DNA from: Scenedesmus sp. PABB004 | Taxonomy: Eukaryota | Direction: 5' to 3' | NCBI GenBank assembly: GCA_014905635.1 | Contig: JABVCE010000017.1 | Span: 310,001 to 374,000, forward strand | DNA: 64,000 bases | Translations under genes and position numbers: made by a program | Shown: one piece after another, positions 1-64,000 of the stretch | Layout of the letters: the number at the start of each line of letters is the position of its first letter | Numbering within the stretch: the stretch's first letter is position 1 | The notes under the pieces: model-generated | Seen by the model: only the letters and a program-made list of their open reading frames with translations | What the model was told of the DNA's origin: nothing | Databases searched by the model: none

Positions 1-70
1 CGCGCGCCGGCCGGCGCCCCGCACAACGCGCGCCGCCCGCCTGGTCCCCGCCCGCCGCGCTCGCTCGCAG

Positions 71-295
71 GCCTCGGCCAGGGCGTGTTCGACCGCAAAT
101 ACGATGCCGCCACGCGCGCCGCGCTCGCGGCGTCGGCGGGCGTGCCAGAGAGCGCCATCTCGCGCGTCGGCGCGCCGGTGACGCCCGGGCCGGCGCCGAC
201 AGCTCCCCCGGCCGCCAAGCCGGCGACGCCCAGCGCGAGCGCCACGCCGGCGCCGGCGCCGGCGGCGGACAAGGCCACGCCCGCGCCCGCGCCAA

Positions 296-341
<46 letters not shown>

Positions 342-2017
342 AACGCCCGCGCCCGCGCCAACGCCCGCGCCCGCACCGGCCAAGACCGCGGCGGCGCCCG
401 AGGCGGCGGCCAAGCCGCCCGCGGCCGCGCCGGCAGAGGAGAATGCCCCGGCAGCGACGGCCGCCGCCGCGCCGGCACCGGCCCCGGAGACGGCGACGCC
501 CGCGCCGGCCAAGGGGGCCCGGCGGCGGCGCCGCCCGCGGAGGAGGCGGCGCCGGCGGCGCCCGCAGAGGAGCCCGCGGCGGCGCCCGCGGAGGAGCCGG
601 CGGCGCCCGCAGCCGCCCCCACCGCGGCGGCCGGCGACGCCGCGCCCGCGCCGGCCCCGGCCCCGGCCCCGGCGCCCGCCACGGCGGCGGTCGCCGCCGC
701 GCCGCGCGCGCCGGTGCCGTCTGCGCTCATCGACGGCCGCGGCGCGCGCCGGCTGCTGCTGCAGCAGGGCGCCGGCGCCGCCGCGAGCGGCGGCGGCATC
801 GCGGCGGAGGCGACGTACGCGATCGCCACGAGCGCGGCCGAGGAGGCGACGAGCCCCGCGGCGATCAACGACAAGCTCCGCGCCGCGGCGTCGCCGCCGG
901 ACTATGCCTTCCTCGCCGCCCTGCGCGCCAAGGGCGTGCCGTACGAGCCATCGCTCTACTTCAACGGCGAGCTGCTGCTCGACGGCCGGCCCGCGCTGTC
1001 GGGCGCGTCGCGCGGCGGCGGCGCCGGCGGCCTCGGCGGCCTGCCCGGCGCCGGCGCCGACGCGGCGCGCGGCGTCGGCGGGCTGCCGCTCTGGGTGTTT
1101 GTGCCCGTCGTCGTGCTCGCGGCGCTGCTCGCCGTGCTGCTGCTGACGGGGACGGTGGTGCTCTGCATGCGCTGCTGCGGCGGCCTGCGCGGCGCCGGCG
1201 CCGGCGCGCGCGGGCGCAAGGAGTCGCTCCTCGGCGGCGACGCGGCGGGCAGCCAGTTCCTCGCCGGCGACGTCGGCGGAAAGGGCGCGGGCGCCGGCGC
1301 CAGCATCGCGCTCGTCGCGCAGCCGGGCGGCGGCTTTGCGCCGACGCAGGGGTGAGTGAGCGAAGCCTCTCCCCTCCCCCCTCTAGCGCGCGCCGCCGCG
1401 GGCCTCACCGACATCTGCTCGCCGCTGACCTGCCGCCTCTCTCTCCTCTCCTCTGCCGCCGCACCGCGCCGCAGCGCGCTGGACCAGCTCAACGCCTCGT
1501 TCCCCACCAAGGGCAGCAGCGTGCGCGGGCCCGAGAGCGTCACGTCGGCGGTCACCGCCGCGACGAGCTCCGCCTTCACCGCCGCCACGACCGCGCGCTC
1601 CACGGCGGGCCTCGTGGCCACGCAGGTGCGCCGCACGCGCGGCGCGGAGGGCTCAGCGCGTCCCTGCGGCTGGCCCCGCCGCGCACGCGCGCGCGCGGCT
1701 CGCGCGCGCACCGCCTCACCGCCTCACCGCCGCCCGCCGCCCGCCGCCGCCGCGGCCGCGCCCGCCAGGACGGCAAGCAGCACCGCAAGCACCGCGCCGG
1801 CAGCGCCGGCGGCGACCCCGACGCGGCGGCTCTCGCCTACTACAAGACCCTCGCCGCGAGCGGCCAGCCGGTGCCGATCGGGCACGCGCGCGCGTCGCGG
1901 CCGCGCCCCGGCCCCGCCACGATCAAGGTGCCGTCCGTCACGGGGCCGCCGAGCGTGGGCGGCGGCGCCGACGGCGGCGCCGACGCGCCGCCGCGCGGCG
2001 CGCGCGACCAGCTGTGA
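71..2017 (+). CDS. 3' part of a Pro/Ala-rich single-pass membrane (cell-surface) protein; start lies upstream of the window
   Basis: Acceptor ctcgcag at 64-70. Exons ~71-1351, 1475-1625 and 1769-2017 have GT-AG boundaries in matching phase. Contains an (AP)n/PAEE-rich region, an RRLLLQ motif and a TM helix (LWVFVPVVVLAALLAVLLLTGTVVLC). A frame change near 515 is needed. Confidence 0.7.
281..375 (+). repeat. Coding hexamer tandem repeat (GCGCCC)n encoding (Ala-Pro)n
   Basis: gcgccc units are visible directly, interrupted by gcgccaacgccc. Confidence 0.85.
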
Positions 2018-3059
2018 GCGCGCGCCGCCGCGGCGGCGCACGCGCGGCCCGCAAGCGCCCGGGGCTCGCGCGGCGAGAGAGAGGGGATGGGTGGGCACCT
2101 GGTGCCGGTGCTGTTGTTGGACTGGGCCGATGATGACTACTAAGCTGGCAAGCGACTCCTCTTGTGCTCTTCAGGGGGGGCCCAGGCGCCTGGTCTTGTC
2201 GCGCGCTTGCGCCCGCCCGCACAGCGGCCGCTGCGGCACTCAGGCCGCACGCCCGGGGCGACGCAACGCGGCAAGACGCGTGCGCGCAGCGCTGCGGGCG
2301 CCGCGGGCAGGGGGTTGCGGGCTGGGGCGGCTGGGCGGAGGTTCGCAGCGCTGGGGGGGGGGGGGGCGCGCGCGGCCCCTGGTCAACCCACCACCCTCCA
2401 AAGGAACGTGCCGCCGTGCTGCGGCGGCGGGACTGCCAGTTTCGGGCGCGCTCTGTTGTTCGCACGCACGCACACGGGCGCGCGCCAGGAGGCGCCGTCC
2501 GAGAGAGGTCCGCAGCCGCGCCTACGCACGCGGCCACCTTGTGACGGGTGAATTGAACGGCAGGCGCACGGCGGCGGGGCGGCGAATGCACCAACCACAA
2601 ACCGGGCGCGCAGGGCGGGCAGGCCGAGGGGCGGCGGGGCGCCCGGGGCGGCGGTCGGGCGCGCGCGCGCCCGGCACGCATACATGCTCACAGGGCGTGT
2701 GGGTGAGAGGTCAGGCGGGTCCAGGAGGGGGTGGGGTGGGTCACAGGCAAACACGAGCGACCGTCGCGGCGCGCGGCGGCAGCGGCGCGGTAGTGCGGTG
2801 CTTGAGCCCCGAGCCTGCCGACCGGCTTTCGATCGCCCACCCCGGCTGTGGAGCGACCAGCGTCCCGCGCTCGCGCTGGGCTGCGCAGCGCGCACAGGCC
2901 CGGCAAACCGATCCGAGCTGCTGCAGCCCCCCGCGACTCCCAAGCCCGCGCACTGGCGCGCCTCGCCGCCAGACGTTGAGATCTCCCGGGCGCGGTGGAC
3001 CAGGGCGTCAGCTCGGCGGCAGCAGCAGCGGCGGTGCGCAAGCCGACAGCAGCAGCGGC

Positions 3060-3125
3060 ATGGCGGCGCCGGACGAGGCGGCGGCGCCGCGCGCCGGCAG
3101 GGAGCCCGCGGCTGCGGCGGCTTCC

Positions 3126-3158
<33 letters not shown>

Positions 3159-6100
3159 GGCGCGAGCCTGCAGGATCTGTACCTCAAGGTGCGGCCGAGG
3201 GGGCCTGCCGCCGCAGCGCCGCCGCCGCGCTGCTGCCAGGCCTCGCGCGCGGTCCCGCCGCGGGGCGCAGCGCCCAGCGCGCCGCCCAGCGCGCCGCGCG
3301 CCGCAGGTTCGCGACAAGCCCTGCCGCGTGGCCGACGTGCGCGTCGAGCCGGGCGGCCCCGCGGCGGAGCCGCCCGCGGCGGCCCGCCCGCGCCGCGGCC
3401 GCTGCGGCTGCGCCAGGAGATCCTGGACCGGGAGCTCGAGCGCGTCTACGACGCCCGCACGCTCAAGGGTGCGGCGCGCCGCGCAGCGCGCTGCTGCCCT
3501 CGCCGCCCGCCGGCGCGCCGCCGAGCTGTTGTTCTTTGATCCAGCTGCACCGGCGGCGTCCGCCGCGCCGCTCGCCCGCCGGCGGTCCCGTCGGCCCCGC
3601 TCGCCCCCGCCCCTCAACCCCTGTGAACCCCCGCACGCCCCCAAACCGCCCCCAGAGGTGCACGAGGCGCTCGAGCGCAGCGTGGAGGTGCTGCGCCAGC
3701 TGGAGGTGTACGAGGACGTCACGGCGCTCATCGACGCGCAGCCCCTGGTGCGCCGCGGCAGCGGGGTGTTAACTGTTGTTGTTTGACTGTTGTTTGACCG
3801 CGTTCAGACTGTTACACCCCTTGTTGCGGCGCTCATTTGACGCGCAGCCCCTGGTGCGCGTCGCTCCGCGCGCTGCCTCGTGTTCAGACTTGCTTGACTG
3901 TTTCTTTGACAGTTCTTTTGTTGGCCGCGTTTGGACTGTGTGTGAGGCCGTCAACCTCGCGGCCTTTCCTTCCTTTCCAACTGCCCTTTGCTGACCTGCC
4001 CTGTGAACTGCCCTGTGTGTCCGCGCCGCAGAGCGAGCCCGACGCGTGCAGCGTGCAGCTCGTGCTGACCGAGGTCGGGCGCTACAGCTTCAAGGGCGGG
4101 ACCTACACACAGGCGCGTGCGCGGCGGGCGGCGGGCGGGGCGCGGGGGCTCGCGGTCGCGCACGCGCACGCGCTCGCGTACGCGCACGCCCGCGCCCACG
4201 CACGCACCCACGCGCATGCGCACGCCAACGCGTGCCCGCAGGGCGGCGAGTACAGCGTGGAGGGCAGCGTGACGGCGCGCAACGCGCTCGGCGTGGCCGA
4301 CCAGTGGGCGCTCACGGGTGCGGCGGGGAGAACCTCAAAGCCTCAAAACCCGAGCCCCCCGCCGCCGCCGCTGCCGCAGGCGCGCGCTCACGCGCACCCG
4401 TGCCGCCGCGCCGCGCCGCGCCGCGCCGGCGCGGCACTCCAGGCGAGCTGGGCACGCGCGCGAGCAAGAACTTTGCGGCGAGCTTCCGCCTCCCGCGCGC
4501 GGGCGGGCGCGGCGTGACGCCCGAGCTGCGGCTTTACCAGGTGGGGCGCAGGGTTTAGGGGACGCCAGGGAGAGTTCTGGGGTCGGCAGGAGGGCTGTCC
4601 GCGTCACAGCGAGGAGCCCTGACGCACGCGTGCGCGCGCATCAACCCTCGCACGCCCCCCCCCCCCCTCTGCCCCCGCCAGGCGTTCAACAACCAGCAGC
4701 TGCACAGCTCCTGGACCGAGGCCATGCGCGGCGTGAGCGTCGCGCTCTTCAGGTGCGCCGCCGCCAGGGCGCAGGGCTCAGGGGGGCGGTTTGTTCGACC
4801 CCCCCCCCCCCCCCCCCGCGCCCCCCGCCCCCCTCCCCCTGGCCCGCCGCGCAAGCGCCGGCCCGCCCCGCGGTGTGCGCCTGGGCGCCCCCGCTGAGCC
4901 GCGCCCGCGCCCGCCGCCGCGGCCGCCGCCGCGGCTGCCGCGCAGCGCGGACGACCCGGGTCTGTCAGTGACGTATGAGTACGGCTGGCGCAGCCTGCTG
5001 GCCGGCGCGACGGCGAGCAAGCCCGTGCGCGCGCAGGTGGGGCGGCCGGGGCCCGCGGGGTCGGGGGCGCGGTGCAGCGCGGGGCCGGGCGGCGCGGCGC
5101 GCGGCGCGCGGCGCGCGGCCCTGCGCCCTCCCCGCGAGGGCCCTGAACCCTCCTCGCGAGGTTCAGGTTTAAGCGCCCCCCCCCCCAAAACCCCGACCCC
5201 AGGCCGGGGACTACCTGAAGGCGGCGCTGCGCGCCACGTGCGCCTTCACGGGCGGCGGCCGCAACACGGCAGAGGTGCTGCCGACGCAGGTGCGCGCGCG
5301 GCCCGCCGCCCGCCGCGGTTGGGAGCGCGCGCCGCCGCGCGCCCACGCGCGCGCGCGCGCCGCCGCGCCGCCGCTCCCCCGCGCGCGCGCAGGGCTGGGC
5401 GCTGCGCCTGACGGGCGAGGTCGGCGGCGTCGCGCCGGGCGCGGCGTCGCTGCGCTACGTGAGGCAGCAGGCCCACCTCAGCTGGGCTGCGCCGCTCGCC
5501 GAGCAGCTGAGCCTGCACGTGGAGGCCGCGGCGGGTGCGGCCGCGCCGGCGAGGCCGCCCACCACCGCCGCGGCGGCGGCGCCCCTCTCCCCCTCGCTCC
5601 CTCGCTCCCTCTCTCCCTCTCGCGCCGAGCCGCCGCGCCGCCGCGCCGCCGCCGCCGCCGCGCGCGCAGGCGCGCTGCTGCCGTGCTGGGCGCCGCGCGG
5701 CGGCGCGGCGCGGGGGTCGCCACTGCCGGAGCGCTTTTACTTGGGCGGCGTGGAGAGCAACCTGCGGGGCTTTGACACGCGCGGCGTCGGTGCGCGCGGG
5801 GCGGGGTGGGGGCTTTCAGGGTTTATCAGGGTTGACCAGGGAGCAGCGCTCGCGGCCGGGGCGGCGCTCGCAGCACAGGGTTTTGCGCCCACAACCCCCG
5901 TGCCGCGCCGCCCGCCGCGCAGGCCCGAGCGAGCCGCGCCGCCAGGGCGCCGCGGCGCGCGGCAGCAGCGGCGGCGGCGGCGCGGAGCCGCCCGCGGCGG
6001 CGCACGGTGCGCGCCGCGCGCCGCGCACCGCGCGCACCCCTCCCCTCCCCAACCCCTGCTGCCCCAACCTGCCGCCAACCCCGCCCCCGCTCTCGCACCC

Positions 6101-6749
6101 TCGAAACCGCTCAACCCTAAACCTCGCCCTAAACCCCGCGCAGGCGGCGCCCCGAGCCGCGACGCGCTCGGCGGCGACCTCTTTGCAAACATCTACGCCG
6201 CGCTGCTGCTGCGCCTCCCCGGCCGCGCCGGCGACGCAGGCGTGTTTGCGCACGCGTTTGCCAACGGCGGCTCGTCGGCGCTGCTGCCGTGCGGTGCGGC
6301 GGGCGGGGCGCGCGGGGCGCGCGGCACGGCACGGGCGCGCAGCACGGCGCGGGCGGTGGCGGCGGCCGACGCGCGACCGCGGCGCGACCCGCAGGCGCCG
6401 GCGGCGAGGGCGGCGGCGCGCGCGGCGCGCTCGGCGCGCTCGCGGAGCGCCTGCGCGGCGGCGCGGCGGCGGCGGGGCAGAGCTTCCGCTGGAGCGCGGG
6501 TGGGCGCGCCGCGCCGCGCTCGGGGGGCGCTGCCGCTCAAGCCCCAAACCGCCCTGGGACCTAGTCCCCTCCCTGCCTGAGCCGGCCCTCCCTGCTGCTG
6601 CCCCCGCGCGCTGCCCAGGCGTCGGGCTGGTGTTCCCGACGCTGCTCGGCCGGCTGGAGGCCAACTACTGCTGGGTGCTGACCGCGGGGGAGCACGACCG
6701 GCTGCGGCGGGGCTTCTCCTTCGGCTTCGCCGCCAACATGGGCCTGTGA
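3060..6749 (+). CDS. SAM50: Sam50/Omp85-family mitochondrial outer-membrane beta-barrel assembly protein (multi-exon)
   Basis: POTRA-like exons (VRDKPCRVADVRV..EILDRELERVYDART..EVHEALERSVEVLRQLEVYEDV) and barrel motifs RNALGVADQW, ERFYLGGVESNLRGF, RDALGGDL, GVGLVFPTLLGRLEANY..GFSFGF. ATG at 3060, TGA at 6747-6749. One apparent frameshift near 3385. Confidence 0.9.
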
Positions 6750-7321
6750 TGGCTGTGATGGCTGCCGCGCGCGGCGCCAGGGGCGTCGCTCGCGAGGCGG
6801 CGGCGCGGCGCGGCGCGGGCGCGGCGCGGGCGGCGGCGCCGGCGGCGGCAGCGCGTGCGGCGGCGGCAGCGCCTGCGGGCGTGTGCGGGCGTCTGCGGGC
6901 CCACGGCGGCAGGATGGGCCGGGAGGCGCGGCCTGCCGCGCGCTGGGCGAGCAAATCGGGCGGCGTCATCTCGCCCCGGCGACCGGCTTCCCGGCCTTCG
7001 CGACGGGCCGCGCCTGCTCCGTCTGATGTCAGCGCGTCAGTCGAAATCGGCCGAGGCAATGCCGCTCGACGGCGGCACCACCGCCCGCCAGACTGCTGCC
7101 GGCCGCGCGACACAACCCTGGCGCCGGCGCGCTGCCTGCTGCCCGGCCCCGGTCGCGCGTCCAGTGCCGGCCATCGCGGCTATCGCGCCCCCGCGCCCGC
7201 GCGCCCCCGCCCCGCCCCTGGCAGCCGGGTGCTGCCCCGCCCTGCATCGGCCCTTCACCCCCCCGCGGCGGCGAGCGCGGGGCCCAGGCTGACGGTCCCG
7301 CCTCCCGACCACCCCGCCGGC

Positions 7322-10300
7322 ATGGCGGTGGTGACGCAGACGCACACGGCGCTGCGGCCGACGAGCCTGGCGGTGGTGCAGGAGGGCCCGCCCGGCGCCG
7401 TGGCCAGCCCCAGCCCGCCGCCGAGCCTGTACGACGACCTGCCCATCGTGGTGCAGGCCAGCGAGCAGAAGGCGCTCAAATCGGAGGTGCGCGGCGCTCC
7501 AGCGCGCGCCCGGCATTCGCGCGCCCCACGTGCACGCCCGACGCGCAGCCGTGCGGCCACCGCGCCGCGCCGGGAGCCGCTCCGGTGGCGTGCCGAGCTG
7601 AGGGCAACCAGAGGGCCAGCGCGCGCGCCCTGACCAGGGCGGGAGCTGCTGCTGTCCCGGGCGAGCAGGCGGCAACCCGCCCGCCCCCGCCCGCCGCGGC
7701 CCGGCGCCGACGCGCAGGACGTCATCTACGTGCGCCGCGTCGACCCGGGCCCGGGCAACGTGCACAGCATCTTCATGGTCTGCGACGGCCACCAAGGCCC
7801 GGGCGCGGCGAACCACCTCGTGCAGCACATGCCCGGCCTGCTCGGCCAGCTGCTCCCGCCGGCGCTGCCGGACTGGCAGGACATGCGGTGCGCCCCGGCA
7901 GTGCTCGCCGGGGCAGCGCGCGCGGCAGCGCGCGACGCAGCCGGCGGCGGCGGCGGGCGCGGCCGGTGCCGCGCGCACCGGCGCCCGCCCACGCGCCCCG
8001 CCGTCTCCCGCCCCGCGCGCCCCCAGGGCGGTGAATGAGTTCGCCGAGAAGGTCCGCCGCGCGATCAGCACCGCGGCGGTGCTGCTGGACAACGACTACG
8101 CGGCGACGGAGGAGACGGCGGGTGCGCCGCGCCCCCGCCGCGTCCGCGCCGCGCCCGCCCCGCGTGCGGCCTTCCGCCCGCCCGCCCGGCCCGCCCGCGG
8201 CGCCGGCGCCGGCCCCGCCCAGCCCTCAGCCCAGCCCTCGGCCCACAGCCCTCACGCCCGCAACCCCGCTCAACCTCCGTGCAACCTCCCGCCCCGCAGG
8301 CACGACGCTGACGATGTCGGTCGTGTCCGGCTGGCTGCTGACCGTCGCAAACGTGGGCGACAGCAACGCCGTCATCGACACCGGCGACAGCGTGAGCGAG
8401 ATAACCTACAGCCACCGAATCCAGGCGCGGCGCGCTGCGCAGCTGCGCGGCGGCGCGGCACGCGCCGCGGCGCGGGAGCGCGGAGCGCGGACGGCGCGGC
8501 GCGGGGGTCGGGAGCGCGGACGGCGCGGCGCCCCAGCCAGCACCTGAACCACCACCACCCGCTGCCGCCGCCGCCGCCGCGCGCAGGTCAACAAGGGCGA
8601 GCAGAACCGGCTGCGCCAGGCGGGCGCGCAGCTCGCGCCGCTGGGCTTCCACCTGCAGGTGCGCGGCGCGGAGGGGCGCCGCGGGTCCGCGCAGGGCGCC
8701 CCACCGGCGCGGCGCGCACGCGCGGCGCTCCGACCGGCGCGCCGGCCCCGACACGCCGCGTGCGCCGCCGCCGCCGCCGCCGCGTGCGCCGCGCAGGGCC
8801 CGGCGAAGCCTCAGGAGATGGGCGTCGGCCCGCTGCGCATGTGGCCGGGCGGGCTGTGCGTCAGCCGCAGCATCGGAGACCTCGACGCGGGTGCGCGCCG
8901 CCGCGCTGCCGCCCGCGCTGCCGCCCGCCGCCGCGCCGCCTCTCCTCCCCCTGTCGCAGCCCCTCTTGACCCCCGCCGCGCCCGCCCGCCCGCTGCGCGC
9001 GCGCCGCGCAGGGCCGCTGATCGTGCCGATGCCGCACGTGCGGCAGGTGCTGCTCACGCGGCACCGCGCGCTGCGGCTCATCATGGCCAGCGACGGCCTG
9101 TGGGACCTCATGACCTTCAGGTGGGTGTTAGTTTAGCTGTTATTTGACTGTTATTCAGGAGTTCAAAACAGAGCTGCTCCTAGGAGCTCAAAAGGGAGCT
9201 GTTTGGAGCTCGAACGCCCCCCTCCCCGCTCTCGCTCTCGCTCACGCGCGCGCGCCCCGCGCACGCCCCGCGCGCGCCCGCGCGCCCGCGAGCGCAGCAA
9301 GGCGGCCAAGAGCGTGCGCCACAAGCTGCCGCACCAGGCGGTCAGCACGCTCTGCTCCATGGTCGCGCGCGACAAGCGCATGGCGGACGACGTAAGCATC
9401 ATCATAATTGACCTCCTGCCCCCGCCGGGCGTCGGCGTGATGCCCGCGCAGTTCCCCGCGTCGGCGCTGCAGGTGGGCAGCGCGCTGGCGCGGCCGCGCG
9501 GCGCGGGCGGGCCGCGCGGCGGGCGAGCGGGGTCCGGGGCTGCGGCTCACACCCCGCGCCCCGCCCGCGCAGGCCGGCGCCAAGGGCGGCGGCGGCGGCG
9601 GCGGCGGCGCTGGCGGCGGCGGCGGCGCTGGCGCCGGCGGCCGGTCGAGCAAGTCTGGCGGCGGCGGCGGCGGGCTGTTCAGCTGCTTCAAGTCGCCCGC
9701 CGTGGAGGAGGAGGAGCCGCCCGCGAGCTACGCCCACACGGGCGCCGCGCCAGTCGCGCACGCCAACCTGGGTGCGCGCGCCCGCCCTGCGCGCGGTCGC
9801 CGCCGCTGCAAAACACAGCAGCACATCGCAATAACAACATGACACCCCCCCCCCCCGCCCCGCGGAACGCAGTCGTGCCGACCGGCCCGCTCGCGCGGCC
9901 GTGGGGCGGGCTGGAGTTTCTGGCCGACGTGGACTGCCACGAGGCGTACCCGATGCACGGCGCGCAGCTCGCGCGCGCGTCGGTCTCGCTCGCGGCGCGC
10001 GCGTCGCCGCCGCCGCGCGGGCGCACCGACTACACAGTGCACGGCGGCACGGTGCGGCGGCGCGCCCGCGTGGGCCGCAGGCGGCGCGCGCCAGTGGGCG
10101 GGGGCGGGCCAGGGGCGCGCGGGGCGCGGCGCCGCGCGCCGTACGCGCCGGCCGCGCCGCGCCCACGCCGCGCGCCACGCGCCGCACGTGCCGCGCCGCA
10201 GCAGGCGCACACGTTCAACGCCGACGTGAGCTGGCACTCGGGCGCGACGCAGCACGGCGGCAGCGGCCTGCCGACGTTCCTCTCGCAGTCGCAGCTCGCC

Positions 10301-11068
10301 GCGCTGCAGGCCAACGGCCCCGCCGCGGCGGCGAGCATGACCCTGTCCGGCCCCAGCGCCCTCGGCGAGCCGCCGCCGCTGCCGGGCGCGACCGCAGCGC
10401 CGCCGCCGGGGCCGCGGCACCCCGTGCACCGCCCCGTCGCGGCGCCGCCGGCGCCCGGGCCGGCCGGGCGCGCGCAGCTCCTGGCAATGATGGGTGAGGC
10501 GATGCAGGACGACAACAACCTGCAGGGCCACATGGCCGAGGCCGGCGGCGGCGGCGGCGCGCCGCCGCCGGAGGGCCGCGTGCACGGCGTGCGCCCGCTC
10601 GCGGCCTGCCCCACGCACGTGTTCCCGACGCAGGCGTACGACGCGCCGGCCGGCGGCACCGCGGAGGCCGCGGCCGCGGCCGTCGCGGCCGGCGGCGGCC
10701 GCGGCGGCGGCGCGCGCGGCTTCGGGCCGTCGAGCCCCGCGGCGGGCGCGCTGCTGCGCAGCGCGAGTGCCGAGTTCGAAAACCCCGACGGCTCGGGCGT
10801 GTATGTCGCCGGCGACGACGGCGCGCTGCTGCCGCCGGGCCGCGTCGCCGCGCCCGGCCGCGTCGTCGGCGTCGCGTCGGCCGCGCCGGTCGCGAGCCAC
10901 TATGGCTCCGCGCCCATCGCGCCGCTGCGCAGCGGCAGCGCCGCGGCGGTCGCCGCGGGCCGCCACGGCGGCAGCCTGAGCGCCGCCGCGGCGGCGGCCG
11001 AGGCGGAGGAGGAGGAGGGGCTGCGCCAGCGCGGCGTGCGCAGCGCTCTCTATGGCGACGGCATCTGA
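7322..11068 (+). CDS. Protein phosphatase 2C (PPM family) with a long low-complexity C-terminal tail (multi-exon)
   Basis: Spliced motifs KSE|D, FMVCDGHQG, GTTLT, VANVGDS, RMWPGGLCVSRSIGD, IMASDGLWD and DDVSIIIIDL. Confidence 0.92.
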
Positions 11069-12440
11069 GCGCCGCGCCGCGCGCTGCTGCTGCAGGGGGC
11101 TGCAGGGCTGCCGGGCGCGATCTCGCCCCCCCGGGGGGCTCGCTTGATTGAAGCAAGCAAGCAAGCGCCGCGTGTGCGTGTCTCTGTGTGCGCCCCCCGT
11201 TGGTGTGCGTGCGCGGCGCCGCGGAGGTGTTGACAGCAGGCGCACGAGCCATTGGGTCGGTCGTTGCGGCTCTTGCGATTGAACGGACGGCGCGGCAGGC
11301 GCTGCTGCTGCTGCTCAGACCCACGGGGGCCGCTGCCACGCGGGCGCGCGCGCGCGTGAGACCGCCGCGCCGCGCCGCCGGCCTGCCCGGCTGGCGTCCC
11401 GTGCTGGGGTGGGGGGACACTGCGCTGCGGCGCGTGCTCGTGCTGCGCGCCGCCGGCGCGCGCCGGCATGCGCCCGGCAGGCCGCGCCCGCGCCGTGCGC
11501 GGCGCCGGCCGCGTCGGCGGTGGGCGCCCGCGCCCGCTGCTGCGCGGCCGCCGACTTTGGCGCCGCACCATGTTGATTTCGTGCATACAGCATGCCCGCC
11601 GTGCAGCCGGGGCGCGCCGCTGCGCGCCGCTGCGCTGCGTCGGGCGGCGACGCCCGGGCCGTCGAACAGCGGTGGGGCAACCTGCATGGAGGCGGCTCAG
11701 CCCGCAGGGCTGCTGCTGCCTCTGCTTTCGGAAGCGCTTCCACGCCACGCGTGTACTTCCGGGGCCCGGCCCGCCCGGCCCCGGCACCCTTGCCGGCGCG
11801 CATTGGCCCGGCCGAGGGTGCGTGCCACGTGCGCACACGTGGCGAGCCACGCGACACATGATGGTGCGGCGGTCGGCCACGGTCAGTCAATCAATCAGGC
11901 GATCACATCACACAGTAGCCGCCGCGAGCGGCGATGTACCAACCATCATGGCGCGGCGAGTGTTTCAGCGTGTGTGTGCGTGTGTGTGTGCGTGTGCGTG
12001 CCGTGTGCTGTGTGCTGTGTGCTGTGTGCGCGTGTGTGCGCGTGCGTGCTGTGTGCTGTGTGCGCGCGCTGCGTGGCACGGCAGGCGCGGCCTCGCGCCG
12101 CCGGCGTCGCTTACCGGCGGCGCGCCCGCGCGGGCGCGGCCGGCCCCCGTGCCGGCGCGCGCCCCGTCGCCGCATAACGCCCACCCGCCCGGCAGCCCAC
12201 CACCACGCACGTGTGGCCTGCTGCTGCTGCTCGCCGGCCCGGGGCTTTTTGGGGGGGCTCTGGGGTCTCGGCCATATGCTTCCATCATCTCTTGGCCTTG
12301 CTGCTGCTGCTGCTGCTGCAACTGCCGTCGCCCCGACGGCAGCGCCTGCCTGCCGCGCTGCGCCGCGCGCACTGCGCTGCCGGCAGCTGCGGCCCCTGAG
12401 CGAGCGCGAGCGCGGGCGGCAGCGAGGCAACAACTCGAAT

Positions 12441-12445
12441 TTACA
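12441..12445 (-). promoter_or_regulatory. Candidate chlorophyte poly(A) signal TGTAA for the amino-acid transporter
   Basis: ttaca on the + strand, ~635 bp downstream of the stop at 13080. UGUAA is the established chlorophyte near-upstream element. Confidence 0.35.
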
Positions 12446-13079
12446 CAACCTCGACCGACGCAGCGCCACGGCTGCCCGCCCGCAGCAGCAGCAGCAGCAG
12501 CAGCAGCAGAGGCAGCGCCGCCCACGGCAGGCGCGCGGCGGGCGCAGAAGTTGCGCGCCCCGCACGTGCATGCATGGCGTGCGCGCGCTCGCACGAGCGC
12601 GCAGACGACGCTGGCGCCGCCAACACACATTTAGCAACGCCCCGTGGACTAGAGTACACCGCCGCGTGGTGCCGCCAGATCAAAGCAAGAGAGCAGAGAG
12701 AGCAGAGAGCAGAGAGCAGAGCAGCGCAGCAAAACGGGCCCCGCCCCGCCAACACCAACGCGCAGCCGCCCGCCCATTCAGCCGCCGGTGCGGCGGCCAC
12801 ACGCGCGCACGCCCGCCCCGCGGTGCAGGTGCGCCTCCCTGGGACTCCTGGTCCTCCCCTTGCCCCTCCCCTTCCCCTTCCCTCCCCGCCCTCCCACGCC
12901 AACATGCGTGCACACGTGGTGGTTCAAAAACCCGGGCCGGCAGCGCCGCAGAGCGCGGCGCGCAGCTCGCCCGGGCGGGCTCGCGCGCGGGTTGGTTTCG
13001 GCGGCGGCGCGCCGGCGCCGGCGGCCCCGGTTTAGAGGCCCCCTAAACCCTCCAACCCTAAACCCTAGGCGGAGAGGCG

Positions 13080-16000
13080 TCAGGCAAAGACCTTGAAGGA
13101 CCCCCAGGCCTCGGCGATGCTGTAGATACTGCCGACGGTGCCGAGCACGCCGATCACGCCTGCGGGGGTGGTGGGGAGGGGCAGAGCGGCGGCGCGGGGC
13201 AGAGCGAGACGGCGGCGCGGGGCGGCTTGAGGCGGCGGCGGCGCGGGAGAGACATGCACGCCACACCCGAGGCCCCGGCGCGCCCCACGACCAGACCCCC
13301 TCGCACTCCTAAACCCTGCGACTCAAGCAACCTCTGCTAAACCCTGCGACTGCGACTCTCAAAGCCCCGCCTCACCCGTGATGCCGACCAGGAAAACGTT
13401 GACGGCCCACTCCAGGCCCCAGCGCTCGGGCTGCTTGTACAGCAGCCAGAAGAGCGGCGGCAGCAGGAAGGTGGTGGGCGTGATGGCGATCGCGCCGACG
13501 AGGCCCTGCGGCGCGGGGTTTAGGGAGAGGCGCGGCGCGGGGAGACGGGGTCAGGGTGGGTGAGAGGGGAGAGGGAGAGGGGGTGCGCAGGGTGGAGGGA
13601 GAGGGGGAGGGGGAGGGGGCGGGGGAGGGGGCGGTGGCAGCAGCGGCGGCGGCAGCGGCGCACCATGAGGCTGGAGAAGAAGGGGATCTGGGGTTTAGGG
13701 GGCGGGGGCGGGACGGGGCGGGCGAGGGTTTAGGGTTCAGGCATGGGCTGGCGCCGCGCGCCGCGCGGTGCGCGGCTGGAGGGGCTGCGTGTGCGTGCGT
13801 GAGTGCGTGGGGGAGGGGGCGGCGGGGCGCGCGCGCGCGCGGGCGGGGCGGGGCGGGGGCGCGCACCACGATGCCGACCACGGTGACGGCGGCGACGTAG
13901 CTGAGGCGGATGGCGGTCGCGAGGAAGGGGTTGACGCGCGCCGCGCCGCTGTTGCAGATTTGGGGGGGCGGGGGCGGGGTTGAGGGTTGAGGGTTCAGGG
14001 GGGCGTCGTCGGGCGCGGCGCGCGGCGAGAGTGGGGCCGGGCCGGGCCGGGGCGCGCGCGGCCGCGCGCGCGGGCGGGCGGGCGGCGCTGCTCGCAGCAA
14101 AGCGCGAAACAAGAGGGCCAGGGTTTTGCGTCGCGCCCCTAAACCACGCACGTGCGGCGCCTGATGTCGACCTCAATCATCTGGAAGACTGGCTGCGTGT
14201 AGACCTGGTACGCCGCCGCGACGTGGACGACCACAAACATGTCTGTTATTGTGTTATTTGTGCGACGGCGGGGTTTTAGTTGAGCAGCGGGGGCGGGGTG
14301 TTAGGGCGCGAGCGGGGGGTCGAGCGGCGCGGGTGCGGGCGCGGGGCGGCGGCGCGGCGGCGAGGGGCGCGGCGGCGCGGCGCGCACCGGCCATGGCGAC
14401 GACCCAGCTGTACGGTCCGTGCGTGAAGGAGAGCAGCACGTTGTCCGCGACGCCGATGCCAAACGCCTGCGGTTCAGGGGTTTGAACGGGGTTTGTGGCA
14501 GCGCGGCGGCGGCGGCGGCGTTGCGGGGTCAGCAAGGGGCTGAGGAGAGGGCCGCCGACGCGGCGGCGGCCCGGGTGGCGCGGCAGCGCCCACGGGCGCG
14601 GCAGCGGGCGCGGCAGCGGGCGCAGCGCAGCCGCGGGCGCGGGGCGCGGCGGGGCGGGGCCCAGACAAAACCCTCGCTCCCTAAACCCTCGCTCTCCCTA
14701 GCCGCTGCTCACCCAGAAGCCCACGATCGACACGCCAAAGTAGGCGAGGCCGGTCACAACAAAGGTGATGTTCACGCCTTTTAAGGGGGAGGGGAGGGGG
14801 GGGGGCGGGAGGGTGAGGCGGTGTGTGTGGGTGTGTGTGGGGGCGTGCGTGCGTGCGCGGCGGCGGCGCGCCGCGCGCGCGCACGGCGCGGCGCGCGGGC
14901 CGCAGGGTGGCGGCCGCACCGCGCATCATCGCGGGCACGCTGCTCGCCGGGTGCTTGCCGCCGATCGGGATCGTCGCCTGGGGTGGAGTGCGGGGGCGGC
15001 GGCCGCGGCGTCGGCTCGCACGCCTCCGCGCGCGTCCGCCGCCTCTGCCGGCCCTCGCAGGCCGTCGCCGCTAAACCCTCGCCCCCTCGGGACCCACCTG
15101 GATCTCGAGCGCCACGTTGTGCCCGCCGTATGCAAAGAGCACGCTGGAGATGGCGTTGAAGATGCCCATCGTCCGCGACACGGGCGACCGCGGCACCTGG
15201 CGGGGGGGGGGGGGGGTGAGAGGGAGCGCGCGTCGGGAGATGCGTGCGTGCGAGGCGCGTCGGGCGCCGGTCGCCCGCCGCCGGGGCGTTGGTCAAACCC
15301 CCGCCGGCGTTTGACCGCCGGTCAACCGGCGGTCAACGCACCGCCATGGGGTCGTAGCCGACGCTCCCGTGCGGTGGGTTGACCGTCGCGCTCATCGCGA
15401 CGGCGATGGTGCAGTAGGCGACGCTCATGATGGCGCCCAGCAGCGAGACGAGGCTGAGCTCGTTGAAGCTCGGCAGCTGGCGGGGTTTAGCGGGCGCGGG
15501 CGGGCGGGCGGGCGGGCGAGCGGGTTTAGTGGCGGGGCGGGTGTTTGTTGGTGTCGGGCGCGCGCGCGCGCGCGAGCGCGCGCGCGTCCCGGCCCTCCTC
15601 CGCTGGGCATCAAACAACCCCGAGGCGCCCCCCTTCAGATCTTTAACACTTAAACCCTAAACCCTAAACCCTCGACACCCACCAGGGAGAGCAGGAGCTG
15701 CAGGCCGCCAAAGATGACGTAGAAGGGCCACTTGCCCATGTAGGCGGTGCCGCCGCGCGACACAAAGTTGGAAAAGGCGGCCAGGCTGCGCGCGCGCGGG
15801 AGGGAGCGGAGAGGGAGGGGGAGCGAGGGAGGGAGGGAGACGGGGAGAGAGCGTGTGAAAGTGTGAGTGTGCGTGAAAGTGTGAGTGTGTGTGAGAGGGG
15901 GGAGGGAGGGGCGAGCGGGGCGCCCGCGCGGCGCGGCGGCGGTCGCGGCGGCGCCGCGCCTGTCGCCGCCGACGACAGTGTAGGTGATGGCGATGCCCAC

Positions 16001-17146
16001 GAGCACCGCGAGCTGGAAGGGCATCAACACGAGCTTGCCGCGCCGCTTGCCTGCAGCACGGCAGAGGCACGGCACGCGGCGGCGGCGGCGGCGGGTCAGG
16101 ACGCGCGCTCTCGCCCCTGGCCGGCGAGGCCCCCCCCCCCGCAGGCCGCGCTGACGCAGGGCCCTGGCACTAGCAAAACCCAGGGCGCTAAACCCAGGGC
16201 TTAAGTAACCCAGCGCGCGCACCGAGGATGTAGGTGCTGAGCTGGTCGTAGCGGTCCATGCGGCGCAGGCCGCCGGCCTCCTTGGCGTCCAGGTCGGGCA
16301 CCTGTAGCGCGCAGCGGCGCGGCGCGCGGCGCGGCGTTACGAGCGAGGCGCTGATGGCAAGGCGCGGCCCCCCCGCGCGCCGCCGCCGGGCGGCGGGGCG
16401 GGCAGGCGGGGCGGGCAGGCAGAAAAGAGGGAGAGAGGGAGGGAGGCGGGACGCGGCGCGGGGGCTCGCCGCGCCGCGCGCGCCGCACCTCGTGCATGTA
16501 GACGAGCTGCTTGTAGGTGTACCAGCTGCGGTTGGCGATGCAGAGGTTGTTGTTGCAGAGGTGCGGGGGCGCGGCGCGGCGCGGCGGGCCGCTGCTGCTG
16601 CGCGCGCGCCGCACCTGACCCAGAAACTGAACAGCAGCATGATGACGCCGCCGGCCCAGCCGAGGTGGGAGAAGACCGCGGGCAGGCCCAGCACGCCGGC
16701 GCCGACCCTGCGCGGCGCGCGGGCGCGCGGGCGCGGCGCCGCGCGACTCAGCGCGGAACGCTCGCAGCTGGCGCGCCGCGCGGGGGGGGGGCGGCGGCGG
16801 CGCGGCCGCGGCGCTCACATGCCGGTGACGGAGTGGTAGGCGACATCGAGCCTGCGGAACGGCCGCGGCGTGCGCGGTGAGGGCGGGCGCGGCGGCGGCG
16901 CGGAAGCGGCGGCGACGCGCCGAGTGTTGCGTGTGCTGGGCGGCGCCGCGGCTGCTCCTGTCGACCGAGCACACCAAATGCGTCGCCTCGACGCTGCCCG
17001 CACGGCCCCGGCGGCGCCAGGGGCGAAACGCGCGCGCGCAACAGCATCGCGCCGGGCGCCCACCAGTTGGCGGTCCGGCGGGCGTGCGGGTCCTCCACCT
17101 CCACGGTCAGGTCTCCCGCCTTGGGCTCGCCAACGACGGTGGGCAT
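13080..17146 (-). CDS. Amino-acid transporter, AAAP family (lysine/histidine transporter-like), many exons
   Basis: Exons give AYHSVTGM|VGAGVLGLPAVFSHLGW, SLLGAIMSVAYCTIA, LFAYGGHNVALEIQ|ATIP, HVAAAYQVYTQPVF, IPFFSSLM|GLVGA and end with FKVFA*. Confidence 0.92.
15651..15672. repeat. Interstitial telomere-like (CCCTAAA)n tract inside an intron
   Basis: taaaccctaaaccctaaaccct. Similar tracts at ~13041-13067 (just past the transporter stop), 35445-35478 and 50232-50269. Confidence 0.85.
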
Positions 17147-17871
17147 GGCGGCTGGCAGGTGTGGGGGAGCGAGCGAGTGCGGGTGCGGCCTCGGCGCTGT
17201 CGGCGGGGGGCTCGTGAGCTGCGGCCGAGGTCCAGCTCAGCAAGCGCAGAGTGGGGGGCGCGCGCGGCGGGCGGCTGGACATGTCCGGCGGCGGCGGCGG
17301 CGGTCCAGGTCACTCTTCATGTGCAGATCTAAAAAACGGGTTACGAGTGCGAGTTTGGGCCCTGTGGCAACGTTGGGGCCTCAAACAAGGGCGGCTGAAG
17401 TTGCCCTGGGCCGCACGGCGCCCAGCGGCCACGGCCGCGCTGCGCCGCCGCTGGCGAGCGCCTGCGCCGGCGGGCTGCACCAGCGTTGCGGTTGCAATCT
17501 GATCGCTTAACATTCCTTTAAGCCCGTCCAGCCCCTGCGTGCGCCTGACCTCGCGCCCGGGCGCACGGCGCAGCCAGGCAGGCGGCGCGCGAGGCGGCGC
17601 ACCGCACGTGTGGCAATCACGTGGGCTCAGCGACGACTCCCTTGAGCACGCGCGGCGCGCCTCAGCACTCCACCTAATGCCTTGCGACACACACACACAC
17701 CTCACACACACAGCACACGCGCGCCGCCACCGCGGACCGCGCAGCGCCCCGAGCCTGCACGCCGGCGCGCCCGCGTGTGCAGCGCGGGAGGCAAGTCGGA
17801 CAGCGGCCGGGCCACCGCGGCCCGCACCCGGCCACTCGCGCCAGCTCGCGCGCCGCGCAGCCGCCGGCCAC

Positions 17872-20800
17872 TCACGCGCGCTGCGGCTGCGCCTCCGGCG
17901 GGCGCGCCGCGGGCGGCCCCATCGGCTGCGCGCCGCCGCCGCTCGCGGCGCCGCCGCCCGGCGCCGGCAGCGCGAGCGGCGCGCCGCCGGCCTCGCGCTG
18001 CGCGGCCGCCGCGGCGCCGAGGTTTGCCAGCGCCTCGGCGACCGACGCGGGGTCGACGCCCGCCGCCGCGGCGGCCGCCTGGAACGCGCTCGTCAGCGCG
18101 GCGGCCGCCTGGTCGGCCGTGATTTCGTCGCCGCCGCCGCCGCCGTCGGGCCCGGCCGTGCCGCCGAGCAGGCCAGTCAGCCCCAGCACGCCCTCCAGGT
18201 GCGCGGGGTTGACGCCCGCCGCGCTCGCGGCCGCCGCGACGGCGGAGAGCAGCTCCGCGATGCCGCCGCCGTCGCCGGCGGCGTCGGGCGCGGCGCCGGC
18301 GCCGCGCGGCGCCGGCGCGGGCGGCACGCCAAACGGCGGCACCGCGGGCGGCGCGAGCGTGGAGGGGTCGGACACCGAGGCGTCGGCGCTCGCGAGCGAC
18401 GCCGACGGCACGCCGAGCACCCGAGCGGCGCCGGCAGCCCCAGGTGGCCGGCGCCGGCGGACGCCGGGTACGGCGGCGGCGGCCCGCCGCCGAGCCCCGC
18501 CGCCGCGGCCACCGGCGCGGGCGCCCCTGCGTCCGAGGCGCGCAGGCCGAGCAGCGCGCTGGCCGCCTGCGCGGGCGACGGCCCGCCGCCGCCGCCGCCG
18601 CCGCCGGCGCCACCGTACTGCAGCGGCTGCGGCGGCGGCGGACCCATTGGCGGCGGCAGGCCGCCGCCGCCGCCGCCGTACGGCACAAAGCCGCCGCCGT
18701 CGCCGGCGTCGCCGCCGCCGTACGCGGCCGCCGCGGCGGCCTCGCGCTCCTCGCGCTCGCGCGCCTGCTCCGCGAGCGCCTCGAGCTGCGCCTGGCGCCG
18801 CTCCTCCTCCTCGGCGATGGCCAGCTGCTGGCGCAGCCGCTCCTCCGCCTCGGCTTTCTGCTGCTCCAGCGCGGCGCGCGCGGCGCGCTCCGCGTTGCTC
18901 GGCCGCCCCCGGCCGCGCTTTTTAAACGGATTGAACGACTCCAGCGCGGCGCGCGCCTCGGCCGCCGCGCGCGCCGCGAGCGCGGCGGGGTCGGGCGTGG
19001 CCATTGCCGCGTCGATGAGCGCCGCCGGCGGCGGGCCGTCCGGCAGCGCGACCAGCCCTGCGGCGTGGCGGCGCCGCGGCGGCGGTGTGGCTCGGAGCGC
19101 GGTGCGAGGTGGGGCGCGCGTGCGCAGCGGCAGCCCCGGCGCGCGGCGCGCGGTGGCGCGCGCGCAGCGGCAGCCCCGGCGCGCGCCGCGGCCCAGGCGG
19201 GCAGGCGGCGGCGGCGGCGAGCGCGCTGCAGCGCTGCGGCGCCGGCGCCGCACCCTCCATCAGCGCGGCGACGAGCTCGCAGTGGTCCCGCGTCTGCAGG
19301 TGCTCCTTGAGCGCCGACCGCTTGCCCGACCTGCGCGCGCGGCGGCGGCGGCAGGGACGCGGTAAGAGGTCAGCGGCGGGCGGCCCCTGGAAGCGCGGCG
19401 CGCGCCCCGTTTCCACGCCCGGGCCCCTCTCCGCCCTGGCCCGCGCCCTCCGCCCTGGCACGCGACCTGGCCAGCGCCGCGGCCGCCGGCGGCGCCGCCG
19501 CACCGGTATCCCTTTGCAAAGGTGTTGTTCTTGTCGTAGCCGCGGCAGAGGCGGCAGAAGATGAGGCCGCGCTCAAAGCGCAGCGGGTCGCCGCGCACCG
19601 CGATCTCCACCCAGCTCAGGCCGTTGGGCAGCAGGAACTCCTGAATGACAACAACGCAACAGGGGACGGGCCGGGCGGGGGCAGAGGGGCGGGCGATGGC
19701 ACGCCGTGTGCGCGCGCGTGTGTGTGTGTGGTGGTGGGGGGGGGGGGCTGGAACGCGGGCGGGGCGCACGCCGCGCTGCCGGCGGGCACGCGCTTGACAG
19801 GGCGCCGCACCTCGTCGTTCTCCCATTGGGACTTGGCGTATTCAAAGTACACCGGCTGGGGCGCCGGCAGGGTTTTGAACGGGGTCAGGGCGCGGGGTTT
19901 TGGGGCGTAGCGGACGCGCGGCGGGGCGGGCGGGCGGCGGGCGGGCGGCGGTCAGGGCGCCGCCGCGGGCGGGGCGCCCCGCGCGCGCGGCGGCGCGGCG
20001 GTGTGGCGCGGCGCGGCGGCGTGGCGCGCCTGCTTCTTCTCCGCCGCCGCCGCGGCGCGCTCGCGCTCGAGCCGCGCGCGGCCGCGCCCGCGGCCGCGCC
20101 CGCGCGGCCGCCCGCGCCGCGCGCCCGCCGCCGCCGGCGGCGCCGGCGTTGCCGGGCGCGGCGACCTCGTCCCTGCGCGGCGCGACGCGCGGGCGCGCGG
20201 GCGCGCGGGCACGCGTGAGCGCGCTGTGCGGCGCCGGCGTGGGCTCATACGTCATTTTGTTTGGTTTGAACACTGAGTGTGTGTTAATAACACAAAAGTG
20301 ACACGCGCCTGTACATCTCGTCCTCGTAATAGTCGTTGAGCTCGTCGTCGTCGGCGTCCGGCCCGGGGCTGAAGTTGTCGCCGCTGTAGCGCTCGCCGTC
20401 TGCGCGGCGGCGGCGCGGCGCGGCGGGCGGGCGGGCGGGCGGGCGTTTCTTGGTGGCGCGGCGCGCTGCGCGGCACGGCGCGGCTGCGGCAGGGCCGACG
20501 CGGCTGTGCGGGCGCCGGCGACGCCGCGGCCGCGGCGCCGCACCGCTGCCCCACATCGCGTACGGGCGCTTGCTGCCGGCGCCGCCGGTGCCGCCGCCGC
20601 CGCTGTGGCCGCCGTGGCCCTCGAGCATGAGGGGCCCGCCGCCGCCGCTGCTGCCCATGACGCCCGGCGGCCCCCCATACGCGCCGCCGGGGCCTGCGGC
20701 GCGGCGCGCGCGGGGCCGGCGCAGGGAGAGTGGGTCGGCGCGGGCGCCGCCCCCGGCCTGCGCGGCGCGCGGCCTGCGCGCGCCGCGGGCCCCGAGCGCG

Positions 20801-22236
20801 CCAGCGCGCGCCGGCCGGCCCCCGCGGCGCACCCGCCGCGCTCGGCCCGCGCCCGCCCGCGCCCGCGACTGCAACGAGCTCCTCCAGCAACACGTCGAGC
20901 GTGCGCTGCCGGCAGTAGCCCGACACCGCGGTGCACGCCTGCAGGTGCCGGTCCGCGCTGTACGTCGCGCAGCAGTCTGCGCGGCGGCGGGAGCGCGCGC
21001 GGGCGCGGGCGGCGCGGCGGGCGGGCGTGAGGAGGAGGGCCGCCTCACGCACGGCGGCCGCCCCCGCCGGCCAAACATCCAAAGTGCGATGTTAAACAGA
21101 AATGACACAAAACTGACGCAAAACTGACGCAGGAATGCCGGCGGCGTGCCAGCCCACCCGTGACGAGCGTGACGAGGAAGCCAAGGTCGGCCGCGTCCTT
21201 GGCCGCGTGCGCGACGCACTGGTCGGTCACCGCGCCCGCGAGCAGCAGGAAGCGCTTGTCCATGTTGCGCAGCACGTAGTCGAGCGGCGTCGACGTGAAC
21301 ACGCTGCTGCTGGTCTTGGGCAGCACGATCTCGTCCGGCGCGGGTGCGAGCGCGTCGACGACCTGGCCGCACCGCGAACGCGCGCGCGGCGCGGGAGGCG
21401 CGCGTGTCGCGACGTGCGCGCGCGCGTTGGTTGACGTGCGCGCGTGACGTGCTCGCGGCGGCGGCGCGCGCGCGGCCGCCCCCCAAAGCAGGCGCGCCGC
21501 CGCCGCCGCGCCGCGCCGCGGCGCGCGCCGCCGCCGCCGCCGGCGCCGCACCCGCGCGTCCCAGCAGCCGGGGGGGACGTGGAAGCCGCTGATCTTGTAG
21601 TCCAGCCCCCGGTCGCGCCCGTCGCGCGTGAGGGACTGGATGACGGTGTAGATGACCTCGATGCCGCACGACCGCGCGGCCTGCGGGCATGTTATTTTGT
21701 GTGTTATTTTGTTATTTTGTTATTGTTAGGTTGTCATCTTTTGGGTCGAGTTGATTTGTGCGCGGGGAGGCCCGGGGCCGGGCGAGAGGGGCGCGCCGCG
21801 CGCGTGCGGCGCGGCGCGGGGCCGGCCGGGGCGCGCGCGGCGGGCGCGCCTGCTGCAGCTGCTGCCACTTGATGGTGCAGTCGTCGATGCGCGACCACCA
21901 GTAGGCAAAGTCGGGGCCCTGCGCGCCGCGGCGGCGGCGGCGGCGGCGGCGGCGGGGTCGCTGCCTCGCCGCGCGCGCGCTCGCCCGCGCCCCGCGCCCG
22001 CCGCCGCTGCGGAGCGCCCGCAAAGAGCGCGCGCGCGCGCGCATGAAAGGACAGGTTTTTTGAATAACAACAAGAGTAACGCCCCCGCGTGCCTGCAGCT
22101 GCTCGGGGGAGTACTGTCGGTACATCGCGCCGCCGCGGTGGCAGTTGTAGTTCTGGGTGTCCACAAACAGCAGCGCCGCCTGGCGCGGGTCGACCGCGAC
22201 CTCGCGCAGCAGGCGCTGCGGCTGGTAGCTCGCCAT
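17872..22236 (-). CDS. Isochorismatase-family cysteine hydrolase apparently fused to AT-hook / TTF-type zinc finger / coiled-coil region
   Basis: Hydrolase exons 22236-~20870 carry triad motifs LFVDTQN, PKTSSSVF and TDQCV. No stop follows the domain, and phase-matched introns lead to exons with RRGRPR, W..F..W..IFCRLC..F.KG..LKEH...H and KRGRGRP. Frame changes near 20125 and 18420 are needed. Confidence 0.75.
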
Positions 22237-23239
22237 GGCGCGCTGTCCTGCGAGTGCGCGCGCGCTGTCCTGTCCTGCGAGGCGGTGGCGCCCTGCGAGC
22301 CGCTGCCGCGGTCGAACCGCGGGGGGACCGCACGCCTAGCCTAGGCCGCCGGCGCCTGCGGGCGGCCGGGCGGGGGGGGGCGGGGTGGGAGGGTTGAGCC
22401 GGCCCGCCGCGGCGGCAGCGGTGGCGGCGGCGGCGCCGCGCACCGCGCCCCGCTGCTGCCGCGCCCGCTGCTGCCGCCCGCGCCGCGCGCCCCCGCGCGC
22501 CCGGGCGGCCGTGCTGCCCCCGGCGGACGACGCCCCAGCACGACGCCGCGCGGGTGGCCCGCTCCCGGCGGGCCCTGCCGCCCCCGCGGGCTGCCGCTGG
22601 GGCGGCACCAGCGGGCATCTGCTGCCGCCCGTGCGCCCACCTGGCGGCCCGCCGCGACGCCGCCCGCGGCCATGCGATGCACTACGCTATCTACACGCCT
22701 CCCGCCGACCGCCAGCGGCGTTCCGGCCACGGACCGGCCTGCGCGGCCCGCGGGCCCGCCGGTGCGCTGCCGGTGCGCGGTGCTGCGCGGAGCCGGAAAA
22801 TCCGCGGCCAGATGGTGATGCCGCGCGAGTTTGTGCGGTCGTGGCGTTCGTCAGCCAGTGAACGATGTGCCAGCGGGGGCGCCGGGCGGGCGGGCCCTAA
22901 GGACGGCGCGGGGCTCGGCGGTCGGGGCAGCGGCGCGGCGCGGGCGCTGGTGGGCGACGCACAGGAGGACGCCAGCGCGTGATCGACCGCGGCAGCAGCT
23001 GGGGCGGGCGGCGGCGCCGCCGCTCCGCCGCGCGCGGTGCCGCTGCCCGCGGTGCCGCCGCCGTGTGGCGCGCGAGAGCGGCCGCGCCAGCGCTGGCGAG
23101 CAGACGCCTGCCGCCAGCTGCCCGCACACTGGTCACGCCGGCGGGGCCGGCGCTCGAGCGGCGCGCGCTTGCGCGTGCCGTGCGCTGGTGACGCCGGCCT
23201 GCGCTCGCCCGATTTTGGCGCGAAAAAATTCCAGCTCGG

Positions 23240-25066
23240 TCACCGCCACTGCGCGGCGACGGCGGGCCGCCCCCCTGTCCTGCCGCCGTCGGCCGCCGAG
23301 CCCGCCGCGACCGCCTCGCGCAGCAGCGCCTCCCCGAGCTGCGCCTCGCCGGCGGCGGCCGGGGGCGCAGCGGCCTGCCCGCCGCCCGGGCCGCCGCCTG
23401 GGCCGGCGCCCGGCAGCTGCAGCGCCGCGCCGGCGGCGCCGCCCCGCGCGCCGCTCCCGCCGCCGCGCGCGGCCGCGTCGGCGTCGAGCCAGCGCGCGAG
23501 CGCGGCGAGCATGCGGTGCCGAATCCATGCGAGGTGCGCGCGCTTGTGCCCCGTGTGCATGAGCAGCGCGGGGCGGTCGGCGGGGATGCACCCCCAGAAG
23601 AGCCCGTGGCAGCTGTGCAGGCCGACGCGCGGCAGCGCGTCGCGCTCCGACGGCGGCAGGCCCATCTCGAGGCCGACAAACCCAAACTCAAAGCCCGCCT
23701 CGCGCAGGCGCGGCGCGAGGCGCCGCAGCGCGGCGACGCCCGGCCCGTGCGGCGAGCGCCCCGCCGCGAGCTTGGCGGCCTCGGCCGCGGGGTACAGGCC
23801 CGGCTCGCCCGCCGCGGCGGCCAGGCGGCGGAGCAGCACGTGCTTGAACGCGACCTGGTCGTGCAGCGGGCCGCGCCAGCAGCAGCCGCCGAGCGCGGCG
23901 GCCCACCACTCGGACAGCACGCCCGCCGCGGCGGGGGTGTTGCGGTAGAGCACCGCGCCGGTGCACAGGTTGTCCTCGCCCTGCGGCGGCGCGGACGCGG
24001 CGCAGTGGCGCGGTCATGGTCGCGCGCGACGCGGCGCGGCGCGGCCAGGGGCCGCGGTCAGGGGCCGCGGGCGCGGCGGCGGCCGCGGTGGCGGCGCCGG
24101 CAGCGCGCGGCGGCGGCGCGCGGCAGGGCGCGCAGGGCGGCGGCGCGCGCCTGCACGAGCACGCTCGCGGACGGCGCCTCGGCGAAGAACGCGGACAGCG
24201 GCACCGCGCTCGCGGGGTGGATGTACATGTCCCAGTCCAGCCCCAGCACCTGGCGGTGGGCGGGGTCGGCGCGCGCGGGGTCGGCGCGCGCGGGGTCGGC
24301 GCGCGCGGGGCCGGCGCGAGACGCCCGCCCGCGGCGCCAGCTGCGCCCCGCGCCCGCGCCCGCGCCCGCGCTGCGCCGCGCCCCCGCGCCGCGCCTGGTC
24401 GTATTCGCGCTCAAACATCGCCGCGACGCCGAGGAGCTTTGCAAAGTGGCCCGTCACGTTGGGCGGCAGCGCCGCGCCGTGGGTGTACACCTCCAGGGCA
24501 TAGCCGAGCGCGTGGGCGTAGTGCCAGAGCGACGCGAGCTGCACGCCGTACTCGTCGAGGTGCGCGGCGAGGCGCGGCCGCGCGTCGCTGACCAGCAGCA
24601 GCGCGGCGCGCGCGCGGCGCGGGCCCGCGGCGGCGCCCGCGGCCGCGCCGTCGCAGCCGGTGAGGCACACCGACGCGCAGCCGGCGTCGACGCGCGGCAG
24701 CACCGCCCCGGCCCACAGCGCGGTGAGGTTGGCGGCCGCGCCGGCAAAGAGGGCGTTGATGGCGAGCTCGTTGGCGTCCTTGGGGCGGTCGTGCTCGGCG
24801 GCGTGGTCGTCGGTGCGCGCCGGCGCGGCGAGCGCCGCGACGCCGCCGCTGCCGGCAAACGCGGCCGCGATGGCCGGCGCCACCAGCTCGGCGTCCAGCG
24901 CGCACGCCGGAGCCTCCGGCAGCCTGGAACCGGCGAGCTCGGCGTCCAGCAGGCGCCGGCCGGGCCCGCCGTCGCGCGCGCCGCTGCTGCAGCGCCAGAC
25001 CACGAGCAGCGCCGCTGCCACCACCAGCGCCACCGCCCTGGCGCCCCCTCTTCGCCGTTGAAGCAT
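23240..25066 (-). CDS. Type II membrane glycosyltransferase, GT34 (GMA12/MNN10)-like; 3 exons
   Basis: N-terminal basic residues plus TM anchor, YAHALGY, HFAKL, DxD motif VLGLDWD, LCTGAVLYRNT..LSEWW and HDQVAF. Two GC-AG introns. Confidence 0.75.
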
Positions 25067-25449
25067 GCTCGCGGAGCTGCCAGGCCTGGAGCGGCGCGGG
25101 CGCGGAGCTGTTTCTCACAAGATGGCGCGGTGGCGGGCGAGCAGTCCCGCGCGGGCACGGAGGTCCGGCGAGCCCAGCGGCGAGATGAGGCGGACACTGG
25201 AGGTCCCTCAGGACGCGTCGCTTGGCCTGAAGCCCGCCGGCGCGGCGGCGCAAGCAGCGGCCAACCCCCCGGCCGCCTGCAAGCCCGCACGCCCCCGCCT
25301 CGCGCCCAGCTCTGCAGCCGCGCAGCTGGCTGGCAGCTGGACTCTGCACGGGCAGCTGGTCGGGAGTCTGAGTCTGCCGGGAGTGATGATGTTACCCCGC
25401 TCCACCCCGCCGCCGCCGCACCGTTCCGCCGCCGCACCGTTCCCCACAC

Positions 25450-25498
25450 TCGCAGTAGGGACGTGAGCTCACAGATCGCAGTAGGGACGTGAGCTCAC
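25450..25498. repeat. Perfect 23-bp direct repeat x2 (tcgcagtagggacgtgagctcac), period 26
   Basis: Copies at 25450-25472 and 25476-25498. Confidence 0.85.
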
Positions 25499-27060
25499 GG
25501 ACCACAGGGATCAGGTGTGCATATAGAGATCACAAGTTGAACTGCCACAATGCAATGCAATGCAAAAGGATCGATCGGAGGCGCCACCGCCGCAGGTTTG
25601 GGCGCGCGCGCGTGCGTGCGTTCTGAGTTCGGAGCCGCGCATGGCAAGGCGTGCGACACGACCCTCCCCGACCCTTGCCCCGGCGTCCACGCGCACTGCG
25701 GCGCGGCGCAAGGGGGGAGCTTCATCCGGGGCCAGGGGATCGGGCAGGGATGCTGAGGCGGCGTTCTTGCCGGCTTTGTTCTGCCGCCGCGCATGCCATC
25801 TCGTCGCTGATGTCAAACACAAACAACAACACAAGCCGAGTCTCTGGGCAAGGCAGTGCCAGTGCAAGACGGTGCGGTGGTTTGGCGCTGGGGGCGCTCG
25901 CGCGGCGCAACACGCGCGTGCGTGCGCAAGCGCGCGCGGCACGGGCCGCCCGCCCGCCGATCGCTTCCAGTGCCAGAGAGCGGCGCTCACGCCGCAAGCA
26001 TTCACAGCCTCGAGCGCAGCACGGCTTGGCTTCTTGGCCGCGCGCCGCTGCGGTTGAACTGTGCAAGTGTTGAAAACCGTACGAGTGTTGAATTGATTGA
26101 AGCGCTGGCAGCGCTTCAGCCAGCGCCGAAGGCCGTTGTTTGTCGCGACACGCTTGACACAACAAAGGGCCGCTCAAAGGCATAAGAATGCCACGACTGT
26201 GCGCAAGGTCCCGGTGCAATTGGAGGGACACGGCAGCCCCGCCAAGCCCAGCCCAGGTGCGGCCTTCACCAGCCGCTCAAGGCAGGTGCGCCCGAGCACA
26301 CCAGCCAAGCCCAGCCCAGCCCAGATCACACCAGATCCCAAGCGTTCAGCTCCCAGCAGCGGGTGGCGCCGCCGGCAACGCTGCCCCCGGCCTGGCCACG
26401 GGTTTTGGCCAAGAGCACCCGGGGTTGTTGTTGTTCCGACGCCCCGAGCCCCCTAGGTGCAGGCCACCTAAGCTGCCGAGGCAGCAGCGGCTGCAGCCAT
26501 CCCAAAGAAGCAGAGCGATCCCACAGATCAGGGTCTGGTTAACGGCCCATTCGTTGCTGGGGCGGGCTCGGCAGCCCCCCGCCCCGCCAAAGAGACCCGT
26601 GCGTTTGCGCGGCGCGCAACGGCTGCGCTGGTTGGCAGCCGGCGACCGCGCGTGTTGCGTTGGCGCGCGCCAACCAGCGAGGCGCGCGCGGCGCGGGAGC
26701 GCAGCGCCGCGCCCGCGCGTCGCCGCGGGGCGCGCGCACGGCTCATGCCGCGCGCGGCGGCGGCGGGCCAGCAAGCTCAGTCGCGCTCCAGGCAGGCCAG
26801 TCAGGCCTATAAGAGCGCTGTACCACCAGCTTGCTGCAAAGCATGCGAACCATGCGTCGTGCGTTGACCAGCAGTGGTGCTGCGCGACCCGCTGCACTTG
26901 CGCAGACGGGTCTCTCCCAGCGCATGCTGCCCCGCGGCGCAGCCGCCTCGTGGCGCAGCCGCCCCCAACCCCTCGGCGGCTCTGCCAGCATCCCATGCAG
27001 GGGCGCACGCCCCCCGGGCGCGGCGCGGTCAATCGAAGCCGGGCTGCGAGCGGCGCGCGC

Positions 27061-28545
27061 TCAGAACATGCGCACAAGCTGCGGCCCAGCCAGGCCGGGG
27101 GCTCCCTGCATGCACTGCAGCTGCGCCAGCAGCGCCTGCTGCGCTGCCAGCTGCTGCTCCTGCTGCAGGAGCACGAGCTGCTGGTGCGCGAGCTGCGCCT
27201 CCTGGTGCTGCAGCCACAGCTGCTGCGCCGGCGCGGGGCCGAGGGCGCCGAGCTGCAGGAGCCCGGCGTGGCCGCCGCCGACCGCAAGCTGCTGCAGCGC
27301 CGCGGCGAGCGCGTCGCCGCCGCCCAGGTGAGGCGCGGCGCCGTGCGCGCCGCCTTGCGCGCCTGCGGGGCTCGCCGCGACCAGGCCCGCGAGCGGGCTC
27401 GTGAAGCCCGCCAGGGTCACCGTGTCGCAGGAGAAGAGGCTGCCGCTGCCGTCGGACGCCGTGGGCGACGCGCTGCCGAGGCTGCTGCTGCTCGCCGCGA
27501 CCGGCAGGCGCAGCTGCTGCGGCGGCGGCGGCGCGCACGCGCGGCCGCCGCTGCCCACCAGCACCAGGCCGGCGCTGCTCGGCGCGAGCACGTACAGCTC
27601 CCCGCTCGCCGGCAGCGCCGCCGCCAGGCTGCTCGCGTTGCTGGTTGACGGCGCGAGCGCGCCCAGGGGCGGCGCGCCAAACGCGCCGTGCGCGGCGGGC
27701 CGGCCGAGCGCCGTCGCGGCCGCGGCGGCCGCGATGTTGGCGCACAGCAGCGCGCCCTGCTGCGCCGCCGGCTGCTGCGGCTGCTGCGCCGTCTGGGCCG
27801 GCTGCGCTGCCGCGCCGCCGCCGGCGCCGCCGCCGCCGGGCGCGCGCGGCGCGGTCGGCGTGCGGAGCTCCGCGGGGCTGTGCGCGAAGAAGCAGACCGT
27901 GCGCGCGCAGGCGGCGCCCGCGGTGCACATCTGCGTGCGGTAGAGCTCGGGGTGGAGCCAGGACTCGAAGATCTGCGCGCGTCGGGCGGGCGGTCAGCAG
28001 TCGCCGCGGCCGGCCCCGAGTAGGCGCGCGCTGAGGGCACGCGCTGCCGCATAGCCGGGCCCAAATACCCCGTGGAAGCGTGCGTGAGCACCCGAGCCCG
28101 GCTGTGGGGGCGCGTGGCGACCACTCGCGGAGCGAGCTGGCGTCGACGGCGGGCGCGCAGCTCACGTTGTGCGCCAGGTGGCAGGCGTCGCCGCGCGGGC
28201 AACCTCCGTCACGCTTGACGTCGACACAGAGCTGGTGGGAGTAGTTGTGGGTGCGCAGGTCGCGCCGACGGGCCTTTTCGCCCCAGTGGGCGAAGACACA
28301 TGTCTGCCAGTTGTGCGCGATGCGCTGCGGCCGCGGCGCGGGGTAAGAAAGCGTGAGGTTGAGCGGACGCGAGTGGGCCGGCCGCGGACGGCCGGCCGCG
28401 CGCGTGCACGGCGCGGGACGGCGCCGGCCATCGCCCGCCGCGCCGGGCGCACCTTGCTGCAGGGCAGCACCTTCATGGCATACATGCGGAACTCATCTGT
28501 TGCATACAGGTCGCCAAAGTCGGTGGCGGGCCCGGGGGCCGCCAT
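27061..28545 (-). CDS. RR-TZF tandem CCCH zinc-finger protein; 3 exons
   Basis: [41 protein letters not shown]-x8-C-x5-C-x3-H..|[28 protein letters not shown], followed by a Q/A-rich tail. Confidence 0.92.
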
Positions 28546-29222
28546 GGCGCGCGGGACCGGCACCACCGAGCGCTGGCGGGCTGCGCGCGCTGCGCTGCTG
28601 CTGCGCGCTGCGCGGAGTGATGCTCTAGCGGGTGGCGGTCAAGCGGGGCAATGGGCGCGGAGGGTGCCGCGCGCCGCGCGGTCGCCGCCAGCGCACGCGG
28701 CAGCCGGGCAGTCGGGCAGTCGTACGTACTCGGTGCTCATCACTGAGCCGCTGCGAGCACGGTGGGCCTCAAGAAGCTCGTGCCAAGCCGTGACGGCGCG
28801 CGCGGCGCCGGGGGGCCCGCTCGCCGGGCCGTGGCAACTGCACCAGTCACTATTATGTGCGCGCCGATTAGGTGCCCACCCCAACCAGCCCCGCCGCGAT
28901 CTGGCCGCGGGAGCGCCAGCCGTCGCGCCACGGCGGCCGGGCGGGGCGGCGCGGCCTCGGCTGGCGCGTCGTGCTCGCGCCGCGCGTAAGCTTCGGGCCG
29001 CCCGCCGTCAGTTGACTGCCGGCGGTGACGCCGGCGGCGGCCCGCGCCCGCCGCGGCGGCTGGCAGCGCCCTGCGGCGGCGGCGCGCGCGTGGCGCGCGG
29101 CACGCGCCCGAGCCACGGGCGTCGCCCCGCGCGCTGGCGGGCACGCCGCGGCGGCGGGCCGGCCTGCGCTGCAGCGCAGCGCGGAGGGAGCAGCGGCGCG
29201 CAGCGCGGCGCAGCCTGCTGCC

Positions 29223-29407
29223 ATGGCGGAGCACGAGCAGTGTCACCTGCGGCCGCAGAACCCCGCCAACCCTGGTGGCGTTGTTCGGTGCTGCGCGTGT
29301 GCCGCCGCCGCCCGCGCGCGCCGTGCGGCGGGCGGGGGCCGCTGTGCGCCGGGCGCGCGCGCGCGACGCCGCTGCTGGCCCCCTCGGCTGCGTCGCCGCC
29401 CGCAGAC
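29223..29407 (+). pseudogene. Degenerate copy of cyclophilin exon 1 + intron 1
   Basis: atggcggagcacgagcagtgtcacctgcggccgcagaaccccgccaaccctggtggcgttg, compared with the intact copy at 30662. It has indels and ends just after the cag acceptor. Confidence 0.8.
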
Positions 29408-30661
29408 CTGTCTGCAACCGATGAATTCCGCGTCATGAACGTGCTGCCCTGCCAAAGTCGGTGGCGGGCCCGGGGGCCGCCATGGCGCGCGGGACCGGCA
29501 CCACCGCGCGCTGGCGGGCTGCGCGCGCTGCGCTGCTGCGCGCTGCGCGGAGTGATGCTCTGGCGGTGGCGGTCAAGCGGGGCAATGGGCGCGGAGGGGT
29601 GCCGCGCGCCGCGCGGTCGCCGCCAGCGCACGCGGCAGCCGGGCAGTCGTACGTACTCGGTGCTCATCACTGAGGCCGCTGCGAGCCCGTGTGGGAGCAC
29701 GGTGGGCCTCAAGAAGCTCGTGCCAAGCCGTGACGGCGCGCGCGGCGCCGGGGGGCCCGCTCGCCGGGCCGTGGCAACTGCACCAGTCACTATTATGTGC
29801 GCGCCGATTAGGTGCCCACCACAACCAGCCCCGCCGCGATCTGGCCGCGGGAGCGCCAGCCGTCGCGCCACGGCGGCCGGGCGGGGCGGCGCGGCCTCGG
29901 CTGGCGCGTCGTGCTCGCGCCGCGCGTAAGCTTCGGGCCGCCCGCCGTCAGTTGACTGCCGGCGGTGACGCCGGCGGCGGCCCGCGCCCGCCGCGGCGGC
30001 TGGCAGCGCCCTGCGGCGGCGGCGCGCGCGTGGCGCGCGGCACGCGCCCGAGCCACGGGCGTGCCCCCCACGCGCCGGCGGGCCACGCCGCGGCGGCGGG
30101 CCAGGGCCCAGCGATCGCCCGCGGCGGTGGGGCGGGCCGCCCCGTGGCGCGGCGGCGACGCCTGCGCTGGCGCCGGCGGCAAGTGCCGATGCTGTGTCGC
30201 GGGCGAGGGCACTGCGCGCGAAGGGCTCAGCCGTGACGCGCCGTGTGCCGCGCCGGCGCCGGTGGCGGCGACACGCCCGCCACACCCCCACCAGCTCGCG
30301 CACCGAGCCGCGCTCCTGCCGCCGCCGCTCGCGCCGCTGCTCGCTCCCGCTGCCACCGCCAGCGGCGCTGCTCCTGGCGGCCCTGGCCGACCGACCGCCG
30401 CATCCATCCATCGCCACAGCGCCTCTCCTCAGCCGGGTGCCGCGCGGCAGCAGAGCGGGGGCGCTCCCAGCAGGCGGCAGCAGCCCATCGCAGCAGCAGT
30501 CGCCCCACCCGCGCGCTCGGAGCCGCCCAGCCGCCCAGCAGCCGCCTGGGCGCCGCGAGCGCGCGGTTTGTGATTCGTGACCGGGCGCGGCGCGGCCAGC
30601 CGGGCGGCCAGCGCGGAGGGAGCAGCAGCAGCAGCAGAGCAGCGCGGCGCAGCCCGCGGCC

Positions 30662-32195
<1,534 letters not shown>

Positions 32196-32820
32196 GCCGC
32201 GCGCGCGCGGCGCGGGAGGCGGCCGAGGGGTGGTGCCGGGCGCCGCGCTGCGTGCGCTGCGTGACGGCCGGCGGCGGCGGTGGCGCGGCGCGCGTGGAAC
32301 GCTCTGACGACGCCTCGCTGGCTCGCCCTGGCCTAGTCTAGCCGCCCGCCCGCTGCCAGCCCGCTGCCAGCCGGCCGCGAGAAGGGGCCCGTCGGCGCGC
32401 GGACCAGGTGTTACGGCGCGCGCGCACGCTCGCTCCAGCCACCAGCCTGAGGCCGGATCGGCGGGCAGAGGTCCGCTGCGCCGCGCCCCACGCCGCGCGG
32501 CGGCGGCCGGCGCTGCACGCCCGCCACGCCGCCCCGCCCGGGCGACGGCGGGCCCCCACAGTTTGGTCGCGCCGCGCGCCGGCCGGCGCCCCCGCCCCGC
32601 GTAGCCGAGGGGTCCCGCCCAGCTCGCCCCACCCCCTGCCAGCGCCCCGCCCGACTCATCCAAGCAATGCACCCCGCTCGCCGCCCGCCCTAGCTACGCG
32701 TACACGCCCTGCCTAACCGTACTCCCGCTGCGCTGGTGATCATTAATGATCAGTCGGCGCGGCCGAGCCGCCCCCGCAGCTCGGGCCGAGGCGCCGCTCA
32801 CGCGTCCTGCTCCTGCAGGC

Positions 32821-32889
<69 letters not shown>
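32821..32889. repeat. (GCG)n trinucleotide microsatellite
   Basis: Pure gcg run between the convergent gene ends. Confidence 0.9.
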
Positions 32890-32890
<1 letters not shown>

Positions 32891-33026
32891 GGGTCAGGCG
32901 CGGCGCCGGGGGAGGCTCGGGCGGCGGTGGCGACGGGGTGCGAGGCGAGACCAGGGGCGCCGAGGACGGTCGTCCCGGTCGTGCGTGCGGGACGTGCACA
33001 CGTGCCTGGCGCGGCGCGGCCCGGGG

Positions 33027-36000
33027 TCACAGCCGCCGCGCCGCCCTGGCCGCCTGCACGGCGCGGGCCAGCAGGCCGTCGAGCCGGGCGCGCACGCCGC
33101 TGACTCCTGCTGCGCCGCCAGCGGCGGCGCTGCCCAGCAGGCCGCTGCCGCTGCCCAGCAGGCCGCTGCCGAGCGCTGGCGCGCGCGGCCGCGGCTGCTG
33201 TGCGCCGGCGGCCTGCCAGCGGGCACCGGCACCGGCGCCCGGCAGGCCGCCGGCCAGGCCGGTGAGGCGGCTGCCGAGTGCCGACAGCAGGCCGGCGCCG
33301 CGCGGTGGGCTGGCCGGCGCGCCAGCGCCGGCGACGGCCGTCACGCGCACGGGCGGCGGCAGGCCCCCGGCGGGGCCGGCGCCGGCCACGATGGCGCCGG
33401 GCGGCGTTGACGTGGGGCGGCCCTGCTCGTCGTAATAGGTGGTGCTGCTGACCAGGCCGCCGCCGCCGTACAGGGCGCCCGCGGCGTCGCCGACGCGCGC
33501 CGACTCGAGGCTCGCCGCGCCGCCGCCGGGCTGCTGCTGCGTCGCCGCCGCCGCCGCCGCGGGCTGCCGCGCCGCCGCCGCGGCGGCCTGCTGCGCGGCG
33601 AGCTGCGCGGCGTTGATTGCGGCCTGCCACTCGCCCGGGTGCTCGGCAAGGTACGCCTGCACGAGCGCCTGCTGCGCCGCGGCGAGCTGCTGCGGCTGAT
33701 ACTGCGCGAGATAGCTCTGCGCCGCGGCGAGGCTCTGCGCCGCGTGCGGCAGCGCCGGCAGCGCGCCGCCGCCGCCGGGCCCCGCGCGCCCGCCGCGCCG
33801 GGCGGCAGCTGCGCGGGGTCGATCGCGGTCGGCCACGCCGCGGTGCTGGCGACGCCCCCGGCGGCGGCGGCCGCGGCCGCGGCGGCGCCGCCGTCCATGC
33901 CGAGCGCCTGCGCGGCGTAGCCCGCCTGGGCGCTGCCGTCGCCGCTGAAGGGACTGCCGGGGCCGGCGGCGCCGCCGCCGGCCTGGCCGCCGGCCTGGCC
34001 GCCGGCCTGGCCCCCCTGTGCAAGGCTGCCCGACTCCAGGCGGCCGTTGAGGCCTGGTTGCTGCTGCTGCTGCAGCTGCTGGAAGGGGGCCGCCGCGGCG
34101 GCCAGCTGCTGCTGCTGCAGCGCCGCGAGCTGGGCGGCGATGCCCTGGCCCTGCTGCATCGCCTGCGGCAGCCCCTGCGGCAGCAGGCCCTGCCCCTGCT
34201 GCAGCGCGGCGAGCTGGGGCGGCAGCCCCTGCCCGCGCTGCAGCGACGCGAGCTGCTCGGCCGCGGCCGCCGGCGACTGCCGCTGCGCCGCCGCCGGCGC
34301 GGCGCCCTGCTGCGCCGCCGCCGCACTCTGCTGCTGCGCCTGCAGCTGCTCCGGCGCGGCGGGGCCGTCCAGGGGCCCTAGCATGTCATCCATCAGCGTG
34401 AAATCAAACCCCACGCCATCGCCGGCGGGCCGGATCGAAAAGCCGTTGATGTCGTAGCCGCCGCCGGCGGCCGCGCGGAGGTCGCCAGCGCCGGCTGCGC
34501 CGAGCCCGCCACCGCCGCCCAGCCCGCCGAGCAGCCCGCCCAGCCCGCGCGCGAGCCCACCCGCGCCGCCGCTCAGCCCCAGCCCCCCGGGGAGGCCCCC
34601 GCCCACCTGCAGCAGGTGGCGCGTCGCCGGCGCGGCGGCGGCGGCGCCGGTGGGCGCGAAGCCGGCCTTGGCGGCAAAGGAGCTCACGGACTTGAGCACG
34701 TCCTCCAGGGGCGGCAGGCCCTCGGGCGGCGGCGGCAGCGCCTTGAGCACCTGGGTTTGGGGTTGAGGGGCGGGGCACAGCGCGGAGCGGAGGGCACGCG
34801 CGTCGGCGCCGTCACGGCACGCGCTCTGCCCCCGGCCCGCGCCCGCCGCCGCGCCTAGACCCTGCTAGCGAGGCCGCCCGCCGCACCTGGCTGAGCGCGG
34901 CGGCGTCGAACTTGCCCTGCGCCGCGTTGGCGATGAGGCTGTTGATGTCGGTCTTGGACCTGCGGCGCAGCGGCGCAGCGGCGCGCGGCGCACGATGCGC
35001 GTGAGTCCGTTGAACACCGGCAGGGCGTGGCGGCGGGCGCGGCCGGGGCGCGGGCCCGAGGGTTGCTGCGGAGCCGCCCCTGCCGCGGCCGCCGCCCCCC
35101 CCCCCCCCCCCCCTGGGAGGGTTTAGGTCTCGTTCAACACCCAAACCCACCAGTCGATCTGGGGCAGCTTGGTGACAAAGTCGGCGAGCGGCTGCACCGC
35201 GGCGGCGACCTCGCCGAGGGGCGGGAGGTTGTCGGGCATCGTGAAGTTCACGGTCTTGATGAGCGTCTTGAAGTCGCCGCTCTGCGCGCGCGCGCGTTTG
35301 AAAAACGAGGGTCGGTTTGAAAACGAGGCTTTTGAGCCGCCGAGGCGAAAGACCGCCGCGGCGGCCGGCCTCGCGCCCGGGGCCGGGGCGATGAAAATGG
35401 GCCCGAACAGGGCCCGACCGGACCCCGCGAGCGCCGCCGCCTCAAAACCTAAACCCTAAACCCTAAGCCCTAGACCCTCCCGCACCTGCAGGGCGTTGAG
35501 GCCGGTGATGACCTTCTCGAGGCTGGGCATCTTGGGGAGCTGGCTCGGGTCAAACGTTGGGATGGTGATCTTGCTGAGGTCAACGTTCTGCGGCGGTTCA
35601 GGGTTTGGGGGAGCGGGCGCAGGGCGTCGGTGAGTTTTCGGGGCGGCCGGTCGGGTCGAGGCCGCGGCGGCGGGGGCGCCCGAGCCGCGCCGCGCGCGCG
35701 CCCGCCGGCCCCGGCGCAGCGCCCTCAACCCTGAGCCAAACCGCCACGCACGCTGGGCAGGGGCGGGAGCTTGAGCTCGGGCATCTTGACGCCGGGCGGG
35801 AGCGGCACGCCCTTCATGATCTCCTCCAGCGTCGCGACAAACGTGGCGTTGGCCTGGTTGATGACCTCCGCCAGGCTCGGCAGCTCCACCTGCGGCGCGG
35901 CGCGGCCCGCGGCGGCGGGGCGTCGGCCGGCGGCGGCGGCGCGCCCGACGGCGCGGCGGCTGTTTTTTTTCACGCTTCTTGAGCCCGCCGCCGCCAAAGC

Positions 36001-36522
36001 CCGCCCTGAAACGCCTATCAAAAACCCGGGTTGCGCCCTTATGCATAGCCATATCGCCAAGCCCCGCGCCACGCGGCGCACCGCCTTGGGGTCGAACATT
36101 GGCTTCATGAACTCGCTGAGGGGCGGCAGGTTCATCTCCTCCCAGCTCGGCAGGCCGACGGAGGCGAGGAACTCGTTGAGCGGCGGGAGGTTGATCGACT
36201 CAAGCGGCGGCAGGAAGTCGGACAGCGGCGGCAGCTCCACGCCGTTGGGCATGAGCCCCAGCGCGGGCAGGGCGGGGAGCTTGGAGAGGTCGAGCTTGGA
36301 GAGGTCGAACCCGGCGCCGCCCTGCTGCGCCGCGGTGAGCGAGCGCGCGGTCGCGCCCGACGCTGCGGGCGCGCGCGGCGGCGCGGGGCGGAGAGTGAGG
36401 TGGGGAGGCTGGGGTGGAGGGGTCGCGGGCCAGCGGGCCTGGGCGCCAGCGGCGGCGGCGGCGCGGCGGGCCGCACCAGCCAGGCCGACGACCAGCAGGC
36501 AGATGAGCCCCGCGCGCCTCAT
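33027..36522 (-). CDS. Hypothetical secreted protein with repeated LPPL-x-E/D modules and a G/Q/A-rich C-terminus (multi-exon)
   Basis: Signal-like MRRAGLICLLVVGLA|. Phase-consistent exons contain LPPLSDF, LPPLES, LPPLNEF, LPPLSEF, LPSLAEV, MPSLEKV, LPPLGEV and LPPLEDV, then RHLLQ. A frame change near 33785 is needed; the 3' end is uncertain. Confidence 0.7.
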
Positions 36523-38316
36523 GGTGGCGCTCTGCGGCGGCGGGGTGAGGCGTCAGGCCGGTCAGGGGGACTCCACGGGCGCGGATTGCTGGCGTGCGCG
36601 GCGCGGCGAGGCGTCCTCGCGCGCGTGTAGTGCCGCGCGGTAGGCGGGGCGATGCGGCCCGCCCCGAGCTCCCCGGGGCCTCGCTGGCTCCCGGGCAGCG
36701 CCCAAGCAGTTCGTTCAGCCGCGCACCTGCTGGTGAAAGCTGTGTCAGGGCCTGGGCGGCTCGCGCGAGAGCTGCAACGTCTGCTGCTTCGCCCCGGCCG
36801 GCGCGGCGCGACCCTGGGCTGCTGCGCGCACTCGTTCCCCGCACTCGCTCTCAAAAACGAGGGCGCGTCGAGCAGGTGTGGGCGCGCGGCGGGGCCGGGG
36901 GACCCGCGCGGGCGCGGAGTTTCTGCGGCGCGCGACAACTGCGGGCGCGGCGAGGGTTCTCCCAGCCTGCCCGCAGATCGCGTCTTGCGAGGCCAAAGGA
37001 GTGACGCAGCGCTGCGAGCTGCAGCGCGCTGCGCGGCGCCCTGCCGCACCAGGGCGTGCGGGCCGCCAGCGCACGGCGGCGCGGGGGACACCAGAGCTGC
37101 TGCCAGGTGCTGGGCCGGCGCGGGGCGCCCTGGATGCGGGTACGACACACCCAGTCACCGCCTGGCTGCGCGCTGCGGGGGGCAGCGCCGCGCCGGGCCG
37201 CGCGGCAGCCGTGGTCAACGCGCGCCGACCCACACTCTGAACTGAACCGTTGAGCCCCCGGCCTCGCCACCGCGGGAGCACCTGCGATGGGCTTGAAACC
37301 GGCGGCTGGGGGGAATGGGGGCGGCAGAGGGGCCCTCAGGGGCGCCCCGACTGGGCTCGCAGAGCGCCCGGCCGCGCGCGGAACGCAGCGCGCCGCCGCC
37401 CCCAACGCCGACGATGGGGCCACCTACGAGCGCCGGCCGCCTGCAGTGGCCACAGCTGCGACCCACAAACTCAGTGTCCACTCTTCACGCGCACACCGGC
37501 GCCCTGCGGGACTCGCGCATGCCCGCGCGCGGCGGCGCAACCGCCTCGAAGCGCCGCCGCCGGCAGCACTGCCGCCGCCTGCCGCGGTGTCCGCCCGCAC
37601 AACCGCGCGCCGCACACACACACGCACGCCCCTGCGCCAGACCAAGCAGCACTTTTGGCGAGCGCGCTGGGGCCATCGCCGCAAGCAAGGTGGGCGGTGG
37701 CGCGCGCGTGGGCGGCCCTGCCGCAGCCGCCGCGGGCGTATGGGAGGGGCTGCCGTGGCGTGGCAGCCAGGCCAGGAAATTGGCTGCCAGGGCGCGCCAG
37801 CGGCGAGGGGCGGGGCCAGCAACCCGCGCCCACCAGGCGCCGCGCAGAGCGCGCCAGGGCAGCGGCGGGCGTGCCTCGGTGCTGCTTTGGGCCGGCCTGA
37901 CACGCGAGAGCCCGGCCGCGGCGGCCGCACGCGGTGCGGCTGGCCGGGCGGGCGGGAGCAGCAGGCGAAGCCCTCTCTAGCTCCCAGCCCCGCCGGCCTG
38001 CGCATCCCGGCAACCCGGGGGCGGCAGTGAGCGCTCTAGGCCGGGGTGATTGGAGGCAGCCCGCGCGCGAGCGGTGGCGGAGCACGGCGCGGCGCCGGCG
38101 CCGGCTGCTGGAGCGGCCGCCGTTCCCCGCCCGGCTGGCGGCAGGGGGCGCCGCCCCTGCCGCCGCCGCCGCCGCCGCTGCCGGTGTCGCTGCCCCCACC
38201 GTGGCCCTCGTGCGGCCTCTCACCACCTCACGCGCCGCCCCGCCGCCCGCGCCGCGCAGAAAGGCGCCTGCAGGAGAGGGCGCAGCGCGGCATGGCGCGA
38301 CCCCCCGGGCTGGCGC

Positions 38317-38894
38317 ATGCCGAGCCTTGACCGGGGGATGAAGCGGGGCCTTCATGGCTCGCCAGCGCCAGGCGACGGCGGCGCCGCGGCAGCGCTGGCG
38401 GCGGCAGAGCGCGGCGCCGCGGCGGCGGCAGGCGGCGGCATGACGCGGCCGGACCTCGGCGGCCCGGCCGCCGTCGCCGCGCCGGCGCCGGCGGCCGTGC
38501 CGGGCGGCGCCGGGGGCAAGCCCGCCGCCGTTGGCGGCGCCGCCGCCAACGGCGCGGACGGCCGCGGCGCTCCCAAGCAGCCCGAGCCGCCGGCGGCCGC
38601 TGCTGCGCCGGCGGGGGCGTCTGAGGCAGGGAGCAGCTGCACGAACGAGGGCGTGGCGGCGGGCGACGCGGAGAGCAGCGATGCGACGTCCGGCGCCCGA
38701 CACGAGCGCCCGGCCAGCAGCAGCCCGGGCGGGGACAGCAGCAGCGACGCGTCGTCGGCGCTGCCCTTTGCGTTCAAGGCAACGCCCACAGCAGCAGTCA
38801 AGCCACCCGCGACGCCGCCTGCGGCGGCGCCGGCGCCGGCGGCGAGCGGGGGCGCGCCTGCGCCGGCGCCCGCCGCGGCGGCGCCCGCCGCGGC

Positions 38895-38960
<66 letters not shown>

Positions 38961-41900
38961 GGCCGCGCCGCCCGGCGGCGGCGCCGCCCACGGCGCCGCG
39001 GAGCAGCAGAGCGACGTGTGGCAGTTGTACTTCAGTCTGTGCTGGGAGCCCCGTATCGGCGGCATGCTGGGCGAGGGCTGGCGGGACAGCTATCCTAGCG
39101 ACCTGGCGGCGCTGCTGCTGTGGGCGGGGCTGAGCCAGGCGGCGGCGCACACGCGCGTCGCCGCGAGCGGCGACGCCGCGACCGCGGCGGCCGCGGCCGC
39201 GCAGCTGCTCGAGTGCCAGGCGCTGCTGACGTCGGCGATGGCGTCGGGCGGCGCCGCCGCCGTGGCAGACGCGGCGGGCGGGATGACGCCAGAGGAGCTG
39301 GTGCGGGCGGGGCCGTCCGCGCTCGCGTCGCTGCCGAGCCTGCGCGGCGGCGGGCGGCCGGTGCTGCAGGCGGGCGGCGGCGCGGCCGCGGCGGCGTGGG
39401 GCGAGGCGGGGCCCGGCTTTGCGGCCGGCAGCCCGACCAAGCGCAAGAGCCGGCACGCCGCCCGGCGCGGCGGCGGCGGCGCAGCCGCGCCGGCGGCGGC
39501 GGCCGGCGGTGGCGGAAGCGCCGCCAGCAGCCCCTACCGCTTTGGCGCCGCCGCCGCCAGCAGCAGCACCAGCAGCAGCGAGGCGCCACTGCCGGTGGAC
39601 CAGGCCGGGCTCGTGCGCTTTGGCGCGCAGCCGGCGGCGGCTGCGCCAGCAGCAACTGGCGCTGCAAGCAGTGGTGCTGCAGCGCCGGCGCCTGCAGCCG
39701 GCAGCGAGCCCAGCGGCGGCAAGCCGGGCGGCGCCAGCGAGCCCAGCAGCGGCAGCGAGCCCGGCGGCAGCAGCGCAGCGTCGTTTGACATCGTGCGCGA
39801 GCTGCAGGAGGAGCTCAAAGCGCAGCTGACCGCCGCGCCTGCTGAGCCGGGCGCGGAGCAGCGCAGCGCGGCTGCGCCGGCGCCGGCTGCAGGCGCGCCG
39901 GCGGCGACGGCCGGCAGCAGCGGCAGCGCCGGCGCTTCGGCGCCCGCGTCTGCGCCTGAGCAGGCGGCGCCGAGCAGCTCCACCGGCCCTGCGGCAGCGG
40001 CCGCGCCGCCGGCGGCGCAGGAGCTGGCGCCGCCCCCGCCGACCAGCCAGCAGGGCGGCGGCGGCGGGCAGGAGCCGCCCGCGCCGCCCGCGCCGCCCGC
40101 GCCGCGCCGCCGCGCGCCGCCGCGCGCGCGCGCAGCGGCGCGGCGCCAAAGCCGCCGCCGGCGGCGGCGCGCGGCGGGCTGCGGCAGGGCATGGTGGCGA
40201 CGAGCGTCGGGCTGAGCCCGCTGCACGTCGCGGCCGCGGCGGGGCGCGTCGACGTGCTGCAGTGGCTCTCCTGGGCGGGCTGCCCCGTCAATGAGCCGCT
40301 GCTGATCGACGTGCCGCTGCAGGACGCGCTCGCGCTCAGCATGGCCACCGCGGCCGGCGGCGGCAAGGACGGCCGCGCCAAGGGCGGCGGCGCCGGCAGC
40401 GTCGCGCTCGCGGTGCAGCTCGCGGCGCGCGCGGCGACGGCGGCGCACGCGGAGCCGGCGCAGCAGGCGAAGCGGCTGCGGCGCTGCGCGGACGGGCTGC
40501 TCGCCGCCGTGGGCGGTGGCGCCGCGCGGCCGCCGGCGCGGCCGCAGCGGCTGCTGCTGCCGCGCGACGCGCTCGCGGGCTGGGCGCTCGGCGGCGCGCA
40601 GTGCACGAGCGCGGGCGCAACGCCGCTGCACGTGGCCGCATGCTACGGGCAGGTCGGCGCGGTGGAGACGCTGCTGCGGCTGCCTGGTGTCGACGTCAAT
40701 GCCACCACCGCCCAGGGCTGGACGGCGCTGCACGTCGCGGCGAGCCTGGGGCACGAGGGTGAGCGCGCCGCGCCGCGGCGGCAAGCTGGCAGCGGTGGCG
40801 GTGGGCGCCTCGCGCGGGGTCGCGCGCGCTCGCACGCTCACGCGCACGTCATGCCGCCCCGCCCCCGCGCGCCGCGCCCGCAGCCGTGGCGGCGGTGCTC
40901 GCGCGCGCGCCCGGCGTCGCGCTGGCCGCGGCCGACGCGTCCGGCGCGACGCCGCTGCACCACGCCGCCGCGGGCGGGTGGTGGGCCGTCGTTGAGGTGC
41001 TGTGGCCGCTGCGCGGCGTCGCGCTGGACGCCGCCGACGGCGCGGGGCGCACCGCGCTGCACCTCGCCGCCGCGGGCGGGCACGCCGCCGTCGCGGGCCG
41101 GCTCATCATCGCCGGCGCCGCGACGGGCAAGCCCGACGCCAACGGCATGGCCCCGCTGCACCTCGCGGCATACAACGGCCACAACGACATCATCGGCAAG
41201 CTGCTCCTCGCCGGCGCCGACGCGGCGGCCGGCGTCGGCAGCGGCGACGGTGGCAGTGGCGGCAGCGGCGCCGGCGACGGCGGTGGCTGCGGCAGCGAGG
41301 ACGGCGCCGGCGGCGGCGGTGACGGCGCCGCCGCGCCGGCGCTCGCGGTCGGCCCCGGCGGCCTGCTCTCGTGGCGGGGCGGCCGCTGCACCTGCTGCTG
41401 CGAGGACGTTGACGCGATCACGCGCCGCCTAGCCGACGCGGCGGCGCGGCTCGCGCCTGGCGGCGACGGCGGCGGCGGCGGTCGCGGGAGCGGCGGCGGG
41501 AGCGGTGCGGCGCTCTGCGACGAGGCCGGGCCGCCGGAGCCGGAGAGCGAGCCCAGCGAGTCGGAGAGCCCGCTCGCGAGCGGCGCCGGCGCCGACGACG
41601 GCGCTGGCCGCGCCGCGCTGCCGCGCTGGCCCGACCCGGAGGTGCTGTGCCTGCGCGGCGCGACCGCGCTGCACCTCGCGGCCGCGGGCGGACACGCCGA
41701 CACGGTCGCCGCGCTGCTGGACGCCGGCGCGGACGACGACGCGCCCGACGGCGCGGGCGCGGCGTCCGTCGCCGTCGCGGCGGGCGCCGGCGCGGTCGCG
41801 GCGCTGCAGGTGCTGCTCGAGCGCCAGCTCGCGGCCACGCCGCCGGGCGGCGCCGGCGACGCCGCCGACGCCGCGCAGTGCGAGTGGTGGCGGCAGCTGC

Positions 41901-43215
41901 TGCTGCGCCGCGACGGGCGCGGGCGCTGCGCGCTGCACCTCGCCGCGTACAGCGGGTGCCTTGCGGCGTGGGACTTTGCGTTGGAGGTCATCGGCGTGCT
42001 GGGGCCCTCGACGGCAGCGAGGCGGCGCTCGCGGCCAACGTGGCGGCGGTGCTGCGCCGCGCCGGCGACGCGCGCGACGGCCGCGGCCTGCTCCACTTTG
42101 CCGCGCAGGGCGGCTGCCCGGAGGTCGTGGAGAGCCTGCTGGAGCTGCTGCCGCCGCCGGCGGCGGCGCGGGCGGCGCGGCGGGCGGGCGGCTGCCGTGG
42201 CACCTCGCCGCCGAGCGGGTGCGCGCCCCGCCCGCGCGGCGCCGCCGGACGCCGCCGCCGCCGCTGCCGCCGATGCCGCCGCGCGACGCCCGCTCACTCC
42301 TGCACTACCTCGCTCGGCTGCCCCGCCCTGCCCCCGCGCCGCAGGGCCACGCGGGCGTGATGGCGCTGCTGCTGCGCCACGGCGCCGCGGGCGAGGTCGA
42401 CGCGCCCGACGGCGGCGGCGCGACCGCGCTGCACCTCGCCGCCGCGGGCGGGCACGCGTCGGCGGTGCGGGTGCTGCTGAGCGCTGGCGCCGACCCGGCG
42501 CGCGCCGCGCGCGGCAGCGGCGCGAGCGCCCTGCACTGCGCGGCGGCGGGCGGCATGCTGCGTGCCGCGCGCGCCGCCGGCGCGGCCGGCGAGGGCCCGG
42601 GGCCGGGCTTTGCCTGCGGCATTGACCTGGCCGCGGCGGCCGACAGCGGCGGCGCTGGGCCGTCCGCTGGGCTCACACCCACCATCTCGGCGCTCCTGGA
42701 GGCCGGCGCGCCGGCCAGCCAGCGCGACGCGGCCGGCTGGCAGCCGCTGCACTGGGCGGTCGCGCGCGGCTGCCGCTGCGACGCGGAGCTGCTCCTCGCG
42801 GCGACGCGCGCCGCGGACGGCAGCGGCGGCGGCGGCGGCGGCGGCGACGGCGCGCTGAGCGGCGCTGCAGGGCGGCAGGGCTGGGCTCCGCTGCACGTTG
42901 CCGTGCTCATGGGCCGGCGCAGCATGGTCAAGCTCCTGCTGGAGCAGCAGCCGGGCAGCGAGGCGGAGCTGCCGGACGCGGCAGGCCTGGCGCCGCTGCA
43001 CTACGCCGCGGCCGCCGGCCGCGCCGACCTGTTTGCGCTGCTGCAGCGCGGCAGGCCCTGGCGCGCCGCCGGCGCCGACGGCGGCGGTGGCGGCGGCGAG
43101 GCCGCGCGGCAGCTGCTGGTGCTCGCGGCCGCGTCGGGCAGCGCCGAGCTCGTGCGCCTGCTGCTGGACGGCGGCGCCGCGGAGGCGGACGACCCTGCGC
43201 CGCGCAGCAGCGCCG

Positions 43216-43250
<35 letters not shown>

Positions 43251-46080
43251 AGGGACAACGCGCTGCACGTGGCCTGCCGCTACGGCCACCGCGGCGTTGC
43301 GGCGCTGCTGCTGAGCCACGGCTACGCCGCCAACGCGCCCGGCGCGGGCGGCCGCACGCCGCTGCTGCTGGCGGCCGCGGGCGGCGCGGCGGTGCACTCG
43401 CCGCCGTGCGGCGGCGGCGGCGGCGGGGCGGGGGCGGCAGCGGATGCGGCGCCGGCGGCGCTGCCCGCCACGCACCCGGCGGTGCTCGCGGGCGCGCTCG
43501 GCGTGCGCCCGTCGGCGGCGCTCGCCGTCGCGGCGGCGGCCGGCGCCGCGCGCGCCGCGGGCGCCGCCGCGCGTGCCGGCCTCTGCGCCGACCTCACGGC
43601 CGCAGGCGCCGACCTGCGCACGGTCGACGCGGCCGGCAGCAGCGTGGCGATGTGCGCCGCGGCGGGGGGCCTGGTGGCGCTGCTCGATGCCGCCGTCGCA
43701 GGCGGCGGCGACGTGCGCGCGCCGCTGCGCGCCGCCGACGCGGCGGGCTGGACGGCGCTGCACTGGGCCGCCGCTGGCGGGCATGAGGCGGCGGTGCGGC
43801 GGCTGCTGGAGCTGGACCCGCCCGCGGCCGCTGCCGGTGGCGGCGGCGGCGCGCCGAGCGGGGGCCGGCAGCGCTGCAGCCCGACGCGTCGGGCCGGCTG
43901 CCGCTGCACCTCGCGGCGGCCGGCGGGCACCTGCCCGCCGTGTCGGCGCTGGCGGCGGCGCTCAACGCCGCGGGGGTGAGCCCGCGCGCGCCGCGCGCGC
44001 GGCCGCCTCGCGCCGCGCGCCCTTCCGAGCGCCCGCTCACCGCGCCGCCGCCTGTCTGCCCGTCTGTTCACCACAGGTCGACCTGCACACACCCGACCGC
44101 TCCGGCCTCACGGCGACGCAGCTGGCGGCCAACTGCCACCACCTCGCTGTAGTCGCGCTGCTGTTGGAGTCGGGGCAGGCCGGCGGCGCCGCCGGCGCGG
44201 GGTCGGCGTGCACCTGCACCTGCGGGCACCAGCACCACCATCACCACGGCGCCGGCGGCGCGGCCGGCGCGCCGCAGGGCGCCGCCGGCGCAGACGCTGG
44301 GCAGGCGGCGCTGGGCGCCGACGGCGCGGCCGCGGCCGCGGCCGCGGCGCACGCGCTGGCCGGCGACGGCGCGGCAGCAGGCGCCGGCGGCGTCAAGCCG
44401 GGCGCCGCAAGCGGCAGCACCGCGCTGCACCTGGCTGTGCGGAGCGGGCTGGAGTCTGTGGTGGTTCAGCTGCTGTCGGTGCCGGGCGTGCACCCCAACC
44501 AGCCAGACGCGCAGGGCAACACACCCCTGCATCTCGCGGCCGCGCCGCCGCCGGCGCCGCAGCCGGTGCTGGCGCAGCAGCCGGTGCCGGCGCAGCCGCC
44601 AGCGGCGGCGGTGGGCGCCTGCGGCGGCGGGCTGAGCCTGCTGCAGCAGCTGCTGGCGGCGGGCGCGCGAGTGGACGCGGCCGCGGCGGACGGGTCGACG
44701 CCGCTGCACCGCGCCGCGGCGTCGGGGTCGGCCGAGGCGGTGGCCCTGCTGCTGCGCGCGCCCGGCGCCGCGGCGGCGGCGCTGGCCAAGGCCGACGGCG
44801 GCAACACGCCGCTCCACCTCGCCGCGGCGGGCGGCCACGCGGCGGCGGTGTCGGCGCTGCTCGCGGCCGCGGGCGCGCCGCCCGAGCTCGCCGGGCTCGG
44901 GCGCCGAGCGCTGACCGAGGCGGCCAACGCGTCGGGGCAGACGGCGCTGCACCTCGCCGCGGCGGCGGGCGCCGTGGACGCCGTCGCGGCGCTCGCGGCG
45001 GGCGGCGCCGACGTCGACGCCGCGGCCGGCGCGGAGGGCGTGCCGCTGCACGCGGCCGCCGCGGCCGGCAGCGCGGGCGCCGTCGCCGCACTGCTGTCGG
45101 CGGGCGCCGACCCCGACGCCGCCGCGAGCGGCAGCGGCGCGACGCCGCTGCACGTCGCGATTGCTGAGGCGCGCCTGCCCGCCGCCGAGGCGCTGCTCGC
45201 CGGCGGCGCCGAGCCCGACGCGCTCAACGCCGCCGGCGCGGCGCCGATCCACCTCGCCGCGAGCCGGGGCTGCCTCGGCGGCGTCGCGGCGCTGCTGCGC
45301 GGCGGCGCCGACCCCAACGCGCGCAACGCCAAGGGCTGGGGCCCCGTGCACGTGGCCGCGAGCGGCGGGCACCTGGACATCGTGCTGCGCCTCGTCGCCG
45401 GCGGCGCGGCGTGGCGCGGCGGGCGCGGCGCCGGCAGCGCGCCGCCCGACGCCGACGTCGTCCGCCTCCTCGTGCGAAAGGGCAGCTATAAGGCGAGCTA
45501 CCTGGAGGGGCGGCTGCGGCTGGCGGAGCGCGAGCGCGCGCGCGGCGCGCGGGCGCGCGGCGGCGCCGACGGCGCGGACGCGCCGGCGGCGGCGGCGCCT
45601 GCAGCGGCGCGGCGCGGCGCCGGCGCGGGCGGCGACGGCGGCGAGCCCGGCGCGCCCGCGGCGGCCGGCGGCGGCGCGGCGCAGCAGGCGGGCGGCGCCG
45701 ACGGGCCGCGGCGCGGCGGCGACGGTGGCTCGGACGCGCTGCTGGACGCGGCTGCGGCGGCGGACGCCAACATGGCGCTGCTGCTGCAGGAGGAGGCGGC
45801 GGCGGCGCGCGCGGCCGAGGCAGAGGCGGCGAAGCGCCAGGCACGCAAGGACAAGAAAGCGGCCAAGCGCCAGGCGGCCGCTGCCGAGGCGGCCGCGGCG
45901 GAGCAGGAGGAGCGCGCGCGCGCCGAGGCCGAGGCCGAGGCAGCCGCCGCGGCCGAGGCGGCTGCGGCGGCAGCGCGCGAGGCCGAGGCGGCGGCGCGCC
46001 GCGCGGCGGCAGAGGAGGAGCGCCAGCGCGCGGAGGAGCAGCAGCGCGCCGCGGCGGCAGCGGCGCAGAAGGGGCGCCAG

Positions 46081-46135
<55 letters not shown>

Positions 46136-47984
46136 CGGCCGCGGCCCACCAGCCGGCTGCGGATCAGCAGCAGCCGCAGCAGCAACGGCAGGCCAAGGCC
46201 GGCGGCAAGGCGGCGACCGCCGGCGGCAAGCAGCCAGAGCCCGCCAAGGCCAGCAAGCGCGCCGGTGTGACGGCCAAGGTCGTGGCCAGCTCCGGCGCCG
46301 CCGCCGCGCCACCCGCTGCGGCCGCCGCGCCCGGCAAGGGCGCCGGCGGCAAGCAGCAGGCGGCTGCCGCTGGCGGCGGCGGCGGCGGCGGCGGGACCAA
46401 GGCCGCGGGCAGTGCCGCGGCGTCGCCCGCACCCGCCGGCACCAGCAAGGTCCTGGTCGTTCCCCGCCCCGCGCCGCCGGGCGCGGCCGCCAGGAGCCCC
46501 GCCGCCGCTGACGCGGGCAAGGCGGGCGCGGCCAAGGCCCGCGGCGGCGCGCCGGCCGCCGGCAGGCAGCCGGCCGCCTCGCCCGCGCCTGAGGCGCCCG
46601 CGGCGCGCTCGGCGCCACGCAATGCGGCGGCGGCGCCAGCGGCGTCGGCCGCGGCGCGGATTGTCGGGGGCGCCGCGGAGCTGGCGGCGACGCTGAGGGC
46701 GGAGCTGGGCGGCGAGCAGCTGCAGCCGCAGCACGCGCGGCCGGCGTCGGCCTTCAGCTCCCCCGCGCCCGCGCTCGCGGCGCCCGCGTCCGCGCCGCAG
46801 TCGCCGGCGCCGTGGGCGGGCGGCGCCAGCAGCGCGCCCGGCGGGGGCCTGGCGCCAGTGAGCAGCGCATACCGCGCGCCGCCGCCGGCCGGCGGGGGCG
46901 CGAGCAGCTGGCGCAACGGCAGCCCGCTGCACGCGGCGCCGTTTGGTGCTAGCCCGGGCGGCGGCCTGCTCTCTAGCAGCGCGCCGGGCGGTGGCAGCAG
47001 CCCCGCGCAGCTGCCGGCGCACCTGCAGGCGCTCGGCGGCCGGGGCCCCTCCATTCTCGGGCCCCAAGCGGCCGCCGGCGCGTCCCGCCAGCCCGCGTCC
47101 ACGCTGGGGCAGCAGCTGCTGCAGCAGCAGGCGGGCGCGGCCGCGAGCGCGGGCGACGCGCCGACCGCCTGGGGCGGTCCCGGCGGCCGGCCGCCCGGCT
47201 TTGACGCCGCGCCCGGCGCGGGCGTGGGGCGCAGCCGCAGCCTGCCGCGCGCGGGCTCGTCCGGCAGCCTCGGCGCGTCCGGCGCCGGCAGCTTTGGCGC
47301 CGGCGCCGGCGCCGGCGCGCTGCCGCCCGGCAGCCTGGGCGGCAGCCTGGCCGGCAGCTTCACCGGCGGCGGCATCTGGTCGTACCTGCCCGGCGGCGGC
47401 GGCGGCGGCAGCCCGCTCGCGTCGGCGGCGGCGGCGCGCGCCGCCGCGCGCGTGCTGTTCCCGGCGGCGCCGCCAGCGACGGCGGCGCCGCGCCCGTCGA
47501 CGGCGGCGCCGCGCCCGGCGGCGCGCGCAGCAGCAGCGGCGACGGCGGCAGCGGCGGCGGCAGCGCCCGCACGGGCGGCGCCGCCAGCGGCGCGAGCAGC
47601 GCGAGCGACAGCCCGCGCGGCGCCGGCGCCGGCGCGGCGGCTGCCACGCTCGGCGGCAGCCCCGCGGCGCCGCCGCCGCCGCTCGGCGCCGCCGGCGCCG
47701 GCTTTGCGCCGCCGGCGCCGCTCGCGCCGTCGGCGCTCGCGGCGCTCGCGGCGCCGCCGCGCGGCGGCGAGCCCGACGTCCCGGCGCACTTCCGCTGCCC
47801 GCTCAGCCGGCGCGTGATGACCGACCCGGTGATGGCGCCCGACGGCCACACCTACGAGCGCGCCACGATCGAGGCGTGGCTCGCGGCGCACGGGTCGAGC
47901 CCCGCCGCGCCGGGCGCGCCGATGGCGGCGGCCGACCTGGTGCCAAACCTCACCATGCGCGTGATGCTTGCGATGTACCGGTGA
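38317..47984 (+). CDS. Very large ankyrin-repeat protein with a C-terminal U-box (putative E3 ubiquitin ligase)
   Basis: About 30 (T/A)(P/A)LHxAA ankyrin motifs from ~40200 to 45400, a coiled-coil/polyQ segment, then a U-box read directly from the DNA (PAHFRCPLSRRVMTDPVMAPDGHTYERATIEAWL..DLVPN) with TGA at 47982-47984. Three introns and several frame changes. The start could be 38317 or 38338. Confidence 0.8.
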
Positions 47985-48351
47985 GAGGCGCTGCGAGCTG
48001 TGGAGAGGCAGTGCCCCGGTGAGGCGGCGATGCTGCGGTGATCTGGCAGTGCGGCGTGCGCAGCGAGGCGCAGGCTAGCGAGGCAGGCACGGTCGGGGGC
48101 GGGCGGGCGCGGGCTGTGTGACAGTGGCAGGTAGCAGGCAGCGGCTGTTCAGGGGCGCTCGTGTGCAGGCAGGCAGGCGGGGCACGCGCGTGTACAGGTG
48201 CTGGCGCGCGCGCGGGGCACGAGAGGGGAGAGCTCTGCGGAGCGGCCCGGGCGGGGCCCAGGCCCCGACCCGGGGCCGGCGTGATTAGACCCCGTGCTGT
48301 GTGGCGGCGAAGCGGAGTAATCGGAGGCCGCCCCGCGTCGGCGCCGGGCTG

Positions 48352-48356
48352 TTACA
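48352..48356 (-). promoter_or_regulatory. Candidate poly(A) signal TGTAA for the MATE gene
   Basis: ttaca on the + strand, ~310 bp downstream of the MATE stop. Confidence 0.4.
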
Positions 48357-48664
48357 CAGACGGGCAGCCGCCGCACTGGGGGGCTGCGTTCCGAGGGCGC
48401 GCGCGCGCTCGCGCTGCGCGCGCCGGTGTCGGCGCAGCGCGCCGTCCGCAGCAACAGGGATTGGGTTCACGCCTGGCTAGCTCCGCCCCAGCGCCCGCTC
48501 CGCACACGCCCCGCCGCCCGCTGGGACGGGCGGCGCACCGCGCGCGTCGCAACTGATCACCACAGCACGCGCCCCACAGCAGCAGAGGGAGGGGGGCGGC
48601 CGCTCGAAGGGGAGGGAGGGGGCGGGTCCTGCCGCCGCGCCGGGCGGGGCGCCCTGCCGCTCGC

Positions 48665-49379
48665 TCACGGCAGCAGGCGGCCGAGCTCGGGCGACCCAGC
48701 CTTGATCAGGCCGCCCTTGTCGCCGCCGTGGCCGCGGCTCGCGAGGTCCTGCGCGCCGCAAAGGCGGGCGGGCAGCGGCCGCCGCGCGCGCGTGAGCGCG
48801 CCTGGCACGCGAGCACTGCGCGCGTAGCTCCCCGGGGGAGGGGGGGGGTGCACCGGCGCCGCGGCCACGCGCGCGGCAACGCGCGCGCGCGCGCGCCCGC
48901 GCACCTGGCGCGCGGTGCTGCGCCGCCCGACCGCGCCCGCGAGGTCGGCGCCCTTGTCGTGCCCGTCGCCGCCCGGGTCGTCCGCCTCGTGCGCCTGCGG
49001 CGGCGCGGCGGGGCGGCGGCGGCGGGGCGGCGGCGCGGCGGGGCTCAACCACGGCAGCCAGAGCGCGCACCCCGCAGCCGTCGATGCAGCCGCCGCTGCA
49101 CCAAAAACCCAAGCATCGAAGTCCAAACTCCTCCGTCGCCGCCTTGGTCCCCCCCCGGGCCTCAACCCTCAACCCTCAACCCCAAGCCGTAAGCCCTAAA
49201 ACCCTGGACCCACCTGGAGGAGCCCAAACTTCTCCGCCTCCTTGGCGCCGCCGCCGTGGCCGTCGTACGGGTCCTCGTCCTCCAGCAGCAGCTCCCCCGC
49301 CGCGACGAGCGCCTTGGCGCGCGCCGCCTCCTCGACCCAGTTGAACCTGGGGTTTAGGGCGGGGAGCGTGCAGGGGTTT

Positions 49380-49466
<87 letters not shown>

Positions 49467-49720
49467 GGGAGGCGGGGCGACGAGCGCGAGGGCCCGGCGC
49501 GCCGCGACGCCGAGGCTCGTGCAGCCCCCCAGACCCCGAGACCCCGTTAAAACTGCCCTGAAACCCCAGGACCCCCCGCGCGCGCGGGGCAGCAGCGGTC
49601 CAAGTGCGGCGACTTCACGCATGCGAGCAGGTCAAGCTGCCGGTGTGCGTGAAGCCGCCGCACCTGGACTGCAGTGCTGCCCCGCACGTGCCAGCCGCCC
49701 GGCGCGTACGACGCCCCGGC

Positions 49721-49755
<35 letters not shown>

Positions 49756-52700
49756 CTGCTGCTGCTGCTGGCGCTGGCGCTGGCGCCCCTGCTGCTGCAA
49801 AACCCCTGCTGCCCTACGCCCCAACACCCCGTCCAACCCTGAACCCCGCCAAGCCCCGCGCACTTGAAGACCGTGAGCGTCATCAGCAGCGCCTGCAGGC
49901 TCGCGGTGCACGCGAGGCCCGTCCACAGCCCCAGGGCGCCGAGGCCGCCCGGGAAGGCGAGCAGGCAGGCGATGGGCAGCCCAAACACCTGGCGGGGCAA
50001 GCGCGCGCGCGGGCGCACGGGCGGCGGCGGCGGGCCTGAGCGGCAGAGACAGCAGAGGCAAGGAGGGAGGGAGCTTGGAGGCGAGCGCCGCGCGCACGGC
50101 GGGCCGCATCGCCGCCCCCGCCCCGCGCTCCCGGCCCTCCTCTCGGCCCCTCCCCCGCCCGGCGATCGGCCTCAACACCCCCGCCCCAGCGCCCCGCGCG
50201 CCTACGCCCAGCCCCAAACCCGCCCTCCCTCTAAACCCTGCTAAACCCGCCCTCTAAACCCTAAACCCTCACCCAGTATGTGACGAGGTTGATGCTCGCC
50301 CCGATCTTCTGCCGCCCGCAGCCGCGCATGACGCCCGCGAGCACCGTGTTGGCGCCCTCGCCTGGGTTGAGGGGGGGAGGGGGGGGTGTTTTTGTGTGTG
50401 TGTGTGTGTGGGGGGGGGGGGCAGGGTGTGGTAGAGAAGGGCGTCAGCCAGAGCTAGCTTGCTCCGTGCTTCACCCCCCCCCTCCAACCACGCGCGCGCG
50501 CGCGCACCGACGAGCGAGACCGCGAGCGGCGGCACCGCCTGCGCGGTGAGCATCACCACGTCCGCCTCGCCGCTGAACAGCTTGCCCAGCTGGTGCCGCC
50601 CGAGCAGCAGCAGGCCGGACGAGGCGATCATCACCAGCGTCCCCATCAGCACCGCGACCTGGCGGGGCGGCGGCGAGAGGGTTTAGGGCGGGGCTTAGGG
50701 CGCGGCGGCGGGGTTTGAGCCGGGTTTAGGTGGTGAATTGAAAGGATTAGCCCAGCTGGCTTTTGAAGGAGCGCTCGGGCGTGATTGGGGGTGCGAGAGG
50801 GGGTCGGGAGGGCGCGGCGGCGGGGCGCGCGCAGCCGCAGCAGCCCTGCTGCCCCCCTCTCCCCAAAGAGAACCAGCCGCGCGCGCAGGTGCGCCCCGAG
50901 CCCCCCACCCGCCCCCGCCCGCACCCGCCCCCGCCGCGCACCTGCACGGTGAGCCAGGCCATGTGGGGCCGGCCGCCGCCGAGGTCGTTGCCCACGCGCG
51001 TCGACGCGGCGCCGCTGAGGCCGTGCGCCGCAAAGAAGCAGAGGGCGTGGATGTTGAACGTGATGCCCACTGGGACGGGGTTCAGGGTTCAGGCGTGCAG
51101 GGGCGGGGTTTAGTAGCGGCGGGGTTTAGAAGGGGCGGCGGGCGAGCGCGCGGGGCTGAGGCGGGGCGCAGCAGCGGGGGCCGGGGTCGGGAGGGGGCGC
51201 GCGGGCGTGCAGCGGCGCGCGCCCCGGCGACGGGGGCCCCAGCCGCCGCCGCCGCCGCCGCCGCCGCCCGGCGCAGCGCCTCCCCGGCTGCACAGGGTCC
51301 AGCGCGCCGGCCCTCCCCTGCACGGCGCCCCCAGGGGCCCGCGCTAAACCCCGCCGCCGCCGCTCACTCATAGACATCGTCTGCTCCGGGTTGGGCAGCA
51401 GCCCCGACAGCATCACAATGACCTCAAACGTCCACCAGTCGAGGCCTGCGGCCGGGGTTAGGGCGCGCGGCACGGCCGGGGTTTAGGCGGCGGCGGGCGG
51501 CTGCGGCGGGAGGGGGCGCGCGCGGTGGGGCAGCAGGCCGCGCCGCCGCCGCCGCGCCGGCAGCCGGGGGCGCGCGCGGCTGCAACCGCAGGCCGCCGCA
51601 GGCCGCGCCGCGCCGCGCCGGCAGCCGGCGCGCCGCCTGCAGGCGGACAAAACACACACACAGAAGAACGCAAAACGTAACACAATCTCCCGCTGCCTCA
51701 CAGATCATGACGCAGGAGGGGATGGCCATGCGGACGTATGTCCCCCAGTCGCGCAGCGCCTCGGACGTCCAGCCGGGCCAGGTGCAGCGCCCCGGCTCCT
51801 GCGCGCGCGTGTGCAGCACGCAGCAGCAGACCATCAGCCCCAGCGACGTCGCCTGCACCGCGTCCCACGCGACCGCCGCGCCGAGCAGGCCCAGCCCCAG
51901 CCTGCGGGGTCGGCGGCGCGCCGGCGGCGGCGGCGGGGGCTGAGCGCGGGGGAGCCGGCGGGGACTGAGGCGCGCGCGCCAACCCTCACCCTGCCGACGC
52001 TCCGCCGGCGCGCCGCCCGCGCCCCCAAAAACCCCGCCGCGCCCCCAACCCCTAAACCCTTGACCCCCGCTGCTCACTTGGCGACGAAGAGCCAGAGGAA
52101 CAGGGGCGTGAGCAGCGTGGCGATGAGTGTGACGAGCATCAGCGGCTGCACCACCGCCTGCGGCCGCGGGGTTTAAGTTGGCAGCAGTTGAACCGCGGGC
52201 GTAAGGCAAACCCCGCGGGCAGCGCACGCGCGGTTTTGAGGGCCCAGAGCAAGCGAGATTGGAGGGGGGGGGGTCGAGCGCTGGGCGCTGCGTGCGCGTG
52301 AGGAGCGCTGGCGCGAGGGCGGGCGGCGCCGCCGCCTGCCCAGCCCCCGGCTCCCTCCCTCCAACCCTACTTAAACCCCGCGCGCGCCTGCGCCGAGAGG
52401 TAGCGCCGGCAGCACTGGTCTGCCGCGTCCATGAAGAGCGCCGGCGCGAGCGCGAGCGTGAAGCGCGCGGCCGAGGCCGAGATGGTGGGGTCCTGGGGGC
52501 GGCGGGGTTTGGGGTTGGTTGTCGACCGGGGGTTGGGAGGGGTCGGGGCCGGGGGCCGGTCAGTGGCGCGCGCGCGAGGGCGCGGCGGCTGGCAACGTGG
52601 GCGCGACGCCCGCGCGCGAGCGCGCGCCGCTCGAGCGCGCGCCGCTCGAGCGCCGCCGCCGCCGCGGCCGCCGCCGCCGCCGCGCACCTGGCCCATCGCC

Positions 52701-54806
52701 ACCAGCGCCGCCTCGCACCAGCGCCACATGCCCAGCGCGGCGCAGCAGTAGAGCCCGCTGATCGCCAGGCCGCGCTGCAGCACCACGCCGACGAGGCCGT
52801 AGCGCCGCGCGCCAAAGGCCTGCCCGCAGAACGTCTCCATCGCCGTGACAAATCCCAGCATGCTGCGTTGGTTGGTTGGTCCCCGGCGGCCGGGCGGGCG
52901 GGCGGGCGAGAGGGCGGGCGGTTGGGTAAGGGAGGGGGGCGGGTGCAACGACAAAAGCTTCACATAACAACAAAGTTGTGACACAAAGCAGTGAATAACG
53001 TGAAAAATGACACAAACGACGAGGCAGTGCGTGCAACTCACGGCGCGTTGCCGGTGACGTTGTAGACCGTCTGCGCGAGCACGAGCGCCGAGAGCTCCGC
53101 CGCGCCGAGGTGGCCGACGTAGCTGGTGATGATGAGCTCCTGGGCGGCGGCGTCACGACAGGGTACAGGGTTTTAAGTTTAGGAGTGGTTTTTGGGTTCA
53201 TCGGGCGGCGCCCGGGCGCGGCGCGCGGGGTCGAGGGTGGGCCGGCGGCGCGGGGTTGAGCGGGCCGGCGGCGCGGGCGCGGGCGCGGGCGGCAGCGCGC
53301 GAGGGGCGGCGGCGGGCGGGCCTGCCGGCCGCGCGCCGGGTGGCGTGTGCGCCGCCGCGCACCTTTGTGAAGGTCAGCACCTCCATCCAGCTCAGCGGCC
53401 ACGCGAGCAGCCACAGCCTGCGCGCGGCGCGCGGCGACGGCGCGCGGTGTGGGCCGCCCGCGGCCCACGCGCCGCGCACGGCCGCCCCGCGCGCCCTTCT
53501 CTCTGCCTCCCTCTCTCGCTCCCTCCCCCTCCCTCCCTCTCTTCCTCACCCCCTCGCCCCCTGTCCCTCCTAGGGGCCTCCCGCTCACCGCTTGCACATC
53601 GCCACCATGTCGAACAGCGTGCTGTTGGCGCCCTTGCGCAGGCCGCCATACTTGGGCAGCGGCGGCCCACCGCCGCCGCCGCCGCCGAGGCTGCCGAGGC
53701 CGCCGCTGCTGCCCGCGATATTGAAGCGCAGCGTGCTGCCGCCGCTGCCGGGCCCATCGCCGCCGGCCGCGCCGCCGCCGCCGCCGGCGCCGCCGGCGCC
53801 GCCGCCATCCATGCCCAGCAGCAGCGGGTGCACGCCCTTGTGGTGGTGCTGCTGCTGCAGCTGGTGCTGCTGGTGGTGCTGCAGCAGCGCGCCCGCGCGG
53901 CCGCCGTAGGGCGGCGCGGCGGCGCCGCCGCCGCCGCGCGGCGACGCGCTGCCGCCGCTGCCGCTGCCGCTGCCGCTGAAGCTGTCGCTGCCGCTGCTGC
54001 CGGCGCCGCCGCCGTCGCTGCTGGTGCTGGCGCCGCCGCCGCCGCCGCCGCCGCTGGCGACGCTGCTGCTGTCGCTGCTGCTGCTGGCGACCAGCACCGC
54101 GGAGGTGGGCTGAAAGCGCAGCTGCGCGTGCGTGCTTGCGCTGGTGCTGGTGCTGTAGGCGCTTATCGGCACCGGCGGCGCGGCCTCGGGCGAGCCGGCG
54201 CCGCCGCCGCCGCCGCCGCCGGGCCGCAGGCGCTTGCCGCGCTTGGAGAGGTCGGCCCTGCGCGCGGCGCGGGGCGGAGCGGCGGCGCTGGGACGAGGCG
54301 CGGGCGCGGCGCGGGCGCAGGCTGGGCCCACGGCTGCGGCTGGCGCATCAGCCGGCCCTGCGCAGGGGGATGGGCCGCCGCCTGCCGCTGCGGCACCGCC
54401 GACAGCGAGCTGCCAGCCCGCGCGCCGGGCGCAGCAGCAGCGGCGCCGCCGACTGCCGCGCCGCGCCGCGCCGGGCTGCGGCGCTGCGCATGGCATGGAG
54501 GGCGGCGCCCCTGGCCTGCTGCCACGCTCGCCGGCGCCGCTGCTGGGCGGCCTCCAACGCCCTGGGCAGGGCGGGAGCTCGCCTGCTGCAGCGCTGCTGC
54601 TGCTGGCGCGCGCCTGGGCGGCCTGCCGGCGGTCTGGCGTGCCCACGACCCTGCAACAGACGCCCACGACCGCGTGCAGCTGGCTGCGGGCCGGCTGGCG
54701 TCCCTGCGCGGCGCGTGGAGCCCATCAATCGCCCGCACCCGAGCGCCTCTGTGCGTGCGGAGTTGTCTGACTTGCCGTAGCCGGCGTACGCGAGCAGAGC
54801 TTCCAT
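48665..54806 (-). CDS. MATE (DTX) family efflux transporter, many exons; long low-complexity N-terminus, start uncertain
   Basis: Exons give RLWLLAWP, VGHLGAAELSA, TAMETFCGQAFGA, RRYLSAQ|AVVQPL, LDWWTFEVIVMLSGLLP, AASTRVGNDLGGG, VLAGVMRGCGRQKIGASINL and LGLWTGL. Confidence 0.9.
49383..49467. repeat. Intronic (GT)n microsatellite, compound with (GC)
   Basis: Visible gt run in a MATE intron. Confidence 0.9.
49722..49797. repeat. Intronic (GCT)n/(GCTGGC)n repeat
   Basis: Visible in the same MATE intron. Confidence 0.8.
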
Positions 54807-55155
54807 CCACCCCCGGCCAGCACTGCCGGCGGCCGTCGACGGCGTTGCTGGCCGAGACCGCGTTGCTGCGTTAGCGTCCTGCGCCCTGCTGCTCAGCGAG
54901 CCGCCACGCGCGCCGAGCCGGGCTGGGAGAGCAATTTCCCGCGTCCCATGCGCTCGCCAGCAGCCTCAGGTCGCGGGCAGCGACGAGAGGCGCGTGCGAA
55001 TCCCCGGGCGGCCTGCGGGCCGGCTGCCGGCGCGCTGGCGTGCGCGTGAGGCTGAAATGAGTGCGGGGACGCCGTGCCAGGGCGGCGGGGGCTCGGCGGC
55101 GCGGGCGGCCTGGTCTTTGCGCGCGCGGCGGCAGCGCGTCGCCTCCCGAGCTGCC

Positions 55156-55804
55156 TGCCGGTCGTGGGGCTGGCCTCCACCTGCGGGCGGGGCGGGGGCG
55201 GCCTCGCTGACCATTCGTGGACTGCGCGCCCGCCCCCGCGCGCCGCGGCCTCACCGGCAGCACCGGCAGGAAGACGGGGCTCTCCAGCTGCATGCCGCCC
55301 GCCCCGCCCTGCGCCAGGTGGGCCGCCGCGAGCTGCAGGCCCGCCGAGCCCGAGCCGCTGCTCCGATCGGCCATGGCGGGGCGCGGGCGTGCGGGACGCC
55401 CGGCGCGGCGGCTGTGGGCGCGGCGCGGGCGCGGATCGGGGCGGGCCGCGCCGGCGGTCAGCGCGCGGTCGCGGGCGATGGCGTGCGGTCTTGGGGCTTT
55501 GCCGCCCGCCCACAGCCCGCCGCGGCGCGCGCCGCCCACCGCCCTGCCGCCGGCGGGCCGGGCGGCGGCGGCTGCGCGCGGGGGGCGGCGGCGCACGGCA
55601 GCGCACGCGCGCGCTGCTCGCGCCTGCGCGCCCGCGCGCCGCGCAGCCCGCGGCGCGCGGCCAGCCCGCCGGCCCAGCAGCAGGTGCCACCACTCAAGCG
55701 CGCGTGCGTCAGCTCAGGGGCTCGTTCCAGCGTGCGGCGGCGGCTGCGCCTGCAGCTCGCGCGCGAGCGCACCGAGCCGCGCCGCCCAGCCCAGCTGGGC
55801 CCCA
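55156..55804 (-). repeat. Inverted duplicate (~640 bp) of 57246-57877: tsaE 3' end, WRKY promoter, WRKY exon 1, intron 1 and start of exon 2
   Basis: The reverse complement matches the + copy nearly base for base. It encodes [48 protein letters not shown]. Confidence 0.92.
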
Positions 55805-56236
55805 CCACTCCGCCGCGCCCTTACAGCTGGCAGGCACTGAGCCGCGCGGCTGGCAGGCGCTGAGCGGCAGAGGCCGCGCTCGCCGTCCGCACCGCCGGCC
55901 GGCCGCCGCATCGGCGGCGCAGCGGCCAGGGCGCAGCGGCCAGGGCGCAGCGGCCAGGGCGCAGAGTTCAGGCGCAGCCGCGCGCAGCGGCGGCCCGCCT
56001 CCACCCAGCGCGTGGGCCCGTGAATGCTTCCTCCGCTCCCGGTTGCGAGCCGTTGAAGGCACTGCTGGCAGCGGACGCGGGCGCCGCCGCCGCCGTCGGG
56101 CGTGCGCCAACCAGCAGACCCCTCCCAGAAGTGAAGCGCTGCTGTGGTACCGCCCCGAGCCGGCGCCAGGGACGGCCCGGCGCTGCGGCGCTCCGGCAGC
56201 AGCGCCGGCAGCAGCGCCGGCAGCGGCCGCAGCGCC

Positions 56237-57328
56237 ATGCAGGCGCTGCAGGGCGCGGCCCGCGCCGGCGCGCTGCGCCGCGCGCTGGTGCTCAGGAGCG
56301 GGCGCAGCGCCGGCGGCGCCGCGCCGCGGCGAGCGCACCAGGCGCCGGTGAGCGGCGCGGGCGGCGCAGCGGCGCCCGCCGCGACCGCGGTCTACCTCGC
56401 CCCCAGCGAGGCCCACGTCGCGCACCTTGCGGCGCTGCTGGCGCGGGACCGACGGCCGGGCGACTGTTACTGCCTGCTCGGCGTGGTCGGCGCTGGCAAG
56501 TCGGTCTTCAGGTGCGCGCGGCGCCGGCCGGGGCCGCGGCGCGCTGCCTGCTGCAGTGCAGCAGCGTCGGCGGCGGGCGCGCCCTCCCCACACACAGCGC
56601 CCCACTTGCTGCCGCCGCCCGGCGCCCAGCCGTGCGTTTGTGCGCGCCGCCGCGGGCGACCCGGCGCTGCCGGTGCCGTCGCCGACCTACCTGCTGGAGC
56701 TGGTCTACGACGAGCAGGACGGTGCGCCGCGGCCGCGGCTGGCCTTGCAGGACGGCGCGCCACGGCTGCGCGCGCGCCCGCGGCCGACGCAGCGCCGCCG
56801 CCGCGCCGGCGCGCAGGGCCGCCCATCCACCACTACGACTTGTACCGCCTCGACCCGGGCGCCGACCTCTCGCGCCTGGGCCTCGCCGCGGCGCTGCCGC
56901 GCGCCGTATCGCTGGTCGAGTGGGCGGAGCGGCTGCCGCCCGGCGCCGCACCGGGCGAGCGGCTCGAGGTCGCCCTCGCGATCGGCGGCGGCGACGGCGT
57001 GCCGCTCGGGCCGCAGGGGGAGCAGCGGCAGCAGCAGGAGCAGCAGCAGCAACGTTGGGGCGACGCCGGCGCAGGCGCGCTCGTGCTGCCGACGCCGGAG
57101 CTGCCGGCGGCCGGCGGCGACGCGGCGCGCTGGCCCGGCGACGAGTGGGTCGAAGAAGAGGAGGAGGGCGAGGCCGCCGGCGGCGGGCAGGAGGCGGAGG
57201 ACCCCTACACCGACCGGCGCTGCCGGCGCGTCACGCTGCGCGCGATGGGGCCCGGCTGGGCGGCGCGGCTCGGTGCGCTCGCGCGCGAGCTGCGGGCGCA
57301 GCCGCCGCCCGCTGGAACGAGCCCCTGA
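56237..57328 (+). CDS. tsaE: TsaE/YjeE-type tRNA t6A biosynthesis P-loop ATPase with a probable organellar transit peptide; 3 exons
   Basis: LLGVVGAGKSVF|SRAF, VPSPTYLL..Y, IHHYDLYRL and LVEWAERL. The N-terminus is R/A/S-rich with no acidic residues. Confidence 0.9.
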   Translation: MQALQGAARAGALRRALVLRSGRSAGGAAPRRAHQAPVSGAGGAAAPAATAVYLAPSEAHVAHLAALLARDRRPGDCYCLLGVVGAGKSVFRCARRRPGPRRAACCSAAASAAGAPSPHTAPHLLPPPGAQPCVCARRRGRPGAAGAVADLPAGAGLRRAGRCAAAAAGLAGRRATAARAPAADAAPPPRRRAGPPIHHYDLYRLDPGADLSRLGLAAALPRAVSLVEWAERLPPGAAPGERLEVALAIGGGDGVPLGPQGEQRQQQEQQQQRWGDAGAGALVLPTPELPAAGGDAARWPGDEWVEEEEEGEAAGGGQEAEDPYTDRRCRRVTLRAMGPGWAARLGALARELRAQPPPAGTSP

Positions 57329-57667
57329 ACTGAAGCACGCGCGCTTGAGTGGTGGCACCTGCTGCTGGGCCGGCGGGCTGGCCGCGCGCCGCGGGCTGCA
57401 CGGCGCGCGGGCGCGCAGGCGCGAGCAGCGCGCGCGTGCGCTGCCGTGCGCCGCCGCCCCCCGCGCGCAGCCGCCGCCGCCCGGGCCCGCCGGCGGCAGG
57501 GCGGTGGGCGGCGCGCGCCGCGGCGGGCTGTGGGCGGGCGGCAAAGCCCCAAGACCGCACGCCATCGCCCGCGACCGCGCGCTGACCGCCGGCGCGGCCC
57601 GCCCCGATCCGCGCCCGCGCCGCGCCCACAGCCGCCGCGCCGGGCGTCCCGCACGCCCGCGCCCGCC

Positions 57668-58933
57668 ATGGCCGATCGGAGCAGCGGCTCGGGCCTGCAG
57701 CTCGCGGCGGCCCACCTGGCGCAGGGCGGGGCGGGCGGCATGCAGCTGGAGAGCCCCGTCTTCCTGCCGGTGCTGCCGGTGAGGCCGCGGCGCGCGGGGG
57801 CGGGCGCGCAGTCCACGAATGGTCAGCGAGGCCGCCCGCGCCCCGCCCGCAGGTGGAGGCCAGCCCCACGACCGGCAACTTCAGCGCCGCCAGCCTCGTG
57901 CCGCCGCTGTTTCAGATGGCCGGCGCGGCCGGGGGCGACCCGGGCCTGCCGGGCGTGCATGGCCTCCCCGCCAGCGCCAGCCCGGTGCGTGGGCGGCGCG
58001 CGCGGGGGCTCGGGCGGACCGGCTGCCGCCATGCTGGCCGCAGCCGCGGCCCGGGGCGGCGGGGGGCCCGGCGCACCAATGGCTCGCGCCATGCGGCCCT
58101 CGGCCCTCCCGGCGCGCACGGGGCGGCCCCCCGGCCGGAGCCCGGTCGCGCGGTGGCAGTGACTCACGGACCGCCTCCTGGGCGCGTCCGTGGCGGCCGG
58201 GGGCGGCCTCGGGGGCACCAGTCCCCGGGTTGACCCTCGCGGCCCGCCCCCGCGCCGCGCCTGCCGCCCCGATCGGCGCCTGCGCCCGCTCACGAGGCGC
58301 GCCCCGCCCCGTCCCGCCTAACGCCCGCCCGCGAGCTCAGGCCGGCGGCAAACCGGGCAAGCCGGGCAGCGCGAACGACGACGGCTGGGCCTGGCGCAAG
58401 TGCGCGGCCGGGCGGGGCGCGGCGGGGGCGGGGGCGCGCGGGCGGCGGTCCTGCCCGCCCCGGGGCGCGGCGGACGCACGAGCGGGGCGGCGCGCGGCGC
58501 GCGGCGGGCCGCGCCGCGCGCCGCGTCCGCCGCCGCCGCTGCTGGTCAAGCCCGCGCGCGCGCGCCGCACCCCGCGCCGCTGCTGCAGGTACGGCGAGAA
58601 GATCGTCAAGGGCAGCCCCTTCCCGCGCAGCTACTACAAGTGCAGCAGCACGGGCTGCCCCGCGAAGAAGATCGTCGAGCGCGACAACCTCTCCGCCGTC
58701 AGCGCCGTCACAGAGTACAAGGCGCGGCCGCGGGCGCGGCGGGCGCGGCGGGCGAGGGGGAGCGCGGGTGTGGGCGCGGCGGGCGGCACGCCAGCGGCGC
58801 GCAGGGCGGCGCGCGCGCGCGCGCGTGCGTGCGGGAGCGCCGCCGCCGCCCACGCGGCGCCCGCCGCCGGGGCGGCCGCGGCCGTGGCGCGCAGGGCGAG
58901 CACAACCACGCCATGCCCAGCCAGTGGCGCGGC

Positions 58934-58964
<31 letters not shown>

Positions 58965-60751
58965 GCGGCGGCGGCCGCCAGATGCGGCCGCCGCGGCCGC
59001 CGCGCATGGACGCGGCGCAGCAGCAGATGTGGGCGAGCACCGCATACGCGGTGCGTGCGCGCGGCGGCCCGCGTGCGCGACACAGCGAGCTTGCCTGCCT
59101 GCAGCCCGCGCCCGCGCGCGGCTGCGCCGCGTGCGCGGCCCGCGCGCGCGGCCCGCGCGCGCGCGCCCACACCCCCGCGCCCGCCGCCGCCGCCGCCGCG
59201 CAGGACGCGCAGCAGCAGCACATGTTTGGTGCGATGATGGCAGCCGGCATGGGCAGCCTCGGCGCCGTGGGCGGCGGGCTGGCGCCAGAGCAGCTGCAGG
59301 CGCGGCGCCGCGCGCGGCCGCCCCCGCCCGCGCCGCCGCCGCTGCCTCCGGCACGGCGCCGCGCGGGCGCGCCGGCTGCGCCAGGCGGCGACGGCGCGGC
59401 CCGCCCGGCCGCCGGCGCCAACGCTCGCCGCCTCGCACCCCCCCCCCTCGTCGGCCGCGCGCACACACACAGATGCACGGCTTCCCTCCTGGGCTGCACG
59501 GCTTCCCCATGCTGGCCGACCAGGACGACCAGGACGGCGGCGAGGCGATCAAGGCCGAGCCCGAGGCGGAGCCCGAGGCGGAGCCCGAGGCGGAGCCCGA
59601 GGCGGAGCCCGAGGCGGAGCCCGAGGCGGAGCCCGAGGCGGCGCCCGAGGCGGAGCCCGAGGCGGCGCCCGCGGCGGAGCCCGAGGCGGAGCCCGAGGCG
59701 GCGCCCGCGGCGGGCGCCGGCGAGCGCGGCGAGGCCGACGCCGAGAGTGAGCGCGCGCGGCGGCTGCACGCGCTGCTGCGTCCCGCGTGGCGCGGCGGCC
59801 AGCCGCTCACCCGCTCACCCCCTCCCCCCCTGCAGGCCCGGCGGCGGCGCAGGACCAGCAGCACAGCGGGCCCAAGCCGGCGGCATCCAAGCTGCAGCTG
59901 CAGCAGGAGGAGCAGGGGCAGCTCGACGCGCAGGCGGCGTGCGACGTCGTGGACCAGCCGCCGCAGCCGGACGGCACGACGCCGCAGCCCAACGGCGGCG
60001 CGACGCCGCAGCCCGACGGCGGCGCGACGCCGGAGCACAAGCGCAGCAGCTGCGGCGACGGCAACCTCCACGCGCTGGCAGACCTCGCGCTCGTGGCAGA
60101 CCTGGCGCAGGCGGAGCTGGACGGCGACGCGCCGCGTGGAGCGAGCGCGCCCGGCGGCCGCAGCGGCAGCCCCTGCGGCGACGCGGCGGCAGCGAGCCCC
60201 TGCGGCGGCGGCGGCGGCGGCGGCGGCGCGAGCGGGAGCGGCGGCGCGGCGGGCATGCAGGGCCTGGACGGCCCCGGCGCCACGCCCGCGACGCCGGCCA
60301 GCGCGGCGCGCGGCGACGCCGAGCCGTCTGGCGCAAGCGCCGCGCCAGGCAGCGACGGCGCCGGCGGCGCGCCGCGGTCCGCCTCGCGCGCCGGCCGCCC
60401 CGACTCGGCGCTTGGCGGCGGCGCCGCGAGCCGCCCGGCCAGCCGCGCCGGCGCGAGCGCCGGCGAGGGCGGCGGCGGCGGCGGCAGCGGGCGCAAGCGC
60501 GCGCGCGGCGCGGCGCTGAGCCCCATCGCGACGGGCGGGCTGTCGGCGATGATGCACCCCGGCTTTGCCGCGGCGGTGAGCCCGCTGGTCATGGCCATCA
60601 TGCAGGGCGTCGTGCACGGCGTGGCGCACGGCATCAGCGGCGGCGGCGGCGGCGTGCCGCCGTTCGACCCGCGCGGCGCGTTTGGCGGCGGCGGCGGCGG
60701 CGGCGGCGGCGCGCCGTCGCCCGTGTCGGCCGGCAAGGCGGCGGTGAAGCA

Positions 60752-60798
<47 letters not shown>

Positions 60799-63671
60799 TG
60801 CAGGAGCAGCTGCAGGCGAGCGGCGATGGCAACGGGCCCGGCAGCCCCGCCAGCCAGGGCGGGGCGGCGGCCAGCGCGTCGCCGCGCAAGGCGCCCCCCG
60901 CCGCCGAGGGCTCGCCCGCCGCCGGCGGCGAGGCGGCGGGCGAGGCCGCGCCAGGCAGCCCCTGCTCGGCGGCCAGCGGCGGCGACGGCGCGGGGCCCGC
61001 CGGCGACGCGGGCGCCGACGCCGGCGGCGCGGGCGCCGGCGCCGGCGACGCGCTCGACGCGGGCGGCCTGCTCGACTCTGCCGCGGCGATGCAGTTTGTG
61101 AACAACATGATGGTGGCCATGGCTCCGATGAACATGATGGCGCAGCAGATGCTGGCGCTGAGCGGCGGCGGCGACGGCGGCGCGTCGGGCGGCGGCGGCG
61201 GCGGCGGCTTTGCGGGCCTGCCGCCCGGCCTCGCCGGCCTGCCGGGGCTGGGCGGCCTGGCCGGCTACGAGCCCGGCGACGACGACGATGACGGCGGCGG
61301 GCCGATGCCGGGCGAGGGCGCGCCGGACGGCGGGCAGCTCACGCGGCTGGTGCCCCTCAATGGCAACGACGACGCGTACAAGTGGCGCAAGTGAGCGCGG
61401 CGCGCTCGCTTGCTGATGGCGGTTTGGTTTGGGCCGCCGCCCGCGCGGGCGGCGGGGGCCGCGGCCGCGGATTTTTGGGCGGCGGGGGGCCCGCGCCGCG
61501 CCGCGCAGCACGACGATGCCCAGCTCGCACGTCCAGCCACGCGACTTGACGTGGCGTGACGCTCAAGCTGGGCATCGCCGTGCTGCGCGGGGCGCCGACG
61601 GTCGTCGTGCTGCGCGGGGCGCCGAGCCCGGCGGCGCCCGCCCGCTCACGCCACGCGCCGCGCGCCGCGCCGCGCCAGGTACGGGCAGAAGCAGGTCAAG
61701 GGCAACCCCAACCCGCGCAGCTACTACAAGTGCACCTCGCTCAACTGCCCCGTGCGCAAGCACGTCGAGCGCAGCGCCGACGACGACAGCAGGGTGCGCG
61801 GCCGGGCCGGGGGCGGCCCGCACGCCCCGCACGGCGCGGCGCGGCGCCGAGCTGCCGCGCGCGCCGCGGCGCCGGGCGCCCGCCCATGCCGCCGCCCCGC
61901 GCCCGCCCGCGCCCGCCGCGCGCAGCTGCTGGTGACGTACGAGGGGCGCCACAACCACGCGCCCCCCGCGGCGAGCACGCAGCGCGGCCGGCGCGCCAGC
62001 GGCGGTGCGCGCCGCGCCGCGCCGCGCGCCGCTCTGCGCCGCCCTGCCCCGGGGGCGGACGGGCAGCCCCCGCCAGCGAATTCCTTTCACATGCTCCCGC
62101 CCCCGCCCCCGCCCCGCCCCCGCCCCCGCCCGCGCCTCTCTCGCCCCGCAGCGCGCAAGGGCGCTGCGTACCGCGGCGGCTCGGCCGGCAGTCGCGCCGC
62201 GGCGCCGCCGCTGCTCGACCCGTACGACGCCGCGACCGCGGCCGCGCTCGGCGTCGAGCCGCACGGCGGCGCCAGCGCCGGCGGCGGCGGCGAGGGCGGC
62301 GCGTGCGAGGCCTACATGTTTGCGGCGCACATGGCCGCGGCGTCGTACGGCGGGCACGTCGCCGGCTACGCGCCGCACCCGTCGGGCCTGCCCGGCGGCC
62401 CGAGCGCGGCCGCCGCGGCCGCCGCGGCCGCCGCGGCCGCGGCCGTCGCCGCGATGGGCGCCGGCGGCGGCGGCGGCGCCGGCGCGGGCGCCGCCGGCAG
62501 CCTCGCCAGCGGGCAGCAGCTGATGCCGGGCGTGCACCGCCTCGCGTCGCCGCTGGACGACGCCGAGGCCGGCCCCGCGCCCAAGGTGCGCCGCGCGCCG
62601 CGGCCGCCCGCCCTGCGGCGCGCCGCACGCCGCCCCGCGCGCCGCCGCCTCGTGCGGGCGCGCGCGCGCTCCTTTCTCACCCGCCCGCCCCTCCGCCCCC
62701 CTCTCGTCCCGTCTCCTCGCCCAGCGCCAGCGCGCCTTGCTGGACGGCGGCGGCGGCGCGCCCGGCGGCGCGGGGGCGCCGCTGGTCAACCCCAACGAAG
62801 CGCTGCAGGAGGTGCTCAAGGGCGCCTCGGGCGCCGCCGGGGGCGGCGCGCCGCCGCCCGACGCCGGCGCCGTCGCGGCGGCGCTCGCGGCGGCCGCGGC
62901 GGCGTGCGGCGGCGACGCCGACATGGCCGACGCGGAGCCGGCCGCCGGCGGCGCGGCGCCGGGCGCCGGGGCCGCGCCGCCCGCCGCGTCGCCCGCGCGG
63001 GGGCAGCCGCGGTCGCCCGCCGGCGCGGACGCCGCGGCGCAGCAGCCGGGGCAGGTCGAGGCCGAGGGCGGCGGCGGCGCCCCGCCGCCGGCGCCGGCGC
63101 AGGCGCAGCAGCCGCAGCAGCAGCCGGCGCCGGCGCGGCAGCAGGGCGGCGGCGGCCCCGCGCCGCCGCCGCAGCAGCCAATGTACACCAGCTGGCCGCC
63201 GCCGCAGCCCGCCGCGGCGCACCCCACCGTCGTGCCGCCCGCATACGGCGAGCCAGGTGCGTGGGCGCGTCGCGCCGCGACAGCCCCGCGCGCGCGCGCG
63301 CGCGCGCGCGCGTGCGCACGCCAGCCAACGCGCGCCGCGCAGCTGGCTTGGCCCCGGCTTCCCCCGCCGACGGCCGCTCACGCGCGCCGCCCGCCCGCGC
63401 CGGCGCCGCAGGCGTGCCGAGCTGGGACCCCATGCTGCTCATTAACACCCCGCGGCCCACGCCCGGCGCGGCGGGCGCCGCCGCGCAGCGCGGCGCCGCG
63501 TTTGGGCTGCCGGACGCGCAGCAGCACCTGGCGCCGCCGGCGGGGCCGGCGGCGTACTTCCCAGGCGCTGTCGTCGGCTTCCCCCCGGGCGCGGGGCTGG
63601 CGGCGGGGTGCGATGCGGTCGTGCCGCCGCCGCCGGCGCCGGCCGCGCCGCGCGTCCCCGGCGGCGCGTGA
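57668..63671 (+). CDS. Group I (two-domain) WRKY transcription factor, many exons
   Basis: Domain 1: [31 protein letters not shown]..|GEHNH. Domain 2: [31 protein letters not shown]..|[12 protein letters not shown]-terminal LESPVFL and SPTTG motifs are typical of group I. Confidence 0.92.
59554..59706 (+). repeat. Coding 12-bp minisatellite (GAGCCCGAGGCG)n encoding (EPEA)n in the WRKY linker
   Basis: About 12 units are visible. Confidence 0.9.
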
Positions 63672-64000
63672 GCTCGTGGCCTGGCGCGCGGCTGGCGGGG
63701 CTTTGCAGGAGGCGCGCGCGCGTATGTGTACAGAAGCGGTGGCCGCGACGTGGGGGGCCAGGGGTGCGCGTGTGTGCATGGTCTGACGGGGCGGGCGGCG
63801 GATGCGCGGCGGCGCGCGCGGGGCGGGTCGGGCGGCCATCGCGCGGCGCGAGGCGCGAGGCGGCAGCGGGCGCACGGGCGTGCACACATCATCACCACCC
63901 TCACGCACAGACCCAGTTGCAACTCGAGGCGTTGCCGCGTGCGGTCGAGCGGTTCGGTCGAGCGGTTCGGCGTCGCCCCGCCGCCGCTGCTGCCCCCGTG

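Follow-up and report, generated by a model that had tools for sequence, protein, structure and literature searches.

Results

Organization of the locus

The predicted gene occupies positions 22236-17872 of the window (the whole 64-kb stretch of Scenedesmus sp. PABB004 DNA analyzed here) on the minus strand, and runs from a start ATG at 22236-22234 to a stop TGA at 17874-17872 in ~12 exons. Translation of the exon chain gives a predicted product of ~830 residues. Exon 1 (22093-22236) carries the catalytic Asp26 (22161-22159), is 74% identical to residues 3-49 of the Tetradesmus obliquus protein described below, and ends at a GC donor (CAG/GCACGC). Exon 2 (21850-21918) continues the hydrolase and also ends at a GC donor (CAG/GCGCGC), over which the protein alignment is unbroken. 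Exon 3 (21552-21680) is 91% identical to T. obliquus residues 72-116. Exon 4 (21158-21362), identified by Pfam and by its similarity to T. obliquus, encodes Lys130 (21317-21315) and Cys163 (21218-21216). The final hydrolase helices lie in exon 5 (20833-20976), which is stop-free, is placed by homologue alignment and the T. obliquus match, and ends in phase 1 at the donor G/GTGCGCC. The initial annotation had stated that no stop follows the last hydrolase helix, and this was confirmed, since all three frames are open over 21044-20287, i.e. for ~550 nt beyond the hydrolase domain. The intron it placed at 20832-20694 likewise has the donor, the acceptor (CCGCAG/GC) and the phase that were claimed, and the later exons read as quoted.

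Downstream of the enzyme, exon 6 (20544-20693) encodes a Gly-rich linker with weak codon periodicity (0.27), defined with the help of the T. obliquus comparison. Exon 7 (20309-20399; periodicity 0.57) contains the conserved motif YSGDNFSPG and an acidic patch, and ends at a GC donor (CAG/GCGCGT). Exon 8 (20030-20172) is Arg/Gly-rich, includes an RGRP AT-hook core and a T. obliquus match at 20128-20042, and has the GC donor CAG/GCGCGC. Exon 9 (19811-19855) provides a conserved lead-in to the finger, VYFEYAK.QWE, that is 71% identical to T. obliquus. The two halves of a zinc finger follow in exon 10 (19504-19640; 67% identity), with Cys400 (19556-19554) and Cys403 (19547-19545), and in exon 11 (19254-19330; 68% identity), with His427 (19302-19300) and His433 (19284-19282). 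The first frame of exon 12 (18423-19057; periodicity up to 0.63) encodes a second AT-hook, KKRGRGRP, a coiled-coil-like Glu/Ala/Arg stretch (~18890-18720) and a Gly/Pro-rich stretch. The coding frame switches at a run of G residues (18420-18422), where one additional G restores a continuous frame, and the shifted frame (17872-18419) encodes an Ala-rich tail conserved with the T. obliquus C-terminus. A comparable frame switch is present at the G-run 42001-42004, in an unrelated ankyrin-repeat exon.

The 11 introns measure 136-196 nt, with seven GT and four GC donors. The donor word GTGCGGCG occurs five times in the gene, on every occasion at a proposed donor, and four of the five occurrences of CAGGC[GA]CG are at proposed donors. 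Contiguous protein homology over the junction confirms three of the four GC-AG introns, and GC3-GC2 periodicity agrees with the proposed frame in every proposed exon. A literature search for GC-AG introns in GC-rich green algae gave no useful account. Gene finding in a GC-rich algal genome such as this one must permit frequent GC-AG introns as well as homopolymer indels. The poly(A) signal TGTAA is absent from the locus, and its overall count is near expectation (5 matches versus 4.2). Freshwater metagenome DNA contigs cover the locus in short, near-identical pieces (e.g. 21146-21331, 186 nt with two differences), and none of the matches listed helped to judge the splice joints or either frame break.

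The enzyme portion and its relatives

The hydrolase exons match the Pfam Isochorismatase family (PF00857) with 60 bits on 21048-21719 (cut-off 27), exon 4 alone reaching 50.6 bits. They align end to end with ~220-aa stand-alone homologues, which terminate 0-20 residues past the last helix. In an alignment with 10 homologues, Asp26, Lys130 and Cys163 occupy conserved columns, in agreement with the intact cysteine hydrolase reported in the initial annotation. Judged from its sequence, the enzyme portion is a complete cysteine amidohydrolase that belongs to the RutB/biuret-hydrolase branch of the isochorismatase superfamily, has an intact Asp-Lys-Cys triad and is predicted to be active. Among solved structures and curated proteins it is best matched by RutB (PDB 8BLN/8BKD) and BiuH, and the triad Lys and Cys align with theirs, although both are bacterial, stand-alone enzymes. 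Neither the RutB equivalog TIGR03614 (cut-off 377.95; window piece 38.9 bits, full-length T. obliquus orthologue 57.9 bits) nor the nicotinamidase PncA model NF008623 (cut-off 174; 20.1 and 32 bits, respectively) was matched at its cut-off. Because these scores fall so far below the equivalog cut-offs, the substrate of RutB or BiuH is not transferable to the algal hydrolase.

Orthologous stand-alone hydrolases occur in other chlorophytes, including the Chlorella vulgaris “RutB” (223 aa) and a Parachlorella kessleri protein (228 aa). The nearest trebouxiophyte orthologue, from [Myrmecia] bisecta (KAK9804842.1, 280 aa), has a similar N-terminus and, as here, a Gly/Ser-rich and then acidic C-terminal extension, after which it ends. 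All of these stand-alone forms lack the AT-hook, finger and tail. Since the [Myrmecia] bisecta orthologue does without the finger, a short, enzyme-only product is also conceivable at the present locus, where retention of intron 7 would bring in a stop (TAA, 20286-20284) eight codons past exon 7. Eukaryote-like relatives (55-60% identity in exon 4) join an N-terminal hydrolase to a long C-terminal addition, the partner being an enzyme rather than a DNA-binding module. Among 22 hits scanned, of 150 listed, the partners were glutamine-synthetase-like (10), GATase (2), pyroglutamyl peptidase plus 2OG oxygenase (1) and FGase (1), and a finger domain was found in none. When everything past the hydrolase domain was compared with the 150 HMMER hits by phmmer, there was no match at E ≤ 10. 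A metagenomic protein, P0073, has a possible N-terminal C-x2-C...H-x4-C module.

The putative DNA-binding portion

Both finger exons match the same Pfam family, zf-C17orf113 (PF25431), at consecutive profile positions: exon 10 at 13-34 (E 0.0014, 18.8 bits) and exon 11 at 39-58 (E 0.014, 15.7 bits). Each score is below the cut-off of 29.5 in a domain that is split by an intron; the spliced T. obliquus finger, 71% identical, scores 43.2 bits. The four zinc ligands, spaced C-x2-C-x23-H-x5-H, are each retained in T. obliquus. A CCHH finger is present, as had been claimed; it had been called TTF-type, and the matched Pfam family is BED/TTF-like. Fingers of the zf-C17orf113 family are usually N-terminal in hAT-type transposases or their domesticated derivatives. 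Pfam searches with 12 pieces of the locus, the window's periodic segments and the T. obliquus proteins found neither a hAT transposase core nor a hAT dimerisation domain.

Wider searches with the finger returned little. The finger exon drew three candidates from a set of 5.8 billion proteins, none of them scoring, and an ESM Atlas search with exon 10 gave no usable match. The orthologue's finger region gave Atlas leads of up to 0.90, among them GTF2IRD2-type and BED clusters of up to 0.88, all to be read as leads only. In a metagenome search with the finger exon, the sole confirmation among 601 pattern stretches (locus L001) was a bacterial ABC-transporter region and was rejected as a chance match. 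Literature searches on C17orf113 found nothing relevant.

The two AT-hooks of the initial annotation were both located: the RGRP cores lie at residues 328-331 (20116-20105, exon 8) and 492-495 (within 18923-18900, exon 12), each with basic flanks. By our estimate, RGRP is expected ~0.7 times by chance in 850 residues of such composition, so the case for an AT-hook rests on conservation, and the first RGRP is conserved in T. obliquus. The Pfam AT_hook profile matched neither the window pieces (E ≤ 1) nor the orthologue (E ≤ 0.1), which is weak evidence given how short the model is. The Gly-rich and acidic linker is probably disordered.

Conservation in Tetradesmus obliquus

The closest annotated relative is T. 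obliquus OEZ86_007199 (WIA44446.1-WIA44449.1) together with OEZ85_013576 (WIA23935.1), of 652-679 aa; these five GenBank proteins come from two assemblies that were probably annotated alike, with models that may be computational, and they are thus not independent of one another. Among the 120 best relatives listed, a T. obliquus protein of 665 aa (85% identity in exon 4) was the single one to combine PF00857 with PF25431, and none of the other 119 had a finger domain. By tblastn, the T. obliquus protein is collinear on exons 1-5, 8, 9, 10 and 11 and on the tail, where the match at 18135-17878 has an E value of 1.8e-11 and 44% identity. Identity is 83% in the hydrolase, 38% in the linker (exons 6-7 versus residues 309-389), 48% in exon 8, 71% in the finger and 47% in the tail. 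The order of parts is also the same: isochorismatase, Gly-rich linker, YSGDNFSPG and acidic patch, RGRP AT-hook, zf-C17orf113 finger and Ala-rich tail. The T. obliquus proteins are shorter than the ~830 residues predicted here, with a Gly/Val/Thr-rich linker that is longer than its counterpart. They lack the candidate second AT-hook and the coiled-coil-like stretch of exon 12, whose first frame has no collinear counterpart, and of the two species only Scenedesmus sp. PABB004 has these elements in its predicted protein.

Because the same fusion is annotated in T. obliquus, it is probably genuine and not the product of a mis-joined gene model, and it is probably conserved within the Sphaeropleales. 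The collinear proteins bearing PF00857 and PF25431 support the initial proposal that hydrolase, AT-hook and TTF/BED-like finger belong to one gene.

Alternative readings of the locus

The locus could instead be imagined as two neighbouring genes on one strand, or as the source of a bicistronic transcript. The gene for the enzyme would then stop at the TAA that intron-7 retention exposes, the finger gene would start at one of two ATGs (20255-20253 or 20248-20246) located 28-35 nt beyond it, and the T. obliquus models would contain the same mis-join. The proximity of stop and ATGs lends itself to such a reading, as do an exon 8 whose canonical CAG acceptor (20172) is one base out of phase and the [Myrmecia] bisecta orthologue that consists of the enzyme and a short extension only. 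However, same-strand neighbours are separated from CDS to CDS by ~700 and ~1200 nt, far more than 28-35 nt, whereas coding-signal blocks within the gene lie no more than 433 nt apart. Exon 7 ends in CAG/GCGCG, the donor word of the homology-proven introns, which occurs only 22 times on this strand in the 64 kb, and the AT-rich pocket beyond it resembles those of the proven introns 1, 2 and 4. Nor does the proposed start of the finger gene look coding, as 20250-20170 has no periodicity in the frame of the ATG and the ATG in the better context is out of frame with the finger. Lastly, the acidic patch and AT-hook are contiguous in all five T. obliquus proteins. We therefore think it improbable that the locus holds two genes.

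The out-of-phase acceptor also bears on the initial claim that the gene model needs two frame changes, at ~20125 and ~18420. The first is not strictly required, since a weak GAG acceptor at 20165 is in phase, although comparison with the orthologue slightly favors the CAG acceptor together with a frame change near 20119-20127. The second stands, and falls at the G-run. An intron at 18420 was considered as its cause and rejected, because the site lacks a donor word and the single splice-site pair available (169 nt, with a GAG acceptor) does not keep the phase. Splicing of exon 7 directly to exon 9, and use of a GT donor six bases beyond the end of exon 7, were each discarded for giving the wrong frame.

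If these breaks were true mutations, the fusion would be real in the lineage and the present copy decaying, its truncated protein lacking the conserved tail and possibly the finger too. The assembled frame is indeed broken at 18422-18420 and, with the canonical acceptor, near 20119-20127 as well. Yet codon periodicity is strong on both sides of each break, the tail past the break is still 44-47% identical to the orthologue, and the exons contain no in-frame stops. The similar G-run switch at 42001-42004 in the ankyrin-repeat exon leads us to suspect homopolymer errors in the assembly. To judge from the sequence context, indels that arose at G/C runs during assembly most likely account for both frame problems, and a decaying copy seems quite unlikely.

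That the finger portion is simply a hAT-type transposon remnant beside an enzyme gene, with no host function, is suggested by the usual context of such fingers and by the GTF2IRD2-type and BED leads, but is very improbable given that no exon or orthologue has a transposase or hAT dimerisation domain, that the finger is flanked by conserved non-transposon segments and is itself so similar across two species, that one freshwater metagenome has no depth spike over the locus, and that no second copy of the finger exon appears among the window-wide matches listed at E ≤ 10.

Discussion

We consider it likely that the locus is one nuclear gene, the orthologue of T. obliquus OEZ86_007199, encoding an amidohydrolase, a linker, an AT-hook, a zf-C17orf113 finger, a second AT-hook with a coiled-coil-like stretch, and an Ala-rich tail. 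This reading builds on the chain of exons, the identities of the domains, the absence of a stop after the enzyme domain and an arrangement conserved in a second species. The finger and AT-hooks would tether the protein to DNA, and the hydrolase domain would act on a small amide of the ureido or carbamoyl type near chromatin; alternatively, it may be the part of a transcription regulator that senses a ligand. Should the predicted protein be produced, a metabolic amidohydrolase fold would be linked to DNA-binding modules in green algae, and its conservation in two species argues for function over accident. The protein would then be a second case, independent of the fungal WRKY-isochorismatase proteins described below, and because T. 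obliquus can be cultivated, the long-standing idea of an enzyme domain as the ligand sensor of a transcription factor would be tractably testable.

The initial annotation did not recognize this architecture from characterized proteins. The T. obliquus orthologue is indeed uncharacterized, but GenBank already listed it as a hypothetical protein, and a comparable fungal fusion was published in 2006 (PMC1702500). Literature searches on the OEZ86 names, and for isochorismatase paired with TTF-type fingers, found nothing.

A broader speculation, which we regard as doubtful, is that RutB-like hydrolases became linked to transposase-type fingers on several independent occasions (WRKY-GCM1 in fungi, BED/TTF-like with an AT-hook in the Sphaeropleales, and possibly P0073), forming a class of regulators that would sense or destroy a ureido or amide metabolite on chromatin. 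The AT-hooks would then steer the protein to AT-rich islands, which are rare in this genome of ~80% GC.

The fungal proteins offer the nearest parallel. According to the portion of their paper that describes them, Babu, Iyer, Balaji and Aravind (2006; PMC1702500) reported in filamentous fungi an isochorismatase domain fused to a MULE-derived WRKY-GCM1 zinc finger, and proposed that the catalytic domain is a sensor of small molecules. As described there, the fungal and algal proteins are alike in joining a transposon-type zinc finger to an isochorismatase enzyme domain, and the sensor proposal is the same idea that the initial annotation put forward. In this comparison, which is by description only, they differ in finger fold and transposon superfamily, WRKY-GCM1 and MULE in the fungi versus a BED/TTF-like finger here, and they belong to different kingdoms.

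Results

The gene lies on the minus strand between an ATG at 22236-22234 and a TGA at 17874-17872, and all of the peptide strings and splice sites from which the initial annotation had proposed a fusion of an isochorismatase-like amidohydrolase to AT-hooks and a TTF-type zinc finger were found there. Exons 1 to 5 (minus strand, 22236-22093, 21918-21850, 21680-21552, 21362-21158 and 20976-20833) encode a complete isochorismatase-family domain and score 60 bits on Pfam PF00857, for which the cut-off is 27. Exon 4 by itself retrieved RutB structures (E 2e-8), and its Lys and Cys align with theirs. In an end-to-end alignment of the spliced hydrolase translation with ten stand-alone homologues, each of ~220 residues, Asp26, Lys130 and Cys163 occupied conserved columns. 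The enzyme part is of the RutB/biuret-hydrolase branch. It reached no equivalog cut-off and scored far under all of them, the full-length orthologue from Tetradesmus obliquus giving 57.9 versus 377.95 for RutB and 32 versus 174 for PncA. All 50 of 50 PDB matches of this orthologue were confined to the enzyme part.

Downstream of the hydrolase, the finger is split between exons 10 and 11, which match consecutive positions of profile PF25431 (zf-C17orf113), 13-34 (E 0.0014) and 39-58 (E 0.014), respectively. Its ligands are Cys400, Cys403, His427 and His433, spaced C-x2-C-x23-H-x5-H, and RGRP cores with basic flanks occur in exons 8 and 12. Fingers of this family, like AT-hooks, are established DNA-binding modules, and this type of finger probably derives from hAT-like transposases. 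Atlas leads obtained with the orthologue's finger region (GTF2IRD2-type and BED clusters, at <=0.88) agree with that origin. No transposase or hAT dimerisation domain was found in Pfam scans of pieces of the locus and of the periodic segments of the window.

Every proposed exon displays GC3-minus-GC2 periodicity in its proposed frame, and the intervening stretches, at 85-97% GC, lack it. The 11 introns measure 136-196 nt. GT donors occur in seven, six of which read G|GTGCG[GC], and the other four carry GC donors that fit CAG|GC[GA]CG (minus strand, 22092-21919, 21849-21681, 20308-20173 and 20029-19856). For three of these four (introns 1, 2 and 8), gap-free protein homology across the junction provides confirmation. 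Within the gene, GTGCGGCG occurs five times, always at a proposed donor; GTGCG[GC] is at donors in 6 of 10 occurrences and CAGGC[GA]CG in four of five, the remaining one being in exon 12. The window has only 22 copies of the latter word on its minus strand and 18 on its plus strand; together with the introns of this gene, these counts suggest that GC-AG introns may be unusually common in the genome of Scenedesmus sp. PABB004, in which case gene finders insisting on GT donors would fail. Same-strand neighbour genes are ~700 and ~1200 nt distant, and blocks of coding signal inside the gene are <=433 nt apart.

The ten stand-alone homologues end 0-20 residues past the last helix, where the gene studied has no stop. 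The three reading frames are open at 21044-19845 (frame 0), 21091-20255 (frame 1) and 21711-20287 (frame 2); therefore, the enzyme cannot end before 20287 under any reading, even one that allows for an indel. A short enzyme-only isoform could arise through retention of intron 7, with a stop at 20286-20284.

The fusion has a counterpart in T. obliquus. When exon 4 was run in a full HMMER search, 1202 proteins scored at E <= 0.001; the nearest among the matches listed were short exon-like fragments from unannotated relatives (60-76% identity) that extend into an intron at the identical point. Among the best 120 of 1228 matches of a word-indexed search with exon 4 was the T. obliquus hypothetical protein OEZ86_007199 (665 residues, 85% identity), which carries PF00857 and PF25431; its finger scored 43.2 bits against a cut-off of 29.5 when rescanned. 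The cluster to which it belongs comprises five T. obliquus proteins (652-679 residues, two assemblies) and two short fragments; these proteins are models that may be computational, and the annotation of both assemblies probably came from a single pipeline. By tblastn, the orthologue is collinear with exons 1-5, exon 8 (20128-20042), exons 9, 10 and 11 and a tail at 18135-17878 (E 1.8e-11). Identity is 83% over 214 columns in the hydrolase, 38% over 89 in exons 6-7, 48% over 44 in exon 8, 71% over 86 in the finger and 47% over 83 in the tail; a collinear counterpart of exon 12 was absent from the orthologue in this segment-by-segment comparison. The arrangement first read from raw sequence is thus that of a conserved gene rather than a fortuitous succession of open frames. 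The nearest trebouxiophyte orthologue, from [Myrmecia] bisecta, has 280 residues, the last of them forming a Gly/Ser-rich and acidic extension, and Chlorella and Parachlorella forms have ~225. On these sequences, the fusion therefore seems confined to part of the Chlorophyceae.

The gene had been thought to need two frame changes, one of which proved avoidable. Use of the canonical CAG acceptor at 20172 puts exon 8 out of phase by one base, and a GAG acceptor at 20165 would restore phase. When exon 8 was read with one base deleted at every position in turn and each version compared with the orthologue, the top fits placed the change at 20119-20127 (score 179 versus 159 for the GAG model) and aligned an AGA-GG-RGRGRPRG stretch. 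Given the low complexity of the sequence, our preference for the CAG acceptor with a frame change, as in the initial annotation, is a mild one. The second break is present: it falls on the G-run 18422-18420 within a long exon, with periodicity in the first frame before it and in the conserved tail frame after it. No intron fits as its cause. We consider assembly indels in homopolymers the likelier explanation, since an unrelated plus-strand ankyrin-repeat exon similarly switches frame at a G-run (42001-42004), where an intron would not fit.

GC content stays at 74-84% across the whole window, and Pfam scans of its codon-periodic segments identified PP2C, amino-acid transporter, cyclophilin, ankyrin/U-box, MatE, TsaE and two WRKY domains, each in short exons. 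The window is nuclear DNA of a green-lineage eukaryote, an origin supported by the two WRKY exons (plus strand, 58635-58751, E 1.3e-4, and 61683-61823, E 4.9e-15). Among the matches listed, the nearest proteins to this gene are those of chlorophyte algae. The window also contains 22 AT-rich pockets (<=45% GC over 40 nt, background ~79%), in which TGTTATT and AATAACA recur; four (22034-22090, 21675-21763, 21066-21139 and 20237-20324) lie within introns of the gene, close to a splice site, and 18 elsewhere. CCCTAAA, the plant-type telomere unit read on the opposite strand, is present three times in tandem at 15627-15682 in the amino-acid transporter region, and a TTG microsatellite of ~169 nt (31168-31336) in the cyclophilin region. 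In metagenome run X1, summed contig depth reached 59.8 at 14401-14867 versus 1-10 elsewhere, which could reflect a repeat or a segment common to other organisms.

Discussion

We regard the fusion architecture as very probable. Its putative product would be a DNA-tethered amidohydrolase or, alternatively, a regulator in which the enzyme fold serves to sense a ligand; the architecture together with one or other of these roles is likely.

Related hydrolases often form the N-terminal part of larger, eukaryote-like proteins. In 22 proteins scanned from the 150 matches listed, the hydrolase was joined to a glutamine-synthetase-like partner in ten (P0055, P0067, P0109, P0117, P0122, P0128, P0130, P0131, P0099 and P0034 of our homology searches), a GATase in two and another enzyme in two; none of the 22 carried a finger. 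The recurrent enzyme-enzyme fusion with the glutamine-synthetase-like catalytic domain may hint at the substrate class. The cluster of P0055 is recorded from MMETSP transcript assemblies, and another protein, P0002 (5923 residues), has 28 stretches matching exon 4. P0073 (434 residues, from a JGI metagenome contig of 4352 nt) carries the hydrolase subfamily at its C-terminus; its N-terminal part, without a Pfam match, has aromatic residues followed by C-x2-C-x13-H-x4-C, BED-like by eye. Judging by these motifs, P0073 may represent another finger-hydrolase fusion, with the order reversed.

Literature searches on isochorismatase with TTF-type fingers, on C17orf113 and on OEZ86 returned nothing relevant. 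The initial annotation recognised no such architecture among characterised proteins, which holds for the algal fusion itself but not for its kind: Babu et al. 2006 (PMC1702500) described proteins of filamentous fungi that join a MULE-derived WRKY-GCM1 finger to an isochorismatase domain, and proposed a sensor role. The algal fusion, with its zf-C17orf113 finger, can thus be placed as an uncharacterised and apparently independent variant within a kind already on record.
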